A stretch of 64,000 nt of DNA from an uncultured Anaerolineaceae bacterium (GTDB lineage: Bacteria > Chloroflexota > Anaerolineae > Anaerolineales > UBA4823). The translations under genes were made by a program, and so were the position numbers. Every line of letters begins with the position of its first letter. Positions within the stretch are counted from its first letter, which is position 1. Shown here piece after piece: positions 1-64,000 of this stretch. The DNA is taken from positions 4,386 to 68,385 of the forward strand of contig CAZAQS010000001.1 of NCBI GenBank assembly GCA_964486825.1, given 5' to 3'. The notes below the pieces were generated by a model. The model saw nothing but the letters and a program-made list of their open reading frames with translations. It did not search any database and was not told the origin of the DNA.

Positions 1-472
1 AACCCAGGACCACGGGTACATGGGCGGACACCAGTTTACCAAGTTGGGATTCCGGTAACCTCAGCTCCCCATCCATTAACGCAAATCGCTGTTGGGTCTC
101 ATCCAGCTCCAATTGCCGTGTTTCATCTTGTGTCAGGTAAGAGACCAGCGGGCCTGGATCTGAGGGAGGGGAAAACACATCTACAAAAGGAAAGCGCTGC
201 TTTAGCTTATCGCTACTACGCACGCCTACCAGGCATCCCATCAGGTTGATGATCATTTCCGGCCGTTGTTCCTTGAGCGGGCGCAAGGAATGCAAACGAC
301 CATAGGCCTTATCCTCCGCACTCTGGCGTACGACACAGGTATTCAGTACGATCACATCTGCCTCACCAGCCAGGCGAGTAGCGTGATATCCGAGCCGCTC
401 TAATGCCGACGCCACGCGCTGGGAATCGGCCACATTCATTTGACAACCTTCAGTCCAAATATGATACTTCAT
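1..472 (-). CDS. miaB: tRNA methylthiotransferase (MiaB-type radical SAM MTTase), N-terminal part; the gene runs off the left edge
   Basis: My own translation of the minus strand from ATG 470-472 gives MKYHIWTEGCQMNVADSQRVASALERLGYHATRLAGE... This is the MTTase N-terminal domain signature (GCQMN..DS). It is absent from the ORF track because no stop lies in the window. Confidence 0.7.
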   Translation of the reverse strand, partial: MKYHIWTEGCQMNVADSQRVASALERLGYHATRLAGEADVIVLNTCVVRQSAEDKAYGRLHSLRPLKEQRPEMIINLMGCLVGVRSSDKLKQRFPFVDVFSPPSDPGPLVSYLTQDETRQLELDETQQRFALMDGELRLPESQLGKLVSAHVPVVLG

Positions 473-492
473 GTCCGCAATTATAGCATCGA

Positions 493-1782
493 GTGAATGG
501 GGCGGGTAGCTTTTATAATGGTAAAATACCCGCCATGCTTAAGCTGCCGACGACGAAAACGATCGCATTATTGAGCCTGTCAGTAATTATGCTGGCATTT
601 GCAGCCTACCAATTCCCCCCGGTAAACCGGCGGGTTTCCTTACGCATGGACCTGGCGCGCACCTACCTGCGGGGGATCATCTACCCGGCTGGACCTGTGC
701 CAACACCCCTGGTATACCCCACCGATACCCCTGCTCCCCCAACCGCGACACCCTCGTTGATGCCCACCCTTACACCCACGGTTCCCGGGCCAACCGCTAC
801 TCCCGTTCCATCTGCCACACCTATCCCTGCCTCTGTTTTCTTAGAACCTCCCCTGTGGGAAAAACAGGATATGAATAACTGCGGACCGGCCAGCTTAGCA
901 CTATACCTGCGTTACTACGGCTGGCAGGGAGACCAATTCACAATCTCTGAGCTTCTCAAGCCAAGGCGAGAAGACCGCAATGTCAATGTAGAAGAGCTGG
1001 TCTATTATGTCCGCACGCGGGCCGGATGGCTGAATGCGGAGTTCAGAGTAGGGGGCGATTTGGAAATCCTCAAGCAGTTCATCGCTGCCGGTATCCCCGT
1101 CCTGATCGAAGAGAGCTTCGTTGTGGAAAGCCCCGCCTGGCCAAATGATGATCTTTGGGCCGCTCACTATTTCCTGATCACCGGATACGATGACGCCTCC
1201 CAGACCTTCCATGGACAGGATACCTTCCATGGACCTGACCAGACGACTTCTTATTCACATCTCGATGAACAGTGGAAGATCTTCAACCGGGTATATATCC
1301 TTGTTTACCCGCCCGCCCAGGAAGAGACAGTCAAAACGATCCTGGGCGAACACTGGGACGTAAGGACAAACCGCGAGCATGCTCTGGCGGTAGCCCAGGC
1401 AGAAACGGAGGCTGACCCTCAAGACGCCTATGCCTGGTTCAACCTGGGGACCAACCAGGTCTACTTCGAGCGCTATTCGGATGCTGCTAATGCTTACGAC
1501 CAGGCCCGGAACCTTGGCTTACCGCAACGCATGCTGCGTTACCAGTTCGGACCATTTTTCGCTTACTTCCACACCTTCCGCACCGAAGAACTGCTGGCCC
1601 TGACAGAGTATGCACTCCAACGGACACCAAACTCTGAAGAGGCCTTGTTGTGGCGAGGCTGGGGGCGTTACCGCTCGGGAGACAAAGCCGGAGCAATGCT
1701 AGACTTCAATGCGGCCCTGGAAGCCAATCCCTATTACACTGACGCTCAATACGCGCTCAACTTCGTGTCATCGAACCCTTAG
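493..1782 (+). CDS. membrane-anchored peptidase C39-like protein with a Pro/Thr-rich linker and C-terminal TPR repeats
   Basis: 429-aa ORF with a TM helix (TIALLSLSVIMLAFAAY), a PT-rich linker, an NNCGPASLALYLRYYGW papain-like Cys motif and a TPR-like tail. The likely true start is ATG 535 (MLKLPTT). Confidence 0.6.
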   Translation: MNGAGSFYNGKIPAMLKLPTTKTIALLSLSVIMLAFAAYQFPPVNRRVSLRMDLARTYLRGIIYPAGPVPTPLVYPTDTPAPPTATPSLMPTLTPTVPGPTATPVPSATPIPASVFLEPPLWEKQDMNNCGPASLALYLRYYGWQGDQFTISELLKPRREDRNVNVEELVYYVRTRAGWLNAEFRVGGDLEILKQFIAAGIPVLIEESFVVESPAWPNDDLWAAHYFLITGYDDASQTFHGQDTFHGPDQTTSYSHLDEQWKIFNRVYILVYPPAQEETVKTILGEHWDVRTNREHALAVAQAETEADPQDAYAWFNLGTNQVYFERYSDAANAYDQARNLGLPQRMLRYQFGPFFAYFHTFRTEELLALTEYALQRTPNSEEALLWRGWGRYRSGDKAGAMLDFNAALEANPYYTDAQYALNFVSSNP

Positions 1783-2549
1783 CTCATCGCTATTTGCCAG
1801 CGAGATAGTACGCGGGCAAACCCATCATCAAGCTCAGCTTCCAGCACTGGTATCACCCTGTGAAGGCTTTCCAGAGGCACGATCACTTCCGGGACCGTCA
1901 ATTGCCTCCCCGCCCGCTCTGAGGCTCGCCGGACGAATAAGGTATTCTGGCTTTTGTGGCAGACAGCAGCTTGAGTCTTGATATCCACTACGCTGCTAAC
2001 ATCAATCACCAGGTGGGCCTGATCCTCACTGTTGGCGAGGTGTGGCTTGGGGTTTTCTTCAAAGTGGGCTTGTACTGTATACAGGACGGGCTGCATATCC
2101 TCGTCCGTGTCTTGTAAAGACTCCACTGCGATACGCACCGCTTGGTGAGTGACCAGGTGGGCGGGATGCCCGTATTCTCCATTCGATCCATGTGTCAGGA
2201 CGATCTGAGAGCCGAATTGCTTGATGCTGGCTGCGATCTGCCCTGCAAGCATGGTCAGGTTATCCGTATATGCGAATAGCTCGTCTTTTTCGCCAGCCGG
2301 TGGATCCACATAACCCAAGAAGGTCAGGCTGCGCCCACCTAATTCCTGCACAGCACACACCATTTCCTGTTCTCGTACCTCTCCCAGCATCTCTCGTGAA
2401 CAGACGGGTGGATCTCCGGTTTCTCCACCCTCGCCGCGTGTGGCACAAACATAATCCACGTACATTCCGCTTCGTGCTGCCAGCGCCAGGATACCGCCCG
2501 CTAAGACCGTTTCATCATCAGGATGTGCAAAAACAGCCAATACATTCAC
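1779..2549 (-). CDS. PIG-L/LmbE family deacetylase
   Basis: 256 aa with the VLAVFAHPDDE signature at the N-terminus. The GTG start is preceded by GGAG. Confidence 0.75.
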   Translation of the reverse strand: MNVLAVFAHPDDETVLAGGILALAARSGMYVDYVCATRGEGGETGDPPVCSREMLGEVREQEMVCAVQELGGRSLTFLGYVDPPAGEKDELFAYTDNLTMLAGQIAASIKQFGSQIVLTHGSNGEYGHPAHLVTHQAVRIAVESLQDTDEDMQPVLYTVQAHFEENPKPHLANSEDQAHLVIDVSSVVDIKTQAAVCHKSQNTLFVRRASERAGRQLTVPEVIVPLESLHRVIPVLEAELDDGFARVLSRWQIAMS

Positions 2550-2714
2550 AACAGCTCCTATCCTCCCATTTGATGTTGATTGCGATTCATCGTATCATGA
2601 TTTGACGGGCAAGGCAATTAGCTTGAGAAAAAGCCTTCTTTAATTGAAGGTATAATCTTACCAACAGCGCCTGGAAAACAACCTCTTCCTTCCTCGGGCG
2701 CATGTGGAAAAAAT

Positions 2715-3785
2715 ATGAGTGATACTGCCTTACCACCTTCGAGCAAACAGATCCGGCTTACGAGCCTCTCGAACTGCGCGGGTTGAGCTTCTAAGCTAAA
2801 TGCGGAAACGCTGGTGCAGGTCCTGCGCCCACTTCAAGGAATCTTCAACCCTGAGGATTACCCCGACCTGTTGGTTGGCCTGGGGCATCCGGATGACGCT
2901 GCGGTTTGGAAGCTTGAGGAAGACCGGGCCTTGGTTGCAACCACCGATTTCTTCACACCCATCGTAGACAACCCGTACGATTATGGGGCCATCGCGGCCG
3001 CCAATTCCCTCTCAGATATCTATGCCATGGGTGGGCGTCCCTTCCTGGCATTAAATATTGCCGCGCTTCCCCCAGATCTGCCTGTCGAAATGGTCAGCGA
3101 AATCCTGCGTGGAGGAGCGGAAACTGCTCGCAAGGCCGGTGTGGTCATCGCTGGAGGCCATACGATACAGGATAAAGAACCGAAGTATGGCTTGATCGCG
3201 CTTGGTTTTATTGACCCTCGCGCAATGATGACCAAGGGTGGAGCCCGCCCTGGAGATGTCCTTGTACTGAGCAAGCCGCTTGGATTTGGCGTGACAACCA
3301 CCGCCCTAAAGGAAGGCAAAGCTGACCCGACCGATGTATCCGAGGCAGTTGGCTGGATGAAACAGTTGAACAGGACCGCCTCCGAGCTGGCCCTGGAGTT
3401 TGGTGTCCGGGGGGGAACGGATATCACAGGTTACAGCCTGCTAGGTCATGCTGCTGAGCTTGCGCAAGCCTCCCAGGTACGTTTACATTTCGCCTTCGGA
3501 AAAATCCCTTTTATTCGTGGAGCGCGAGGCTACGCCGAGGCCTGGACCTTCCCAGGCGGCGCCTCCGATAACCGGATGTATTTTGGAAGCGGAGTGAGCT
3601 TCGCAGCGGAAATCGAAGAAACGTCCCAGATGCTCCTGTTCGATCCCCAGACCAGCGGAGGGCTGCTGCTGTCCGTCCCATCCCAGGTCCTGGAACCCAT
3701 GCTGGACCGAGCAGCCCAATTAGGGCAGGTGCTGTGGCCCGTGGGTGAGGTGCTGGAAGGAGAGGGTATCGAGGTAACTATATAA
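2715..3785 (+). CDS. selD: selenide, water dikinase SelD, with in-frame TGA (2784-2786) read as selenocysteine
   Basis: The frame of ORF 2814..3785 stays open upstream through TGA 2784-2786 to ATG 2715, giving MSDTALPPSSKQIRLTSLSNCAG-U-ASKLNAETLVQVL. The TGA aligns with catalytic Cys17 of E. coli SelD (HGAGCGCK). The rest of the protein carries SelD hallmarks (TTDFFTPIVDNPYDYG, GGHTIQD, DPQTSGGLL). Confidence 0.85.
2813..2829 (+). promoter_or_regulatory. candidate bacterial SECIS hairpin for the selD UGA
   Basis: GGUGCAGGUCCUGCGCC starts 27 nt after the UGA. It has a 6-7 bp stem (GGUGCA(G)/(C)UGCGCC, one G-U pair) and an apical GGUC-type loop. The apex GCAGGUCCUGC closely resembles the E. 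coli fdhF SECIS apex GCAGGUCUGC. Confidence 0.55.
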
Positions 3786-3803
3786 CGGAAAAATGGAGGA
3801 AAT

Positions 3804-3947
3804 ATGGAAGTCGCAGGGCTCGGAATAATTATTGTTATCCTGATTGGCCTTGTGGGCATTGCCCTACCGCTGGTAGTGCTGGTAATGCTTTTTATGATCT
3901 ATAGCAAGCTCAATGATATAGAAAAATTGCTCTCACGGAGAGAGTAA
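3804..3947 (+). CDS. small (47 aa) single-pass membrane protein, unannotated
   Basis: The ORF is below the track cutoff. GGAGG lies 5 nt upstream of ATG 3804. Translation is MEVAGLGIIIVILIGLVGIALPLVVLVMLFMIYSKLNDIEKLLSRRE, one hydrophobic helix plus a charged tail. Confidence 0.4.
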   Translation: MEVAGLGIIIVILIGLVGIALPLVVLVMLFMIYSKLNDIEKLLSRRE

Positions 3948-4016
3948 AAACCGTCATTCGACGCATTAACGAATTTAGTTCTTTGGTTTTATCGAATCCC
4001 ATATTGGGAAAAAAAT

Positions 4017-5549
4017 GTGTTGCCGATCGAAAATATCCTCCTGGTTGCGGCAATCTTACTTCTGTTAAGCATCGTCGCCAGCAAAGCCTCTGGAAGACTA
4101 GGGATTCCGGCCCTTCTGCTGTTCCTTCTCACAGGCATGTTAGCTGGGTCAGAAGGGCCGGGAGGGATATATTTTGACGATCCATGGTTATCCCAGTTGG
4201 TTGGTGTGGCGGCGCTAGCCTTCATCCTGTTCGATGGCGGGCTCTCCACGGAATGGCATGTCGTCCGGCCTGTCTTTTCGAAAGGGCTGGCGCTCTCCAC
4301 CCTGGGGGTATTGATAACGGCAATCTCGGTCGGCCTGTTCGCAACCTTAGTCCTGGATTTCACTTTCCTGGAGGGGTTATTGCTGGGTTCCATCGTCTCG
4401 AGCACCGATGCAGCAGCTGTCTTTTCCATCTTAAGATCACGGGATGTCCAATTGAAGGGGAAATTGGAGCCTATCCTAGAGCTAGAATCGGGTTCAAATG
4501 ACCCCATGGCAGTTTTTCTCACCATCGGCTTCACCCAGTTGATCATCACCCCGAACAGCTCACTAGTAGACCTGGTCCCAATGTTTTTCCAACAGATGCT
4601 GCTCGGCGCGCTATTGGGCTTCGCATTTGGTCGCCTCGCTTCAGCTCTCGTCAACCGGATGAACCTGGCTTACCAGGGCTTATATCCTGTCTTAACGATC
4701 GCCCTGGTGATGCTAACCTATGGAGCGACGACGTGGCTGGGGGGGAATGGCTTCCTGGCTGTCTACCTGGCCGGGTTGGTCATGAGAAAAAATGACTTCC
4801 TGCACCGGCGCAGTATTACGCGCTTTCACGAAGGCCTGGCCTGGCTGATGCAGATTGGTATGTTCCTGGTTTTGGGCCTGCTGGTTTTTCCTTCCGAGCT
4901 CATGCCGGTCATCGGAATCGGCCTGCTGGTCTCGGTCTTCCTGATCCTGGTAGCCCGCCCCCTGAGCGTGCTCCTGTCGCTTTTACCCACCAAGCTTAAC
5001 TTACGGGAGAAGGCGTTGGTCTCCTGGGTGGGATTAAGAGGCGCGGCCCCTATTATCCTGGCTACATTTCCCCTGGTAGCAGGAGTGGACCATTCCGACA
5101 CCATTTTCAACCTGGTTTTCTTTATCGTGCTTACTTCTGTCTTGATACAAGGCACGACCATCATCCCGGTAGCCAGGCTATTAGGGGTATACGGGCCTTC
5201 CCAGCCTTCAAAGCCGCTTTACCCGCTCGAGTTCATTCCGGCTGCCAGCCCTGATAGCGGCCTGGTAAATTTGGAAATCTCCGCCAGATCAGGTGTGGTC
5301 GGGAAGAAGATCGTCGATCTGCACCTGCCGGACACCGCCCTGGTCGTACTGGTGAACCGAAGGGGCAAGTTTGTCATCCCAAGCGGTGGGACGGTATTGG
5401 AAGCCGGGGACCGGATGATGGTGCTGGCAGATCAGGACTCGATCGATGAGGTGCGTTCGATATTTACACCAAGCGAAAACCAGGGTTCAGGACCTATACG
5501 CAGTGCAGCAGGCAGCCCCATGAGATTCGAGGAGGAAGAGGATGGATAA
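4017..5549 (+). CDS. nhaP2: K+/H+ antiporter, CPA1/NhaP2 family, with C-terminal RCK_C (TrkA-C) domain
   Basis: 510 aa and polytopic. The N-terminus (IENILLVAAILLLLSIVASKASGRLGIPALLLFLLTGMLAGSEG) is typical of NhaP2/CvrA. An RCK_C-like tail is present (GKKIVDLHLP...GDRMMVLA). Confidence 0.75.
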   Translation: MLPIENILLVAAILLLLSIVASKASGRLGIPALLLFLLTGMLAGSEGPGGIYFDDPWLSQLVGVAALAFILFDGGLSTEWHVVRPVFSKGLALSTLGVLITAISVGLFATLVLDFTFLEGLLLGSIVSSTDAAAVFSILRSRDVQLKGKLEPILELESGSNDPMAVFLTIGFTQLIITPNSSLVDLVPMFFQQMLLGALLGFAFGRLASALVNRMNLAYQGLYPVLTIALVMLTYGATTWLGGNGFLAVYLAGLVMRKNDFLHRRSITRFHEGLAWLMQIGMFLVLGLLVFPSELMPVIGIGLLVSVFLILVARPLSVLLSLLPTKLNLREKALVSWVGLRGAAPIILATFPLVAGVDHSDTIFNLVFFIVLTSVLIQGTTIIPVARLLGVYGPSQPSKPLYPLEFIPAASPDSGLVNLEISARSGVVGKKIVDLHLPDTALVVLVNRRGKFVIPSGGTVLEAGDRMMVLADQDSIDEVRSIFTPSENQGSGPIRSAAGSPMRFEEEEDG

Positions 5550-7182
5550 TGAGTTTAATTTCAAGTCACGGCGCTCGCCGGTATTCGGAAAGCGCGGCAT
5601 GGTGGTGACTTCCCAACCTCTGGCTGTAGCTGCCGGCTTGGAGATCCTTTCCCAGGGAGGCAATGCAGCGGATGCCGCTGTTGCCACTGCAGCCGCCCTG
5701 AACGTGACCGAACCTACTTCAACCGGGATCGGGGGCGACTGTTTTGCTCTCTTTTTCAAAGCCGAAAACAAACAAATAAGCGCGCTGAACGGCTCTGGCA
5801 GGGCTCCGGCTGGCTTGAGCTTGGAGCGCTTACGCCGGGAAGGCTACCTGAAATCCCCTGATGATGAGCTGCCACCCTTCCATCCCTATACGATCACTGT
5901 CCCAGGGGCAGCTGCTGGCTGGGCTGACCTGATCGAGCGCCATGGTCATTTGCCTTTAAGCCGGGTCCTGGAACCTGCCATCCGGTTGGCCGAAGCAGGC
6001 TTCCCGGTTGCACCGGTCACAGCTTATTTTTGGCAGCGCGGCGCCGAGCGCCAGTTGAAGAACGCCATCGGTGGGCAGGAGCTGACCTTAGCCGGTCGAG
6101 CGCCACAAGCAGGGGAAATTTTCCGGAATCCTGGGCTGGCACGCACATTTCAATTCCTGGCAGAGGGTGGAAAAAAGGCTTTCTACCAGGGTGAGATTGC
6201 AGATTCCATTGCCCGTGTGGTACAGGCATCAGGAGGTTGCCTGGAAGTCGATGATCTGGCTGACCATACCAGCACCTGGGTTGAACCCATCAGCGTCAGT
6301 TACCGGGGAGTGCGGGTCTGGGAATGCCCGCCCAACGGTCAAGGACTGGCAGCCCTCCTGGCTTTGAATATCCTGGAAGGATACCAGATTTCTGCGAGCC
6401 AGCCGCTTTCCGTTCCGCGCTTACACCTGCAAATCGAGGCATTGCGCCTGGCCTTTGCGGATACCCGCTGGTACGTGACTGACCCCGCTTTCAATCCGGC
6501 TCCTCTCGAAGAGTTGCTATCGAAAGAATATGCCGCTGAACGGCGGAAGCTGATCGATCCCAAGCGGGCCAGTCCAGACCAGATGCGCGGCACACCCACC
6601 ACTTCATCTGACACGGTCTACTTGAGCGTAGTGGATGTAGATGGCAATGCCTGCTCTTTTATCAACAGCAACTATATGGGCTTCGGGACCGGGATCGTTC
6701 CAAACGGGTGGGGCTTCAGCCTGCAAAACCGTGGGCACAACTTTAGCCTGGACTCTGAACACCCAAACGCCCTGGCTCCCGGTAAGCGACCCTACCATAC
6801 CATCATCCCTGCACTGGCTACCCGCCAGTCTGACGGCTCCCTATACGCCAGCTTTGGGGTTATGGGCGGTTTTATGCAGCCTCAAGGCCATATGCAAGTC
6901 CTGAGCGGGCTCGTGGATGATGGTTTAGACCCCCAGGCCGTGCTTGACCGGCCTCGTTTCTGCATTGATAGCGGCACAGCGGGCGGCCGGATCGCTCTGG
7001 AAGAGGGCATATCCCAACTGGTTTTCGAGCAGCTGGCAGGTATGGGGCACACCCTGTACCCGGTCAGCGGTCACGAGCGCGCCCTCTTCGGGCGTGGCCA
7101 TGTGATCCTGCGAGACCCGGAGACGGGTGTCCTGCAGGCCGGCAGCGACCCTCGGGCGGACGGTTGTGCGATGACTCTCTAG
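5542..7182 (+). CDS. ggt: gamma-glutamyltransferase family protein
   Basis: 546 aa with GMVVTSQPLAVAAGLEILSQGGNAADAAVA, GIGGDCF and the autoprocessing TSSDTVYLSVVD Thr motif. Confidence 0.85.
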   Translation: MDNEFNFKSRRSPVFGKRGMVVTSQPLAVAAGLEILSQGGNAADAAVATAAALNVTEPTSTGIGGDCFALFFKAENKQISALNGSGRAPAGLSLERLRREGYLKSPDDELPPFHPYTITVPGAAAGWADLIERHGHLPLSRVLEPAIRLAEAGFPVAPVTAYFWQRGAERQLKNAIGGQELTLAGRAPQAGEIFRNPGLARTFQFLAEGGKKAFYQGEIADSIARVVQASGGCLEVDDLADHTSTWVEPISVSYRGVRVWECPPNGQGLAALLALNILEGYQISASQPLSVPRLHLQIEALRLAFADTRWYVTDPAFNPAPLEELLSKEYAAERRKLIDPKRASPDQMRGTPTTSSDTVYLSVVDVDGNACSFINSNYMGFGTGIVPNGWGFSLQNRGHNFSLDSEHPNALAPGKRPYHTIIPALATRQSDGSLYASFGVMGGFMQPQGHMQVLSGLVDDGLDPQAVLDRPRFCIDSGTAGGRIALEEGISQLVFEQLAGMGHTLYPVSGHERALFGRGHVILRDPETGVLQAGSDPRADGCAMTL

Positions 7183-8627
7183 TAGAGGTAAGCGTCGATG
7201 GTATTGGCGGCTTTTCGCCCCGCCACCATAGCAGTAACGACAAGGTCTGGGCCTGTAACCACGTCTCCACCCACAAAGACTCCCATCCGGCTGGTGGCGC
7301 CGGTTTCAGGGTCGGTTATGATCAAGCCCCATTTATGTGTCTTCAATCCTGGGGTTGTTGCGCCTATGATCGGGTCCGGGTAATATCCCAGGGCCAGGAC
7401 AGCCGTATCGGCCTCCACGATAAAGTTAGATCCTTTGACAGGGACTGGCCGGCGCCGGCCTTTAGCATCTGGTTCCCCAAGCTCCATCTTGATACACTCG
7501 ACCCGCGCCAGGCGCCCGTTCTCTCCAGGGATAAAGCGTACCGGTTGCGTCAATAGCTGGTAGGTAGCCCCTTCCGCCTGGGCTAGCTCACGGTCTTTCT
7601 TGCCGCCCGGCATCTCCGCCTCCGTGCGCCGGTACAGGCAGGTTACCTCGTCTGCACCCAGGCGCAAGGCGCTACGCAGGCAGTCGGAGGCGGTATCCCC
7701 TGCACCGATAACCACAACCTTACGTCCTAATTCTGGATGGGGCTGGCCCTTCACGGGCCGCAAAGGATGGATATGGGATGGCAGGAGTTCCTGGTCCACA
7801 TTGGTCCGGATCAAAAATTCGGTCGCTTTATAAACGCCTGGCAGATCCTCACCTGGGACGCTCATCGGAGCATCCACACCCGCCCCCACACCAATGAAAA
7901 CAGCCTCGTACCCCTCATGGAAGAGGTCGTTGATCGATCTTGACCTGCCGATATACGTATTCCCCACAAAAGTGACCCCGGCTTCCTCAAGGTCTTGCCA
8001 CCACCCGGTTACCACTTGTTTGGGAAGTTTGAAATTGGGAATCCCATAGGTAAGAAGACCACCAGGGGCGGGTTTTGCATCAAAGATCGTAACCCAGTGT
8101 CCGCGCTGCACGAGCTGCTCGGCACAAGCCAATCCGGCGGGTCCCGCGCCGACGATAGCTACGGACCGTCCGGTCGGAAATGGTACCTTCAACTTATACC
8201 CGTCGTGTTGTCGTTGGTAATCCGTAACGAACGCTTCCAGTAATCCGGTCAAGACGGGGTCCCCCTTTTTCCCACGTACACAAGCTCCCTGGCAGAGCTG
8301 TTCGTGAGGGCAAACTCGCCCACAAATTTCCGGCATCGAGCTCGTCTGGCGGTATACTTTTGCCGCTTCAATAAACTCTCCCTTTTCGATATACGACATC
8401 GCCAGGGATATATCGTTATGAGCTGGGCAAGCCTTCGTGCAAGGAGCCGCATCCGGGCAATGTATGCATCGGGAAGCTTCATAGATGGCACGCTCGGCAT
8501 CCAATGGCAGAACGACATCATCGAAATCAAGCACGCGCCCTTCAGCAGGGCGAAGGGGTATGCCTCTGGAGTCCAGGCGCATACGCTCTTTCCGATCCAG
8601 GCCCGAAAACTCTCTCGCATTCTGCAT
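7179..8627 (-). CDS. GltD-like NAD(P)H-dependent Fe-S flavoprotein (glutamate synthase small-subunit / NfnB / SudA family), copy 1
   Basis: 482 aa with the N-terminal Cys clusters (CIHCPDAAPCTKACP, CGRVCPHEQLCQGAC), and with VAIVGAGPAGLACA and VVVIGAGDTASDC dinucleotide folds. Confidence 0.8.
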   Translation of the reverse strand: MQNAREFSGLDRKERMRLDSRGIPLRPAEGRVLDFDDVVLPLDAERAIYEASRCIHCPDAAPCTKACPAHNDISLAMSYIEKGEFIEAAKVYRQTSSMPEICGRVCPHEQLCQGACVRGKKGDPVLTGLLEAFVTDYQRQHDGYKLKVPFPTGRSVAIVGAGPAGLACAEQLVQRGHWVTIFDAKPAPGGLLTYGIPNFKLPKQVVTGWWQDLEEAGVTFVGNTYIGRSRSINDLFHEGYEAVFIGVGAGVDAPMSVPGEDLPGVYKATEFLIRTNVDQELLPSHIHPLRPVKGQPHPELGRKVVVIGAGDTASDCLRSALRLGADEVTCLYRRTEAEMPGGKKDRELAQAEGATYQLLTQPVRFIPGENGRLARVECIKMELGEPDAKGRRRPVPVKGSNFIVEADTAVLALGYYPDPIIGATTPGLKTHKWGLIITDPETGATSRMGVFVGGDVVTGPDLVVTAMVAGRKAANTIDAYLY

Positions 8628-8768
8628 CTTGTTCTCCTATTGGCTAAGCAACTGTGGCTGACGGTTCGAAGGAAATATACCGATGGGCGACCCACCAGAT
8701 CGTAGGTCGCCCACGGCAGCGAAAGGAGGAAGGAGGATAAGAAAGGCGCCCAAACAAGACGCCCTCCC

Positions 8769-10202
8769 TTACTTATCTTTCAGATACTCGTCAATCGATG
8801 CAGCCGCCTTGCGCCCTGCCACCATGGCAGTTACGACTAGATCCGGGCCAGTTACTGCATCTCCACCAGCATATACACCTGGGCGAGTCGTAGCACCTGT
8901 GTCTTTATCGATCACAATCAAGCCCCAGTTCTTGGTTTCCAGACCAGGTGTTGTCTCCCCGATAATGGGGTCTGGCCAGTAACCGAGGGCCAGCACCGCG
9001 GTATCAGCTTCGACAATGAAATTGGAGCCTTCTACCGGTACAGGCCGGCGGCGTCCTTTTGCGTCCGGCTCACCCAAAACCATCTGGATGCATTCTACTT
9101 TTTCGAGACGTCCGTTGTCACCAGGGATGAAGCGAACCGGTTGGGTCAGGAACTGGTACTGGGCGCCTTCTTCCCTGGCCAGCTCACGATCGTGCTTGCC
9201 ACCTGGCATTTCCTTCTCTGTACGCCGATACAAGCAACGGACCTCATCTGCTCCCAGGCGCAGCGCGCTGCGTAAACAATCCGAAGCGGTATCACCCCCA
9301 CCGATGACCACAACTTTCCGCCCTATATCTGGACGAGAGCGCATATCCTCAGGCAAGAGGTCTAGCGCTACGTTGCAGCGCGCCAGGAATTCGGTCGCCT
9401 TGTAAACACCCGGGAGATCCTCTCCGGGGGCTTCCATCGGCGCATCTACCAAAGTACCAACGCCTATGTATGCGGCCTGATAACCCTCTTCGAATAGCTC
9501 ATCGATAGTTTTGTCTTTTCCGATATACGTGTTCAAAGCAAAATCGACGCCAGCCCGTCTCAGGTCATCCACCCTGGCAAATACGACGTCCTTAGGAAGT
9601 TTAAAGTTCGGAATACCGTAGGTTAGCAAGCCGCCTTCGGCGGGTTTCGAATCGAAGATCGTTACCTTATGCCCTTTCTGTACCAGTTGCTCGGCGCAAG
9701 ACAGGCCAGAAGGGCCGGCGCCTACGATGGCAACCTTTTTGCCGCTCACAGGTCCAACAGGGATATCCACCCCTAGAACCCGCCGCTCGTAATCACAAAC
9801 GAAGGCCTCCAAGGGCCCGGTCATAACCGGCTCGAAGGACTTCAAATGGGAACATGACCCCTGGCAAAGTTGTTCCTGAGGGCAGACCCGCCCGCATACC
9901 TCGGGCATTGAGCTGGTCTGCCGGTAAAGCTTGGCTGCCTCAAGGAAGGCGCCGTTCTCAATCAACCACATGGCAGAAGGGATATCGTTATGCGCCGGGC
10001 AGGCCAGCATGCAAGGAGCCGGATCAGGACATTGCACGCATCGTGAAGCCTCTTCCATAGCTCGCTCAGCTGTCAATGGAACGACTACGTCTTCGAAGTC
10101 GTGCAGTCGCTCGTCCACGGGACGAGTCTCAACCTCAAGGGAGGGCACTCGTGCTCTCGCTTTTCGATCAATAGCTAAAAATTCCCCTGGGATAGATCTC
10201 AT
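8769..10202 (-). CDS. GltD-like NAD(P)H-dependent Fe-S flavoprotein, copy 2 (tandem paralogue)
   Basis: 477 aa, colinear with the 7179..8627 protein over its whole length and carrying the same Cys clusters and Rossmann motifs. Confidence 0.8.
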   Translation of the reverse strand: MRSIPGEFLAIDRKARARVPSLEVETRPVDERLHDFEDVVVPLTAERAMEEASRCVQCPDPAPCMLACPAHNDIPSAMWLIENGAFLEAAKLYRQTSSMPEVCGRVCPQEQLCQGSCSHLKSFEPVMTGPLEAFVCDYERRVLGVDIPVGPVSGKKVAIVGAGPSGLSCAEQLVQKGHKVTIFDSKPAEGGLLTYGIPNFKLPKDVVFARVDDLRRAGVDFALNTYIGKDKTIDELFEEGYQAAYIGVGTLVDAPMEAPGEDLPGVYKATEFLARCNVALDLLPEDMRSRPDIGRKVVVIGGGDTASDCLRSALRLGADEVRCLYRRTEKEMPGGKHDRELAREEGAQYQFLTQPVRFIPGDNGRLEKVECIQMVLGEPDAKGRRRPVPVEGSNFIVEADTAVLALGYWPDPIIGETTPGLETKNWGLIVIDKDTGATTRPGVYAGGDAVTGPDLVVTAMVAGRKAAASIDEYLKDK

Positions 10203-10268
10203 AAGCTTGCCTCCTAACCTTCTACTTATAAATCATAGCGGATCTGTATGGTAAAGTATTAGTCCCAT

Positions 10269-10321
10269 ATGTCACAAGTTTACCCCGAGGATGTCACCTT
10301 TATGCGTGATGGTTGTCACAA
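10269..10321. promoter_or_regulatory. three direct TGTCAC repeats with exact 22-bp phasing (candidate transcription-factor site array)
   Basis: ATGTCACAAG starts at 10269, ATGTCACCTT at 10291 and TTGTCACAAG at 10313. The array lies in the divergent intergenic region between the gltD-like gene and the macA-like gene. Confidence 0.4.
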
Positions 10322-10469
10322 GCCATTCCACCCAGGGGAGATTTAGGTTACAATCGGTAACTAATGGGGTAATAGAAGGAGTATCTTCCCACTATACAAA
10401 TAAAAAAACGTAGCGGAGCACCAGACGCTATTTAAGTAGGAAAGCGTTAAAATCGGAGGAAATAAAAGT

Positions 10470-11858
10470 ATGAAGAGAATCATCACATTACTGGTTTTGG
10501 TGGTCGTAATCGTTGGGGGATTGCTCGCCTTCCAGTATTTTAGGAACCAGCAGCGCGCGGCTGCTTTTAATGATCTGCAAACGGTGCCAACGACGCGAGG
10601 TAGTCTCACCGCAACGGTAGGAGCAACCGGCAGTGTCCGTCCAAACCAAAGCGTCCTGCTTTCCTTCCAAACCACAGGTACGGTTGAGGATGTCAATGTT
10701 TCCGTAGGCTCGAGCGTAGAAGCCGGAGACATCCTGGTAAATCTTCGGCAATCCTCCCTGCCTCAGAACGTCATCCTGGCCAGTGCGGAGCTTGTGAGCA
10801 CGCAAAAAGCTCTTGAAGACCTACGCGAATCAAGGGTCACAGCATCAGAGACCTTGCAGGCTGTACAGAACGCTGAACAAGCCCTGATCGAGTCCGAGCG
10901 GGCATTAGTCCGCTTCGATGAAGAAGAATACAAAGATAACCTGGAGGAAGCTCGCGAAAATATCATTGACGCTCGCGCCCAGCTGAGGGATGTTGAAGAA
11001 GACTTCGAACCTTACCAGGATTGGGCGGAAGACAACCAAACCCGTCGGGACTATAAGGAGAGAGTCGATCAGGCCCAGCGGGAATACGATGAGGAAATTC
11101 GAACACTTAGATCCCTTCAGCTTGAAAAGACAGCAGCCGAAGCTGCCTACGAGCTCGCTCAGGCCCAGTTGGAGGATGCGAAACGGGAATACGAGCGCTG
11201 GGCCAATGGCCCCGATCCAGATGAAATCGCATCATTGGAGGCCAGAATAGTCGCCGCAGAAGCTACCATTTCTCTCTCCAGGTTGGAAACGCCTTTCGCT
11301 GGCACAGTTACGCAATTGAATATTAAACCTGGCGACCAGGTGTCCCTGGGGACTACCGCCATTCGCATCGATGACCTCTCAAACCTGTTGGTGGACCTCC
11401 AGATTTCAGAGGTTGATATCAACCGGGTAGCCGTGGGCCAGCCGGTATACCTTACCTTTGACGCTATCCTGGGCCGGGAATACCAAGGGGTCGTATCAGA
11501 TGTCTCGCCGGTGGGCCAAAATACGCAGGGCATCATCGAGTTTGTCGTAACGGTAGAGCTCTCGGATCCGAACGGAGACGTAAAGCCAGGCATGACTGCA
11601 GGGGTCAATGTGGTCGTAAACCAGCTAGAAAACGTGGTTCTTGTCCCCAACCGGGCTGTCCGTGTGCAAGATGGACAGCGTGTGGTATACGTCCTACGAA
11701 ATGGCTCCCTGGAAAGAGTACCCGTAAGCCTGGGGGCTTCTTCCGATACGATGAGCCAGGTATTGGTTGGAAATTTGCAAAACGGGGATAGCATCGTCCT
11801 CAATCCACCCACGAACTTCTCGAATACTGGTGGCCCGCCCCCATTCGTAACGAGGTAG
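10470..11858 (+). CDS. efflux transporter periplasmic adaptor (HlyD/MacA family)
   Basis: 462 aa with an N-terminal TM anchor, a long coiled-coil hairpin, and beta-barrel and lipoyl-like segments. It sits immediately upstream of the MacB-type ATPase and permease. Confidence 0.75.
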
Positions 11859-11860
11859 AC

Positions 11861-12541
11861 ATGAACGAACCTGTAATTCTTGCACAGAACCTGACAAAAG
11901 TATATAAAATGGGCGACGTCCAGGTACATGCGCTACGCGGTCTGTCCCTTCAGATCCAGCATGGCGAGGTGGTTGCTATTATGGGACCGTCCGGCTCAGG
12001 TAAATCCACACTGATGAATATCATTGGCTGCCTCGATCGCCCAACCCAGGGGGAGTATTTCCTGGACGGGGAGCGCGTTTCCGATCTAAGCGACGACCAG
12101 TTGGCGACCATCCGCAACATGAAGGTGGGATTCGTCTTCCAAAGCTTCAATCTGCTACCCAGAGCGACTGCCCTGGCTAACGTCGAGTTGCCCATCCGTT
12201 ATGCTCGAGGTAGCACTGGCAGGCGCGAAAAAGCCTCCCGCGCGCTTGAATCTGTCGGGCTGGGCGATAGAATGAACCACCGCCCGAGTGAGCTGTCGGG
12301 CGGACAGCAGCAGAGAGTAGCGATTGCACGCGCTCTCGTTAATGAGCCTGCCATCATCCTGGCTGATGAGCCGACCGGCAACCTGGATACAAAATCGGGC
12401 CACGAGATCATGGAGCTGCTGCTCTCCCTGAACAAGCAGCGCGGCACCACAGTCATCATCGTTACCCATGACAGGGACGTGGCAGCCCAGACCCAGCGGT
12501 CTATCCAAATCAGGGACGGGCTGGTGGAGGAGAAGGCATAA
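11861..12541 (+). CDS. ABC transporter ATP-binding protein (MacB/LolD type)
   Basis: 226 aa with Walker [10 protein letters not shown], signature [15 protein letters not shown] and Walker [12 protein letters not shown]. Confidence 0.85.
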
Positions 12542-12543
12542 CG

Positions 12544-13764
12544 ATGTTGCAACCTTTTCTGGAAGCTTTTGACAGTCTCTCCTCCAATAAGCTTCGCTCC
12601 GGCTTGACCATCCTGGGGATCATCATTGGAGTTGGTGCTGTGATCGCAATGGTTTCTATCGGGCGCGGGGCTGAAGCAACCATTACAGACTCGATTCAAG
12701 GCATCGGCACAAACCTGCTGTTTGTATTCCGTGGCGGGTCTTCGGAGGTGCGCAATCCCCAGCCTATGACCCTGGGAGACGCCACAGCCATTGGAGATCC
12801 TTTCCTGGCGCCCTCTGTTGTGGGTGTGGCGCCAGTATTACAAGGCAACGGAATGATTACTTATGGAGGGGAAAGCAGGACCACCACCCTGGTTGGAATT
12901 ACCCCCGATTACGCCCCTGTACGGAACTATAACGTCACCGAAGGAGAGTTTATCACCGAAGAGCATATGCTCGGTCAATCCTCGGTGGTCATCCTGGGGA
13001 CGGAAGTAGCGGACCGGCTTTTTGGTCGCACAGAGGGGTTGGTCGGGGAGACAGTCCGGATCGAAGGCCAACCCTTCCGGGTTATCGGTGTTCTGGAATC
13101 CAAGGGTGGATCGGCCTTCTCGAATGAAGACGACCAGGTCCTTGTCCCCCTGACAACCGCCCAAACCCGCCTGCTGCGCCGCAGCACGCGTGACAGGGTT
13201 GACTTGATCCTGGTACAGGCTATTTCTGCTCAGGCTGTGCCTCAGGCACAGGATGAGGTTTCTCAGATCCTGCGGCAGCGCCACCGCACCGAGATTGGCG
13301 CGGATGATTTTTCCATTCTTACCCAACAGACCTTCCTGGACACTGCCAGTACCGTTACCAACGTGCTAACCATTTTCCTGGGTGGGATTGCAGCTATCTC
13401 CCTCCTGGTGGGCGGCATCGGCATCATGAATATCATGCTCGTATCGGTGACCGAGAGAACGCGCGAAATAGGCCTGCGGAAAGCGCTTGGAGCGCATAAA
13501 TCCGATATTATGATTCAGTTCCTGACCGAATCCTCGGTATTGAGTTTGATCGGCGGCTTGATCGGGATTCTGCTGGGTTGGACCACCTCACTGGTCGTCG
13601 GCCGGATTGCTGTAGCCAACAACGCCCCACTTTCCCCCCCCATCGGGTTGGATATCATCTTGCTCGCCACGCTGTTCTCCACTGCGGTGGGTCTTTTCTT
13701 CGGGATTTATCCCGCCAACCGGGCAGCTAACCTGGAACCTGTGGAAGCCTTGCGTCACGAGTGA
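12544..13764 (+). CDS. ABC transporter permease, MacB/FtsX family
   Basis: 406 aa with a MacB periplasmic domain between TM1 and TM2 and a C-terminal FtsX fold (ERTREIGLRKALGA). Confidence 0.8.
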   Translation: MLQPFLEAFDSLSSNKLRSGLTILGIIIGVGAVIAMVSIGRGAEATITDSIQGIGTNLLFVFRGGSSEVRNPQPMTLGDATAIGDPFLAPSVVGVAPVLQGNGMITYGGESRTTTLVGITPDYAPVRNYNVTEGEFITEEHMLGQSSVVILGTEVADRLFGRTEGLVGETVRIEGQPFRVIGVLESKGGSAFSNEDDQVLVPLTTAQTRLLRRSTRDRVDLILVQAISAQAVPQAQDEVSQILRQRHRTEIGADDFSILTQQTFLDTASTVTNVLTIFLGGIAAISLLVGGIGIMNIMLVSVTERTREIGLRKALGAHKSDIMIQFLTESSVLSLIGGLIGILLGWTTSLVVGRIAVANNAPLSPPIGLDIILLATLFSTAVGLFFGIYPANRAANLEPVEALRHE

Positions 13765-13773
13765 TGGAAGAGG

Positions 13774-14121
13774 TCACCGAGCAGTCATCTCATCAATCCA
13801 ATCCAGGTAGCTTTGCGAACCCATGATAATGGGCATTGCAATGATCTCCGGGACGTCATATGGGTGTATGTTCTTGACGGCGGGCACGAGCTCAGGTTCG
13901 AATAGCTCGGCCCGGGTCTTTACGACCAACAATACCTCATCCTCCTGGTAGCTCTTGCCTTTCCACAAATAGCAAGAATGGATGGGTGAAATCATATTTA
14001 CGCAGGCCGCCAGCTTCTTTTCAATCAGCATATCAGAGATTTGCTGGCCCGTCTCACGGGTCGGCGCTGTAATCATTACCATAATATGCTCGATATCCAT
14101 AAATGTCACCTTCCAACACAC
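13774..14121 (-). CDS. cutA: divalent-cation tolerance protein CutA
   Basis: 115-aa ORF. LAACVNMISPIHSCYLWKGK...EDEVLLVVKT...HPYDVPEIIAMPI is typical CutA1. The real start is probably ATG 14100. Confidence 0.8.
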   Translation of the reverse strand: MCWKVTFMDIEHIMVMITAPTRETGQQISDMLIEKKLAACVNMISPIHSCYLWKGKSYQEDEVLLVVKTRAELFEPELVPAVKNIHPYDVPEIIAMPIIMGSQSYLDWIDEMTAR

Positions 14122-14126
14122 TTATT

Positions 14127-14999
14127 TCATATTGAAAGCCTCGCCTGTACATCCTGGAGGCTACCACGCCAGGGGCCGGGCTTTTCCTGCTTCATCGAAG
14201 TCACAGCTGCCGCGACCCGGCAGGCTTCTTCCGGGGAAGAATTCAAGCGCATGCCGAGATAAGTAGAAAAGCTGGTGTCGCCGCGTCCTGTCCTGCCTTC
14301 CAGGGAGCGGGGATTGAATGGCGCCCGGTAGTTGCTCCCGTCCGCATAGACTGTGATGCCCGAGGATTGTGTCACGAGAACCTCTTTTGGGCCGTAGCTG
14401 GAAAGTTTTTCGGCTGCCGCTTCCATGTTCGTCGACCCGGTCAATAATTCGGCCTCTGCCCGGTCGACCTTCAAATAAGTGATATAAGAGAGTCCTTCCT
14501 CCATTTCCAGCCATTCCTGGAAGACCAGGTCGCCATCCTGGCGAACGCGTACAAACCCTTGAACGTCAAGCGCCAAGGGTGCTCTTGAGGCGAGCGCGCG
14601 TATCAAATCCAGATCCACCTCTCCGGCAATGATTGGTGTGATTGCATAGATGCGAGCAGGGATATCTGGGATTTCTTCCAGGCTGAATTTCCCTGCAAAG
14701 CCAAGTGGCTTACAAATCCGGCGCTCCATATCTCTGGAGTCGTAATAGTTAGCGATCCCTGAAGTTTGAGGCGCCGGCCAAGCAAAAACCTCCACACCTG
14801 CCTCCCGGAGTTCCTGCAAGCGCCAGAAGTCATCTGTATGTAGCCTGGTCACGACGGACACAGATCGCCCCAGACTCCTCAGGGCGATGCTACCATAATA
14901 TACTCCTCCGCCAGAAGAGACCTCACCCACCCCATCGACGATCAACTCATCCTTTGCAAAATGTCCCAGCATTACCAGGTCGCTAGTATGCATTCCCAC
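14127..14999 (-). CDS. PfkB-family carbohydrate kinase
   Basis: 290 aa with a ribokinase-like fold and a C-terminal anion-hole motif variant (GRTGRGDTSFS). The substrate is unknown. Confidence 0.6.
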   Translation of the reverse strand: MGMHTSDLVMLGHFAKDELIVDGVGEVSSGGGVYYGSIALRSLGRSVSVVTRLHTDDFWRLQELREAGVEVFAWPAPQTSGIANYYDSRDMERRICKPLGFAGKFSLEEIPDIPARIYAITPIIAGEVDLDLIRALASRAPLALDVQGFVRVRQDGDLVFQEWLEMEEGLSYITYLKVDRAEAELLTGSTNMEAAAEKLSSYGPKEVLVTQSSGITVYADGSNYRAPFNPRSLEGRTGRGDTSFSTYLGMRLNSSPEEACRVAAAVTSMKQEKPGPWRGSLQDVQARLSI

Positions 15000-15044
15000 C
15001 TGCCTGCCTTACCTTGAATCATCGAAGCGCATTATCATGGAAGT

Positions 15045-16124
15045 CTATTTCTCCCCCGAGATCACATGGATGCAATCGGAATAGATATCGATTCCCACCT
15101 CTGTACCCTCCGGGAAGATATCCAACTGCAAAGGATTGTTCTCGACTGCGGTAAGCCACTGCCCGCCGACTTCAACCTCATAATCGATTGAATCGCCCAG
15201 GTAAGCCGACCGTCGGATAACCCCTTTGAAACCATTGGAAAGCGAGCTGACCCGGATCATCTCCGGCCGGATGACCAGAGTGACCTGGGTTCCAGGAGGG
15301 TAGACCTCTTCCCTTTCAGATAGCTTAACAGGCTTACCAAAGATGCTCACCATCAACGCCTTTTCATCCAACCCCAACACCTCTCCAGTGACAAAATTTG
15401 CCCGCCCGATGAAATCGGCAACAAACCGGGATCGTGGGTAGCGATAAATTTCCATAGGAGTGCCTACCTGCTCGATGACTCCGTGGTTCATTACAACCAC
15501 CCGGTCTGACAATGTCATCGCCTCCAATTGGTCGTGAGTCACGTAGACACTGGTAATCCCGAGCTCGCGCTGGATGCGGCGGATTTCTGTACGCATTTGC
15601 TCCCGCAGCTTAGCATCCAGGTTAGAGAGTGGCTCATCCATTAACAGCACTTTTGGCTCCATCACCAGAGCGCGCGCTAGCGCCACACGCTGCTGTTGCC
15701 CTCCTGAAAGCTGGTTCGGGGCGCGGGTTTCGAATCCCGCCAATTGTACGAGCTGCATGACCCGTTGCATGCGCTCTTCCAACTCTGCCTTGGGGGTGCG
15801 CATCACGTTCAAGCCATAGGCAACGTTCTCATAAACATTCAGGTGGGGGAAAATCGCATAGCTCTGGAAGACCATCGACATATCCCGCCTATTGGGGGCC
15901 ACCATGTTGATCTGCTTGCCGTCCAGCAAGATCTCTCCAGAAGTAGGAAACTCGAACCCGGCAATCACCCGCAGTACGGTAGTCTTTCCACAACCTGAGG
16001 GTCCCAGGAGCGTGACCAGCTCTCCTTTCTCAATCTCCAAGGAGACACCATTTACAGCGGTTACTTCTCCAGCGCCGCCTCTGGGTGGGAATACTTTTAC
16101 AATATTTTCAAGAGATAAGTACAT
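15045..16124 (-). CDS. ABC importer ATP-binding protein (FbpC/PotA type, with C-terminal TOBE-like domain)
   Basis: 359 aa with [24 protein letters not shown] and LLMDEPLSNLD. Confidence 0.85.
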   Translation of the reverse strand: MYLSLENIVKVFPPRGGAGEVTAVNGVSLEIEKGELVTLLGPSGCGKTTVLRVIAGFEFPTSGEILLDGKQINMVAPNRRDMSMVFQSYAIFPHLNVYENVAYGLNVMRTPKAELEERMQRVMQLVQLAGFETRAPNQLSGGQQQRVALARALVMEPKVLLMDEPLSNLDAKLREQMRTEIRRIQRELGITSVYVTHDQLEAMTLSDRVVVMNHGVIEQVGTPMEIYRYPRSRFVADFIGRANFVTGEVLGLDEKALMVSIFGKPVKLSEREEVYPPGTQVTLVIRPEMIRVSSLSNGFKGVIRRSAYLGDSIDYEVEVGGQWLTAVENNPLQLDIFPEGTEVGIDIYSDCIHVISGEK

Positions 16125-16160
16125 GTTTATTTCTCCGATCGTGCTCGCCCGGCTAGCCCT

Positions 16161-18437
16161 TTACACACCGATGACCATGTCGATATCGCCCCGGCCGCGC
16201 AATAACTTATTCGTTATCAGGTATAAGATCCCAATCGCCACCATCACAAAGATAATAATGACAGTCGAGTAAGCGGCTGCTACACTCACCCCGCCTTGTT
16301 CCCACTCGCTCAAGATCGAGGCCGTAACGATCCGCCAACGGGCGCTCACCAGGAAGATGATAGCAGAAAGGCTGGTCATATGCCTTGTAAAACTGAAGAT
16401 CAAACCAGCCAGTAGCGCTGGCAAGATCAACGGTAGCGTGACTTTGCGGAAGGTGTACTGGGCGTCCGCGCCTAAGATGGTCGAGGCCTCATCCAGGGAC
16501 GGGTCGATTTGTTGGAGGGCAGCCACGCCTGCCCGGACGGAGGCCGGCAGGCTGCGCACGGCAAAGGCAGCCAGGATAATAAATGGGGTTCCTACCAACG
16601 CCAGGGGTTGCCCGGCAAAAGTTAGGGCAGCCGGAATTGACAAACAAACCACCGCGAACGGCAACCGCCATCGACCGCGCAGACTCCCCACCAGCAACAC
16701 TCCTGCGAAAACCAACCCGATTGCTAACAGCGTGGGAGACACCTGGAAGATTACTCTCACATAGTCCGAGAGCTGGAATATGGCGTTGCTCCAAAATCCA
16801 CGCGGCATGCTCCGGCTGAGTGTGGCAATCGTTCCAGCAACGAAATCGATAAAATTATAGGCCAGCATGTATAACCCGAGCCCTAAGAGAGCCTGGGCAA
16901 TCAGGCGACGCTTCTGGACGAACCAGGCATGCGCACTGGCGAACAGGTAAACGGCGCCCAGCACATAGTACAACCCGCCCAAAGTGATCACTTGGTCCAG
17001 GAGGCTCAACCCAGCTCCAATAGCACTGCCCAATAAGAAAACGATAACCTGGTCTCGCCTTGAAGAGAACAGAATCCGGGACATGAATAACGCCAGGATG
17101 GCATAAACGATCACCACCACGATCATCGGAGGGGTGCTGAATGCAAGCACGAATCCGATCCCGAGGATTGTCCCCGGTACTGCCCCACCCAGGTTAGAGC
17201 CAAAATCGAGCGCCTCTTTACCGCTGAAGGTCTTGCGTACCACGAGGAAAGCGATCACCATTCCGGTGAGAGCAGCCACCGGTGTGGCAAGCAAGCTCAA
17301 GAAGGTCGTGTCCAAAATAGCCTCGACCCCACGCGTCATCATTTGCTCCCACCACATCAAGGTAGGCGTAAAATCCACCCCCCAGGCTACGCTGAAAGAA
17401 CCATAGATGATGGTGGCATACAAGAGCACGATCAGCGCACATACCAGGTAGACGATGGTGTTGATTGTCCAGCGGATAAAGGGGTCTTTCTCGACCTTCT
17501 GCCCGCCGGTAGGTTTCCCGGTTACAGAGATATAGGAACGACGGTTAACATAATACCTTTGTACGACAAAGACGGTCAGGGTTGGGATCAGCAGTACCAG
17601 CGAAAGCGCGGAGGCTTTCTGATAATCGAACTCACCGATTACAGCCAGGAAAATTTGCGCCGATAAGACGGTCACATTTCCTGCAATAAACAGGGGATTA
17701 CCCAGGTCGGCCAGGGATTCAACGAACAGCAGTAGAAAAGAGGCCGCGATGCCTGGGATCAATAAGGGTAACGTCACGGTGCGGAAGATATGCATTCTGC
17801 CCGCCCCCATGCTCTCAGCAGCTTCCTCCATGGACGGGTTCAACCGCTCTAACATAGCTCGAAGAATCAGGTAAGCGACCGAGAAAAATGTCACCACCTG
17901 CACAAATACCAGCCCGTCCATACCGTAGATATCGTTCGAACCAAGCCGGTACACGATCCCCAACACCCGCCGTGAAATCAGGCCATTACGCCCGAAGAGC
18001 AGGATTGTGCTCAAAGCGATCGCGAACGGGGGAGAAACCGTCGGTACAAGAGCCAGGACATGAACGTATCGTTTGCCGGGGATATCGCAACGCACCATGG
18101 CGTAAGCGAAGATAAAACCCAATAAGGTGCCCCCGCTGGCGGTTAAGATGCCCATGATCAACGTATCGCGGAAGATGCGCCGCGAAACCGGCCCGTAATA
18201 CGAATCGAAGTAACGCCCAAAGTATTGCAAATCCAGCTGCCCAGCCTGGTTGAAAAAGCCTCCGACAGTAGCCTTGAAAAGGGGATAAAAAATGAAAACC
18301 AGCAGAAAAATCCCTGAAAAAAGCAACGCCATAAAAAGCACAGGGTCGCGGGCGATCAAGGCGAACTCTCTGGAGCGGCGCACCCACCCGAATACATCCG
18401 CGCTACGGGTTATCTTTTTAACTAGCGTATTTTCCAT
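16161..18437 (-). CDS. ABC importer permease, fused double-domain (FbpB-like)
   Basis: 758 aa and polytopic, with two EAA loops (MEEAAESMGAGRMHIFRTVTLPLLIPG and LDEASTILGADAQYTFRKVTLPLILPA). Confidence 0.8.
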   Translation of the reverse strand: MENTLVKKITRSADVFGWVRRSREFALIARDPVLFMALLFSGIFLLVFIFYPLFKATVGGFFNQAGQLDLQYFGRYFDSYYGPVSRRIFRDTLIMGILTASGGTLLGFIFAYAMVRCDIPGKRYVHVLALVPTVSPPFAIALSTILLFGRNGLISRRVLGIVYRLGSNDIYGMDGLVFVQVVTFFSVAYLILRAMLERLNPSMEEAAESMGAGRMHIFRTVTLPLLIPGIAASFLLLFVESLADLGNPLFIAGNVTVLSAQIFLAVIGEFDYQKASALSLVLLIPTLTVFVVQRYYVNRRSYISVTGKPTGGQKVEKDPFIRWTINTIVYLVCALIVLLYATIIYGSFSVAWGVDFTPTLMWWEQMMTRGVEAILDTTFLSLLATPVAALTGMVIAFLVVRKTFSGKEALDFGSNLGGAVPGTILGIGFVLAFSTPPMIVVVIVYAILALFMSRILFSSRRDQVIVFLLGSAIGAGLSLLDQVITLGGLYYVLGAVYLFASAHAWFVQKRRLIAQALLGLGLYMLAYNFIDFVAGTIATLSRSMPRGFWSNAIFQLSDYVRVIFQVSPTLLAIGLVFAGVLLVGSLRGRWRLPFAVVCLSIPAALTFAGQPLALVGTPFIILAAFAVRSLPASVRAGVAALQQIDPSLDEASTILGADAQYTFRKVTLPLILPALLAGLIFSFTRHMTSLSAIIFLVSARWRIVTASILSEWEQGGVSVAAAYSTVIIIFVMVAIGILYLITNKLLRGRGDIDMVIGV

Positions 18438-18533
18438 GATCCATTTCCATCTTGCATTCCTCCACCAGTCCCTACCTTATCAGCAAGCCTGATGGGGGCG
18501 AGATTTCGCCCGCCCCCATTAGCTACCCGTTAC

Positions 18534-19577
18534 TTATTTCAGGTTTTCATCGCTAGATATTTCGTTCGTGAACTTGTCTACAAAAGCCTTCTTGTTCTGA
18601 CCGGCCCAATCGAAGTCATAGTTGATCAACTTGACTTCCAAAAGCTCCGGATAAGAGAGCTCGACGCCCTTGACAGTCGGGGCCTGGTAGGCATGGTACT
18701 TAGGTCCAAGAGCCTGCCCTTCAGAGCTAAGCGCCCAATCGAACCATTTCTGAGCCGCATCCAGGTGCTTTGCGCCCTTGACGATGGCCATGCCCCCGAT
18801 CTCGTAGCCGGTGCCTTCAGCTGGGAAGGTCAAAACCAGAGGCGCTTTATTGTCATCGATCTCGTGGATGATGTCATGGGAGAAGACGATCGCCACAGCG
18901 GCTTCACCTTGACCGACGAATTTAGCCGGGGCCGCGCCGCTCTTCGTAAATTGGGCCATCTGGCTTGCATATTTCCTCAAGTACTCCCATCCTTCCTGTT
19001 CTCCCCTCAGCTGCAGTACAGTTGCCATAGCCGTGTAGGAGGTACCGGAGGTGGAAGGATGCGCGACCATCAACTGGCCTTCGAATTCGGGTTTCAGCAA
19101 ATCATCCCAGGAGGTGGGAGCCTGAACTCCCGGATGGTCATTCAACCAGTTTTGGTTGGTGGCGAATCCCAGCGAGCCAACGTAGATCCCTACCCAGAAG
19201 TTATCTGGATCTTTGTACAGGACCGGATCGATCAAGTTGGAATAGTTAGGAGAATCATATGCCTGGAGTACATCTGCTTCTTTAGCAGCGATAAACGAGT
19301 CGATCGGGCCGCCCCACCAGATATCAAATTGGGGATTGTCCTTCTCAGCCTGAAGCCTGGCTAAAGCTTCTCCACTGGACATCCTCACGTAATTGACCGT
19401 GATATTGTTCTCCGCTTCAAATTCTTGCTTCATACCCTGGCACCACTCTTCCTGGGGGGTGCACAGGACATTGAGTTCCGTGCTGGCTACCTGCTGAGGT
19501 TGGCAGGCTGTCAAGAGCATACCCGACAACAAGATAGCCAGTACGAGGATTCCCAACACGCGGTGGTTAGCTTTCAT
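18534..19577 (-). CDS. ABC importer substrate-binding lipoprotein (Fe3+/polyamine-type family 1 SBP)
   Basis: 347 aa with signal peptide and lipobox (LLTAC). The fold resembles AfuA/FbpA/PotD (FDIWWGGPID...). Confidence 0.7.
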   Translation of the reverse strand: MKANHRVLGILVLAILLSGMLLTACQPQQVASTELNVLCTPQEEWCQGMKQEFEAENNITVNYVRMSSGEALARLQAEKDNPQFDIWWGGPIDSFIAAKEADVLQAYDSPNYSNLIDPVLYKDPDNFWVGIYVGSLGFATNQNWLNDHPGVQAPTSWDDLLKPEFEGQLMVAHPSTSGTSYTAMATVLQLRGEQEGWEYLRKYASQMAQFTKSGAAPAKFVGQGEAAVAIVFSHDIIHEIDDNKAPLVLTFPAEGTGYEIGGMAIVKGAKHLDAAQKWFDWALSSEGQALGPKYHAYQAPTVKGVELSYPELLEVKLINYDFDWAGQNKKAFVDKFTNEISSDENLK

Positions 19578-19918
19578 TTTCTTCTCCTTTGTTAAATATG
19601 GAAATAATTTTCCGGGATGGATTGGAATGGAATGGAATTCTTAGGTCAACCTCCTTTCTCCGTCTTGCTGAGAACCAAGATCGGCAATAAGCAGTGGAAA
19701 GGCCTACTTATCCTAACCCCCTGGATGTGTCTGCTTTATCATAAAGGAAGGACTGATTTGCAAAGGAAACCCCGGCGGGTATGCCCAAATCCAACCCTCT
19801 TCCAACCAATACGTTTACAGCGCTGAAAAGATGGCCTCCCATTTGCACATACCCACTGAATTCATTCTGTTCAACTAAACACCAACAAGATAGACGATAT
19901 TATAGCATCAATCTTGTT

Positions 19919-20941
19919 TCAGCCAATTTCCGATAGCTTTACCGGTCTGTTTTCTTCATACGATTTCCGGGCAGCCAGACCCATCAGAACTGGGATCCGG
20001 CCATCGATCCCCTGAACTGGCGGTAAAGAGTCTTGCCAGATGCATTCCACGAATTCCCGCATCTCCAATAGGAAGGAATCGGTATAGCGCTCCAGGAAAA
20101 AGTACAACGGTTTTGCAGAATGCACACCTTCCTGGTTACTGTAGGTGTGTGTATCTGGAGTGTTATTGCTCACGGCAACCATCCCCAATGATCCAAAAAC
20201 CTCAACCCGCTGGTCATATCCGTAGACTGCCTGCCGGCTATTGTCGATTGTACCAAGGGCGCCGTTCTCGAAATGAAGGGTTACGATGGCGGTATCGATA
20301 TCGCCCGCTGCTCCGATCTGCGGATCGACCTTCACCCCAGCCGCTGCGTACACCTGGGTTACTTCACTGCACATCAGGTAGCGCGCCATGTCGAAATCAT
20401 GGATAGTCATATCCAGGAACATGCCTCCTGAGACTTTGACGTATTCCAGCGGGGGCGGAGCAGGGTCGCGGCTGGTAATCCGCAAGATATGCGGTTCGCC
20501 AATTTTTCCCTCGCTGATCATTAGGTAAACTTTTCGGAAGTTGGGATCAAAGCGCCGGTTAAAACCGATCTGCAGCTTTACGCCCGCCATTTCCACGGCC
20601 TGCAGCGCCGCGTCGATCCTGGCAAGATTGTGATCGATAGGCTTCTCACAAAAGATATGCTTACCGGCCTGCGCGGCTTCTATGACCATCTGTGCATGAA
20701 CGTCTGTGGAGGAGCAAATTGCAACCGCTTCGATGGTAGGATCAGCCAGGATTTCCTTGTAATCAGGCGTGGCTGTAGGGACATGCAGGCGAGCAGCCGT
20801 TTCCTGAGCAGCGGCCAGGTTGAGGTCCGCGATGCTTGAGACTTCCACCCCGGGAATTCGGGATGCCAGGTTCTCGGCATGCAACTTACCAATCCGCCCG
20901 GAGCCGATCACACCAAACCTGATCTTTTCTCTTTCAGGCAT
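19919..20941 (-). CDS. iolG: Gfo/Idh/MocA oxidoreductase, probable inositol 2-dehydrogenase paralogue
   Basis: 340 aa with the N-terminal IRFGVIGSGRIGKLHA Rossmann motif and an EKP motif. It lies in the iol cluster. Confidence 0.6.
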   Translation of the reverse strand: MPEREKIRFGVIGSGRIGKLHAENLASRIPGVEVSSIADLNLAAAQETAARLHVPTATPDYKEILADPTIEAVAICSSTDVHAQMVIEAAQAGKHIFCEKPIDHNLARIDAALQAVEMAGVKLQIGFNRRFDPNFRKVYLMISEGKIGEPHILRITSRDPAPPPLEYVKVSGGMFLDMTIHDFDMARYLMCSEVTQVYAAAGVKVDPQIGAAGDIDTAIVTLHFENGALGTIDNSRQAVYGYDQRVEVFGSLGMVAVSNNTPDTHTYSNQEGVHSAKPLYFFLERYTDSFLLEMREFVECIWQDSLPPVQGIDGRIPVLMGLAARKSYEENRPVKLSEIG

Positions 20942-20975
20942 TTTCTTGGTCTCCTTATTTTTTACCCTACATGTA

Positions 20976-21875
20976 CTATAAGCCCAGTTGAGCCAGGTAA
21001 TCCCGGTTGCGCTTGGCAGATTCCCTGGGGCTCCCCATGCTGGGGAGCACGTCTTGCTCCACCACGACCCAACCTTCGTAGCCCATGTGCTTCAGCTCAT
21101 CTATGATGGCAGGGAAATCAATATCACCCTTGCCCAACTCGCAAAAGATGCCATTCCTTACCGCACCAAAATAATCCCAACCATGGGTGCGTGCATGGGA
21201 AGCTACCTGGGGCTCGTGGTCTTTGAAGTGGACATGCCAGATACGATCCGCATGCTTACAAAGCCCTTCCAGAGCGTCTCCACCTCCAAAACGGTAATGA
21301 CCGGTGTCATAACACAGACCCACCAGCTCCGGATCGGTCATCTGCAACAGCTTCTCGATTTCTGCCGGCGTCTCTACGTAACCAGCGCAATGGTGGTGAA
21401 AGACGGTACGCAGGCCGGTCTCTTCCCGGACGGTTTTGGCAATCCTCTGGACGCCTTCTGAAAAGACCTGCCATTCCGCTTCGCTCAAACCCTGCCCCGG
21501 ACTGATTCTCCCTGCATTGACCGTCCTGAGCGGGTCTTTTCCGTTATCATCCGCCAGGACGATAAAGGGCGACGAGCCTCCTACGGATGCCAGCAGCCTG
21601 GCAGTGCGCACAGCTATGGATTGCCCCGCTTCATGATCATCTCGGTTTGAAAGGTTAACCGGCACGAAGGCCGACAGTATCACCAGGCCGCGCTTCTGGA
21701 GCTCGCTCTGCAGTTGCTCTGGGTCGGTCGGCATGAACCCCCAATCCCCCAGCTCCGTTCCGAGATAGCCGGTCCCGGCCAGCTCGTCCAACACTTGCTG
21801 GTAACCAACTGCTTCTCCTTCCAAATCGAATTCCAGCACACCCCAAGAACAGGGAGCATTTCCAATTTTGATCAT
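20976..21875 (-). CDS. iolE: xylose-isomerase-like TIM barrel, probable inosose dehydratase
   Basis: 299 aa. The motifs [24 protein letters not shown] and GWVVVEQD are colinear with B. subtilis IolE as I recall it. Confidence 0.7.
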
Positions 21876-21926
21876 CTTAGCTTCCTCTCTATACTGAATT
21901 GGTAATTTTTCAGGTATTTAGAAAAC

Positions 21927-23402
21927 CTAAAACTTGCGCGACCAATCCTTCAGCCAGCGCTCGATGACAACTTTCGTCTGGGTGTAGAATTCCACCGCGT
22001 GTTGGCTCTGCCCGTGCAAGGTCCCGAAGAAGCTTTCCTTCCAACCACTGAAAGGGAAGAAAGCCATAGGAGCAGCTACACCGATATTAATCCCGATATT
22101 GCCGGCCTGGGCTTCGTAACGGAACTTGCGCGCTGCCGCACCACTGCTCGTAAACAGGCAGGCCATATTCCCATATTTGCCACTGTTCACCAACCGGATG
22201 GCCTCATCCACGCTCTCCACGTGCATCATGCCCAATACCGGACCAAACACTTCCGTGTGGGCAAATTCACTTTCCGGGTGGACGTCCTGAAGGATGGTGG
22301 GACGGATGAAATAACCGGATTCATAGCCCTCGATGACTGCCCGGCGACCGTCCACAACCAGTTCTGCCCCATCCTGGACGCCTTTCTGAACCAAGCTCTC
22401 GATCCGATTTTTGCTCTTGTTCGTAATCACCGGACCCATCTCAACTTTTTCATCCAGGCCATTCCCAACCACCCTGGAAGCGGCTAAATCAGCGATCGAT
22501 TCCGTAAACGTGCGTCGTGCATCCCCGACTGTGATCGCCATCGCAGCCGCCAGGCAGCGTTGACCTGCATTCCCGAAGGCGCTGTCTGCCATGATCGTGC
22601 TGGTCAATTCCATGTCCGCATCCGGGAGGATGACGACCGGGTTCTTAGCGCCTCCCTGGGCCTGGACACGTTTCCCACTGGCCGAAGCTCGCGAATAAAT
22701 ATGCCTGGCGACTGGGGTGGAGCCCACGAAACTAACCGCCTGGATACCAGGGTGGTCAAGGATAGCATTAACCGTGTCTGGACCCCCATTGACCATGTTT
22801 ACGACCCCCTTAGGAAAGCCAACCTCTTCCAGCAGCCGGAATACCTTCTGCAAGGTGATGGGGGTCCTCTCGGAGGGCTTTACGATGACCGTATTGCCGC
22901 AGGCCAACGCGTAAGGAAGGAACCAGAAGGGGATCATTCCTGGGAAGTTAAAGGGAGCGATAATCGCACATATGCCAACCGGTTGCCGGATCATATACTC
23001 GTCGACGCCCCTGGCAATATCCTCCAGGATGCCCCCCTGCATCATGGTAGGGATCCCACACGCCACCTCCACATTTTCGATTGCGCGGCGGATTTCACCA
23101 CGCGCCTCCTTGATCGTCTTGCCGTTCTCCATCGTGACGGTGCGCGACAGGTCTTCGAAATGAATTTCCAACAGGTTCTTCAGCTTAAATAGGTATTGTA
23201 TTCTGTCCGGAGCCGGGGTCCTTCGCCAGCCATCAAACGCGGCTTGTGAGGCCTGTACTGCCCTGTCCACTTCAAGTGGGGAAGAAAGCGGGACTTCGGC
23301 CAAAACAAAGCCGCTGGCCGGGTTGATCACTTCTAGGGTTTCACCGGCGCTGGTCCGCCATTCCCCGTCAACATAGTTCAATAATGCTTCGTTCTTTGCC
23401 AT
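21927..23402 (-). CDS. iolA: CoA-acylating methylmalonate/malonate-semialdehyde dehydrogenase
   Basis: 491-aa aldehyde dehydrogenase with MmsA-type motifs ([17 protein letters not shown]). It lies in the iol context. Confidence 0.8.
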
Positions 23403-23469
23403 GATTTACGTCCTTTTTGTAACTTGAGATCCACCAAGACTGATGAATGGAAATGATATTAATGGAAGG

Positions 23470-24498
23470 TCAAACCGCCTCGTGCACCCAAACAGGTCGC
23501 TCTTCATCCAGGGAGATCGTCGCCGCAATACCGATGGCGGTTGCCGCCCTGGCATCCAGTCCTGAGACCCTTGGCTCCCGGTCTTCCTGGATGCATGTCA
23601 CAAAATCTGCAATCTCTGCTGCGTAGGCTTCTCCAAAGCGTTCCATGAAATATGGCACCGTATCGTGAATGACTCCAGCCCGGGTCATCACCAGGGTAGC
23701 CGTTTGTTGCATCTTCCCGATCAGCAAGCCTCCCTCGGAGCCGAGCACCTCACTGCGAATATCGTAACCGTACACCGCGTTGCGACTTACGTCAACATTC
23801 CCGATGGCTCCATTTGCGAACTTGAGGTTCACCACCGCGTTATCGATATCCCCGACCTCGCTCAGTTGCGGGAACACCAGGCAACCGCCCTCGCTGTATA
23901 CCCGCTCGACCTCGCTGCCCATCAACCAGCGAGCGGCATCGAAATCATGTATACCCATATCCAGGATCAAGCCGCCGCTGCTCTCACGACGGGCAAACTC
24001 AAGGCTTGGACACCTCGGATCCCGACCGGTTGACTTGAACATGACCGGGGTTCCAATCACTCCGGCCTCGATCTGCTGTTTTGCCATCATATAAGCCGGG
24101 TCGTAGCGACGCATAAAACCTACCTGAAGGCGGACGCCGGCCGCTTGCGCCGCCTGGATGGCTTCATCGCAGCCCTCCAGCGTCATCGCCAGGGGTTTCT
24201 CACAAAAGATTTGCTTGCCGGCTGCAGCAGCGGCTTTGACCACTTCAACATGACTCTTGGTAGGCGAGGCGATCACGACTGCCTGGATATCGTCCCTTTC
24301 CAACAGCTCCAGGTAATTGCGATAACCGGCCTTAGCGCCATAGCGCTCAACTACCTCCTGCACAGTGCTCTCGCTCAAATCTGCCACTGCTGCTAATTCA
24401 GCTTGTGGGACATTGAAAGCCAGGGTATGCGCAAAGACCCTACCCATCCTGCCTGCTCCGATCAGCCCAATCTGAACGCTCATTGGAGTCCTCCTCAA
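23470..24498 (-). CDS. iolG: Gfo/Idh/MocA oxidoreductase, probable inositol 2-dehydrogenase
   Basis: 342 aa with IGLIGAGRMG and an EKP motif. It is adjacent to iolD. Confidence 0.65.
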   Translation of the reverse strand: MRRTPMSVQIGLIGAGRMGRVFAHTLAFNVPQAELAAVADLSESTVQEVVERYGAKAGYRNYLELLERDDIQAVVIASPTKSHVEVVKAAAAAGKQIFCEKPLAMTLEGCDEAIQAAQAAGVRLQVGFMRRYDPAYMMAKQQIEAGVIGTPVMFKSTGRDPRCPSLEFARRESSGGLILDMGIHDFDAARWLMGSEVERVYSEGGCLVFPQLSEVGDIDNAVVNLKFANGAIGNVDVSRNAVYGYDIRSEVLGSEGGLLIGKMQQTATLVMTRAGVIHDTVPYFMERFGEAYAAEIADFVTCIQEDREPRVSGLDARAATAIGIAATISLDEERPVWVHEAV

Positions 24499-24522
24499 AA
24501 AACGGCTACCGTGCTCTATCGG

Positions 24523-26385
24523 CTACAGGAAATAACGCTCTTTTTTCAGCGCTTCCTCGTACTGTTTGCGCGCCTCTCGGACGCTCTCCATCTCCGAAAC
24601 CTCCGCCACCGCTACATCCCACCACGATTCGTACCCGGGGACGCGCTGCTCGAGGTCAGTCTCCACTACAATAACCGTCGTCTGTGTCTCCTGCGCTGCA
24701 GCCTTCAGTGCTTCCTGCAGTGAAACGATATCCTTTGCTTCGTAAACACAGGCGCCCAGGCTGCGAGCGTTGGCTGCATAATCAACTTCCAGACGCTCCC
24801 CCTCCAACATGCCGGTCTCCGGGTCCCGGTAGAGGTAACGTGTCCCGAACCTCTCGCTACCAACCGACTCTGACAGGCCGCCAATGCTGGCATAGCCGTA
24901 ATTATTGAGCAAGATGATATTGAGCTTATAGCCTTCCTGAATGGAGGTGACGATATCCGAGGAAAGCATCAAATAGGAGCCGTCCCCAACCATCACGTAG
25001 ATTTCTCGCCCGGGAGCGGCCATTTTGACGCCCAGTCCACCGGCGATCTCGTAACCCATGCAGGAATATCCGTACTCCATATGGTAGCCTTTGGGATCCC
25101 GCGTCCGCCACAGCTTATGCAGGTCACCGGGCAGGCTGCCAGCCGCACAAACCAGCACGTCCTGGGACTCAGAGGCCTGGTTCACAGCTCCCACCACCTC
25201 CCCCTGGCTAACCGGCGGGCCATGTCGCAAGTTGTAGATCCGCTCTACCTCGGCATCCCATTCCCGATTGAACTGCGCTGCTCTCTCCCGGTACTCGTCC
25301 TGGGTGTCATAGCCTTTCAATGCAACCCGCAACTCTTCCAATATAACCCGTGCATCACCCACCAGGGGAAGCGCGTAGTGCTTGTAAGCATCAAATTCTG
25401 TCACATTGATATTGATAAAACGAACCTGCGGGTTTTGGAAGGCGGTCTTGGAAGCGGTAGTGAAATCGCTGTAGCGCGTACCAACACCGATCACCAGGTC
25501 CGCCTCGCGTGCCATGATATTCGCCCCCGGTGTACCGGTCACCCCTATCGCCCCCAACGCCAGGGGATGGTCGTATTTCATTGAGCCCTTTCCGGCCTGC
25601 GTTTCTCCTACCGGGATACCTGTCTGGTCGGTGAATGCCAGCAAGGCCTGGGTGGCTTCACTATAGATTACCCCGCCTCCTGCTACGATGATGGGTTTCG
25701 TGCTGGAGCGAATCCATTCGGCCGCTCGTTTCAGCAGCTCAATATCCGGCCTAGGACGCGGGATGGTCCAGATGCGTTTCTCGAACAGCTCGTCCGGGTA
25801 ATCGTAAGCTTCTGTCTGCACGTCTTGAGGCAAAGCCAGGGTTACCGCGCCTGTTTCAGCAGGTGAGGTTAAAATGCGCATTGCCTCCGGCAGCGCGGTG
25901 ATGACTTGCTCGGGACGGTTAATGCGGTCCCAATATCGGGAGATGGGCTTAAAGCAATCATTCACCGAGATATCCTGGGAAGAAGGACTCTCCAACTGCT
26001 GTAGGACCGGAGCAACGTTCCGCCGGGCAAAGATATCACCAGGCAGAAGCAGCACAGGCACCCGGTTAATGGTAGCACCCGCGGCAGCTGTGATCATATT
26101 CGTCGCCCCTGGTCCGATCGAAGAAGTGCAGACCATTGCACGCTTGCGGTTGCTCATCTTGGCGAAGGCAGCCGCAATATGTACCATGGCCTGCTCATTG
26201 CGGGTCTGGTAATAGCGAAAATCAGGGTTCTGCTGAAGGGCTTGCCCGATCCCGGCTACGATCCCGTGCCCGAAAATTCCGAAAACGCCGGCGAAGAATT
26301 TCTCCTGGTTTCCGTCCCGTTCCACGTATTGGTTCTTCAGGAAGGCGATCACTGCCTGCGCCATGGTCAAACGAGTTGTTTTCAT
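24523..26385 (-). CDS. iolD: 3D-(3,5/4)-trihydroxycyclohexane-1,2-dione acylhydrolase (TPP enzyme)
   Basis: 620 aa. The N-terminus (TRLTMAQAVIAFLKNQYVERDG...FGHG) is characteristic of IolD, and a TPP-binding GDGSYLM motif is present. Confidence 0.85.
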   Translation of the reverse strand: MKTTRLTMAQAVIAFLKNQYVERDGNQEKFFAGVFGIFGHGIVAGIGQALQQNPDFRYYQTRNEQAMVHIAAAFAKMSNRKRAMVCTSSIGPGATNMITAAAGATINRVPVLLLPGDIFARRNVAPVLQQLESPSSQDISVNDCFKPISRYWDRINRPEQVITALPEAMRILTSPAETGAVTLALPQDVQTEAYDYPDELFEKRIWTIPRPRPDIELLKRAAEWIRSSTKPIIVAGGGVIYSEATQALLAFTDQTGIPVGETQAGKGSMKYDHPLALGAIGVTGTPGANIMAREADLVIGVGTRYSDFTTASKTAFQNPQVRFININVTEFDAYKHYALPLVGDARVILEELRVALKGYDTQDEYRERAAQFNREWDAEVERIYNLRHGPPVSQGEVVGAVNQASESQDVLVCAAGSLPGDLHKLWRTRDPKGYHMEYGYSCMGYEIAGGLGVKMAAPGREIYVMVGDGSYLMLSSDIVTSIQEGYKLNIILLNNYGYASIGGLSESVGSERFGTRYLYRDPETGMLEGERLEVDYAANARSLGACVYEAKDIVSLQEALKAAAQETQTTVIVVETDLEQRVPGYESWWDVAVAEVSEMESVREARKQYEEALKKERYFL

Positions 26386-26421
26386 TCGTTCTCTCCAATC
26401 ATTTTTCGCGACCTTTGACCA

Positions 26422-27207
26422 TCAAGATATGCGCTTACCCGTGATCAGGTCTGCGATATCCTCCTGGGTAAGCTCGCCTTTATGGTATGTACCGACATTC
26501 TGTCCCTGTCGAATGATGGTATAGCTGTCGGCGACCATATACACATGGTTGACATTGTGGGTGATAAAGATCACCGCCAGGCCCCGCTGGCGAGCATTTT
26601 CGATATAACTCAAAACCTTGCGCGTCTCTCCTACTGAAAGAGCAGAAGTAGGTTCATCCAGGATGAGCACTTTTGCACCAAAGTGGACACCCCTGCCGAT
26701 AGCGATGGACTGGCGCTCACCACCTGAAAGGCTGCCCACGCGTTCAGAGGCCGAGCGGACCTCGATGCCGATATCGGCGAGCGATCTCCGGCATTGCTCG
26801 TTCATCTCCTTGATATCCAGCCAGCTTAACGGTCCCAGCTTTTTGACCAGCTCTCTTCCCAAAAAGAAATTCCGTGAAATGCTCATCAGGTTCACCAGGG
26901 CCAGGTCCTGGTAAACGGTTTCGATGCCGATGGCGCGTGCATCCCTGGGAGAATTGATCTGGATCGGCTTTCCTTCAAAATATATGGTCCCGCGCGTGGG
27001 AGGGTAGACGCCCGTCAATACTTTAATCAGCGTGGACTTGCCAGCCCCGTTATCCCCTAACAATGCCCGCACCTCACCTGCATCCACTTCAAAATCCACG
27101 CCTTTCAAGGCCGTTATCGTCCCAAACTGCTTCACAATCTGAACCATCTTGACCATGGGCGTCTCCCTGCCAGGATTGGATAAATCCGCCATTTTCACTC
27201 TCCTCAT
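26422..27207 (-). CDS. sugar ABC transporter ATP-binding protein, single NBD
   Basis: 261 aa with GDNGAGKST, LSGGERQSIAIGR and LILDEPTSAL. Only one nucleotide-binding domain is present. Confidence 0.85.
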   Translation of the reverse strand: MRRVKMADLSNPGRETPMVKMVQIVKQFGTITALKGVDFEVDAGEVRALLGDNGAGKSTLIKVLTGVYPPTRGTIYFEGKPIQINSPRDARAIGIETVYQDLALVNLMSISRNFFLGRELVKKLGPLSWLDIKEMNEQCRRSLADIGIEVRSASERVGSLSGGERQSIAIGRGVHFGAKVLILDEPTSALSVGETRKVLSYIENARQRGLAVIFITHNVNHVYMVADSYTIIRQGQNVGTYHKGELTQEDIADLITGKRIS

Positions 27208-27234
27208 AGCGCTTGTCTAGCGCCAGCGCCCCGG

Positions 27235-28260
27235 TTAGCGCCGCTCACGAAGCCATTTATTTAAAATTACCGCTGCAATGATCGTTACACCCACGATTGC
27301 TTCAAAATTATCCGCCGGTATAAAGGGGATGTTCAGGAGAACGACACCCGTACGCAAAGTGCTGATTAATAAGACCCCGATCAGGGCTCCCCAAATGCTG
27401 CCCATACCACCCTGCAGGAGCGTGCCTCCCACCACAGCTGCCGCAATCGCGCTCAGCTCTATCCCGGCTCCCGATGCGACCCGGATGGTCGTAAATTGGC
27501 TGAACAGCAGGACGCCAGCAAAGCCAGCCAGAGCTCCTGAAATCACAAAAGCGAATACCTTGGTCCGTTTTACGTTGACGCCCTGCACCATGGCTGCCCC
27601 CGGATTACCTCCAACAGCAAAAATATGGTTCCCAAACCGGGTGCGCGTCAGCAAGTACTGGCAAAAGATAGCCAGGCCGATCAACCAAAGTGCAGCAGTG
27701 CGGAAATTTGCGCCGGTCCATAGGTCGTTGACCACGTCCAAACGCCCATTGAAGACGTTAAAGATGGGGTATTTCTCTACGATCTGTAACAGCGCCCCTC
27801 CTGAAACCACCCAAACCAATCCCCTGTAGATATATCGGGTTCCCAAGGTAACGATAAATGAAGGAATATTGGTACTAATCAAGATCAAACCGTTGACCGC
27901 TCCCAATATGCCTGGAACCAGGATAGCGAGCAATACACCTAGATAAGGATTTCCATTCTCGACGTTCATGGCAAACAGATATCCCCCCATGGCTACCAGC
28001 GCGCCTACGGACAGGTCAAATTCTCCCGAGATCATCAATAAAGTAATGCCAATTGTGACAACACCCGTCAGTGTAGCAGCATTGATAATGCCAGAAATAG
28101 ACCGGACGGTGAGGAAATTATTCACGAAAATTGCGAACAGGACAATGACGATCAGGATCGTAGCTATGGGACCCGCAATAGTCGATTCAGCAAAAAGGCT
28201 GCGCAGGTTCTTCTGCCATGTAACGGTCGAATTCATACCTAAACTCCAGGCTGTACTCAT
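27235..28260 (-). CDS. sugar ABC transporter permease (RbsC/CUT2 type), copy 1
   Basis: 341 aa and polytopic, with ISGEFDLSVGA and GGTLLQGGMGS motifs. Confidence 0.8.
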   Translation of the reverse strand: MSTAWSLGMNSTVTWQKNLRSLFAESTIAGPIATILIVIVLFAIFVNNFLTVRSISGIINAATLTGVVTIGITLLMISGEFDLSVGALVAMGGYLFAMNVENGNPYLGVLLAILVPGILGAVNGLILISTNIPSFIVTLGTRYIYRGLVWVVSGGALLQIVEKYPIFNVFNGRLDVVNDLWTGANFRTAALWLIGLAIFCQYLLTRTRFGNHIFAVGGNPGAAMVQGVNVKRTKVFAFVISGALAGFAGVLLFSQFTTIRVASGAGIELSAIAAAVVGGTLLQGGMGSIWGALIGVLLISTLRTGVVLLNIPFIPADNFEAIVGVTIIAAVILNKWLRERR

Positions 28261-28309
28261 GCCCGGAATGGGCTGACCTTTCAGCCCATTCCGGCGCCCA
28301 CAAAAACGT

Positions 28310-30283
28310 TTACCTGTACTGTCCAGCCAACTCCTTCACAAGCTGGACGTTGTTTATATCTACAAAGCCCGGCCCGGTGGGGGTTACTGGTAGAGCCGGG
28401 GAGATATTCTGGCGGTTGTAAAGGGCCAAAGCCATCACCGCGCCATAGCCTTGTAAGAATGGCTGCTGGTCAATAGCGAACAAGGTGGTACCATTTTCCA
28501 GGTTAGCCACCACTTCCGGGGTGACATCGAAGGTGCCGTGCACCACATCCCCGGCAGAAAGCCCGGCTGCATCCATGAAGGCATAGAAGGGGTTAGCCCC
28601 CGTCGGTCCCAGGGTCATGAAGGCGTTCACATCCGGATTGGCAGTGTAGTAATCATCGATGGTGGTCTGTGAAGCTGCCGGGTCAGAAGAGATCGCCAGT
28701 ACTTCGGCTGTGAAGCCGTTCTCCGCAAAGGCATCCGTGAAGCCCCGGCAGCGTGCATCCAGGCCAACGTGCCCGACCTGGTGGTTGATGCACACACCAA
28801 CTTCGCCGCCCGCATCGACCATACGCAAGCCGCCCAGGTAGCCGCCCTGGTACTCATCTTGCCCGAGGTAGGTCAGGTAGGGGATGCCATCGTTGATCGG
28901 ACCGGCTCCGGCATTGTAGGCGATCACCGGAATGCCGGCTGCGATGGCGCGGTTGATCGGCTCACGGAATAGGACCGGATCGCTCACCGTCAATGCGATG
29001 CCATCCGGCTGGGCGGCAATCGCCTGGTCGATCAATGAGGCCGTCCGCTCCAGGTTGAACTCATCAGGTCCCAGGATTGTTACATCCACATCCATATTCG
29101 CGGCAGCCTCTTGGATGCCGTTTTCCACGACACACCAGAAGGCGTCCCAGGCGCATAGGGCGTGCTGTACCATGACGAAGTTGAGTGGCTTATCCGGTTC
29201 GACAGGCGCTCCCACGGTCTCGGCAGTCACAAAACCGGGGCCGGTTGCCGTAACGGGCAATGCGGGCGTGATGCCATAATTGTTGGCGAGCATCAGCCAC
29301 ATCACCGCGCCGTAGCCCTGCAGATAAGGCTGCTGGTCGATAGCGAACAAGGTGGTCCCGTTTTCAAGATTGCCTTCCACTTCCGGGGTGACATCGAAGG
29401 TGCCGTGCACCACATCCCCGGCAGAAAGCCCGGCTGCATCCATGAAGGCATAGAAGGGGTTAGCCCCCGTCGGTCCCAGGGTCATGAAGGCGTTCACATC
29501 CGGATTGGCAGTGTAGTAATCATCGATGGTGGTCTGTGAAGCTGCCGGGTCAGAAGAGATCGCCAGTACTTCGGCTGTGAAGCCGTTCTCCGCAAAGGCA
29601 TCCGTGAAGCCCCGGCAGCGTGCATCCAGGCCAACGTGCCCGACCTGGTGGTTGATGCACACACCAACTTCGCCGCCCGCATCGACCATACGCAAGCCGC
29701 CCAGGTAGCCGCCCTGGTACTCATCTTGCCCGAGGTAGGTCAGGTAGGGGATGCCATCGTTGATCGGACCGGCTCCGGCATTGTAGGCGATCACCGGAAT
29801 GCCGGCTGCGATGGCGCGGTTGATCGGCTCACGGAATAGGACCGGATCGCTCACCGTCAATGCGATGCCATCCGGCTGGGCGGCAATCGCCTGGTCGATC
29901 AACGAGGCCGTCCGCTCCAGGTTGAACTCATCAGGTCCCAGCACGGTTACATCGATGCCCATATCTTCCGCCGCGTCTGCGATGCCCTGTTCAACCGTAC
30001 ACCAGAAGGCGTCCCAGGCGCATAGGGCGTGCTGTACCATGACGAAGTTAAGCCCTTCACCTGTAGGTTGGGCTGGCGGCGCAGGTGGTTCTACTACGGG
30101 AGCCTCCGTAGGTTCTTCAACGGGCTCTTCCACAGGAGCTGGGGGCTCTGCCGGTGGGGCAGGCGGTTCTTCCTGGGGGACAGGCGTCGGTTGAGTGACC
30201 TCTGGCGTAGGACTCGGCTGGCATGCAGCCAGGACGACTGCCAGCACCAGAAGGGCTGTAAAGAGCAGGTTCAACTTTTTCAT
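28310..30283 (-). CDS. lipoprotein with two tandem periplasmic sugar-binding (PBP type I) domains
   Basis: 657 aa with a lipobox (LAAC) and a PE-rich linker. Two ~289-aa SBP modules follow, each starting LNFVMVQHALCAWDAFWC. The central ~188 aa of the two modules are identical. Confidence 0.8.
   Translation of the reverse strand: MKKLNLLFTALLVLAVVLAACQPSPTPEVTQPTPVPQEEPPAPPAEPPAPVEEPVEEPTEAPVVEPPAPPAQPTGEGLNFVMVQHALCAWDAFWCTVEQGIADAAEDMGIDVTVLGPDEFNLERTASLIDQAIAAQPDGIALTVSDPVLFREPINRAIAAGIPVIAYNAGAGPINDGIPYLTYLGQDEYQGGYLGGLRMVDAGGEVGVCINHQVGHVGLDARCRGFTDAFAENGFTAEVLAISSDPAASQTTIDDYYTANPDVNAFMTLGPTGANPFYAFMDAAGLSAGDVVHGTFDVTPEVEGNLENGTTLFAIDQQPYLQGYGAVMWLMLANNYGITPALPVTATGPGFVTAETVGAPVEPDKPLNFVMVQHALCAWDAFWCVVENGIQEAAANMDVDVTILGPDEFNLERTASLIDQAIAAQPDGIALTVSDPVLFREPINRAIAAGIPVIAYNAGAGPINDGIPYLTYLGQDEYQGGYLGGLRMVDAGGEVGVCINHQVGHVGLDARCRGFTDAFAENGFTAEVLAISSDPAASQTTIDDYYTANPDVNAFMTLGPTGANPFYAFMDAAGLSAGDVVHGTFDVTPEVVANLENGTTLFAIDQQPFLQGYGAVMALALYNRQNISPALPVTPTGPGFVDINNVQLVKELAGQYR
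28510..29074. repeat. intragenic direct repeat, copy A (565 bp)
   Basis: Compared by eye base by base with 29377..29941 at an offset of 867 bp. There is a single mismatch (29036 T versus 29903 C). The flanks are only roughly 80% identical. Confidence 0.9.
29377..29941. repeat. intragenic direct repeat, copy B (565 bp)
   Basis: Partner of 28510..29074. The ORF track shows duplicated antisense ORFs at the same +867 offset. Confidence 0.9.
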
Positions 30284-30396
30284 CTTTTTCCTCCAAAGCT
30301 CAAAACAAGTTAGGCATGTAGAAGTTCCAGGATTGACAGATGGAAAGCCATTTTAATGTGGAGCACCTCCTTTCACATGAACGGACATATGTACGC

Positions 30397-31398
30397 TCAC
30401 TCACCGCCGCGTAGATAGGTATTACTGATCACAGCAATAATAATGATCAAGCCAGCCACTGCCTGGAAGATTTGGATGGGGATACGCATCAAGACCAGGC
30501 CCTGTTCGAGCATTTGCAGCAAGATGATACCCACCATTGCTCCGAAAATGGTGCCAACACCCCCTTTCAAGCGGGTCCCCCCGATCACGCAAGCCGCTAC
30601 TGCGATCAGCTCCATGCCCTCCCCGCGCAGTGGATCCACGCTGGACCTGTGGGCAAACTGCATGATCCCCGCCAGCCCGGCCAAGACTGCTGCAATCATG
30701 AAGTTAGTCACTTTAACCCGGTTAACGTTCACACCCTGGGCTAATGCAGCCTCTGGAGAACCACCGGCTGCAAATGTCCAGTTGCCGTATTTTGTGCGCA
30801 TTAAAATAAAAGAGAAGATGAGGGCAATCAGCAGGAACCAAATGATCGACAGACGGAAATTAGGAACAGGGACAAACAGCTGGTTGAGAGGAGTGATAGG
30901 GCCGTTCAAGTAGTTGAAGAAGGTCAGGGCCTCACCGGTATAGGTAGCAAAATCGCCGCTCCCGATAGCTCTCACAATCCCTCGATAAGCCAGCATGGTG
31001 CCCAGGGTAGCGATAAAGGAAGGAATCCCTGAACGCGTCACGATCAATCCGTTGAGTAGCCCAAGCAGCGCGCTGACCAGGAGCGCCAGTATGGCTGCCA
31101 GAAAGGGCGCAACACCGGCAATCAGGGAGAGCGCAAACACGTAACTAGAGACTGCGAACGTTGCGCCCACCGAAAGATCGAACTCTCCCGAGATCATCAG
31201 CATGGCCACGCCGATAACCATAATCCCGGTGATGCTACCGAACGTGAGGATATTCGCAAAAGCAATCGGGGTGAGAAAAGTGTCTGTCGCCAGGCTGAAG
31301 AACAGGAAAACTGCCAGGAAGCTTACCAGGGCAACGACTTCCGGGATGGTAGCCAGGCGGTAGCGGAATCTCGTCCAGGTTTCTGTCATAATTGCCAT
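30397..31398 (-). CDS. sugar ABC transporter permease (RbsC/CUT2 type), copy 2
   Basis: 333 aa, a paralogue of 27235..28260 (ISGEFDLSVGA, GGTRLKGGVGT). Confidence 0.8.
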   Translation of the reverse strand: MAIMTETWTRFRYRLATIPEVVALVSFLAVFLFFSLATDTFLTPIAFANILTFGSITGIMVIGVAMLMISGEFDLSVGATFAVSSYVFALSLIAGVAPFLAAILALLVSALLGLLNGLIVTRSGIPSFIATLGTMLAYRGIVRAIGSGDFATYTGEALTFFNYLNGPITPLNQLFVPVPNFRLSIIWFLLIALIFSFILMRTKYGNWTFAAGGSPEAALAQGVNVNRVKVTNFMIAAVLAGLAGIMQFAHRSSVDPLRGEGMELIAVAACVIGGTRLKGGVGTIFGAMVGIILLQMLEQGLVLMRIPIQIFQAVAGLIIIIAVISNTYLRGGE

Positions 31399-31483
31399 AT
31401 ACAGCCTCTTAATAAGCTGGTCGTTCCTGTTGAACTAGGTTTTTCGATTTCTTTGGATAAAAGCAATTCTTGTGGATGAGGGA

Positions 31484-32374
31484 CTATTTTTCCATCTGCA
31501 AGCTTACCAGCGGAAGGCGTGGATCTTGCTCCGTCCAGGTGCTCTTGACCCAGGCGTAATCGGGGTCATCCGCATTCGCCAGCGATTGCGCTGAGCCCGC
31601 CAGCATATTGAGGTAATAGGTAGTGTACCCATGAGCAGAGACAACCGGATGGTAGCCTTCGGGCGATAACACCAACTGGCTATTCTGTACCAGAATGAGC
31701 TCGTCTAAGCGCCGGTCCGGTGTATACACACGCTGGTATGCATATCCTTCTGGTTTGTCGATCTTATAAAAATAAACCTCTTCCAGGTCGGCTTCCAGAA
31801 GCACCCCATTTTCATCTTCTCGATGCACATCGTGCTTATGGGGAGGATAGGAGCTCCAGTTTCCCGAGGGGGTGTAGACTTCTACCACTACCATACGGTG
31901 GCAATCGAATCCGGGGGGAATCATATTATTGATCTGCCGGGTAGCGTTCCCGCCGCCTCTGATCTCAATACTCACTTCGGAAGGGGGTACCAGCTGGACA
32001 GGGTGGTCCTGGTCCGTAGCACACCAGCCATAAGCGACATCCACAACATCTCCCAGCGCCTGCACCGAAAACTCCGTTCGTCGAGGAAGGTACAGCGAAT
32101 AAGGCATACCGCTGAAAACGTCTGGTCTACGTCCAATGGCCTCCCAGGCGCCGCGTGAGGAGCGCACAGAACACACGCCTCCCAGAACCACCAGGGCGAG
32201 CTCATTCTCCCCGGTGAAGTGTCTCCACGTCTGTCCAGGTCTCATCTTTCGGGCAGCAAAATGTAGCAGGTCCCAACCTGCCTTTTGAGGGGTTACCTGT
32301 ATATACTCCTCATCCTCAAAATTCGGCTTGATTAATAGCGGAGACTGGTAGGGCGACATCAGCTTCCCTCTCAT
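31484..32374 (-). CDS. iolB: 5-deoxy-glucuronate isomerase
   Basis: 296-aa cupin of the KduI/IolB family, with an HKHD region and iol context. The likely start is the internal M (MSPYQSPL). Confidence 0.75.
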   Translation of the reverse strand: MRGKLMSPYQSPLLIKPNFEDEEYIQVTPQKAGWDLLHFAARKMRPGQTWRHFTGENELALVVLGGVCSVRSSRGAWEAIGRRPDVFSGMPYSLYLPRRTEFSVQALGDVVDVAYGWCATDQDHPVQLVPPSEVSIEIRGGGNATRQINNMIPPGFDCHRMVVVEVYTPSGNWSSYPPHKHDVHREDENGVLLEADLEEVYFYKIDKPEGYAYQRVYTPDRRLDELILVQNSQLVLSPEGYHPVVSAHGYTTYYLNMLAGSAQSLANADDPDYAWVKSTWTEQDPRLPLVSLQMEK

Positions 32375-33411
32375 AAAAAGACAGTATACTTCCTGGGTGG
32401 AGCTGTGGAGGCTCTCAGCAAAAGCTCGCCGCGCAGGACGACGATCTGTGGTCCTGCCTGATTCTCCAGCTCTCTCCGCTCATTAAGTAACCTCAGCATC
32501 ATGCTGGCAGCCTCGAAACCCAGGTGGTACTTTGGCTGGTCGAAAGTTGTCAGTCCGGGTGTAGTAAACGCAGAGATGCCTATATTATCAAAACCCGTTA
32601 CTGAACAATCCGTGGGTACCTGCAATCCGGCTTCATGCAAGCCATGCATCAAGCCCAAGGCCATCATGTCATTGAAGCATACCACAGCCGTCGGTGGTTC
32701 AGCAAGCTGTATGAAATGCCTGGCGCCTTCAAAACCACCCTCTGGCCGGCCGTTTGGCCCACAATGAACGAACCCATCGGGTATATTCAGACCGGCGGCT
32801 TCCATCTCATCCCTAAAACCATTCAACCTGTCTTGAGTAGTCTTGCCGGCGTGGATATTGCCTAAAAAGGCGACCTTTCTGTGACCTAAATCAAGCAAAT
32901 GCCGGGTAATCTGGCGGCTGCCATACCTGTCATCATGGTAAATGGAAAACTTGTATTCTTCAGCCGACTGGTTGTTAACCACCACACACGGTACACCATA
33001 AAGCTGAATCTTACGACTATGCTCAGCGCTAAAAGGAGTTGAGCAAATGATCACCCCATCGACCCGGCGTTCCCCCATCGCCTGGACGATGGACTGTTCC
33101 CGACTAAAATCACGCTGAGAGGCTGCCACGAACAGGCTGTAGCCGGCCGGCTGGAGAGCGTTCTCGATGCCTTCTAATACCTCGCTGAAGAAAGGGTCGT
33201 CAATCCGGGTAACGATAACGCCCAAGGCTTCCGAGCGGTTGGTCCTCAAGCCGCGGGCGACAGCGCTGGGTGTATAACCCAGTTCGAATGCAATTTTTTT
33301 GATTCTTGAGGCTGTTTCAGGGGCGATATCCGGATGATTTCGCAAGGCACGCGAGACAGTTGGGTGGGACACTCCAGCCTGCCTGGCGATATCTTTGATC
33401 GTGACCGGCAT
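32371..33411 (-). CDS. LacI-family transcriptional regulator (probable iol repressor)
   Basis: HTH VTIKDIARQAGVSHPTVSRALRN plus a PBP-type sensor domain. I place the start at ATG 33411, with GGAGGG 8 nt upstream. The ORF-track extension to 33453 is probably not translated. The stop overlaps the iolB start. Confidence 0.8.
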   Translation of the reverse strand: MPVTIKDIARQAGVSHPTVSRALRNHPDIAPETASRIKKIAFELGYTPSAVARGLRTNRSEALGVIVTRIDDPFFSEVLEGIENALQPAGYSLFVAASQRDFSREQSIVQAMGERRVDGVIICSTPFSAEHSRKIQLYGVPCVVVNNQSAEEYKFSIYHDDRYGSRQITRHLLDLGHRKVAFLGNIHAGKTTQDRLNGFRDEMEAAGLNIPDGFVHCGPNGRPEGGFEGARHFIQLAEPPTAVVCFNDMMALGLMHGLHEAGLQVPTDCSVTGFDNIGISAFTTPGLTTFDQPKYHLGFEAASMMLRLLNERRELENQAGPQIVVLRGELLLRASTAPPRKYTVFL

Positions 33412-33426
33412 ATTCAAACCCTCCGC

Positions 33427-33438
33427 TGCACACGTGTG
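33427..33438. promoter_or_regulatory. perfect 12-bp palindrome GCACACGTGTGC, candidate LacI-family operator
   Basis: It lies just upstream of the regulator's SD and start, and it is CG-centred as LacI-family operators usually are. Confidence 0.4.
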
Positions 33439-33743
33439 CGAGAAGTTTATCAAAGCTTTTCCATCCGGTCAAGAAGAATTCACGCCAGATTTTGGTCATG
33501 GAATGGCTGTCCTCGGCTCGGCGGCGGTCCTCTTCCGGTTCCGAACCATCTGACTGATATTGAACATGCAAATACCAAATGCCAGCCTGATCCCTGTGAG
33601 CAAGCAGCCGTCTATCGGTTTCGCCCAGCGATTACATGAAACACATCCTCGGCCAGGTGGGGTTAGTTGCCATAATGTCTCATTCGATGTGAGGTAAAAT
33701 CTAAGGGGGAAAACTTTATGATCGATCCAACTCGGAGAGGCAA

Positions 33744-34685
33744 ATGCCCGAATATAAAATTCTGATAACCGATGGTTTGGAAGAACGCGGCCAGGCGCTC
33801 CTGCGCACCGCTGCCTACGTGGATGACAGGAATGGGATCTCAGCCGATGAGCTACTGGAAGTGATCGATCGCTATGATGCCATCATCGTACGCAGCCGTA
33901 CCAAGGTCACGTCACAGGTTATCGATGTAGCCAGCCAGCTTAAAGTGATTGGTCGGGCAGGTGTGGGCGTGGACAATATCGATCTGGAAGCTGCGGGTGC
34001 GCGAGGCATTGCCGTTTTGAACACCCCCACTTCTACCAGCATCGCAGTCGCAGAGCTTACCCTGGCGCTGATGCTCGCCCTGGCTCGCTCCATCCCCAGG
34101 GCAGACACCGCCGCCAAATCCGGGGAATGGATCAAGAAATCACTCTCCGGTGTTGAGCTGTATCAAAAAACACTCGGCATCCTGGGAATGGGAAATATCG
34201 GGAAGGAGGTCGCCCAGCGCGCCACCGCCTTCGGTATGTCCGTGATAGCTTATGACCCACTGATCAGCGATTTCGAGATCCAGCAGCGCGGAGCAGAACC
34301 GGTCCCGCTTCCAGAGCTGTATAACAGATCTGATTTCATTTCTATCCACGTCCCACTCACTCCTGAGACTCGGGGCATGATCGGAAAACAGGTTTTCCAA
34401 AGCATGAAAAGGGGCGTGCGCCTGGTCTGTGACGCCCGCGGAGGAGTTATCGACGAACAGGCTTTGCTGGAGGCGCTCGAGAGTGGCCAGGTTGCTGGGG
34501 CTGCCCTGGATGTTTTTTCTAAAGAACCACCTGGTAAGACGGAGTTGATCGCGCATCCCAACCTGATCGCCACGCCTCATATCGGCGCCCAAACCGAGGA
34601 AGCCCAGTTACGAGCAGCTGAGGATATTGCAGCAGAAGTACTCTCAGCTCTGAACGGCGATACCGTGCGCTGGAGAGTCGTCTGA
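33744..34685 (+). CDS. D-isomer-specific 2-hydroxyacid dehydrogenase, short SerA-like (no ACT domain)
   Basis: 313 aa with GILGMGNIGKEVA and the catalytic R/E/H pattern (PHIGAQT). Confidence 0.7.
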   Translation: MPEYKILITDGLEERGQALLRTAAYVDDRNGISADELLEVIDRYDAIIVRSRTKVTSQVIDVASQLKVIGRAGVGVDNIDLEAAGARGIAVLNTPTSTSIAVAELTLALMLALARSIPRADTAAKSGEWIKKSLSGVELYQKTLGILGMGNIGKEVAQRATAFGMSVIAYDPLISDFEIQQRGAEPVPLPELYNRSDFISIHVPLTPETRGMIGKQVFQSMKRGVRLVCDARGGVIDEQALLEALESGQVAGAALDVFSKEPPGKTELIAHPNLIATPHIGAQTEEAQLRAAEDIAAEVLSALNGDTVRWRVV

Positions 34686-34722
34686 TATTTATAATCTTTC
34701 ACGATAGGAGATCGAACAATCA

Positions 34723-36225
34723 ATGGAGCCGAAACTTGCCGAATTAAAAAGTATGCTTGCCGAGGTCATGGATCTTGAAAAGGTTGGCGAGGTGCTGGGG
34801 TGGGATCAGCAGACCTATATGCCACCGGGCGGGGCTGAGGATCGCAGCTATCATCTGGCAACCATTCGAAGCCTGGTGCATAAGAAATTTACTTCGGATG
34901 AGATCGGAAAGCTGCTCGAAGAGCTTAAACCCTACGCAGGGCAGCTCGATCCCGACTCCGATGAGGCCCGGCTCATCCGGGTGACGAGCGATAAATACAA
35001 TAAGAAGGTTAAGGTGCCCACTGAATGGGTGCGTGAATTTGCACAGGTGACTACCCTTGCGAACCGAGATTGGGAACAGGCGCGGGCAAACAGCAACTTC
35101 GAAGTCTTCCAACCCTCATTGGAAAGGATCGTAGAGCTCCGCCGGGCTTATGCATCATTTTTTGCTCCTTACGAGCATGTCTATGACCCCCTGCTAGATG
35201 AGTATGAGCCAGGTTTAAAAACGGCGGAGGTCAAGGCTATCTTTGAGAGCCTGCGTCCCCAACAGGTAGAGCTGGTCCAGTCTATCCAGGACCGGCCCCA
35301 GGTGGATGATTCGTTCCTGCACCAGCCTTTCGATCCTCAGAAGCAATGGGATTTCGGGGTGCAGGTCATCACGGACATTGGCTACGACTGGAAGCACGGG
35401 CGCCAGGACAAGGCTGCCCATCCTTTCACAATCAATTTTGGAATCGGTGATGTGCGGATCACCACCCGTATCATGCCCGATTACCTGGGTTCGGCTTTCT
35501 TCAGCACCGTGCATGAGTGCGGGCATGCACTTTACGAGATGGGAATAGACCCCAATCTGGCCCGCACCCCCCTGGCCGAAGGGACTTCGCTGGCCCTGCA
35601 TGAATCGCAATCGCGCATGTGGGAGAACCTGGTAGGGCGCTCTTACCCCTTCTGGGAACGCTATTTCCCCCGCGTGCAGGAGCTTTTCCCCTCCCAGCTT
35701 CAAAACATTAGCCTGGAGAATTTCTATAAAGGTATCAACAAGGTGGAACCATCTTTAATCAGGGTGGAAGCAGATGAAGCTACATATAACCTGCATGTCA
35801 TGTTAAGGCTTGAAATCGAAATTGCCCTGATGGATGGCTCCCTGGAGGTCCGCGACCTGCCCGAGGCCTGGAACGCCCGCATGCGTGATTACTTGAGCCT
35901 GACCCCGCCAAACGACGCCCTGGGTGTACTACAGGATGTGCATTGGTCCAACGGTTATATCGGCTATTTCTCCACCTATGCGCTGGGCAACTTGATCTCT
36001 CTGCAGTTATGGGAGGCCATGCGGGCCGAGATACCCGACCTGGATGAGCAGATCCGCAGGGGAGAATTCTCCAATCTTTTGGGTTGGCTGAGAGAAAAGA
36101 TTCACCACCATGGCAAAAAATTCCAACCGCAAGAGCTGGTCGAGCGGGTGACGGGATCGAAGATCGATTCTGCTCCCTATATGCGTTATTTGAACGAGAA
36201 ATATAGCCAGATTTACGGCCTTTAA
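34723..36225 (+). CDS. carboxypeptidase M32 (Taq-type metallocarboxypeptidase)
   Basis: 500 aa with the HECGHALYE zinc motif, plus HESQS and DVHWS motifs of family M32. Confidence 0.85.
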   Translation: MEPKLAELKSMLAEVMDLEKVGEVLGWDQQTYMPPGGAEDRSYHLATIRSLVHKKFTSDEIGKLLEELKPYAGQLDPDSDEARLIRVTSDKYNKKVKVPTEWVREFAQVTTLANRDWEQARANSNFEVFQPSLERIVELRRAYASFFAPYEHVYDPLLDEYEPGLKTAEVKAIFESLRPQQVELVQSIQDRPQVDDSFLHQPFDPQKQWDFGVQVITDIGYDWKHGRQDKAAHPFTINFGIGDVRITTRIMPDYLGSAFFSTVHECGHALYEMGIDPNLARTPLAEGTSLALHESQSRMWENLVGRSYPFWERYFPRVQELFPSQLQNISLENFYKGINKVEPSLIRVEADEATYNLHVMLRLEIEIALMDGSLEVRDLPEAWNARMRDYLSLTPPNDALGVLQDVHWSNGYIGYFSTYALGNLISLQLWEAMRAEIPDLDEQIRRGEFSNLLGWLREKIHHHGKKFQPQELVERVTGSKIDSAPYMRYLNEKYSQIYGL

Positions 36226-36228
36226 TCG

Positions 36229-37335
36229 ATGAGCGAGCTTACCGACCAGGTTTACCCTCCCACAATTGTGGTCATGCACGGCGATGAGACCGGCGAAGAG
36301 CTCCTGGAGCAGTCTCTGCGAGTGCTCGACCCGCAGCTCCTGGGCCTCAAGATGCATTTCGAGCACTTCGACTTGAGCCTTGGAAACCGGCGCGCCACCC
36401 AAAACGAAGTTGTCCGCCAGGCAGCCGATGCCATGTGCAGAACTGGTCTTGGGCTGAAGGCCGCTACGATTACCCCAGAGACCCAGGATGACGTGGGCAG
36501 CCCGAACGCCCTGCTGCGGGAAAAGATCGATGGGCAGGTCATCCTGCGGATCGGGCGATTGCTGCCGCGCGTCTCTTCGATAGCGGGTGTGCATTCACCA
36601 ATCGCCATCGTGCGCATGGCAGTCGATGACGCCTATGGGGCCAAGGAGTGGCGCGAAGATACCCCGCACGGGGAGGAGTACGCCTATCGCACTGCTTCGA
36701 TCCGCCGCAGCGTCTGCCGGGTGGTGGCGGAGTTCTCCTTCCAATACGCGGAACGGGTAAGAGCTTGTGTTTTCGGAGGCCCCAAGTACACCGTCAGCCC
36801 TGTATATGAAGGCATGTTCAAAGAGGAGCTGGATGCAGCCGCCCGGCGCCATCCCGAGGTAGAATACCTGCCATTGCTCATCGATGCCACCTTTGCGCTT
36901 TTGCTGAAAACAGGCGGAGAAGCCATGGTCATCCCGGCTCTTAACCGTGACGGCGACCTGCTCTCCGACCTGGTCTTGCAGATGTTCGGCAGCATTGCAG
37001 GCTCCGAGAGCCTGGTCCTTTCCTTCGACGAAGAAACCCTGCAGGTAAGGGGTGTGATGGCCGAAGCCCCGCATGGCACTGCGCCTACCTTGTACCGCAA
37101 GAATATCGCCAACCCCATCGCCATGATCCTGGCGTGTGCTGCTCTGCTCACCTATATCCAACATCCTCGCGCCCAGCAGGCTTCAGGCGCCATTTACGAT
37201 TCAGTCTTCGAGGCTGTCCATTCCGGTCATGCTACCACCGACCTGGGTGGTAGCATGACCACCACCGAGTTTACCGAGCAAGTGATCCATAGGATACGGG
37301 TCAAATTGGGACAGGAGAACCGTTCAGGCAAATGA
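36229..37335 (+). CDS. isocitrate/isopropylmalate dehydrogenase family protein
   Basis: 368 aa with a beta-decarboxylating dehydrogenase fold (NRDGDLLSDL, APHGTAP). Specificity cannot be called. Confidence 0.6.
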   Translation: MSELTDQVYPPTIVVMHGDETGEELLEQSLRVLDPQLLGLKMHFEHFDLSLGNRRATQNEVVRQAADAMCRTGLGLKAATITPETQDDVGSPNALLREKIDGQVILRIGRLLPRVSSIAGVHSPIAIVRMAVDDAYGAKEWREDTPHGEEYAYRTASIRRSVCRVVAEFSFQYAERVRACVFGGPKYTVSPVYEGMFKEELDAAARRHPEVEYLPLLIDATFALLLKTGGEAMVIPALNRDGDLLSDLVLQMFGSIAGSESLVLSFDEETLQVRGVMAEAPHGTAPTLYRKNIANPIAMILACAALLTYIQHPRAQQASGAIYDSVFEAVHSGHATTDLGGSMTTTEFTEQVIHRIRVKLGQENRSGK

Positions 37336-38324
37336 GATCCAAGCCTATCGTGACCCTGGTGAGCCTGTTCATTGCCGGGCTGTTCTTGTTGAACGCGGCC
37401 GCTTGCAGCATGCTGGCCCCTCAACCTGCTGCTACTGAACAGCCGGACGGTTATCTACCGACAGCCATCGCACTCACCATCCAGGCAGTAATAACAGACC
37501 TGCCCCCATCATCCCCGCCACCTACCCCGGAACCATCCACCCCTGAAGTTATCCAGGAGACGACTGAGCCAACCATCCAGCCCGGACAAGAAGCTCCTGT
37601 GATAGATCCACAGGAATCGATTGAACAGCCAGCCGTCGAAATAAGCCTTCCAGCGCCTTCCCCCTCGACCACCTCAGCCGCCATCCAGATCCTATCTCCC
37701 GGCCCGGCTTCTAAGGTCATCTCGCCCATCCGGCTCAACGCTTACCTGGCTCCTGGAGATAAAGGCAACGTTCGCATCGAGCTGTTGGGTGAAGATGGGC
37801 GCTTGCTTGTCAGGCAATTGCAATCGTACAATCCGCTCTCACGCATCCAGGTGGTAACCGAACTGGATTTTGAGATCTCCGCCGCCGGAGAGCTGGGCCG
37901 CTTGCGGATCACAACCGAAGACAATCAAGGCCGTATGGTTGCCGTGGCTTCTGTAGATTTATTGTTGCTCTCAATCGGCCAATCGGACATCACCCCCTCG
38001 GCAGATTCTCTTGACCGCATCATCATCCAGGAGCCAGGCCCGAAGACCCTAGTACAAGGCGGAAACTTGCGGGTAAGCGGTTTCATCCGCCCATCCGGAG
38101 AGGCCTCCACCTGGGTCGAGCTGATCACGGCCGAAAACCGGGTGGTTGGATACCGGCAGATCTCCGTTTCGGAGCCACAGGAAACCGGACATACCCCCTT
38201 TTCAGTAGATGTCCCCTATACGGTCAGCGCCACGACCTGGGTGCGCCTGGCGGTATCCCAACGGGATGGACGTATCCCGGGTATCATCAACCTCTCCAGC
38301 CATGAAGTGCTGCTCAGCCCATGA
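37332..38324 (+). CDS. secreted lipoprotein of unknown function, with a Pro-rich linker and Ig-like repeats
   Basis: 330 aa with signal peptide and Cys (LLNAAAC), a PSTP linker and two beta-rich modules. Its start overlaps the upstream stop in an ATGA arrangement. Confidence 0.5.
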   Translation: MRSKPIVTLVSLFIAGLFLLNAAACSMLAPQPAATEQPDGYLPTAIALTIQAVITDLPPSSPPPTPEPSTPEVIQETTEPTIQPGQEAPVIDPQESIEQPAVEISLPAPSPSTTSAAIQILSPGPASKVISPIRLNAYLAPGDKGNVRIELLGEDGRLLVRQLQSYNPLSRIQVVTELDFEISAAGELGRLRITTEDNQGRMVAVASVDLLLLSIGQSDITPSADSLDRIIIQEPGPKTLVQGGNLRVSGFIRPSGEASTWVELITAENRVVGYRQISVSEPQETGHTPFSVDVPYTVSATTWVRLAVSQRDGRIPGIINLSSHEVLLSP

Positions 38325-38521
38325 ACGGCATGAGCAGCCAGCGCCCGTCCCTAAAATCATGCCTGGGTTGATATAATTATTTTATGGATACGATCCCTCC
38401 ATATATATTCGGATTTTTCCGCACTGACCACGATCCCCCACAGGTGGACTTATCCCCTTTATTCATAAGGCCTTCATCTTTTCGATCTATTACAGTTACG
38501 ACCAGTTAGGAGGATTTGCCC

Positions 38522-39862
<1,341 letters not shown>

Positions 39863-39867
39863 ATGCC

Positions 39868-39901
39868 AGAGGCCGGTCAAACAAGACCGGCCTCTTTTTT
39901 G
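39868..39901 (+). terminator. intrinsic terminator after kamA
   Basis: AGAGGCCGGUC-aaacaa-GACCGGCCUCU forms an 11-bp perfect stem followed by UUUUUUGUGUG. Confidence 0.85.
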
Positions 39902-39959
39902 TGTGCTTTGATCAAGGTTTGGCTCGTATACTAATCTAAGAAACCTCGTTATTGCCCCC

Positions 39960-39987
39960 TTGACAGATTCCCACATCTCTTTATAAT
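39960..39987 (+). promoter_or_regulatory. consensus sigma-70-type promoter (TTGACA-N16-TATAAT)
   Basis: TTGACA at 39960-39965 and TATAAT at 39982-39987, both perfect hexamers. Confidence 0.7.
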
Positions 39988-40036
39988 TACTATCAACTTT
40001 ATCATAATTATTCATTCAAGGATTGGAGTAGTCCTG

Positions 40037-40072
40037 ATGAGAAAGTGCATGTGTCTGGGGCGGGGATTGTAG
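40037..40072 (+). CDS. candidate 11-aa leader peptide MRKCMCLGRGL (Cys-Met-Cys regulatory codons)
   Basis: GGAG at 40025-40028 lies 8 nt before ATG 40037. The codons are UGC 40046-48, AUG 40049-51 and UGU 40052-54, with stop UAG 40070-72. The ORF overlaps segment 1 of the attenuator. Confidence 0.55.
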   Translation: MRKCMCLGRGL

Positions 40073-40121
40073 CCACCTCGTCTCAGAAACATAATTCCTA
40101 GAACGGCCAACATTTGAGATT

Positions 40122-40188
40122 AGGTGGTTGTGACCCCGCTGAGCGGATCATGAGTCTCGCGTTGCGACTCGTCGTACCACCTTTTTTG
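40122..40188 (+). terminator. attenuator terminator (AGGUGGU...ACCACCU + U6) enclosing two small hairpins
   Basis: A 7-bp GC-rich closing stem is followed directly by UUUUUU. Inner hairpins are CCGC-uga-GCGG (40136-40146) and GAGUC...GACUC (40152-40170). Confidence 0.5.
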
Positions 40189-40280
40189 ATGCCTGTTGGT
40201 CGTTTCCATTTAAACAAATATCGCTTCCGAAGGAGTAAAACATACATGCACTACTCCTCTTTCAGAAAGGTAAAAAGCCT

Positions 40281-41243
40281 ATGAGCACCATGCTCGCCTT
40301 TCCAAACCTAGATGTATCTGCACCACCCACCAGCGGCCTAGAGGCTGCTGTAGGGAACACGCCTCTCCTGCCCCTACGCCGGATTGGGGCGCGCCTGTCT
40401 CCAGGCGTCAAGCTGCTGGCGAAGGCGGAATGGTTTAACCCGGGTGGTTCGGTAAAGGATCGCGCCGCCCTTTTCATCCTGCGAAAGGCCCAGGCTGATG
40501 GCCAGCTTCCGCCGGGCAGGCGCCTGTTGGACTCCACTTCCGGTAACATGGGCATCGCCTACGCTACCCTGTGCGCCGGTCTGGAAATCCCTGTCACCCT
40601 GACAATCCCAAGCAATGCCTCCGCTGAGCGTATGACCATCCTGCGTGCGCTTGGAGCAGAGCTGATCCTGACGGACCCGCTGGAAGGCTCGGATGGAGCA
40701 GCCCGAGTCGCCGCAAGGTTAGCCGGGGAGCGGCCGGAGCTTTACTTCTACGCCAACCAGTACGACAACCCGGCTTCCTGGTGGGCGCATTACTGCACTA
40801 CTGGCCCCGAGGTCGCCGGACAAGCCGGGGAAAGGATCAGCCATTTTATTGCCGGCCTGGGCACCTCCGGCACCCTGGTCGGAACGGGCCGTTATTTGAG
40901 GGAATTGAACCCCCACTTATCCATCATCGCCGTCCAACCGGATAGCTCTTTTCACGGTATGGAAGGCCTCAAGCATATCGAGTCATCGGCGCAACCAGGC
41001 ATCTTCCAACCATCTCTGGTTGATAGAACCATCCACGTTTCGACCGAGACAGCTTACGGAATGGTGCAGCGCCTGGCTCGGGAGGAAGGCTTGTTTGTGG
41101 GGATATCTTCCGGGGCGGCAGTCACCGCTGCACTGGAGACCGCTGGCGAACTGCAGGAAGGGGTGGTAGTGACTGTTCTCCCGGATGCCGGTTATAAATA
41201 CCTGAGCTCCAGGGGTTTATGGGAGACGGTACAGGATGCTTGA
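40281..41243 (+). CDS. cysM: PLP-dependent cysteine synthase, CysM-like (thiocarboxylate-dependent type inferred from context)
   Basis: 320 aa with GNTPLLPL, the NPGGSVKDR PLP-lysine motif, and GTSGT. It sits in an operon with a ThiS-like carrier, a JAMM protease and an E1-like enzyme. Confidence 0.8.
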   Translation: MSTMLAFPNLDVSAPPTSGLEAAVGNTPLLPLRRIGARLSPGVKLLAKAEWFNPGGSVKDRAALFILRKAQADGQLPPGRRLLDSTSGNMGIAYATLCAGLEIPVTLTIPSNASAERMTILRALGAELILTDPLEGSDGAARVAARLAGERPELYFYANQYDNPASWWAHYCTTGPEVAGQAGERISHFIAGLGTSGTLVGTGRYLRELNPHLSIIAVQPDSSFHGMEGLKHIESSAQPGIFQPSLVDRTIHVSTETAYGMVQRLAREEGLFVGISSGAAVTAALETAGELQEGVVVTVLPDAGYKYLSSRGLWETVQDA

Positions 41244-41694
41244 GATCGATACAACCCTCCTGGCTGAGATCCACCGCCACGGTGAAGCCGCCTATCCAGA
41301 GGAAGGCGCCGGCATGTTGCTCGGCAGCGCCGAGGGCGACCTCAAACGAGTGATGAAGCTTCTGGCGCTAAACAATGCCAGGGAAGATACTACCCGCCAC
41401 AACCGCTACCTGCTGACACCTGTGGACTACCTGCGGGGAGAACAAGAGGCTGCCCGGCAGGGATTGGACGTGATCGGTGTCTTCCATTCTCACCCAGACC
41501 ATCCCAACCGTCCCTCTGCTTTCGACCTGGAATGGGCTATGCCCTGGTTTTCTTATCTCATCACAAGCGTGCAGGGTGGCCGTTCGCTTGAAAGCCGCTC
41601 CTGGAAGCTATCTGATGACCGCTCGCAGTTTTTTGAAGAAGAAATCGTCCTGGTCCCTGAACCGGGCCAGATCCAAAAATCACAATCCACTTGA
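41236..41694 (+). CDS. mec: JAMM/MPN+ metalloprotease (Mec+-like)
   Basis: 152 aa with the E...HSHPDHPNRPSAFD JAMM motif. Its start overlaps the cysM stop. Confidence 0.8.
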   Translation: MLEIDTTLLAEIHRHGEAAYPEEGAGMLLGSAEGDLKRVMKLLALNNAREDTTRHNRYLLTPVDYLRGEQEAARQGLDVIGVFHSHPDHPNRPSAFDLEWAMPWFSYLITSVQGGRSLESRSWKLSDDRSQFFEEEIVLVPEPGQIQKSQST

Positions 41695-41705
41695 AGGAGA
41701 TCGAA

Positions 41706-41996
41706 ATGTCCCTCTATTTTGTACGTCACCAACATGCTGCAGAGTCCTGCCCAGCTCAAGATCCTGAGATGGGAGGCATGCTTCTGTCTCACCTAAGCCC
41801 GGCTAACGCCAGCAAATTCGGCGTGGATGTCCGTGGCGACGCTGTCCTGGACGGGCAGCACACCTTTGTCCTGATCTTAGAAGCAGACCACCGCGATCAG
41901 GTAGAAGATTTCATGCAACCTTTCAAACAAGCCGGCCCGGTGGAGATTCACCCGGCCTCCGAGTGCGAGACTGTGGTCGAACGGGCCGGGTGCTGA
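41706..41996 (+). CDS. small conserved-looking protein of unknown function embedded in the cysO operon
   Basis: 96 aa counted from ATG 41706, with GAAGGAG 6 nt upstream. Cysteines lie in AESCPA, SECE and the C-terminal GC. I recognise no family. Confidence 0.5.
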   Translation: MSLYFVRHQHAAESCPAQDPEMGGMLLSHLSPANASKFGVDVRGDAVLDGQHTFVLILEADHRDQVEDFMQPFKQAGPVEIHPASECETVVERAGC

Positions 41997-42015
41997 TACA
42001 ATTTATGCAAAACCT

Positions 42016-42303
42016 ATGACCATATTACGAGTACCTACACCTTTACGCCCCTATACGGCTGGAAAAAGCGAGATCGAGCTGCAAGGCACGACCGTCGCAG
42101 ATGCGATGGGCCATCTTATCGAGCTTTATCCTGCCCTCAAGCCTCACCTATATAACGGGTCGGGCGAGCTGCGCCCCTTCGTTAATTTGTTCCTGAATGA
42201 CGAAAATATCAAGGACCTGCATGGACTGGAGACGCCCATAGAAGAGTCTGATCGTCTCATGCTGATCCCCAGCATCGCCGGAGGAGGCCCGCATGCTTCC
42301 TAA
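42016..42303 (+). CDS. cysO: ThiS/MoaD-family sulfur carrier (CysO-like) with a C-terminal extension after the Gly-Gly
   Basis: 95 aa with a beta-grasp-like sequence ending ...PSIAGG-GPHAS. Confidence 0.75.
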   Translation: MTILRVPTPLRPYTAGKSEIELQGTTVADAMGHLIELYPALKPHLYNGSGELRPFVNLFLNDENIKDLHGLETPIEESDRLMLIPSIAGGGPHAS

Positions 42304-43447
42304 ACTCACGCACTCCGAGATCCACCGCTACTCCAGGCACCTGCTCATCCCCGAAGTCGGCTTGGAGGGCCAGAAAAAGCTTAAGGCTGCCTCTGTCCTG
42401 GTGATCGGGACGGGCGGCCTGGGCTCTCCGGTGGCCCTCTACCTGGCAGCCGCCGGTGTGGGCCGCATCGGCCTGGTTGATTACGATGTGGTGGACTTTT
42501 CGAACCTGCAGCGCCAGGTCATCCACGGCACCTCGAAACTGGGCGTTTTGAAAGTAGATTCGGCTCGTGAGCGCATGTTGGATTTGAACCCGGATATCAC
42601 TGTAGATGTCTACAACCAGCCCTTCACCTCCGAAAACGCCATACGCATTGCCAAGAGCTACGATATCCTGGTCGACGGGACGGACAACTTTCCCACCCGT
42701 TACCTGGTCAATGATGTATCTGTCCTGCTGGGAAAAGCCAATGTCTATGGCTCGATCTTCCGTTTTGACGGGCAGGTGAGCGTCTTTGACGCCCGCCGAG
42801 GGCCATGTTACCGCTGTCTTTTCCCCGAGCCGCCTCCACCGGGACTGGTGCCATCCTGTGCGGAAGGGGGAGTCTTAGGCGTCTTGCCGGGGACCATCGG
42901 CAGCCTACAAGCCAGTGAGGCTCTGAAGCTGATCCTGGAGATCGGCGAGCCCTTGATCGGCAAGCTGCTGCTTTACAATGCCCTGGATATGTCCTTCGAC
43001 TTCGTCAAGCTGCGCAAGAACCCGGCCTGCAAGATATGCGGTGAGAATCCCGAAATAAAAGAGCTGATCGACTACGAGGCCTTCTGCGGCGTGCCGGGGC
43101 ATGACCACGAAGAGGGCTCTGCCGGTGCGGGTTGGGATATCGGTGCGGTTGAGCTTTCCGAGCGACTGAAGAACAACGGCTCCATCCGCTTGATCGATGT
43201 GCGCGAGCCGCATGAACTAGAAATCTCCAATATTGAGGGGGCAGACCTGATCCCGCTGGGGCAGCTTGCGGGACGCCTTTCGGAGCTGGACAGCGCGCAA
43301 GAGATCGTCTTATTCTGCAAAAGTGGCACTCGCTCCACGCGCGCTCTGGAGCTGCTGGCCAGCGCCGGCTTCCGCAGGGTCAAGAATCTAAAGGGTGGCA
43401 TCAACGCCTGGGCAAAGGAAGTTGATCCAAGCCTGCCGATCTATTAA
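42293..43447 (+). CDS. moeZ: E1-like adenylyltransferase/sulfurtransferase with C-terminal rhodanese domain (MoeZ/MoeB type)
   Basis: 384 aa with HRYSRHLLIPEVGLEGQKKL, GTGGLGSP and CxxC pairs. The rhodanese domain has the active-site loop FCKSGTRS. Confidence 0.85.
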   Translation: MLPKLTHSEIHRYSRHLLIPEVGLEGQKKLKAASVLVIGTGGLGSPVALYLAAAGVGRIGLVDYDVVDFSNLQRQVIHGTSKLGVLKVDSARERMLDLNPDITVDVYNQPFTSENAIRIAKSYDILVDGTDNFPTRYLVNDVSVLLGKANVYGSIFRFDGQVSVFDARRGPCYRCLFPEPPPPGLVPSCAEGGVLGVLPGTIGSLQASEALKLILEIGEPLIGKLLLYNALDMSFDFVKLRKNPACKICGENPEIKELIDYEAFCGVPGHDHEEGSAGAGWDIGAVELSERLKNNGSIRLIDVREPHELEISNIEGADLIPLGQLAGRLSELDSAQEIVLFCKSGTRSTRALELLASAGFRRVKNLKGGINAWAKEVDPSLPIY

Positions 43448-43529
43448 TCTATTAAACGAAGTGGTGTAGATCGACTAAATTGAGTGAATCACCGCATCAG
43501 GGGAAAGATGAGAATGGGGAAATATCTGT

Positions 43530-44402
43530 ATGAGTACAACCGAAAACTGTAAGCGGCGGCTGCTCGCCGTCCTGGCCCATCCCGACGACGAATCCTTCGG
43601 GATGGGCGGTACTTTGGCCTTGTACGCCAAGCGGGGGGCAGAGGTGCACCTGGTTTGCGCCACGCGCGGAGAAGCCGGCATGATGGAACCGGAATACCTG
43701 GAGGGATTTTCTTCGGTGGCGGAGAAAAGAGAAACCGAGCTGCGTTGCGCAGCTCGAAAATTGGGCTTAAGTGGTGTGCACTTCCTGGATTACCGCGATT
43801 CTGGTATGCCCGGTTCACCAGACAACCAACATCCCATGGCCCTGGCTGCTGCTCCGCTAGAAGAAGTCTCCCTGCAAATCAGCCGCTTGATGCGCCGTTT
43901 GAAGCCCCAGGTCGTGCTTACCTTCGACCCGATCGGGGGATACCGGCACCCCGACCATATCGCCATTCATACTGCTACCCTGCAAGCTTTCGAAATGTCC
44001 GCCGACTCAGGCATCCATATCGACGGCTTACCCGCTCACCAGGCCCAGAAACTGTATTTTCACACCATCTCGCGCCGCTTCCTGAGGGCTGCTGTGCGCC
44101 TGATGCCGCTGTTCCGGGTGGATCCCTCTCGCTGGGGGAAAAACCAGGATATCGATCTAAAATCCCTGGTTGTAGAAGATTTTCCCACTCATGCCGTCAT
44201 CGACTTCAACAGCGTCCGGCAGTTAAAAGCCGAAGCCTCCGCTTGCCATGCCAGCCAGGGAGGCGCCGGGATGGCTCAAGGCATCTGGGGAGTCCTAATG
44301 CGTTTAGGGGGCAGCAAAGAGTATTATATGCGCGCCTTCCCCAAGCCGCAGGATGGCGCCAGAGAGCGGGACCTGTTCGAGGGAGTTCAGATCGAGCAGT
44401 AA
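43530..44402 (+). CDS. PIG-L family deacetylase (MshB/Mca/BshB-like)
   Basis: 290 aa with LLAVLAHPDDESFGMGGTLA and HPDH motifs. Confidence 0.7.
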   Translation: MSTTENCKRRLLAVLAHPDDESFGMGGTLALYAKRGAEVHLVCATRGEAGMMEPEYLEGFSSVAEKRETELRCAARKLGLSGVHFLDYRDSGMPGSPDNQHPMALAAAPLEEVSLQISRLMRRLKPQVVLTFDPIGGYRHPDHIAIHTATLQAFEMSADSGIHIDGLPAHQAQKLYFHTISRRFLRAAVRLMPLFRVDPSRWGKNQDIDLKSLVVEDFPTHAVIDFNSVRQLKAEASACHASQGGAGMAQGIWGVLMRLGGSKEYYMRAFPKPQDGARERDLFEGVQIEQ

Positions 44403-44436
44403 GCGTTCCTTCCAGTTTTCCAGAACCTGGCGGCGC

Positions 44437-47400
44437 CTATCTCCTGTTTGCCACTTCAAATACCGTCCCGGCGCTGGTCCCCTGGACTTCAGGGAAGTAA
44501 AACTCCCAGGCACGGGCAGGCAGGACGCGGAATTCTCCCGGATGCGTGATCACGAGATCGTAAGTTAACGCGTAGGTACCTGCCGGCAGGTAAGTGGCCG
44601 ACCAGGCGATATGGTCAGCGTAGACTTGCGGGCCCTGGAAGTACCACCAACCCCAGCCATCATCGAAAGGCCGGCGGTAGTCATATAATGGCTGCGGCTG
44701 CGGCTCGGATTCCCACTCCAGGTCCGTATCCTGCCCCAACTGGGAGGTTTTCAAGCTCAGATCCAAGATCTCTGTACCCGCGGGAAGGTAATCCTCGACC
44801 ATTAAGTAGTAAACATCGTTGGGTAACACGAATGTCACCCGGGCGGTAACCACATCGCCCATCTCAGCTTCCTGGATAGGCTCACAATCTTTTAGAGGGC
44901 AGGTACGACTGTGCGGGTAATATGCCCGCGAAATTTCAAGGCCCCGGTTTAGGGGTGCCACATTTTCAGCTGGTCGATCCACCTGGAGGGAAGCCGTATA
45001 ATAAAGCCGCCCAATGCCTGCATCGCGACGGATATTCAAACCGTTCGGATCCCTGGGATACAGGGAGCTGAGCGGGATGCTGGCTGTCACCGAGTTGACC
45101 TCCGTACCACTCCCCCCGGACTGGCCGTTGGCAACCAAAGTTCCGTTCAAGACTGCCGAAAAGCCATAAGATCCGCCCAGCTCGCCGGTGCCTTTCATGA
45201 CTTCGATGGCAGCCATTAAGCTCCAGGCGGTCTCATAGGAATTGGACCAGCAACCGCCCGGTTGGCGGTGATCCATCAGGTAACGCAGCGCATCCGGAAG
45301 GATTTGGGCAGCCGGTTCACGCTGAGACAGGGCATACACGACCACCGCGCTATTGTAGATGGGGCTATTGAGATTTTCAAAGTCCTGCGATGCCATCTCC
45401 CAATGCGCTCCAGTGGCGGAGCGGATGGCGCTGGCTTGCAAATCAGAAAGCAGCGACTTGACTCGCTCATCGGATGGTGAAAGGCTATCGATCGACAGGG
45501 CCAGGAAGGCCTGCGCCCAGGGATTTAGCTGATCATGCCTCTCATATAGATCCGTTAGCCCTGGCAGGTCACCGTAACCCGCCAGCGCAAGTACGTAATG
45601 ACCAAAAGCCAGGCGGTCGAGCTGCCAGGTCGGGGTAGAAATATCAGGCGCAGTCATCTGGGCCTGCACGTATTCCACCGCCCGCTTGATGACCTCCTCG
45701 TCAACGACGATCCCATTCTGCCTGGCCCGGGCCAGCCCAAACAGGATATAAGTTGAGACGTAGGTTTCGCTCTGCCCCTTACCGATCCAGCTCCAGCCTC
45801 CATCCTGGTTCTGCCGGGCAACCAGGCGCGCCAGGCCCTGGTCTAGGTTGCGTTCGAGACGAGATTGCAACTCGGGCGCTTCTATGCCAAAGGTTTGTAG
45901 AGCCCGGTAGGTCTCCAGGTTGGGGAGGAAGCGCGAGATGATCTGCTCGTTGGTCTCGTAAGGGAAGCGTTCCAGCGCGCTTAGGCCGTTCAAAATGGCA
46001 GCTCCCAAGGATGGGGATAGCTCTATGTCGAACTTCCCACCAATTGGTTCGAAGGATCGCGGTAGGCTGACCAGCTCTAAGCGCTCGCCCTCGTTGTCCA
46101 GAATGCCGGATGTGGCGAATGTCATTGGAGACGTATAGCGCAGGATCGGGATGGAGCCGCCTGCCGGCCGAGCAGCGTCTTGCAAGCTCCCCGAAACCGC
46201 TGAAAATACCAGGCTAGCTGTTTCGGCCTCCAGCACCGTCCCCCACCAATCCAGCCTGGCCTGACCGCCTGGGGACACACCCACCACTTGCATGGAATGG
46301 GTCGGGTCATCCACCCGTACGCCTGTAGCTTGCAAGGAGACTTCCACCTCCAGTTCTGAGGCTGTGTTGTTATGCACGATGGCAGATAGCTGGACATGGT
46401 CATCCCGCACCAGGAAGCGCGGTGTAACCGGCCGGACCAAAAGCTGCTTGGTAGCTACGATATCGGCTGTCGCTTCTCCTACCAGTGTCGCTCCGCTCAG
46501 GCCGCGGGCCTGAACGCGCCAGGTGGTGAGCGTGTCTGGGAGCGCGAGCGTCACCTGGGCTTCCCCATTGGCATTGGTGATCAGGGTAGCGTTCCAGTAG
46601 GCCGTATCCGGGAACCTCTCTCGTACGACAGAAGGCAGCATACCCTCGCCCCCGCCGCCCCCTCCCCCACCCTCTCCTACCAAACCGCGCCGGTGCGCGT
46701 AAGCCGCCAGGCCAAGGCCGGTCCTGACCCCTAATGGACGCTCTCCATACAGGGCGGGCAGGATATCCGGTGAGTTGGGCTCAGCCAGGGACAGCACCGC
46801 TAAATCGACGACAGATAACGAGAACTCACCTTCGACCGGTTGACCAGCCTGGTCCGTCACCTGCAGCCCGATGGTCAGCTGCTCCCCGGGGCCAAGTGCA
46901 GGTGTTTCCGCCAGGTTAGTCCCGCGGTCAATATCCAGGAGTTCGACATTCAGCAATTTTCTGGACGGATCAATGCTCAGGTTCAGATACCCCTGCCTGA
47001 ATTCCGGCTTACCCTGATCATTCTCTCCCAGCAGAGTGACGGAGATATAGATATTGGGAATATGGCTTTCTTCTACCAGGAAGGTGTAATCCGAACCCGC
47101 TGCAGCTACCGTGATCAGCTCGTAGCGCAGCACTTCTTCTCGTTCCAGTGTCACCAGCGCCAACGTATCCATCCCCATCTCATTGGGGATAAAGACTGAG
47201 GCAGTCTCGCCTGGCGAATAGGATGGTTGGCTGGAAGTTAAATGCGTGCGCTGGTTGGGCAAATTCGGCCATAGGGTCGTCCCGGGCCCGCCCACCCACA
47301 GCAGCACCTCGCTCCTGGCGCCATCCCCATGGATGTCCAATTGGTATGTGCCGGCCTCTGGAGGGGTGAAAGCCACCCGCGCCAGGCCATCGCTACCGGT

Positions 47401-50400
47401 CTGGAAATCCGCGCTTCCTACCAGGGAATAACGTGGGATATATTCCGGAGGGAAATATGGCTGGTCGGCCTCCTGCCGTATCCAGGTCACTTTTTGGAAC
47501 TCAGCCCGCAAGGGTTTCGCACCAGCGGGAATCCCCTCCCAATCTGCTACCACCACCTCAAAACCAGCCTGCTGCTCCGCTCGAGCAGTCCAGGTATCTG
47601 GTTTTATACCGATGATGTAATCGGCAGGGTTAACCCGGGCGCTGGCGCGCGCACTGACCGGCAGGCCGCTTTCATCCATTAAAGTTACCTCCAGGGTCAA
47701 GCGGTAACGCTCTAAAGCGCTGATGAATTGACCCGCTTGCACCGGAACATCCAGAGCCAACCTCCCATCCCGCCCCAGCACGGCATCTCCCTGGGAAACC
47801 TGGAAGCCCAATGGATCAAACCCGAACATAAACAGGCGCAAATAGGGGCTGAGCCAGTCAGTGTTCACCGGCCCTACCTGGTAACCGGGGAGAGAATAGA
47901 ACTGTGGAGCAGCGTAGACCGCCCAATGGATCTCCTGGTTCGAAGCGGGGGCGTCAAAGAAGTAGCGAGCGTTCACCATGGCAGATAGCTTTTCATCCGC
48001 CAGGATCTCATCTTTTTCAAACGACACCTGCAAGTTGATCTCTGGTTTGCGATAATCGGCGACTTTGAACCAAATCGCCTCGTAATCATCCCCCAGGCGG
48101 TAGTCGCCAGGCTGCGCTTCTGGGAGAAGGGTATACTCACCGTGGGCCGTGCCATATGCAGATAGGGGCAGATCGATAGCCGCCAGCTCCTGGCCTATCC
48201 CGTCGTAAACACGCAGGGTCTTGGAGGCCTGGCTCGGGAGCGTGTAGCGTCCAGCCTGGCTATTGCGAGAAACCAAGCGGAAATATACTGTATCCCCGGG
48301 CCGGTAAATGGGGCGATCGGTGTACAGGTAGGTTGTTTCGTTGGAGGTGTTGTAATCCATCAACAAGCCAAAATCCCAGGGATTGATGCCGAAGCTCCAA
48401 TTGGAAAGCGCAATGCTGAAATCTGGCTCGCCGGGTTGGCCCAGGACGGCATAGGTGGATGAGTAAGCTTGAGACAGCGGTTCGATGGCTGAACGGTATA
48501 TCCCCTCCTGGTCTGTGATCCCGCGCGCAATCACAGCTCCATTCTCATCATATACAGTAACAGGCGCGCCGGCAACTGGGGCCTGGTCACGCAAATCTAC
48601 GGCCCAGACGAAAACATCGCTATTGCTGCTCTTATAGGTCAGGTGGATATCGCTGGAGACCAACAAATAAGGACCGCCGTAATAATTTGCCCGCTCGATA
48701 TTTGTTTTTACATAATAAATCCCCGGGGCGAGCGGCTGGTCGTTCTGCGTAAGGGATACCTCAACTGCCTGGCTACGATTGGGAGTTATGCTGACGGGCT
48801 GCGTTAAGCTGTACATAAGGCGGGGTTGGTAGGTCTGGCGAATATCCCAACCATTCGGCCCGAGCATCAACAGGAAGTCCTCCAAAGGCACGCTCCCTAC
48901 AGCTACCTGGAGGGAAGAAATATTTGTGGCCTGGGCTATCAGGCTGTTATCCTGAGGGGTCAAGAAGAGCACATCCGACCCGAGGGCAACTTGCAGATCC
49001 GGATCGAGAGGTGAGGTGCTGAATTCCAATATGTATGGCTCTCCCATACGCTCACCCCAGGCATCCTCCAAGCGCTCGGATATGGTCAGGCTGTAGCTTG
49101 TAGCAGGGGCAAAATTCCCCCACAACATCAGGACCCGCTCCTCCATCAGGTAAGCGGTGAGGTCTGGCACCCTTGGAGAGATTGATAAGTAGGGGAGCAG
49201 ATCTACATCTGGTAATTGAGCAGTGAAATGAAGGGTGACTCCATTGTAGACCTGGTTCACACCACCTTGCACCGGTTCGGTCTCGAGCACACCTAGCGCC
49301 GGAGAGGTGGTAAAGCTGGATTGAAAGTCCTGGCCTAGCTCGGTACCGCCTCTGGCTTGCGTGGCAGCCGGCAGCAGCGCCGTGAAGCGGGTAAAGCGCG
49401 GGAAAAGACGGGTAGGTGTATAAGTGAACTCGGTTAAGTCCTCATTCCAGTCCATCCGTCCAGGAACGGTTTCACCATCCGGCCCTAGAAGGGAGAAATT
49501 AGCTATTAGGCTGTCGCTGTCCATGGGCTGGTTGAAAACCATCCGGATTTCCTGTTCCAGGCGTACGGCATTTGAAAATGGATCTGGTTCGATGGAAACC
49601 AGGCGCGGCTGCGCGGTCGTAAAAGACCAGGTAACAGGTTGGGCCGGGTCCTGCTCATCCCATCCTGAGAGCGGGCTGCCGTCCAAACCAGTAAGCTCCG
49701 GATTGAGACTTACCGTGTAGACCGTCCCGCCGGCCAGAGCTGGCTCGGGGTAGAAGATATAGGTGCTCGTGTTAACCCATTCTCCGTACCCGGCCGGCTC
49801 TGGGTCGCTGGGGGCGCTGATGCTGAAGGCGGTTAGAGGGTGGGCGCGCCCGTCAGTGGAAACAGCGCCCAGGGGAACTACAGGACGATTGAAGGAGGCC
49901 ACCACGGCGGAAGTAGGGTTGATGTCGATGGAGCCTGGTTCTGGCAAGGCTTGAGACAGCTCCAGGAAACCGACAGTTCGATAGGTAAGGGTGAGTGGAT
50001 TGAGCAGGCCCATACCTTTCTGAGAGCGGGCCGTAGAGCTAAGATTGATGGCCTGGAAGGTGGCCGGGGTGAAAGGCGAGTCGGGGGTAAAGGAGACGGC
50101 CGAATCGCTCTGCCAGTTGAAATGGCCGGATAAATACGGTTCCCCGCTCAAAGCCCCCTCCACGGAGGCAGTATCCATGGGCTGGTTAAAATATAGGGTG
50201 ATCGGCCCGTCAAGGGGCAATTCCGCTCCTGGTGGGGGATAGGCCTCGACCAGAGCGGGTGGAAGCGGCGTAGCTGGCGCTTTGGGTGCAGTGACCTCCG
50301 ATAACGTCTCACTGCTTGTATCCACCCCGGTAGGTGTAGGCGTTGGCGATCCCTGGAACACGCCTGGCAGGGAACAGGCCAGGGATACGATCAGCAGCAG

Positions 50401-50475
50401 GTTCAATACCGCCAGTAAGCTGAATCTCATGCTGCGCTGAGTCGGCGAGGTTTCTTCAGTTGGAATGGGTGACAT
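44437..50475 (-). CDS. bacterial alpha-2-macroglobulin family protein, thioester-less type
   Basis: About 2010 aa with a signal peptide (MRFSLLAVLNLLLIVSLAC), SbsA-type Ig domains, an MG-domain array, a bait-like region with Gly8 before RERFPDTAYW, and a TED-like domain. The thioester position reads FPYETNEQ where GC(G/L)EQ is expected. I prefer start ATG 50475, with GGAG 8 nt upstream. The ORF track extends to 50667. Confidence 0.8.
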   Translation of the reverse strand: MSPIPTEETSPTQRSMRFSLLAVLNLLLIVSLACSLPGVFQGSPTPTPTGVDTSSETLSEVTAPKAPATPLPPALVEAYPPPGAELPLDGPITLYFNQPMDTASVEGALSGEPYLSGHFNWQSDSAVSFTPDSPFTPATFQAINLSSTARSQKGMGLLNPLTLTYRTVGFLELSQALPEPGSIDINPTSAVVASFNRPVVPLGAVSTDGRAHPLTAFSISAPSDPEPAGYGEWVNTSTYIFYPEPALAGGTVYTVSLNPELTGLDGSPLSGWDEQDPAQPVTWSFTTAQPRLVSIEPDPFSNAVRLEQEIRMVFNQPMDSDSLIANFSLLGPDGETVPGRMDWNEDLTEFTYTPTRLFPRFTRFTALLPAATQARGGTELGQDFQSSFTTSPALGVLETEPVQGGVNQVYNGVTLHFTAQLPDVDLLPYLSISPRVPDLTAYLMEERVLMLWGNFAPATSYSLTISERLEDAWGERMGEPYILEFSTSPLDPDLQVALGSDVLFLTPQDNSLIAQATNISSLQVAVGSVPLEDFLLMLGPNGWDIRQTYQPRLMYSLTQPVSITPNRSQAVEVSLTQNDQPLAPGIYYVKTNIERANYYGGPYLLVSSDIHLTYKSSNSDVFVWAVDLRDQAPVAGAPVTVYDENGAVIARGITDQEGIYRSAIEPLSQAYSSTYAVLGQPGEPDFSIALSNWSFGINPWDFGLLMDYNTSNETTYLYTDRPIYRPGDTVYFRLVSRNSQAGRYTLPSQASKTLRVYDGIGQELAAIDLPLSAYGTAHGEYTLLPEAQPGDYRLGDDYEAIWFKVADYRKPEINLQVSFEKDEILADEKLSAMVNARYFFDAPASNQEIHWAVYAAPQFYSLPGYQVGPVNTDWLSPYLRLFMFGFDPLGFQVSQGDAVLGRDGRLALDVPVQAGQFISALERYRLTLEVTLMDESGLPVSARASARVNPADYIIGIKPDTWTARAEQQAGFEVVVADWEGIPAGAKPLRAEFQKVTWIRQEADQPYFPPEYIPRYSLVGSADFQTGSDGLARVAFTPPEAGTYQLDIHGDGARSEVLLWVGGPGTTLWPNLPNQRTHLTSSQPSYSPGETASVFIPNEMGMDTLALVTLEREEVLRYELITVAAAGSDYTFLVEESHIPNIYISVTLLGENDQGKPEFRQGYLNLSIDPSRKLLNVELLDIDRGTNLAETPALGPGEQLTIGLQVTDQAGQPVEGEFSLSVVDLAVLSLAEPNSPDILPALYGERPLGVRTGLGLAAYAHRRGLVGEGGGGGGGGEGMLPSVVRERFPDTAYWNATLITNANGEAQVTLALPDTLTTWRVQARGLSGATLVGEATADIVATKQLLVRPVTPRFLVRDDHVQLSAIVHNNTASELEVEVSLQATGVRVDDPTHSMQVVGVSPGGQARLDWWGTVLEAETASLVFSAVSGSLQDAARPAGGSIPILRYTSPMTFATSGILDNEGERLELVSLPRSFEPIGGKFDIELSPSLGAAILNGLSALERFPYETNEQIISRFLPNLETYRALQTFGIEAPELQSRLERNLDQGLARLVARQNQDGGWSWIGKGQSETYVSTYILFGLARARQNGIVVDEEVIKRAVEYVQAQMTAPDISTPTWQLDRLAFGHYVLALAGYGDLPGLTDLYERHDQLNPWAQAFLALSIDSLSPSDERVKSLLSDLQASAIRSATGAHWEMASQDFENLNSPIYNSAVVVYALSQREPAAQILPDALRYLMDHRQPGGCWSNSYETAWSLMAAIEVMKGTGELGGSYGFSAVLNGTLVANGQSGGSGTEVNSVTASIPLSSLYPRDPNGLNIRRDAGIGRLYYTASLQVDRPAENVAPLNRGLEISRAYYPHSRTCPLKDCEPIQEAEMGDVVTARVTFVLPNDVYYLMVEDYLPAGTEILDLSLKTSQLGQDTDLEWESEPQPQPLYDYRRPFDDGWGWWYFQGPQVYADHIAWSATYLPAGTYALTYDLVITHPGEFRVLPARAWEFYFPEVQGTSAGTVFEVANRR

Positions 50476-50721
50476 GGTACATCTCCACGCAAGGAGGGTA
50501 GGGTCTGGCCGGTGGTTTACTAAAAGGGGGAAACAGGGTTTCGTCGGTAATCGGTTGGCCATCAAGCACGACGGACCTGATACGCAAATCAAATATAAAC
50601 GCATTATACGTCGTTTCCAGTTCCTTGATAAGACGAAAAATGATGCATATATGTTCCTATTCAGCAAGTCTGGCGCTTCTCAAAGCCACCGATATGGCTT
50701 GATTTTGGTACAATACTTCCT

Positions 50722-52620
50722 ATGAGCACTGATACAGCAACCCGTAGACCTAATCTGCAACCACCTATGCCGCGCTTTGCACCTTTGCTGCAAGCCACAG
50801 TTGCCCTGTCGGCCGGGCTGGCCCTGTTCCTGGTATTGCTGGTCGGGTCAATGGTAGCATTCGATATGGCCAATGCCGGCAAAATCTTACCCGGCGTTTC
50901 CTTAGCAGGAATCGATTTATCCGGTCTGACTCCCGAGGAAGCCTCCAGCCTGGTAACCCAGCAGATCGCTTACCCGAACCAAGGAAGTATCGCTTTTCAG
51001 GATGGGGCAAACGTATGGGTGGCAAAACCAAGCGAGCTGGGATTGTTCCTGGATCCTCAAACCAGCGCTACGGCTGCCTACCAGAAAGGCCGGCAAGGCG
51101 ATCCGCTGGACCGGCTGTCTGCCCGCTTCCAGGCCTGGTACTCAGGTGTGGATATCCCCCCTTTGATGGTCTTCGACGAGCGCATAGCCCAGAAATATCT
51201 AAGGGGCATCGCGGCTGAGATCGACCTCCCAACCATTGAGGCTTCTCTATCAGTCAGCGGGACAGAGGTCGTGGTTCGGCCAGGCCAGGTAGGGCGTAGC
51301 CTGAATATCGATGCAGCCTTGCAGGAACTGAGGGAGCATATCCCTCGCATGACAGACGGGATCATCAATCTGCAGGTCCGGGAAACCCCACCGGTGATCC
51401 TGGACGTAAGCGAGCAAGCTGAAATTGCCCGGAGGATTTTGAGCGCGCCACTCGTATTGCAAGTCCCGAACGCTGAGGAGGGCGACCCTGATACCTGGAC
51501 CTTCGAGCCGGCGGTGCTGGCGGAGATGCTGGCGATCGAGAGGGTGGAGAACCCGGATGGGGCCCGCTACCAGGTGGCGCTGAACTCTGAGACGATGCGC
51601 CCCTTCCTGGAGGGAGTCGCTCCCCAACTGGCGCGCTGGCCTGAGAATGCACGCTTCATCTTCAATGACGAGACCCGCCAGCTTGAAGTGATCCAACCGG
51701 CTATCATCGGGCGGGAACTGGACGTAGATGAAACGCTTCAGAAAATCAACCAGAGAGTAGCGGAGGGAGATCATAACCTCGAGCTTGTGGTGAACTATAC
51801 GTCCCCACAAGTTAGCGACGATGTGGTTGGTGAAGACCTGGGAATCCGCGAGCTAGTAGCTTCGCATACCTCCTATTTCTACGGCTCCAGCGGCTCTCGC
51901 ATCCAGAATATCGAGGTGGCTGCCTCCCGCTTCCATGGGGTTATGGTACCGCCCGGAGCAACCTTTTCCATGGTGGATGTATTGGGTACGATCAGCCTGG
52001 ATGATGGGTATGCGGAGGCATTGATCATCTTTGGGGGCCGGACGATCCAAGGCGTCGGTGGTGGGGTCTGCCAGGTCAGCACGACCCTGTTCCGGACGGT
52101 CTTCTTCGGCGGTTTCCCGATCGTCGAACGACACCCCCACGCTTACCGTGTAGGATACTACGAGCAAACCTCCGGTGGGGGAATCAACCAGCGCCTGGCT
52201 GGCCTGGATGCGACCGTTTTCGTCCCAGTAGTCGATTTCAAGTTCAGCAATGACACCCCGCACTGGCTGCTGATGGAGACTTACACGAATCCCGGGGCGC
52301 GTACTTTAACCTGGAAGTTTTATTCCACCTCCGATGGGCGGACGGTGGAGTGGGATACCAGCGGCCCACGCAATGTAGTCGCGTCCCCCAAGCCATCTTA
52401 CGAAGAAAACCCGCAATTGGCTGCTGGGGAAGTCAAGCAGGTGGATTGGGAAGCAGAAGGAGCAGATGTGTCGGTTACGCGCACGGTGATGCGCGACGGG
52501 CAGGTCTATCTCACCGATACAATCAATACACACTATCTGCCCTGGCGTGCAGTTTACCAGTATGGTCCTGGTACGGATGGTATGCCGCCCGAAGGGTCCG
52601 ATGACAATCAAGAGGAATGA
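50722..52620 (+). CDS. VanW/YoaR-family protein with N-terminal TM anchor
   Basis: 632 aa with a VanW domain (GGGVCQVSTTLFRTVFFGGFPIVERHPHAYRVGYY). Confidence 0.75.
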   Translation: MSTDTATRRPNLQPPMPRFAPLLQATVALSAGLALFLVLLVGSMVAFDMANAGKILPGVSLAGIDLSGLTPEEASSLVTQQIAYPNQGSIAFQDGANVWVAKPSELGLFLDPQTSATAAYQKGRQGDPLDRLSARFQAWYSGVDIPPLMVFDERIAQKYLRGIAAEIDLPTIEASLSVSGTEVVVRPGQVGRSLNIDAALQELREHIPRMTDGIINLQVRETPPVILDVSEQAEIARRILSAPLVLQVPNAEEGDPDTWTFEPAVLAEMLAIERVENPDGARYQVALNSETMRPFLEGVAPQLARWPENARFIFNDETRQLEVIQPAIIGRELDVDETLQKINQRVAEGDHNLELVVNYTSPQVSDDVVGEDLGIRELVASHTSYFYGSSGSRIQNIEVAASRFHGVMVPPGATFSMVDVLGTISLDDGYAEALIIFGGRTIQGVGGGVCQVSTTLFRTVFFGGFPIVERHPHAYRVGYYEQTSGGGINQRLAGLDATVFVPVVDFKFSNDTPHWLLMETYTNPGARTLTWKFYSTSDGRTVEWDTSGPRNVVASPKPSYEENPQLAAGEVKQVDWEAEGADVSVTRTVMRDGQVYLTDTINTHYLPWRAVYQYGPGTDGMPPEGSDDNQEE

Positions 52621-52632
52621 AGGGAGAAGGAT

Positions 52633-52848
52633 ATGGTAAGTCAGGAACTGCTGGACATCCTACGCTGCCCGGCCTGCGTACGAGAAAAAGAGGGCTTGCT
52701 GGATTTCGTAGGAGGCGCCTGGCTGGTATGCCAGGTTTGCGGGCGTAAATACCCCATCCGGGACGATATTCCGGTGATGCTGATCGACGAAGGCGATAAA
52801 TGGCAGGCCACCCGGGTGGAGGACTTGCCCATCCCTCCCCCGAATTAG
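52633..52848 (+). CDS. Trm112/UPF0434 family zinc-ribbon protein
   Basis: 71 aa with LLDILRCPAC...CQVCGRKYPIRDDIPVMLIDE. Confidence 0.8.
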   Translation: MVSQELLDILRCPACVREKEGLLDFVGGAWLVCQVCGRKYPIRDDIPVMLIDEGDKWQATRVEDLPIPPPN

Positions 52849-52880
52849 GGAAATGACCTCCCACCACCTATCTTTGTGCT

Positions 52881-52961
52881 AAGCGAAGCGACAAAACCCG
52901 CCTTTGCGAGGAGCAGAACGACAGAATTCGCCTTTGCGAGGAGCGAAGCGACGAAGCAATC
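52881..52961. repeat. 2.5 tandem copies of a 30-nt unit (GAAGCGACAAAACCCGCCTTTGCGAGGAGC)
   Basis: Unit 1 is 52885-52914 and unit 2 is 52915-52944, with 24/30 identity. Partial unit 3 is 52945-52961. Confidence 0.8.
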
Positions 52962-52971
52962 TCCTAAACTT

Positions 52972-53547
52972 ATGAAAGACATCCAGGCCCAGATTCAAGC
53001 ATTAACCAGCGGAGACGAAAGGCGGGCTGAAGCAGCAGTTAAGGCACTGGCCCGTATCGGAAGAGCAGCCTTTCCGGCCGTCCAGGAACTGTTAGCCTCC
53101 CCGGATGCTGACACGCGCTGGTGGGCCACCTGGACGCTGGCCTCTTTCGAACACCCCGAAGCGCCTGAACTACTGCGCAAGCTATTGAAGGATACAGACC
53201 TGTCCGTCCGGCAGTGTGCAGCCCTGGCTTTGCGCGACCATCCTACCCCGGAAGCCATCCCGGCCCTGATCGAGCTTCTCAGCGATGGGGATAGCGTCCT
53301 GGTGCGTCTATCTGGCGCAGCCCTTACTGCAATCGGGAAGGAGGCGGTGCCTGCCTTGCTGGACCTCGTGCAGGAGGGCAGCCAGAAAGCGCGCCTGGAG
53401 GCCGTGCGCACCCTGGCAATGATCGGCGACGAGCGCGCCATCGCGACCCTGTTCGAAGTCTCCCAGGAAGATTCAGCCGTAATCGAGTATTGGGCCAACG
53501 AGGGCCTGGAGAGGCTCGGTATCGGCATGGTTTTCTTCAACCCCTGA
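52972..53547 (+). CDS. HEAT-repeat (PBS-lyase-type) protein
   Basis: Repeated D.RWWA/VR.AA.ALG motifs. I chose start ATG 52972. The ORF-track GTG 52876 would translate the tandem repeat. Confidence 0.6.
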   Translation: MKDIQAQIQALTSGDERRAEAAVKALARIGRAAFPAVQELLASPDADTRWWATWTLASFEHPEAPELLRKLLKDTDLSVRQCAALALRDHPTPEAIPALIELLSDGDSVLVRLSGAALTAIGKEAVPALLDLVQEGSQKARLEAVRTLAMIGDERAIATLFEVSQEDSAVIEYWANEGLERLGIGMVFFNP

Positions 53548-53558
53548 ACGCGGGACGC

Positions 53559-54056
53559 TCACCTCAGAAAGACCCACAAACCCCAGAAAAAGAACATCGC
53601 CAGTCCGATCCCAAAACGCACCAGGAAGGATAGTCCCCATCCGGTAGCCAGGCCACGCATAGAAGTGATAACTTTCGACCATTCTCCTACCCGCAGGTAT
53701 TCCAGGAGGAAAACCGTCAGCGGAGCAGCGATCAGCCCGCCGATGGGAGGCGCCAACAGGGTACCGGCAATACCAGCTACCATACCCAAGAGGATGGACC
53801 ACCAGGAAGCGCCGCCCCGGCGCGCCCCGACCCCCATCAGGACATTGTCAACCGTTATCCCCGCCAACATGAGCAGGGTGATCAGGATGAAGATGATCGT
53901 CCCAAGCGTCCCGAAGCTGACCAGCAGACCATACCCTAAAGCACCCAGCCAAATGACCACGATGCCAGGGAAGAGCGGGATCAACAGGCCAACCAGGCCG
54001 ATCAGCATGACCACCAGGGTAAGTCCGAAGATTGAGGCGTCCAGCAACGGTTCCAT
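53559..54056 (-). CDS. DUF456-family membrane protein
   Basis: 165 aa with 4 TM helices and an N-terminus typical of DUF456 (GLVGLLIPLFPG). Confidence 0.65.
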   Translation of the reverse strand: MEPLLDASIFGLTLVVMLIGLVGLLIPLFPGIVVIWLGALGYGLLVSFGTLGTIIFILITLLMLAGITVDNVLMGVGARRGGASWWSILLGMVAGIAGTLLAPPIGGLIAAPLTVFLLEYLRVGEWSKVITSMRGLATGWGLSFLVRFGIGLAMFFFWGLWVFLR

Positions 54057-54064
54057 AGGTTATG

Positions 54065-55345
54065 TTACTTGAGTTCAGCGCTGATGCGATCGATCCCGCC
54101 CATCCAGGGACGAAGCACCTCAGGGACCAGCACCGATCCGTCGGCCTGCTGGTAAGTTTCCAGCACTGCGATCAGCGTACGCGGCAGCCCCAATCCCGAG
54201 CCGTTCAAGGTGTGGACGAAGCGGGGTCGGCCTCCGCCTGCAGGCCGGTACTTCACATTGGCGCGGCGGGCCTGGAAATCGGTCACGTTCGAGAGCGAGG
54301 AGACTTCCAACCACTCTCCACAGCCGGGCGCCCAGGCTTCGATATCATAGGTGATCGACGAGCCAAAACCGAGGTCGCCGGTGCAGAGCTGCTTGACCCG
54401 GTAAGTCAGTCCAAGCTCCTGGCAGGTCTGCTCGGCGTTCTCGCGCATTTTTTCCAGCTCCTCGGCCGAATGCTCGGGTAAGCAGTACTTATACATCTCC
54501 ACCTTATCGAATTGGTGGCCGCGCTTGATGCCACGCACGTCTCGCCCCGCGCTCATCTTCTCCCGGCGGAAGCAGGGTGTGTAGGCGCAGTAATGCAGGG
54601 GCAGGCTGATCTCATCCAGGATTTCGTCCATATGCAGGCCGGTAAGGGGCACTTCGGCAGTCGGCACCATCCACAGGTCTTCCTCGTGGTCTTTGTACAG
54701 GTTGTCGTAAAACTTGGGCAACTGCCCGGCCGCGTACAGGGTCTGGCCCTTGACCATGAAGGGAGTGTACTTCTCCGTATACCCTTGCCGGATATGCAGA
54801 TCGAGCATCCACGAGATCAGGGCGCGCTGCAATCGGGCGCCAGGCCCGTTCAGGACGTAAAAACGCGAGCCGGTGATCTTGACACCCTGTTCGAAGTCGA
54901 TGATGCCCAAGGCGGGACCCAGGTCCCAGTGCGGGAGGGGCTCGAAATCGAACTCTGGGATGTCCTCCGAGACGCGCACCACCACATTCTCGTCCTCGTC
55001 CTTTCCATAAGGAGTTCTCGGGTCGGGGATATTCGGGATGGTAGCCAGCAAGTCGTTTAAGTCTGTCTCCAAAGCACGCAGACGCTCGTCCAAAGAGCTG
55101 ATCTGGTCCCCGACGGCGCGCATGGCATCGATCCTGGCTTGCCGCTCAGCGGGGTCCTTCATCCTGCTAATCTCTTTGGAGACCTGGTTGCGCTCAGCTT
55201 TAAGGTTCTCCACCTCCTGGATCAGCGTACGCCGCTGCTCATCCAGGCTGAGGATCTGGTCCACCGGCTCGGCCTCCATCTGTCTCACGCGCAGCGCCTC
55301 ACGGACGAGCTCGGGATTTTCACGAATCAAATTCAAATCTAACAT
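54065..55345 (-). CDS. serS: seryl-tRNA synthetase
   Basis: 426 aa counted from ATG 55345, with AGGAGGTG upstream. It has a coiled-coil N-domain and class II motifs. The 94 extra N-terminal residues in the ORF track are the T-box leader. Confidence 0.9.
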
Positions 55346-55696
55346 GGTTGCACCTCCTATGCGGCAATGAAAAGCCCCTCTCGCCAGCAGGACGAGGGGG
55401 GCGCTCGTGGTGCCACCTGCGTTTGCCATCCTGGCCTCTCCAAAATTGGGGAAAAGGCTTTGATGGCCTCTGAAGCGCTTTAACGGGCGCACCCGATCCC
55501 CTTTACAGAGAGCAGATTCAACGACCTGGCTCCCTCCTGCAGGGGCAACGGGCCTGAAGACAGGCAAACGAGCCTGTACAACGAGGCCGGCGGAGGGGAT
55601 TTCATCGCCCGACTTGCCACCTCGCACCGTCCGGCGGCTCTCTGGGAAGGGAGGCGATTACTTGTCTCCGCGCGCGTTCTTATGCTATGAAAAGAT
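55346..55696 (-). promoter_or_regulatory. T-box riboswitch leader (Ser specifier) with terminator
   Basis: On the minus strand: AGAGAG bulge (55643-55638), distal GGUGCGA, and a specifier loop AGUA.../GAAA-UCC-C (UCC at 55599-55597). The antiterminator is GCAGG[UGGCACC]ACGAG-loop-CUCGUCCUGC. The terminator is CCCCUCG...CGAGAGGGG + CUUUUC (55404-55369). Confidence 0.85.
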
Positions 55697-55702
55697 GCAG
55701 CG

Positions 55703-55730
55703 ATTATACCCGAGCGTAGAAGGCTGTCAA
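55703..55730 (-). promoter_or_regulatory. consensus promoter for the serS T-box leader (TTGACA-N16-TATAAT)
   Basis: On the minus strand, TTGACA is at 55730-55725 and TATAAT at 55708-55703. Confidence 0.7.
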
Positions 55731-55787
55731 GGTACTCCTGCACCAAATCCATTTCACCCATATCTGTCAAATTCTGGCGGATCGTTA

Positions 55788-56060
55788 TTATTGACCACCA
55801 GGTTCAGTATCATCAACGCGTTCCACCACAATGCTTGCTTTGGAGATTAACGCAGCAATAGCCCCTAATGCCGCCAATTGTGGGGCTACCAGAGCGCTTA
55901 CCACGCCCCAGGTGAGTGGAATTTCAAACAAGGTGCGGCCTTCCTCACTGCGAATGGATATACGCCGGATATTTCCCTGACGCACCAGTTCTTTGATTTT
56001 AGTAACCAGCTCTTCGCCATGGATCTGGAATTCTTCGGAATGGATTTTTTGTTCACTCAT
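55788..56060 (-). CDS. DUF4342 domain protein
   Basis: 90 aa. GNIRRISIRSEEGRTLFEIPLTWGVV is typical of DUF4342. Confidence 0.6.
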   Translation of the reverse strand: MSEQKIHSEEFQIHGEELVTKIKELVRQGNIRRISIRSEEGRTLFEIPLTWGVVSALVAPQLAALGAIAALISKASIVVERVDDTEPGGQ

Positions 56061-56121
56061 GTTACATCCTCCTTCGAAAATGAGGAATGACCAGTCAGCC
56101 TATATCCTAATCTAAGATTGC

Positions 56122-56613
56122 TTACGGGAGGTCGGGAAATTTGTCGAGCCCATCTTGCATCTCCCCGGCTTCTGCTTGCTCGTCCAGAGAGGTAGAAAGC
56201 TCAGGAGCGGGAGCCACCCCGATATCGACCTTCTCCTCCATGCGGATCTGCCCTCGCAGGAAGGCGCCCTCTTCCGTGGCGAAGGAGGCGGTCACGACGT
56301 TGCCCCACACCCGCCCGCTACTGCGGATCTCGACTTTCTCAGCGAGGATGTCCCCGCGCACTGCACCAGCCACGATAACGGTGTTGGCACGCAGCTCCTG
56401 GCAGGTAACCCGCCCACTCTCGCCGATGACCAGCAGGCCACGCAAGGCAATATCGCCTTCCAGCGCCCCTTCGATGCGCAAGCCGCCACTGCCGCTCAAG
56501 CCGCCTTTAACGGTCAAACCGCCCCCCAATACGGAAGTAACCCGCTCTGCAGGCGCGCTGGCAGGGGAAATAAGCGAAGGGGTGTTAGAGTTGCGTTTTT
56601 TGAACATCCTCAA
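56122..56613 (-). CDS. bactofilin (polymer-forming cytoskeletal protein)
   Basis: 163 aa with a beta-helical repeat core (L.I.G...G.I....L.I...G.V.G.I) and disordered tails. Confidence 0.8.
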   Translation of the reverse strand: MRMFKKRNSNTPSLISPASAPAERVTSVLGGGLTVKGGLSGSGGLRIEGALEGDIALRGLLVIGESGRVTCQELRANTVIVAGAVRGDILAEKVEIRSSGRVWGNVVTASFATEEGAFLRGQIRMEEKVDIGVAPAPELSTSLDEQAEAGEMQDGLDKFPDLP

Positions 56614-57395
56614 TCAACCGGTTCGGTCGCTCCTAATATATTGTAACCCGAATCGACGTAGATCACTTCGCCGGTGACCCGGGCAGCCAGGTCGGAGGCC
56701 AGGTAAACGGCCGTCCCGCCGATATCTTCGATGGTAATTGGTTGGTGCAAGGGGGCCACCTCGGTGAACTGGCGATACATGGACTTGAAACCCGAGACTC
56801 CGGCTGCCGCCAGGGTACGGATAGGCCCAGCAGAGATGGCGTTTACCCGCACGCCCTGCTCTCCAAAGTCGTAGGCCAGATAACGGACGGAGGCCTCCAG
56901 GGCAGCTTTGGCGACTCCCATAACGTTATAGTGAGGCATGACTTTCTCGGATCCGTAATAGGTCAGGGTCAGCAGGCACCCCCCAGGACGCAAGACCGGC
57001 TGGAAGGCCTGGGCCATGGCAGTAAATGAGTACACGCTGATATCCATGGCCTTGTGGAATCCTTCCCGGCTGGTGCGGTAGTAGGGACCATTGAGCTCGT
57101 CCCGGTTGGCGAAGGCGACTGCGTGTACCAGGATATCCAGTCCGCCAAACTCGGCTTGTGCTACCCCAGCTACCCTGCGGATCTGGTCGTCGTCGGCTAC
57201 GTCACAGGGCTCGAGGAAACCTGCCCCGATCGATTCAGCCAGTGGGCGGGCCCGCCGCTCGAGCGCCTCTCCGGCATAGCTCAAAGCCACGCGAGCGCCG
57301 TGCTCGTGAAGAGCCTTGGCAATGCCCCAGGCGATAGAACGTTCGTTGGCAATACCGAAGATGAGGGCGTTTTTACCCTGCAATAGTGATGGCAT
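56610..57395 (-). CDS. fabI: enoyl-ACP reductase [NADH]
   Basis: 261 aa with GKNALIFGIANERSIAWGIAKAL and Y..M..AKAALE catalytic motifs. Confidence 0.9.
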   Translation of the reverse strand: MPSLLQGKNALIFGIANERSIAWGIAKALHEHGARVALSYAGEALERRARPLAESIGAGFLEPCDVADDDQIRRVAGVAQAEFGGLDILVHAVAFANRDELNGPYYRTSREGFHKAMDISVYSFTAMAQAFQPVLRPGGCLLTLTYYGSEKVMPHYNVMGVAKAALEASVRYLAYDFGEQGVRVNAISAGPIRTLAAAGVSGFKSMYRQFTEVAPLHQPITIEDIGGTAVYLASDLAARVTGEVIYVDSGYNILGATEPVD

Positions 57396-57459
57396 ATTTC
57401 CTCCTCATTGGTGGCCTTCCAGGGGCAGGGCAAAGACCCAGCCTGGAGGCGTATGGGAT

Positions 57460-58092
57460 CTAGCCTTGTGAGAGTGTGCAAAGCTCTCCGAGCATCGACT
57501 GCAGAGCTTCCGCCCCAAGTCTGAAACGCCAGGGCATGCTCTTCCAGGGTTCTGGCACATTATTTAAACCCACTCGGGGCGATATGGTGACGATTGAATC
57601 GGGAACCTGCAAGGCGTTTTCAACAAAAAGCTCAGCCTGCGGCGCGCACAGGTCATGCCCATTAAAAGCCTGGTCGATCGCCAGGGCCTGGCAGAGCTTG
57701 CCCGGCCCGTCCGTCCAGATAGCACGCGCCCGCCCGGAGCGGCGGGCGGCAATGCGCTGAATTCCTTCTGTGGGATAGATTGCCCGAATCAAGACCGCAG
57801 CTGGAAAGCCTTCCCCTTCAGCTACAAAATTGAGCATCCAGTGCATACCATAGGTGAAATAAACATAGGCATGCCCGGGAGGGCCATACATCACTCGAGT
57901 TCGAGGGGTCAGCCCAGCCTTGGCATGGCAGCCAAGGTCGGATTCTCCCCGGTAGGCCTCCGCTTCGGTGATGATCCCGGACGTGCGGTCGCTGTCTTCG
58001 AGCCGTACCAGACGTTTGCCCAGCAGGTCACGCGCCAGCGTCGCGGTATCCTGGGCGAAGTATTGGCGGGTTAAGCGGGTGGAAACTGGCAT
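57460..58092 (-). CDS. mpg: DNA-3-methyladenine glycosylase (MPG/AAG family)
   Basis: LARDLLGKRLVRL...ITEAEAY...DLGCHA...YVYFTYGMHWMLN. I prefer start ATG 58092. The ORF track extends to 58125. Confidence 0.8.
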   Translation of the reverse strand: MPVSTRLTRQYFAQDTATLARDLLGKRLVRLEDSDRTSGIITEAEAYRGESDLGCHAKAGLTPRTRVMYGPPGHAYVYFTYGMHWMLNFVAEGEGFPAAVLIRAIYPTEGIQRIAARRSGRARAIWTDGPGKLCQALAIDQAFNGHDLCAPQAELFVENALQVPDSIVTISPRVGLNNVPEPWKSMPWRFRLGAEALQSMLGELCTLSQG

Positions 58093-58097
58093 TGGAA

Positions 58098-58109
58098 TAT
58101 TGTACAATA
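58098..58109. promoter_or_regulatory. palindrome TATTGTACAATA providing a TACAAT -10-like hexamer on both strands
   Basis: It lies in the 49-bp gap between the divergent mpg and guaB genes. On the minus strand the hexamer ends 6 nt before the mpg ATG. Confidence 0.4.
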
Positions 58110-58141
58110 AAACCAGGGGCGTCAAAAAAGAGCCAAAGGTG

Positions 58142-59614
58142 ATGTCGGAAGCGCCTTACAGGAGGAACGAGATGAATCTACGATCAGAGCCGGGATTGAC
58201 CTTCGATGATGTGCTGCTAGCGCCGAAGCGGTCGGCCATCCGCAGCCGGGGGGATGTGAACACCTCCAGTTTGTTGGTAGGCGATATCCACCTGACAATT
58301 CCCATTATCAGCGCCAATATGGACACGGTAACGGAAGCGGCTATGGCGATAGCAATGGCCCAGGCCGGTGGGATCGGAATCCTGCACCGTTTCATGGCCA
58401 TCGGCCGCCAGGCAGAGATGGTGCGGCGCGTCAAGCGTACGGAGAGCTTCGTGGTGGAGCACCCGGTTACCATCGGCCCGCTTGCGAGTTTCCAAGAGGC
58501 TCGCAAGCTGATGGCCGAATCCTTTATCGGCGGGTTGGTAGTCGTGGATGAGGACGGGCGCCTGCTGGGCATGCTCACTGCTCGCGACCTCCTGCTGGCG
58601 CCAGGCGCCAACCAGCAGGTCAAGGACCTGATGACCCCCCGGGAGAAGCTGGTGACGGCCCCAACGGATGAAGCGCTGGATTCAGCCCGCTTGCGGCTGC
58701 ACTCCCATCGCATCGAAAAACTACCCCTGGTCGACTCGCAAGATCGGGTCCAGGGTCTGATCACCGCCCAGGATATCATCAAGCTACAGGAGCACCCCCA
58801 GGCCACCAAGGACAGCAAGGGTCGCTTGCGGGTGGGCGTGGCGGTTGGGGTGAGGGAGGACGACCTGGAGCGGGCGGGGGCCTGTATCGAACAGGGCGCC
58901 GACGTGGTGGTGGTGGACGTTGCCCACGGACACGCCGAGCACGTGCTCGAGATGGTGCGCCAGCTAAAAAAACGCTTCCCTCGAACGCCCGTTATTGCCG
59001 GTAACGTAGCCACCGCGCAGGGTGTGCAGGACCTGGCGGTCGCCGGAGCGGACGCGGTCAAGGTCGGGGTCGGATCGGGCTCGATCTGCATTACCCGCAT
59101 CGTGACCGGGTTTGGGGTCCCGCAGTTGACAGCCGTAGCGGACTGCGCCGAGGCCGGGCAAGAACTGGGTGTGCCGGTCATTTCGGATGGGGGTACGCGC
59201 AACTCTGGAGATATGGTCAAAGCCCTGGCGGCGGGCGCCAGCACGATCATGATCGGCAGCCTGTTGGCCGGGACGGATGAAAGCCCGGGCGCATCGGTGA
59301 TCCGTGAAGGCCGGCGCTATAAAGTGGTGCGCGGCATGGCCTCCTTTTCAGCCAACGTATCCAGGAAGGAGATCGAGCAGGCCGAGATCGACCTGAATGA
59401 ATTCGAACGGGTCGTGCCGGAAGGGGTGGAAGCGCTCGTCCCGCACCGGGGCTCGGTGGCCGATACCCTGCACCAATTGGTGGGCGGGCTTCGCTCAGCG
59501 CTCAGCTATGCAGGAGCGGCAAACATCGAGGAGCTATGGGAAAAGGCGGAGTTCATCCGCATCACACCCGCCGGGGAAAGAGAATCGGGGGCTCACGACG
59601 TCAAACTTCTGTAA
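58142..59614 (+). CDS. guaB: IMP dehydrogenase (with CBS pair)
   Basis: 490 aa counted from ATG 58142, with AAAGGTG upstream. Motifs are LTFDDVLL.P, the [11 protein letters not shown] catalytic loop and [12 protein letters not shown]. Confidence 0.85.
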
Positions 59615-59617
59615 GGT

Positions 59618-60574
59618 TTAAGGGCGTAGGGGTTTGGTCGGCTCGCGACTGAAGCGCGGATCACGTTCCAGGGTCAGGCGCAGCCCATCCGCCAGGGAGA
59701 TGCGCGGCTGGTAGCCCAGCTTCTCGCGAGCCAGGCTCAGGTCAGCGCACATGCGTGAGACCCCCGCGTCGGTGCGCGGGTTGTACATCACCTCTGCACG
59801 GCTGCCAGTCACTTCCAGGACCAGGCGTAGCAGCTCGCGCACGCTTGTCTCGTTCCCAGAGCCGATATTGATGACCAGATTGTCCAGGCCGGGGGCTGTC
59901 GCAGCCGCAATCAAAGCGCTAACCACGTCATCCAGGTAAACGTAATCACGCGTCTGGGAGCCATCGCTGTGCACCACCAGCGTACCATTGCGCATGGCCT
60001 GGCGCAGGAAATTTGGGATCACAGGGGGGTGCGAGGGCGGCAAGTGTTGCCCAGGCCCGTATGCGTTGAAGACCCTTAGGCTTACCGTCTCGATATCCCA
60101 CAGGTCGCCGATGGTGCGGATATAGTATTCTGCAGACAGCTTAGAGACTGCGTATGGCGAGCGTGGGTAAGGGATAGCGGTTTCCTTCAGCGGCAGAGAG
60201 GCCGGGTCTTGATCCCCGTACACCGCGCCGGAGGACACGAACACCACCCTGCGCACGCCTACATCGCGCATCGCTTCCATGACGCTGACCGTTCCACTGA
60301 CGTTGACGGCGTTGTACTCACGTGGGTAAATGACCGACTCGGGCACCGCCACCCGAGCTGCCAGGTGATAGACGCAGTCCACATCCTGGAGCAGGGTCCA
60401 CATCTTTGGCCGGTCGTTCACGTCCCCGCGCGTGAAAAGCACATCGTGGGAGAGCGATTGAGGATCGCCAGTTGAAAGGTCATCCAGGGCGCGCACATGG
60501 TGGCCCTCCCGGCTTAGATGGTTGGCAAGATGTGAACCGAGGAATCCGGCCGCGCCGGTAATGAGGAAATTCAT
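59618..60574 (-). CDS. NAD-dependent epimerase/dehydratase (GalE/UDP-sugar epimerase family)
   Basis: 318 aa with ITGAAGFLGSHL and YAVSK catalytic motifs. Confidence 0.8.
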   Translation of the reverse strand: MNFLITGAAGFLGSHLANHLSREGHHVRALDDLSTGDPQSLSHDVLFTRGDVNDRPKMWTLLQDVDCVYHLAARVAVPESVIYPREYNAVNVSGTVSVMEAMRDVGVRRVVFVSSGAVYGDQDPASLPLKETAIPYPRSPYAVSKLSAEYYIRTIGDLWDIETVSLRVFNAYGPGQHLPPSHPPVIPNFLRQAMRNGTLVVHSDGSQTRDYVYLDDVVSALIAAATAPGLDNLVINIGSGNETSVRELLRLVLEVTGSRAEVMYNPRTDAGVSRMCADLSLAREKLGYQPRISLADGLRLTLERDPRFSREPTKPLRP

Positions 60575-60659
60575 AGTTCAGGAATTATAGCATGGAGAAG
60601 CAAGACTATTGGATTGATCGGGAATACTGCCGGCGAGTATACCTTAAGCAAGGCTTCAT

Positions 60660-60688
60660 TTGACACGCACAGGAGAAACCATTATCAT
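60660..60688 (+). promoter_or_regulatory. promoter TTGACA-N17-TATCAT placed for a leaderless transcript
   Basis: TTGACA is at 60660-60665 and TATCAT at 60683-60688. ATG 60696 lies 7 nt downstream. Confidence 0.5.
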
Positions 60689-60695
60689 GTCAGGC

Positions 60696-62006
60696 ATGTG
60701 GCTCAAGCGGCTTCTGAAAATCGCAATCATCATCCTTGTAGGAGGCTTCGCGCTGACCCGTGATACCCAGCCACCTTTCGATTCGCGCTGGCAGGCAAGG
60801 TTCTTCACGCGCAGCTACGAGTTCGATTACGTCACCTGGACGGTGGATGCCTTTGCCAGGAAGCTGACCCATTTCTCCACCGGTAGCGCGGCTTATCTGT
60901 CCTTTCAGGACCAAAAGCAGACCGTGCTGAGCTACCTGGACCTGGTAAGCCAGATCCGCCGGGTTGAGGGTCAAATCAACCAGATTTTCGCCAACCCCGA
61001 GATCGAAGACCCACAAGAAGCTTCAAGGGAACTAAGGCAGGAACTGGAGGAATTGAGCCAGGTGCGCATCCGGCTGGCGCCCCTGGCTGAAGCCGTGCTT
61101 CAGGGCCAGGTCTCGACTGTCCTGGGTGATATGGGCTTTGGGGTCGTTGGCCAGCCCATCCCCCCTGTTTTGTACCGCACCACTCCCCTGCCGGTAGCCT
61201 TGATCATCTCGCCGCGCCATATCATCCGCCAGGATGTGGATATCTCGTTGATCCCTGAGTTGACCGTTGATCAAAAGGCCTCCCTGGAAGAGCATGTGGA
61301 CCTGGCTCTGGATGTGTCCTCGCTGGTGGTGAATATCGGGGGGATTGGGTTGTACCCGGCCATGATCCTGGAGACCACGGATATCAACTGGCTGGCGGAG
61401 GTGGTCTCTCACGAATGGACCCACAACTACCTTACCCTACGCCCGCTAGGTGTGAGCTACCTGGTAAGCCCGGAGTTGCGCACGATGAACGAGACCGCTG
61501 CCACCATTGCGGGCAAAGAGATTGGCCAGGAAGTAGTGCGACGCTACTACCCTGAATATCTGCCACCACCGCCTGACCCAGCTCCCGAAGTCCCTCCCGA
61601 CTTGCCTGAGCCCGAGCCTGCACAACCGCCGGCCTTCGATTACAGGGCTGAGATGCATAAAACCCGATTGAAAGTTGATGAGCTTCTGGCTGAAGGAAAA
61701 ATCGATGAAGCAGAGGAATATATGGAGGAGCGCCGGCAGGTCTTCTGGGACAACGGTTTTCAACACCTGCGCAAGCTCAACCAGGCCTATTTTGCTTTTT
61801 ACGGGGCGTACGCAGACCAACCCGGCGGCCCGGCCGGCGAGGACCCGGTGGGTGAAGCAGTGCGCCAATTCCGCTCGGGTAGCCCCGACCTGGCCAGCTT
61901 TCTTTACCGGATCTCCTGGATGAGCTCATTCGAGCAGCTAGAACGCATTCTGGCCAGCTCAGACCTGGTCCCCGAAGGAACACAGGCGCGCCAAAACATC
62001 CCCTGA
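60696..62006 (+). CDS. membrane-anchored protein of unknown function with an HExxH motif (putative zinc metallopeptidase)
   Basis: The N-terminal TM helix is MWLKRLLKIAIIILVGGFAL. It carries VVSHEWTHNY (HExxH) and a Pro-rich segment. I recognise no family. The ORF track begins at TTG 60660. Confidence 0.5.
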   Translation: MWLKRLLKIAIIILVGGFALTRDTQPPFDSRWQARFFTRSYEFDYVTWTVDAFARKLTHFSTGSAAYLSFQDQKQTVLSYLDLVSQIRRVEGQINQIFANPEIEDPQEASRELRQELEELSQVRIRLAPLAEAVLQGQVSTVLGDMGFGVVGQPIPPVLYRTTPLPVALIISPRHIIRQDVDISLIPELTVDQKASLEEHVDLALDVSSLVVNIGGIGLYPAMILETTDINWLAEVVSHEWTHNYLTLRPLGVSYLVSPELRTMNETAATIAGKEIGQEVVRRYYPEYLPPPPDPAPEVPPDLPEPEPAQPPAFDYRAEMHKTRLKVDELLAEGKIDEAEEYMEERRQVFWDNGFQHLRKLNQAYFAFYGAYADQPGGPAGEDPVGEAVRQFRSGSPDLASFLYRISWMSSFEQLERILASSDLVPEGTQARQNIP

Positions 62007-62060
62007 TCGAATCTGCGCAAATGGTTGTAGAGGGCTTAGAGCGCCTGGGGTAAGGGAAGC

Positions 62061-62321
62061 TCAGCGTGGCTCCACTGTGAATTTGATGGCAGTACGAATC
62101 TTGCCTTCAATGTCCACGTCCACGAACTCTGGTATAAAAACGATATCGAACCCATCATTGACCAGGTAGCCCTTGGCGAGCGTCATGGCTTTGACAGCCT
62201 GATTGACCGCACTGGCTCCAATGGCCTGCACCTCGGCGCGCTTGTTTTCCCGGACCACCCCTGCGATGGCGCCAGCCACAGCGGAGGTGCGGGAAGTGCC
62301 TGATACCTTGATAACGTCCAC
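62061..62321 (-). CDS. spoVS: stage V sporulation protein S family
   Basis: 86 aa (VIKVSGTSRTSAVAGAIAGVVRE...AIGASAVNQAVKA). The GTG start has AAGGAGGG upstream. Confidence 0.9.
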   Translation of the reverse strand: MDVIKVSGTSRTSAVAGAIAGVVRENKRAEVQAIGASAVNQAVKAMTLAKGYLVNDGFDIVFIPEFVDVDIEGKIRTAIKFTVEPR

Positions 62322-62414
62322 GTAGGCTTCCCTCCTTGGTTTTGAAGGTGCTGGCCGGACTTCACGACCACCCTGAACATCCTCCGTTGAATACCGGAAG
62401 TTCTCGTTAAAAAT

Positions 62415-62443
62415 ATTTTACAGGAAATTATGTTAAGGTGCAA
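62415..62443 (-). promoter_or_regulatory. candidate spoVS promoter TTGCAC-N17-TAAAAT
   Basis: On the minus strand, TTGCAC is at 62443-62438 and TAAAAT at 62420-62415. Confidence 0.4.
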
Positions 62444-62496
62444 TAGGAATTTATTCGAGGTGGTAGTATTTAGTTGACAATCTCCCCCTCTAAGAC

Positions 62497-63450
62497 CTAT
62501 CGTGCACACCGGAATCCGAGCCTGGGGTCTGTAGATACGTGCGATGAATTACGCGCTGAACAACGGCTCATTTCTAGAGCCCACTCCCTATCTCCAAGAG
62601 GGTAATACCATGAGCTACCTCGTAAGCAGTGATTCCAAGGTGGCGTGGTTCCAATTGGATTCTGTGCAGGCATTTCCGAGTAGTCGCTCCAGTTGTACCA
62701 GTCGAAAACCCATTCAGAAGCATTTCCGGTCATGTCAAAAACCCCATAAGGACTGGCGCCATATGGGTACGTTCCCACTGGGCGCAATCCTTGCCTTTTT
62801 ATATCCGAGGGAGTAGACAGCAAAGAAATCCACATGGCATCCTTGCCGATCATTTCATCAGAGGTAAAATCGCTTGGATATGGGTAACTATCACCATGCA
62901 AGACATTCGCTCGGCTTGCATCCCAGGCATCTCCCCACGGAAAGTTACGACCATCTGTACCCCGGCATGCCTTCTCCCACTCTGCCTCAGTTGGTAACCG
63001 CTTGCCCGCCCATATACAGTAAGCTGCTGCATCCTCCCAACTAATGCCTACTATTGGATAATCTGCTTGGCCTTGGGGATATTTGCCCTCAGACCAGTGA
63101 GATGGCGGCTTTCCACCAGTAACCTCTAAATAACGATGATACTGAAGGTTTGTTACCTCAAAACGGTCTATCTCATAAGCGTCTAGATAAACGGTTCGTT
63201 GTGGGCGTTCATCCAAACGCCCGTTATCACTACCCATTAAAAAATCACCCGCCTCAATAAATACCACACTGCCATCGAGCAGGTCTGCCAGCTTGGGATC
63301 ATCCACAGCTGCCATTTGGCGTACCCTGTTTGTATAGGCAATTTCATGCCTCACAGAATCCCATTCCAACCAAGTTGCTATACCGGCCAAGGCTATCATT
63401 AATCCGATTAGGAATACGGTCACTCCCATGAAGACCGAACTTTTCTTCAT
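62497..63450 (-). CDS. formylglycine-generating-enzyme (SUMF1/FGE-sulfatase) domain protein with N-terminal TM anchor
   Basis: FLMGSD...ERPQRTVYLDAYEIDRFEVTN..Y...GISWEDAAAYC.WAGKRLPTEAEWEKA.RG...RGSSW. The start is probably ATG 63450. The ORF track extends to 63507. Confidence 0.75.
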   Translation of the reverse strand: MKKSSVFMGVTVFLIGLMIALAGIATWLEWDSVRHEIAYTNRVRQMAAVDDPKLADLLDGSVVFIEAGDFLMGSDNGRLDERPQRTVYLDAYEIDRFEVTNLQYHRYLEVTGGKPPSHWSEGKYPQGQADYPIVGISWEDAAAYCIWAGKRLPTEAEWEKACRGTDGRNFPWGDAWDASRANVLHGDSYPYPSDFTSDEMIGKDAMWISLLSTPSDIKRQGLRPVGTYPYGASPYGVFDMTGNASEWVFDWYNWSDYSEMPAQNPIGTTPPWNHCLRGSSWYYPLGDREWALEMSRCSARNSSHVSTDPRLGFRCAR

Positions 63451-63750
63451 TCCCACATTCCATAAGGAAATGAACCACCTGCGAAACTCATTGCATAAAG
63501 GTAACAAATCTCGCCCCTACTCGTCCTCTGCCAGCTGGCGAATGCGCTCGTCCGGCACGCGCTGGCGAGCATGCTGGATTAGATTCTACACCCTATGTCA
63601 GTTTTTTTACTTTACCCATTCGTGCCATTCCATTTATTCGTTCTCATATTAACGATCCTCCCCATCAGTGTAATCTGTGGGTGATCACGTTCCCCCGAAT
63701 ACTCTTCCTCAAGGCTTGCCCTGAACCCGCCTCTGTGAGACAATACGCTT

Positions 63751-64000
63751 ATGGTCCGCTGGCTCACCTTCCTGCTCGCCATCGCCATTGGCGCGGCAGC
63801 CGGCCTGTATTACGGGTGGGTGGTCAACCCGATCCGCTATGTAGACGCAGCCCCTGATTCCCTGCGCTCGGACTATAAAGCCGATTATGTGCTGATGACG
63901 GCTGAGGCCTACCGGGCAGATGGAGACCTGGAGCTGGCCTTGGATCGCCTGTCGCTCTTAGGGGGAGCTTCCCCGGCCGAGAGCGTGGCCCTGGCTACGG
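63751..64000 (+). CDS. hypothetical membrane protein, N-terminal fragment (runs off the right edge)
   Basis: My own translation from ATG 63751 gives MVRWLTFLLAIAIGAAAGLYYGWVVNPIRYVDAAPDSLRSDYKADYVLMTAEAYRADGDLELALDRL... The frame stays open to the end of the window. Confidence 0.45.
   Translation, partial: MVRWLTFLLAIAIGAAAGLYYGWVVNPIRYVDAAPDSLRSDYKADYVLMTAEAYRADGDLELALDRLSLLGGASPAESVALAT

Follow-up and report, generated by a model that had tools for sequence, protein, structure and literature searches.

The gene at 28310..30283 of the window, by which we mean the whole stretch of 64,000 nucleotides analysed here, encodes a membrane-anchored, lipid-anchored substrate-binding protein (SBP) built from two tandem ribose-binding-protein-type modules, whose cores are almost identical at the DNA level and whose edges have diverged. 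Weighing all the evidence, we are confident that this is a real two-module SBP serving the ABC importer of an iol operon, that its modules stem from an old duplication whose cores were repeatedly overwritten by recombination, and that it most likely offers two equivalent inositol sites. The gene and all features described below lie on the minus strand.

The open reading frame is intact (657 aa plus stop codon) and contains two stretches that each match the full Peripla_BP_4 domain (PF13407; E 2e-82, 277 bits, cut-off 35), confirming the two complete PBP-type modules in one lipoprotein that had been proposed in the sequence-only reading. The protein begins with a signal peptide and lipobox (30221..30283; translation MKKLNLLFTALLVLAVVLAAC) that follows the L-[AS]-[GA]-C rule (VLAAC, Cys21), succeeded by a Pro/Glu/Ala-rich tether (aa 22-76; 30056..30220) of low-complexity sequence starting with QPSPTPEVTQPTPVPQEEPPAPP. 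Module 1 (aa 77-365; 29189..30055) includes, at its C terminus, the short linker between the modules, and module 2 (aa 366-657; 28313..29188) closes with the C-terminal helix VKELAGQYR; both were delimited by HMM envelopes and by the strands and helices of an AlphaFold2 model (model elements 10-283 and 299-583, respectively). The model shows two ribose-binding-protein-like modules (pLDDT 94.5, pTM 0.92) and covers only the last seven tether residues (aa 70-76), its residues 1-6 having a pLDDT below 50. Helix 1 spans aa 92-108 in module 1 and 381-396 in module 2, and the last long helix aa 319-336 and 608-625. In line with the two-lobed alpha/beta fold of cluster-B/CUT2-type SBPs, the top Foldseek matches were sugar SBPs throughout (probability 1.00), and each of the 50 PDB matches listed covered one module only (query TM 0.33-0.43).

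Position-by-position comparison at an offset of 867 bp revealed that 29377..29941, the core of module 1 (aa 115-303), and 28510..29074, the core of module 2 (aa 404-592), are identical at 564 of 565 bases, with a longest exact run of 526 nt, which reproduces the repeat as originally noticed. The sole mismatch (29903, partner base 29036) lies 38 nt from the core edge and is synonymous (TCG vs TCA, Ser127/Ser416). A separate repeat search of the window also recovered the 867-bp spacing; Tandem Repeats Finder reported nothing, as it handles periods only up to 500. The 5.5-Mb genome holds only these two copies of the core. Outside them, the modules are unconverted. The N-side flank of module 1 (29942..30055; strand 1, CAWDAFWC loop, helix 1 and strand 2, with Thr96) and that of module 2 (29075..29188, of the Val385 type) agree at 89 of 114 positions (78%). 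On the C side, the junction segment 29189..29376, comprising the module-1 flank and the inter-module linker, was compared with the module-2 flank (28313..28509; last long helix, hairpin and C-terminal helix), and 28322-28509 matched it at 111 of 188 positions (59%), with 78% identity in the 78 nt adjoining the core and 45% farther out. The initial estimate of about 80% flank identity therefore holds beside the core, where both sides reach 78%, but not for the more distant C side.

The gene sits between two permease genes inside an inositol catabolic operon, as the first assignment to an iol cluster had it, in the order iolG, iolE, CoA-acylating methylmalonate-semialdehyde dehydrogenase, iolG, iolD, ATPase, permease, SBP, permease and iolB. 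NCBIfam equivalog cut-offs were exceeded by iolB, iolD and both iolG. The binding protein is thus encoded together with its cognate ABC components: a downstream permease (27235..28260; matches to AraH, RbsC and similar CUT2-type models), a different upstream permease (30397..31398, again with CUT2-type matches) and a 261-aa single-NBD ATPase (26422..27207) that matches only the first half of two-NBD CUT2 ATPase models, all CUT2-model matches remaining below the equivalog cut-offs. The same operon context surrounds the orthologue at locus L094, a close relative with 91% amino acid and 83% nucleotide identity. Between the SBP stop codon and the permease start codon lies a perfect 14-bp G+C-rich hairpin (28261..28297; 16 pairs with extension, -31.1 kcal/mol, z = -5.1), and L094, like most of the 14 orthologous loci that we folded, has a strong hairpin of unrelated sequence at this site. 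Scans for promoter and terminator consensus sequences around the gene gave matches no commoner than in shuffles.

For a broader comparison we collected 381 related proteins (361-1150 aa, E <= 1e-30), the best 120 of which all carry PF13407, as well as 79 genome loci, and aligned 70 two-module genes, mostly from Chloroflexota, codon by codon. The two-module layout and the junction segment are kept in 70 orthologues, complete long-read chromosomes among them. The 302-bp inter-core segment of the window (29075-29376), which encodes the module-1 C flank, the linker and the module-2 N flank, is orthologous to the junction of L094. Fused double SBPs had been called uncommon, which was only partly right: about 26 of the best 150 clusters (50% identity) related to one module have at least two modules, and the family described here is widespread in Chloroflexota. 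Three relatives, L087, L088 and L093, have a single module, and rooting the module tree with them and a distant outgroup on 68 flank columns leaves them as either ancestral or products of secondary loss.

Phylogenies of flanks and cores gave opposite groupings. On the flank tree, only 3 changes of the module-1/module-2 label suffice, compared to a mean of 47 after shuffling, and in a 24-genome subset all module-1 flanks fall on one side of a single branch with a support of 98. Since the flanks group by position, the duplication is ancestral and older than the divergence of the species; position-specific residues agree, column 19 of the modules being Thr in all 70 module-1 sequences and Val in 64 of the 70 module-2 sequences. 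The core tree, in contrast, requires as many label changes (47) as expected at random, and it places the two halves of 31 of the 70 genomes as sister leaves, a pairing that the flank tree shows for none of the 70. In several lineages, core copies from one genome are hence more alike than orthologues from different genomes, and the window's own halves are paired with 100% support. Forcing the cores into a grouping by position was 3657 log-likelihood units worse (p-AU 1e-55); for the short flank alignment, a tree pairing the window's two flanks was 25 units worse, which falls short of formal rejection (p-AU 0.07). Across orthologues, the cores of the two halves are between 62% and 100% identical, and tract boundaries vary from genome to genome. 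As judged from these alignments, the two trees together form the classic pattern of concerted evolution.

Synonymous sites complement this picture. Between the window and L094, 75 core sites differ in both halves, and 73 of them show the same change in each; within L094 itself, about 20 core sites separate the halves. Across the core, dS amounts to 0.014 for the window's two halves, 0.15 for the pair in L094 and 0.79-0.92 for orthologues. Constraint is therefore insufficient by itself to explain the identity: synonymous sites have been homogenised as well. At a flank-like pS of 0.41, 143 synonymous sites would show at most 2 differences with a probability of 8.5e-30. L075 and L092 likewise carry 11-12 departures from the family consensus that are the same in both halves. 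Orthologous flanks evolve under dN/dS values of 0-0.06; against L094, dN/dS is ~0.04 in the module-2 N-side flank (29075..29188), dN is 0.07 in the junction segment 29189..29376, and the module-2 C-side flank has dN = 0 at dS = 0.82. There is also a hint of a GC bias of conversion (rho 0.32, p 0.008). The tree contrast, the dS values and the 73 co-substitutions together uphold the proposal that the gene was shaped by intragenic gene conversion, or homogenisation, of recent date rather than by an old duplication alone.

The source genome is a 578-contig metagenome-assembled genome (MAG), and both the copy number of two and the exact core identity in this assembly rest on comparative evidence. 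Exact core runs of at least 400 nt occurred only in contigs resembling short-read (SPAdes-type) assemblies, several of them named NODE_, whereas runs in long-read assemblies reached 248 nt at most and MEGAHIT contigs never exceeded their own k. In the long-read or complete-chromosome assemblies L075, L053, L092 and L037, the cores are 96-98% identical. Graph collapse may therefore have raised the literal value of 564/565 slightly: the two-module gene would be real, but the assembler would have used one graph node twice and popped SNP bubbles, leaving a true identity a few percent lower, for instance 96-99% as in L094 or L075. The fragmentation of the MAG, the confinement of long exact runs to apparent short-read contigs and the position of the only mismatch so close to the core edge, as de Bruijn graph collapse of isolated differences would leave it, all fit this scenario. 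The JGI contigs L015 and L094, however, retain isolated differences inside their cores, indicating that collapse is avoidable, and we regard such partial inflation as unlikely, albeit a possibility to be reckoned with. Even if it did occur, only the age of the last conversion would change and not the mechanism, as dS would still be far below 0.8-0.9. For metagenomics more generally, short-read assemblers break at such repeats, collapse them to one module or may over-homogenise them, and annotated domain counts and identities of such repeat genes need caution.

Regarding the mechanism, the module duplication predates the divergence of the ~70 sampled species, mostly Chloroflexota, and homologous recombination between the direct repeats has since replaced the central ~190 codons of one module by those of the other time and again, probably through non-reciprocal gene conversion, to which unequal exchange may occasionally have contributed. 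The last event in this genome was very recent, so that the cores are nearly identical here. The edges of the repeat unit escape conversion and stay diverged, probably because they lie at the limits of homology and hold position-specific sequence under purifying selection. On the N side they run from strand 1 to strand 2; on the C side they consist of the last long helix, the hairpin and either the linker or the C-terminal helix. Cycles of unequal crossing-over, in which the gene shrinks to one module or grows to three before returning to two, could in principle homogenise the cores in place of non-reciprocal conversion. Direct repeats 867 bp apart are suitable substrates, and the one-module gene of L085, with a module-1-type N flank, then the core and then a module-2-type C flank, exactly matches the expected deletion product, but could equally be an assembly collapse. 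No three-module form of the repeat was present among the 70 genes (the third module of L022 is an unrelated PBP domain), the step from one module to two would need the conserved junction to be regained, and short internal tracts, such as those of 122-254 nt in L059, L045 and L022, suit patchy conversion better. We thus consider crossing-over cycles improbable as the main homogeniser and retain non-reciprocal conversion as the preferred route.

Two further alternatives can be dismissed. A single-module gene whose second module was produced by assembler duplication or chimerism might be suspected from a near-perfect 565-bp repeat within one contig of a fragmented MAG and from the single-module gene of L085, but is extremely improbable, as junction 29075-29376 is orthologous to that of L094 and 70 other genomes including complete long-read chromosomes, and such a conserved junction is beyond an assembler's power to invent, so the tandem arrangement is real and the single-domain gene that the sequence-only reading had offered as its own counter-case did not materialise. 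Purifying selection on an old duplication without any recombination, the other counter-case, draws on the fact that most family-invariant residues fall inside the core, yet is practically inconceivable given near-saturated core dS between close orthologues but not between halves, 73 between-species substitutions common to both halves and a core tree sorted by genome.

Within the conversion model, both binding pockets would be kept alike, and any change in the core would spread to both modules. Every family-conserved motif is identical between the two halves of the window protein, and the same ligand is therefore predicted for both; most likely, the protein has a pair of equivalent sites for inositol held on a single tether. 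The best-scoring named family was NF052284 (rhizopine catabolism SBP, MocB type; 444 bits against a cut-off of 420), each module aligning over nearly the whole 289-position model and contributing roughly half of the score. We rejected membership in this equivalog, since the cut-off is passed only by summing two modules and a single one falls far below it. The best solved match was 4RU1 (ACEI_1806 of Acidothermus cellulolyticus), to which each module aligned along its entire length (E 2.9e-38, 33-34% identity; Foldseek TM 0.71 on target) and whose ligand we take to be myo-inositol; a literature search on this ligand returned irrelevant matches only. More tentatively, and with less than even confidence, these observations may be joined into one reading. 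Selection would maintain long-lasting, recurrent intragenic concerted evolution, so that the pocket core stays uniform and specificity changes reach both heads, while a defined surface, formed by helix 1, the tail and the last long helix, would be kept position-specific because the two heads differ in their structural roles, for instance in how the modules pack together or in which order they dock on the heterodimeric permease. A subclade (L027, L042, L049, L061 and G002) would have escaped conversion, its second head having altered pocket motifs and possibly a second ligand.

Overall, the two-module SBP adds a clear new case to a known process, recurrent concerted evolution, seen here in dozens of related species. 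With ~70 natural replicates, whose tracts differ in age and boundary within one open reading frame, it represents a convenient system for studying how conversion tract limits arise, any GC bias of conversion in Chloroflexota, and how a tandem binding protein keeps a uniform specificity or loses it in one subclade. Our literature search found nothing specific on gene conversion in tandem SBPs or on two-module inositol SBPs in Chloroflexi.

Among known systems, single-module CUT2/cluster-B SBPs such as 4RU1 share the PF13407 fold and, in the alignment, DQQP, GTFD and related motifs, but the window lipoprotein carries two such modules. With the rhizopine SBP (NF052284) it shares the context of inositol-derivative transport, though its operon is iol and not moc. 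Tandem binding domains also occur in the ABC importer GlnPQ, where they are of the amino-acid type (cluster F) and of a different fold class. According to PMC8025302, the GlnPQ domains differ in specificity and affinity; as in our protein, two serial binding domains on one membrane-held bacterial polypeptide feed one translocator, but those of GlnPQ are fused to the transmembrane domain, whereas the window protein is a separate lipoprotein, with a lipoprotein signal, no membrane domain and permeases encoded by separate genes, and its modules are of the sugar-binding type and kept nearly identical. The closest evolutionary parallels are duplicated prokaryotic genes with long-lasting recurrent concerted evolution, such as tufA/tufB; across deep prokaryotic lineages such cases are described as rare, a survey by Wang & Chen (2018) counting 26 genes (PMC6053082), and the terms 'ABC' and 'binding protein' have 0 occurrences in its main text. 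The likeness to these genes extends to a duplication before speciation, a within-genome likeness exceeding that of between-genome orthologues in many lineages, conversion tracts with diverged edges and, as a likely selective rationale, a uniform function of both copies. Unlike in these genes, the copies described here belong to one polypeptide as modules spaced 867 bp apart within a single open reading frame, and conversion always spares a defined part of each copy.

The gene at 28310-30283 on the minus strand encodes, in one open reading frame, a 657-aa product that opens with a lipoprotein signal (…VLAAC, Cys21). Next come a tether rich in Pro and Glu (aa 22-76) and two complete modules of the Peripla_BP_4 family (PF13407), the first at aa 77-365 and the second at aa 366-657, in agreement with the sequence-only reading of two complete PBP-type modules in one lipoprotein. 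Comparing the window with itself at an offset of 867, we found 564 of 565 bases equal between 28510-29074 (the core of module 2) and 29377-29941 (the core of module 1), with an exact run of 526 nt at longest and a sole mismatch at 29036/29903, which is synonymous (TCG versus TCA, Ser127/Ser416). Identity was 78% (89/114) in the N-side flank (29075-29188 versus 29942-30055) and 59% (111/188) in the C-side flank as a whole (28322-28509 versus 29189-29376), the latter comprising 78 nt adjoining the core with 78% identity (28432-28509 versus 29299-29376) and a more distant part with 45% (28322-28431 versus 29189-29298). This base-by-base comparison bears out the near-identical 565-bp core of period 867 inside diverged flanks that had been noticed earlier. 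Given the N-flank divergence (pS 0.41), the probability of two or fewer synonymous differences at 143 sites is 8.5e-30; chance thus falls far short of explaining the repeat, which is real. The 5.5-Mb, 578-contig genome holds two copies of the core, both at these sites.

A protein search limited to relatives of 361-1150 aa returned 381 sequences at E <= 1e-30, and the best 120 of these were 550-732 aa long with PF13407. Scanning one genome per species yielded 79 loci, nearly all from Chloroflexota (Anaerolineae, Caldilineaceae and others) and including complete long-read chromosomes (OZ241871, OZ241377, OZ241994, OY759723) as well as long-read MAGs; a domain HMM identified 70 of them as genes with both modules in a single ORF. 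The 302-bp segment between the cores (29075-29376), consisting of the module-1 C flank, the linker and the module-2 N flank, was orthologous to the matching segment in all 70 two-module genes, with a dN of 0.05-0.07 relative to L094, the closest relative of the window gene. Together, the two-module relatives and the conserved junction lend strong comparative support to the tandem arrangement and contradict the refuting outcome named beforehand, a gene that is really single-domain; the junction also rules out a single-module gene duplicated by the assembler. With one module as the query, about 26 of the best 150 clusters (50% identity) contained two or more matched stretches; relatives with two modules are thus not very rare.

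Codon-by-codon alignment of module 1 and module 2 across the 70 genes revealed inter-half core identities from 62% to 100% and high-identity tracts whose start and end codons varied between genomes; in nearly every gene, divergence persisted in the helix-1 bin and over the final ~40 codons. In a tree of the flanks (225 nt, 70 genes), module 1 and module 2 separated with 3 label changes versus 47 after shuffling (0/500 shuffles as low), and in a 24-genome subset every module-1 flank lay on one side of a branch with a support of 98. This split shows that the duplication into two modules is ancestral. In the core tree (624 nt, 70 genes), the labels were fully mixed, with 47 changes, the shuffled value. 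Halves formed sister leaves in 31/70 genomes in the core tree and in none in the flank tree, and the window halves paired in the former with 100% support. Constraining the cores to group by position was 3657 log-likelihood units worse (p-AU 1e-55).

The locus L094, on a JGI contig with the same operon, shares 91% amino-acid and 83% nucleotide identity with the window gene. Between the two genes, 75 core sites had changed in both halves, 73 of them by the same change, and the modules of L094 differed from each other at about 20 core sites. Core dS was 0.014 between the window halves and 0.15 between the L094 halves, as opposed to 0.79-0.92 between orthologous modules of the two genes, which excludes purifying selection as the explanation for the core identity. 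Core synonymous sites are free to change, and they do so together in both halves. Such joint change is the hallmark of concerted evolution in which the repeats recombine with each other. The earlier interpretation of gene conversion or homogenisation is thereby supported, the synonymous-site test set in advance having rejected constraint. Across the 70 genes, the margin by which third-position G+C was higher in the core than in the flanks rose weakly with inter-half identity (Spearman rho 0.32, p 0.008), which hints at GC-biased conversion.

A confident AlphaFold2 model built from 92 orthologues (pLDDT 94.5, pTM 0.92) has two alpha/beta modules that resemble ribose-binding protein, with a short linker between them. 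In this model, the core begins where strand 2 ends and reaches the helix at aa 300-308. The unconverted N side comprises strand 1, the CAWDAFWC loop, helix 1 and strand 2; the unconverted C side comprises one strand, the last long helix and a hairpin, then the linker in module 1 or a C-terminal helix in module 2. Purifying selection acts strongly on these flanks between orthologues, as indicated by a dN/dS of ~0.05 for the N flanks and 0.03 for the module-1 C flank and by a dN of 0 for the module-2 C flank. The column just after the WC motif held Thr in 70/70 module-1 and Val in 64/70 module-2 sequences, and further position-specific columns, including several in the last helix and the entire tail, recurred family-wide. 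Two factors probably act jointly to keep the edges different: as limits of homology, they would seldom be reached by conversion tracts, and the resulting divergence would block later exchange; moreover, each module position may have its own structural role. The N-side barrier is not absolute, since conversion has occasionally crossed that flank (L017, L032, L035, L039); a homogenised stretch of the C-terminal ~40 codons occurred in none of the 70 genes sampled.

Short-read assembly might have raised the apparent core identity, the true value lying somewhat below 564/565, although we consider this rather unlikely. When genes were ranked by their longest exact inter-half run and assigned to assembly types by their contig names, where these were given, all runs of at least 400 nt (407-683 nt) were confined to apparent short-read contigs, several with SPAdes-style NODE_ names, and the window was among them. 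MEGAHIT contigs never exceeded k, and long-read assemblies reached at most 248 nt with core identities of 96-98%. In addition, only 38 nt separate the window mismatch from the edge of the core, a place at which a de Bruijn graph would retain a difference but pop isolated internal bubbles. A lower true identity would alter only the age of the last conversion event and leave the mechanism unchanged. Repeats of this kind have probably been split, collapsed or over-homogenised in many MAGs.

On the same strand, the gene order is iolG, iolE, a CoA-acylating methylmalonate-semialdehyde dehydrogenase gene, iolG, iolD, ATPase, permease, substrate-binding protein (SBP), permease, iolB and a gene for a LacI-type regulator; equivalog cut-offs were exceeded for iolG, iolD and iolB. 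Given these neighbours, the window protein belongs to an inositol catabolic operon, as the substrate-binding part of its importer, with inositol as the likely ligand. Ribose-type (CUT2) importers usually combine a fused ATPase with two nucleotide-binding parts (NBDs), one permease and a one-module SBP. The importer at 26422-31398 (minus strand) is atypical of this type, with a 261-aa single-NBD ATPase, two permeases unlike each other on either side of the SBP gene, and a two-module SBP; L094 has the same layout. Between the SBP stop and the next permease start lies a perfect, G+C-rich 14-bp hairpin (28261-28297, minus strand; -31.1 kcal/mol, z -5.1) with no T-run after it. Equally strong hairpins of unrelated sequence occupied the same place in L094 and in the majority of 14 orthologous loci that were folded. 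The element probably stabilises the mRNA between the two cistrons and so lifts expression of the SBP above that of the permeases.

Foldseek against the PDB gave, among the matches listed, only sugar-binding proteins with a single module, led by 4RU1 (ACEI_1806; target TM 0.71, query TM 0.39), which also matched one module by sequence (E 2.9e-38). The best NCBIfam name, the rhizopine SBP equivalog NF052284, was rejected, as its 444 bits exceed the cut-off of 420 solely as the sum of two modules. Both halves contain the family-invariant motifs QHAxC..D..WC, NAG, GxDEY, CxNxQVG, RCxGF, TFD and DQQP; since these are the same in module 1 and module 2 of the window protein, its two pockets are predicted to bind one and the same ligand. 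Four Cys per module (aa 88, 95, 209, 223 and aa 377, 384, 498, 512), located in CAWDAFWC, VCINH and ARCRGF, are invariant in 92 orthologues and suggest two disulfides per module adjoining the predicted pocket.

Where the core departs from the family consensus, it does so alike in both halves: shared departures numbered 11-12 in L075 and L092 and 4 in the window. In the subclade L027 (5952-7944), L042, L049, L061 and L006 (genome G002), module 2 carried 17-24 departures at conserved sites and module 1 carried 2-6, with altered module-2 motifs (CAYDPYW, YDTG, GAEDY, DAQP, LIGY) and an inter-half identity of just 62-68%. From its sequences, this subclade looks like an escape from conversion with a changed pocket, possibly followed by a second specificity. 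The shared departures and this apparent escape support a link between conversion and function. Long identical direct repeats are expected to delete easily; a copy number of two in 70/70 genes despite this suggests selection for two heads. In a one-module gene (L085:3664-4837, plus strand), the signal, the tether and the N flank (WCTVEAGI) are of module-1 type and the C flank (…VEALAGVYR) is of module-2 type, which is exactly what either recombinational deletion between identical cores or assembly collapse would yield. A 946-aa variant (L022:3270-6108, plus strand) has an extra third PBP module, only distantly related (70 bits against the family HMM), inserted after the lipoprotein signal and ahead of the homogenised pair. 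In some genomes, the two-module SBP gene is followed immediately downstream by another such gene (L027:8057-8558, L082:5111-9377, L091:8449-10194); the frames are interrupted in long-read MAGs (L077, L082, L091) and in G002 (L006), through either homopolymer-type sequencing errors or pseudogenisation.

Our literature searches turned up no account of this two-module SBP family or of conversion in tandem SBPs. A survey that calls recurrent concerted evolution of prokaryotic duplicates rare lists 26 genes, and its main text contains neither 'ABC' nor 'binding protein' (PMC6053082). The nearest studied architectural analogue is GlnPQ, described as having two binding domains fused to the membrane domain and unlike in specificity (PMC8025302), whereas the window protein belongs to the sugar-binding class, stands alone as a lipoprotein and has two nearly identical heads. 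Like tufA/tufB and similar prokaryotic duplicates, the window gene undergoes recurrent concerted evolution but, unlike them, its copies are modules of one polypeptide, making it a new, well-replicated case of a known process.

Follow-up and report, generated by a model that had tools for sequence, protein, structure and literature searches.

Leader-peptide attenuation, as captured in the Yanofsky model, is classically represented by the trp, his, phe, leu, thr and ilv operons of E. coli (summarised in PMC4007540 and PMC2965389). Cysteine is a conspicuous gap among these terminator-type attenuators, and such cysteine examples as are known, in Actinobacteria and Deinococcus, are leaderless, act on translation or have no terminator. 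Cysteine leader ORFs were predicted as attenuators in Actinobacteria in 2005 (PMC1262725), and a 10-amino-acid leader with two Cys residues was predicted for cysS of Deinococcus deserti (de Groot et al. 2014, PMC4007540). In 2020, polycysteine leaderless sORFs of M. smegmatis were shown to be translational attenuators (Canestrari et al., bioRxiv 10.1101/834739; Mol Microbiol 114:93), with several cysteine-metabolism operons forming a 'ribulon' (bioRxiv 10.1101/834739). In Firmicutes, cysteine and methionine genes carry tRNA-Cys T-box leaders and S-box/SAM riboswitches (Grundy & Henkin; PMC1262725, PMC2965389). The original prediction for the locus studied here knew of no established leader-peptide attenuation for cysteine or for CysO/CysM operons. 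This holds for the classical terminator type, of which no cysteine example was found in the literature searched, but not for Cys leader ORFs as such, which are known in Actinobacteria and Deinococcus.

Here, we analysed a window (the whole stretch of 64,000 nucleotides) from an uncultured Anaerolineaceae bacterium of the phylum Chloroflexota, in which a leader precedes a cysteine synthesis operon (Table 1). This leader is probably a leader-peptide transcription attenuator that senses charged tRNA-Cys and controls cysM-mec-cysO-moeZ, together with a cysteine/sulfur regulon in relatives. At the sequence level it combines a small ORF, a conserved reading frame, Cys codons, three competing and co-evolving helices, a U-tract and a link to cysteine genes; actual termination, stalling and timing are what we infer.

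Table 1 Features of the leader and the downstream operon, in window positions
Feature	Positions	Strand	Remarks
Promoter	39960..39987	+	-35 TTGACA 39960-65, 16-nt spacer, -10 TATAAT 39982-87
Conserved block just 3' of the -10	39991..40012	+	TATCAAcTTtaTCATAAttATT
Shine-Dalgarno of leader ORF	40025..40028	+	GGAG, sequence
Leader ORF	40037..40072	+	MRKCMCLGRGL*, 11 codons
Leader-ORF Cys codons	UGC 40046-48, UGU 40052-54	+	
Leader-ORF stop	40070-72	+	UAG
Segment 1	40054..40065	+	UCUGGGGCGGGG; within ORF, directly 3' of Cys codons
Segment 2	40071..40087	+	starts at stop codon; pairs with segment 1 or segment 3
L, 5' arm of long-range helix	40101..40112	+	GAACGGCCAACA; apical loop of antiterminator
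Segment 3	40113..40129	+	UUUGAGAUUAGGUGGUU; pairs with segment 2, or via AGGUGGU 40122-28 with segment 4
CCCCGC	40134..40139	+	nearly invariant; pairs with segment-1 GGCGGGG at base of long antiterminator hairpin
Two small hairpins inside terminator stem	40136..40170	+	CCGC-UGA-GCGG 40136-46; GAGUC...GACUC 40152-70
Segment 4 and first U-tract	40176..40187	+	ACCACCU 40176-82, T6 40182-87; proposed attenuator terminator
D, 3' arm of long-range helix	40194..40205	+	UGUUGGUCGUUU; transcribed after first U-tract
Second U-rich run directly after D	40203..40213	+	UUUCCAUUUAA; weaker here than in most relatives
cysM (PALP/CysM)	40281-41243	+	Pfam scan, ORF list
mec (JAB)	41236-41694	+	Pfam scan, ORF list
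DUF3303-like ORF	41691-41996	+	Pfam scan, ORF list
cysO (ThiS)	42016-42303	+	Pfam scan, ORF list
moeZ (ThiF+rhodanese)	42293-43447	+	Pfam scan, ORF list
Whole operon (cysM to moeZ)	40281..43447	+	proposed target of leader

A conserved leader upstream of cysteine and sulfur genes

We compared the leader with the cysM upstream regions of related Chloroflexota genomes, mostly Anaerolineae and among them an Anaerolinea thermophila MAG (L002). An nhmmer search with the window leader as query matched about 70 of these 80 loci (E down to 2e-31), and covariance model R1 placed the element upstream of cysM in 79 of the 80, along with 4 second copies; no second copy was found within the window. Counting genomes and metagenomes together, about 180 independent sequences retain the complete element, and it is far from a product of chance. 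No Rfam 15 model matched the window at the gathering score, and at E<=10 the region 39850-40320 gave just spurious miRNA/sRNA matches and no T-box or SAM model, which answers the proposal to exclude a known riboswitch by an Rfam scan. Two of the spurious matches correspond to the terminator of the upstream gene. On this comparative footing, the element is a real, undescribed family.

The Pfam scan identified PALP/CysM, JAB/Mec, ThiS/CysO and ThiF+rhodanese/MoeZ downstream, in line with the CysO-type cysteine synthesis operon that had been proposed. In related sequences, the same leader lies upstream of cysK-cysE pairs, and a metagenome motif scan also found it ahead of rhodanese sulfurtransferase genes and a CBS-type enzyme gene. 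In a metagenome scan that took no account of gene content, 38 instances had a CysM-like gene as the next gene downstream, 29 had a CysK-like gene, approximately 10 had a tandem rhodanese gene and 1 had PALP+CBS. Given its presence upstream of cysK-cysE and sulfurtransferases too, the leader is tied to cysteine and not to one operon.

The promoter matches the sigma-70-type consensus at 12 of 12 positions, and is retained at the same place, as CTTGACAA...TAnAAT, in 158 of 173 distinct instances. The block that follows the -10 has the consensus TATCAAnTTnnTCATAAAnATT (158 instances) and could be an operator or an initial-transcript/5'-UTR signal; its dyad symmetry is weak (46% complementary positions vs 30% in shuffled sequences). 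With the last base of the -10 at 39987 and the start codon at 40037, the leader ORF is preceded by a Shine-Dalgarno sequence and some 40 nt of 5' UTR. The perfect TTGACA-N16-TATAAT promoter, the GGAG and the ORF with Cys-Met-Cys are all found exactly where the original prediction had put them. The orthologous leaders, which it had proposed to align in search of the small ORF and its Cys codons, keep both, as well as the frame and the stop.

This conservation is extensive. A GGAG/GAGG-type motif lies 4-11 nt upstream of an in-frame start in 50 of 77 homologues, and of an out-of-frame start in 1. At 70 of 70 genome loci, the closest ATG upstream shares the frame of the Cys codons; when all ATGs within 45 nt are counted, 93 are in frame vs 8 out of frame. 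In the independent metagenome set, whose search pattern did not include the start codon, the closest ATG is in frame at 71 of 79 loci. C-x-C is present in 77 of the 81 leader sequences parsed; outside these, L027 also has C-x-C, L043 has F-M-C and two sequences are truncated. Among the 77, the first Cys codon is TGC in 75 and the second is TGT in all, the codon between them is free, and the stop follows 24 nt from the first Cys codon in 70. The peptide consensus is M-x(2-6)-C-x-C-[LM]-[GR]-R-G-x-stop, with an N-terminal part that varies in sequence and length and whose residues are unconstrained, and with invariant CGG/GGN codons. Judged by comparison, the small ORF, with its conserved frame, C-x-C and stop position, is real. 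That the ORF has just two Cys codons, and these not adjacent, counts against an attenuator, and so do their fixed third positions, for which coding alone is an insufficient explanation. Two candidate pairing partners for these codons, the H1 arm AUGCG and CAGAC in L, were inspected by eye and rejected, as neither showed covariation.

Competing helices and the predicted effect of the ribosome

Helix 1:2 joins 40054-65 with 40076-87 by 12 bp, 3 of them G-U. As an isolated hairpin it reaches -21.4 kcal/mol (z -3.5); across homologues 89% of it is paired, and 4 pairs show compensatory changes. Helix 2:3 joins 40071-87 with 40113-29 by 16 bp with one mismatch. In the minimum free energy fold, the antiterminator continues beyond 2:3, with segment 1 giving up segment 2 for its other partner and pairing through GGCGGGG (40058-64) with CCCCGC (40134-39), for a total of about 27 bp and -37.9 kcal/mol. 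GGCGGGG:CCCCGC is 91.5% paired in homologues; both of its sides are near-invariant, so that covariation is scarce and uninformative there, and compensated changes occur in L017, L035 and L027. The antiterminator state as a whole is 87.6% paired, vs 35-54% with slid partners. The coordinates and base-pair counts first proposed for 1:2 and 2:3 were borne out, but the antiterminator is longer than described.

Helix 3:4 is formed by AGGUGGU (40122-28) and ACCACCU (40176-82) and runs into T6 (40182-87), the stem and Ts that had been proposed as the end of the leader, 93 nt upstream of the cysM ATG (40281). The proposed terminator is non-canonical, a 7-bp stem around a 47-nt branched interior, and 40122-40187 was not listed by a simple hairpin+U terminator scan because the loop is too long. 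Equivalents of both interior hairpins are predicted in the consensus of 83 sequences, and their sequence and length vary freely among homologues. A T-run of at least 4 directly after 3:4 and upstream of D was kept in 123 of 162 instances; the first U-tract is absent at five loci (L039, L052, L059, L074 and L079). The terminator state is 81% paired, vs 34-63% with slid partners, and 26 of its 31 pairs change on both sides (0/500 shuffles as good).

In the MAFFT and covariance-model alignments, 3:4 and 2:3 are out of register between two subfamilies, AAGGACGG vs AAGGGUGG. Column-based counts therefore understate both helices, and an alignment-free partner-swap test was used in their place. For each of 1:2, 2:3, 3:4 and L:D, 0 of 5000 swaps were as good as the own partners, and three control pairings gave no signal. 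Compensatory change in homologues, for which the original prediction had suggested looking, is thus present in 1:2, 2:3 and 3:4 alike.

These elements suggest the following course of events. The strong promoter would fire and a ribosome would load onto the 11-codon ORF. With Cys-tRNA plentiful, the ribosome would reach the stop and cover segment 2; after its release, the 1:2 hairpin would recapture segment 2, segment 3 would remain available to segment 4, and RNA polymerase would terminate at the U-tract (40182-87). With Cys-tRNA scarce, the ribosome would stall with UGC or UGU in the A site and cover segment 1. The uncovered segment 2 would then pair with the emerging segment 3, and with segment 3 sequestered the polymerase would continue into cysM.

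The geometry fits this course, since the first base of segment 1 is the final base of UGU and the first base of segment 2 belongs to the stop codon. We folded the leaders with the positions of the ribosome masked. For the window leader, P(terminator) rose from 0.14 with the mask at the Cys codons to 0.96-1.0 with the mask at the stop. Among homologues, P(terminator) was greater with the ribosome at the stop than at the first Cys codon in 63 of 66, and than at the second in 59 of 66, which is the switch direction that was originally predicted; all the sequence-level checks that the original prediction listed have thereby turned out in its favour. Equilibrium folding still predicted the terminator in most homologues when the mask lay on the Cys codons (median P 0.76-0.81); P(terminator) fell below 0.5 in just 23 of 66. 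The direction is thus right, and the switch is clean in only about one third of homologues. For this reason, RNAs ending just upstream of segment 4 were folded under the same masks instead. In these truncated transcripts, the terminator arm of segment 3 was sequestered with a median P of 0.85 when the ribosome was at the second Cys codon vs 0.38 when it was at the stop, and the drop occurred in 61 of 61 sequences, in keeping with the classical geometry first claimed, in which stalling at the Cys codons hides segment 1 and arrival at the stop hides segment 2. As the terminator is predicted even with the ribosome at the Cys codons, the switch must be kinetic. Furthermore, the ribosome-free leader favours the antiterminator at equilibrium, so termination would need translation or kinetic trapping of 1:2. 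Both results weigh against the proposed course of events, as do the non-canonical terminator and the five loci that lack the first U-tract.

A long-range helix and alternative readings

A fourth helix, L:D, and the second U-run behind it have no place in the classical attenuation model, and both were missed in the original prediction. RNAalifold picked L:D, and all of its 14 pairs show two-sided changes in homologues. In the partner-swap test, its dG was -19.9 with own partners vs -11.8 with swapped ones. For the domain spanning 40100-40212, the folding energy is -43.7 kcal/mol (z -4.85). At least 5 T within 10 nt after D are found in 129 of 162 instances, regardless of the distance to the next RBS. 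A role of L:D as an RBS clamp was rejected, given that D lies anywhere from about 0 to 170 nt ahead of the following start codon, yet the U-run stays attached to D. A DNA-level palindrome is also unlikely, for on the + strand G-U pairs are common and A-C pairs rare; minus-strand matches to the covariance model score just 22-26 bits.

Polymerases that escape the first U-tract would face a second termination signal, made of the L:D stem extension and its own U-run. We tentatively suggest that L:D and this run might be an outer terminator tier which zips fast only once 3:4 has formed and offers a second chance to stop. Alternatively, L:D could contribute to a composite duplex of about 30 bp by which mRNA that has been read through is earmarked for processing or is stabilised. 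Sensing of specific codons or of the nascent peptide may come on top, through a UGC...UGU choice that never varies and a fixed R-G tail. The combination of all these, that is a two-tier fail-safe (or the ~30-bp processing or stabilising duplex), codon or nascent-peptide sensing and an Anaerolineae-wide regulon, is a more doubtful proposition than the outer tier by itself.

The duplex also belongs to the best-surviving alternative to attenuation by termination, namely that stalling at the Cys codons is sensed and that its output is translation initiation, processing or mRNA stability rather than termination at the first U-tract. For example, the long (L+3):(4+D) duplex might serve an RNase III-type enzyme as substrate or stabilise the 5' end. 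In favour of this, the one cysteine attenuator studied by experiment acts on translation (bioRxiv 10.1101/834739), the helix with the best support, L:D, is present in no RNA but the read-through product, and the terminator is branched and lacks its U-tract at the five loci named above. Nevertheless, the GC-rich 3:4 stem and its direct T-run are kept in most instances, the variable spacing between D and the start codon makes a fixed RBS-masking geometry unlikely, and a non-exhaustive look at the cysM RBS gave no anti-SD pairing that is conserved. We regard this alternative as improbable.

Attenuation at the U-tract could also be driven by the peptide itself. A nascent C-x-C-[LM]-[GR]-R-G-x chain might act as a TnaC-like arrest sensor of free cysteine or of a thiol/redox signal, holding the ribosome at or near the stop, so that segment 2 is masked longer and termination favoured. 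The strong conservation of the C-terminal sequence, the invariance of the Cys-codon third positions and CGG/GGN codons, and the freeing of segment 3 by a ribosome at the stop would all fit. However, the conserved codons after the second Cys codon are segment 1, whose two pairing partners suffice for invariance; at 10-12 residues the peptide is too short to fill the exit tunnel, and likeness to a known arrest motif is not evident. This makes an arrest peptide distinctly unlikely.

Less likely again is a riboswitch that would bind a ligand or a tRNA, in the manner of a T-box or of a metabolite sensor, with the domain closed by L:D as its aptamer and an incidental ORF. The leader is long (about 190-215 nt), and L:D does close a conserved multi-helix domain (3:4 plus two hairpins) with near-invariant nucleotides GGUGG...GACCCCGC. 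These nucleotides are, however, the ones in the competing helices, the interior hairpins are free to vary, the search at E<=10 gave no T-box or other Rfam match, and in-frame ATGs at all 70 genome loci, with SDs and a fixed stop position, speak against it. That the ORF encodes a functional C-x-C micropeptide for metal or thiol chemistry, merely co-transcribed with ordinary mRNA structure, is hardly credible: C-x-C is conserved at the amino-acid level around a variable middle residue, but the N-terminal residues are unconstrained, the ORF overlaps 1:2 and 2:3 with exact attenuator geometry, the three mutually exclusive helices all co-vary, and a terminator-like stem with U-tract stands between the ORF and the enzymes.

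Comparison with known systems

A predicted trp-like switch with Cys codons, complete in its parts and available in about 180 natural variants, bears on a phylum of which almost nothing is known in terms of gene regulation, its members here being mostly uncultured Anaerolineae. The cysteine/sulfur regulon (cysM-mec-cysO-moeZ, cysK-cysE, rhodaneses and CBS) could aid the annotation of metagenomes, for which a covariance model of the leader is ready for use. The variants are also a natural data set for the co-evolution of competing helices, and L:D with the second U-run may reveal a tightening of attenuation that is absent from model systems.

Among described cysteine systems, the T-box and S-box leaders of Firmicutes share the choice between terminator and antiterminator in sulfur-amino-acid leaders, and the T-box also reads tRNA charging. 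They sense uncharged tRNA or SAM directly, without a translated ORF, whereas the Chloroflexota leader has one. The Actinobacterial and Deinococcus cases resemble it in having short Cys-codon ORFs ahead of cysteine-related genes, proposed as attenuators. However, the Actinobacterial ones have neither a conserved terminator nor alternative hairpins and were suggested to depend on Rho (PMC1262725), whereas the helix set is present here; the Deinococcus one is leaderless, precedes a tRNA synthetase gene and comes from one genome (PMC4007540). The mycobacterial polycysteine ORFs are likewise small Cys-codon uORFs upstream of several cysteine operons, and genes are turned on when a ribosome pauses at Cys codons and so alters the RNA pairing further downstream, as we propose for this leader. 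They are leaderless, while an SD and some 40 nt of 5' UTR precede the Chloroflexota ORF, a layout shared by its homologues; their Cys codons are consecutive, while those of the Chloroflexota ORF are always separated by one variable codon; and the mycobacterial case studied unmasks a downstream RBS without an intrinsic terminator, while here a stem and U-tract follow. The helix set, L:D and the comparative depth of the Chloroflexota element are found in neither the Actinobacterial nor the Deinococcus cases.

The closest parallel in architecture is the trp/his type. Both have a promoter-proximal, SD-led mini-ORF with codons for the amino acid in which the pathway ends, overlapping 1:2, 2:3 and 3:4 helices, and a U-tract after 3:4 before the first biosynthetic gene; the stall site that masks segment 1 and the stop codon that masks segment 2 are predicted here to act in the same way. 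Sequence similarity between the classical attenuators and the Chloroflexota leader is absent, and this cysteine and Chloroflexota form of textbook attenuation has not been described before. It departs from the classical attenuators in its amino acid and its phylum, in two regulatory codons that are split by a free codon, in a branched terminator stem, and in the covarying L:D that brackets the terminator and carries a second U-run. Unlike the E. coli trp leader, its ribosome-free RNA favours the antiterminator at equilibrium.

The leader and its genomic setting

Reading of positions 39700-40400 bore out every leader coordinate in the original prediction, which had placed a trp-style attenuator with a Cys-codon leader ORF ahead of a cysM operon (see the table). 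The T-tract ends 93 nt before ATG 40281. The predicted operon genes were all present, the downstream order being PALP/CysM, JAB/Mec, a weak DUF3303-like ORF, ThiS/CysO, ThiF+rhodanese/MoeZ and a PIG-L-family deacetylase. The DUF3303-like ORF (101 aa), between mec and cysO, overlaps the mec end by 4 nt and lies outside the textbook cysM-mec-cysO-moeZ set. The deacetylase, directly 3' of moeZ, has a possible link to the making of low-molecular-weight thiols, and a convergent 2076-aa ORF is next beyond it. The upstream gene encodes a lysine-2,3-aminomutase-like radical SAM enzyme and has its own canonical terminator.

Features of the leader and its neighbourhood in the window
Feature	Position	Strand	Details
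Terminator of upstream gene	39868-39895		canonical
Promoter	TTGACA 39960-65, TATAAT 39982-87	+	16-nt spacer; promoter scan 12/12
Block behind the -10	39991-40012		TATCAAcTTtaTCATAAttATT; consensus TATCAAnTTnnTCATAAAnATT
Shine-Dalgarno GGAG	40025-28	+	from sequence
Leader ORF MRKCMCLGRGL	ATG 40037 to TAG 40070-72	+	UGC 40046-48, UGU 40052-54
Covariance-model match	40043-40212		100.8 bits
Helix 1:2	40054-65 with 40076-87	+	12 bp, three G-U among them
Helix 2:3	40071-87 with 40113-29	+	16 bp, one mismatch
Helix 3:4	AGGUGGU 40122-28 with ACCACCU 40176-82	+	followed by T6 to 40187
Helix L:D	GAACGGCCAACA 40101-12 with UGUUGGUCGUUU 40194-205		12 bp
Extra hairpin	40224-40266		GGAGUA...UACUCC
DUF3303-like ORF	41691-41996		weak match
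PIG-L-family deacetylase	43530-44402		
2076-aa ORF	44437-50667	-	

Two of the predicted structures proved more elaborate than proposed. Helix 2:3 is present, but the minimum-energy leader fold runs on into GGCGGGG:CCCCGC (40134-39), giving an antiterminator hairpin of ~27 bp (-37.9 kcal/mol, z -3.8). Likewise, the terminator stem and its T6 are there, but the shape is not unbranched: the stem encloses 47 nt that include two small hairpins, which is why a simple hairpin+U scan did not list it.

The promoter (CTTGACAA...TAnAAT) is kept as part of the conserved leader unit, as is the block right behind the -10, which is conserved with the leader in ~158 instances. Together with the -10, this block shows weak dyad symmetry (46% vs 30% in shuffles), and its role may be that of an operator, through which a protein regulator would act in addition to the attenuator, or that of a 5'-UTR signal.

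Distribution and association with cysteine genes

A known riboswitch had been named as an outcome to check for, and no Rfam family was found to match the leader: no Rfam 15 family reached its gathering score anywhere in the window, and a permissive scan of 39850-40320 returned spurious matches only. T-box and SAM identities are therefore excluded at the sensitivity of these scans. Relatives were collected by a CysM scan with one genome per species, yielding 80 loci, all from Chloroflexota MAGs (mostly labelled Anaerolineales or Anaerolineae, one Limnocylindria; CysM identity 61-77%). Searching with the window leader, nhmmer gave matches upstream of cysM in ~70 of the 80 loci, with E-values down to 2e-31 and spanning roughly 39956-40214 of the window. 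A covariance model built from 44 leaders located the element in 79/80 loci and exactly once in the window; in the sole locus without a match, L007, the upstream sequence is just 47 nt long.

The model also detected second copies ~2 kb upstream in four loci (L077 1728-1888, L049 1770-1928, L044 1659-1810 and L051 1812-1966), each followed by a cysK-cysE pair (PALP-enzyme and serine acetyltransferase genes). Metagenomes were also scanned for the motif TGCNNNTGTNTGNGGCGGGGNNNGTAR, blind to downstream genes, which recovered 120 contigs, 113 of them with the whole leader. The first gene 3' of the leader was CysM-like in 38, CysK-like in 29, a tandem-rhodanese sulfurtransferase in about 10, and PALP+CBS and DUF4395 (a membrane protein) in one each. 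Further leader loci in the cysK-cysE, tandem-rhodanese, PALP+CBS and DUF4395 group are L173, L150, L123, L168, L179 and L141. The recurrence of cysK-cysE, CysM-like, CysK-like and rhodanese genes behind the leader points to a cysteine/sulfur regulon held together by one leader type and marked by this element.

Conservation of the leader ORF and co-evolution of the helices

Homologues keep the frame, the C-x-C and the stop of the predicted ORF, with the peptide pattern M-x(2-6)-C-x-C-[LM]-[GR]-R-G-x-stop. An automatic parse found TG[CT]-NNN-TGT followed by a GGCGGGG-like segment in 77/81 sequences. Two of the other four are truncated, L027 carries C-L-C after all, and L043 reads F-M-C. In this last leader (L043 3806-3960), the only one with TTC (Phe) in place of the first Cys codon, the change could be natural, leaving a single Cys, or could reflect an assembly error. 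Residues ahead of the first Cys codon (Cys1) vary in sequence and number, and nonetheless the frame is constant: the nearest ATG ≤45 nt upstream is in frame in 70/70 cases, and all ATGs in those 45 nt divide into 93 in frame and 8 out. The stop lies 24 nt past Cys1 in 70/77. The metagenome set, whose search pattern left out the start codon, has an in-frame nearest ATG in 71/79. Judged by this conservation, the small ORF is genuine and translated. The codon between the Cys codons is free (ATG 29, ATC 17, TCC 13, TTG 6, ACG 5, others), whereas the Cys codons show virtually no synonymous change, Cys1 being TGC in 75/77 and the second (Cys2) TGT in 77/77. No RNA pairing partner was found for them (window 40046-40054 and homologues); codon-specific decoding speed is one possible reason for the fixed choice.

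The three mutually exclusive helices originally proposed all co-evolve. In alignment A1 (MAFFT, sequence only), pairing in the terminator-state structure (1:2, L:D, 3:4) reaches 81%, but only 34-63% once partners are slid 1-3 columns; 26/31 pairs change on both sides, and 0/500 shuffles reach the observed values. The antiterminator state (GGCGGGG:CCCCGC + CCACCG:CGGUGG) is 87.6% paired vs 35-54% when slid, with compensatory change in 4/6 pairs of 2:3. Since the register of 3:4 differs between two subfamilies (AAGGACGG:CCGUCCUU vs AAGGGUGG:CCRCCCUU), an alignment-free partner-swap test was added, comparing in 54 sequences the duplex energy with the own partner and with another sequence's partner. 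Own and swapped energies (kcal/mol) were -16.0 and -14.9 for 1:2, -15.6 and -12.6 for 2:3, -12.2 and -8.7 for 3:4, and -19.9 and -11.8 for L:D, with 0/5000 permutations as good in each case; three control pairings and the invariant GGCGGGG:CCCCGC gave zero signal. The near-invariance of segment 1 fits its having two alternative partners to satisfy while coding for [G/R]-R-G. In its sole large change, GCAGGG in locus L017, both partners have changed to match.

The long-range helix L:D, absent from the original prediction, shows the strongest covariation of all (GGCUAAC/GUUAGCC, GCAGUCAAC/GUUGACUGC, GGCUGAUAG/CUAUCAGCC). Its L arm sits in the loop that segments 2 and 3 enclose, and its D arm six bases past the U-tract. 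It occurs in essentially all instances (median 12 contiguous pairs, n=162) and is also selected by RNAalifold. Many of its pairs are G-U and few are A-C, which argues for an RNA helix read on the + strand. L:D nests around 3:4, and with a short A/G:U-rich stretch between them the two make up an almost unbroken composite stem (window 40100-40212: -43.7 kcal/mol, z -4.85). Past D and ahead of the cysM ATG, the window has an extra hairpin with an SD-like GGAG inside and a spurious minus-strand mir-4766 match; this insert is absent from most relatives, whose RBS sits only 10-30 nt past D.

Direction of the proposed switch and comparison with known systems

The last base of UGU opens segment 1, and segment 2 starts inside the stop codon. 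We modelled the ribosome as a 28-nt footprint, stepped it codon by codon and folded 66 homologues in this way, reading the terminator as the probability (P) of pairing for the five bases ahead of the U-tract. Moving the ribosome to the stop raised P relative to Cys1 in 63/66 and relative to Cys2 in 59/66; in the window P was 0.14 with Cys2 in the A site and 0.96-1.0 at the stop. At equilibrium most homologues favour the terminator even when the Cys codons are occupied by the ribosome (median P 0.76-0.81), P being <0.5 in only 23/66. With the RNA cut just ahead of segment 4, nearer to co-transcriptional folding, the terminator arm of segment 3 was sequestered (median P 0.85) with the ribosome absent or at the Cys codons, but less so (median 0.38) with it at the stop codon, a fall seen in 61/61 sequences. 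The masking geometry and the modelled folds are thus consistent with the predicted switch direction. The proposed logic holds, but the naked RNA favours the antiterminator, so termination would require either a ribosome that reaches the stop or a kinetically trapped 1:2 hairpin (-21.4 kcal/mol).

A second U-rich run follows D (≥5 T in 10 nt) in 129/162 instances, irrespective of the distance to the next start codon (0 to 170 nt). Five loci without the first U-tract retain 3:4, L:D and this second run: L052 (about 623-820) and L059 (about 3724-3920) have a hairpin insertion in its place, and L039, L074 and L079 lack it without replacement. Tentatively, L:D might be an outer terminator tier that zips fast only once 3:4 has formed, providing a second termination point; alternatively, it may be a processing or stabilising duplex of read-through mRNA.

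Agreement among the ORF, Cys codons, helices and fold direction supports the attenuator interpretation at the sequence level, and the leader is very likely a Cys-tRNA-sensing, ribosome-mediated transcription attenuator. The main rival reading, in which the ribosomal sensor is kept and the output is different, seems improbable.

The element is an undescribed RNA family. In the literature searched full-text, with incomplete coverage, there was no cysteine attenuator with a terminator/antiterminator switch and none in Chloroflexota. For the cysteine leader ORFs predicted in Actinobacteria, terminators were not found and Rho was invoked (PMC1262725). The polycysteine leaderless ORFs of M. smegmatis are cysteine-responsive translational attenuators (bioRxiv 10.1101/834739), a view of mycobacterial polycysteine ORFs kept in a 2026 account (PMC13236596), and a two-Cys leaderless peptide has been proposed ahead of cysS in Deinococcus deserti (PMC4007540). 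The present element lacks two defining features of the mycobacterial class, because it is not leaderless and its Cys codons are not consecutive. It shares with classical leader-peptide transcription attenuators the ORF, the cognate codons, the three exclusive helices and the masking geometry, whereas the bona fide intrinsic terminator is matched only partly; functionally, as read from these features, it is very probably such an attenuator.
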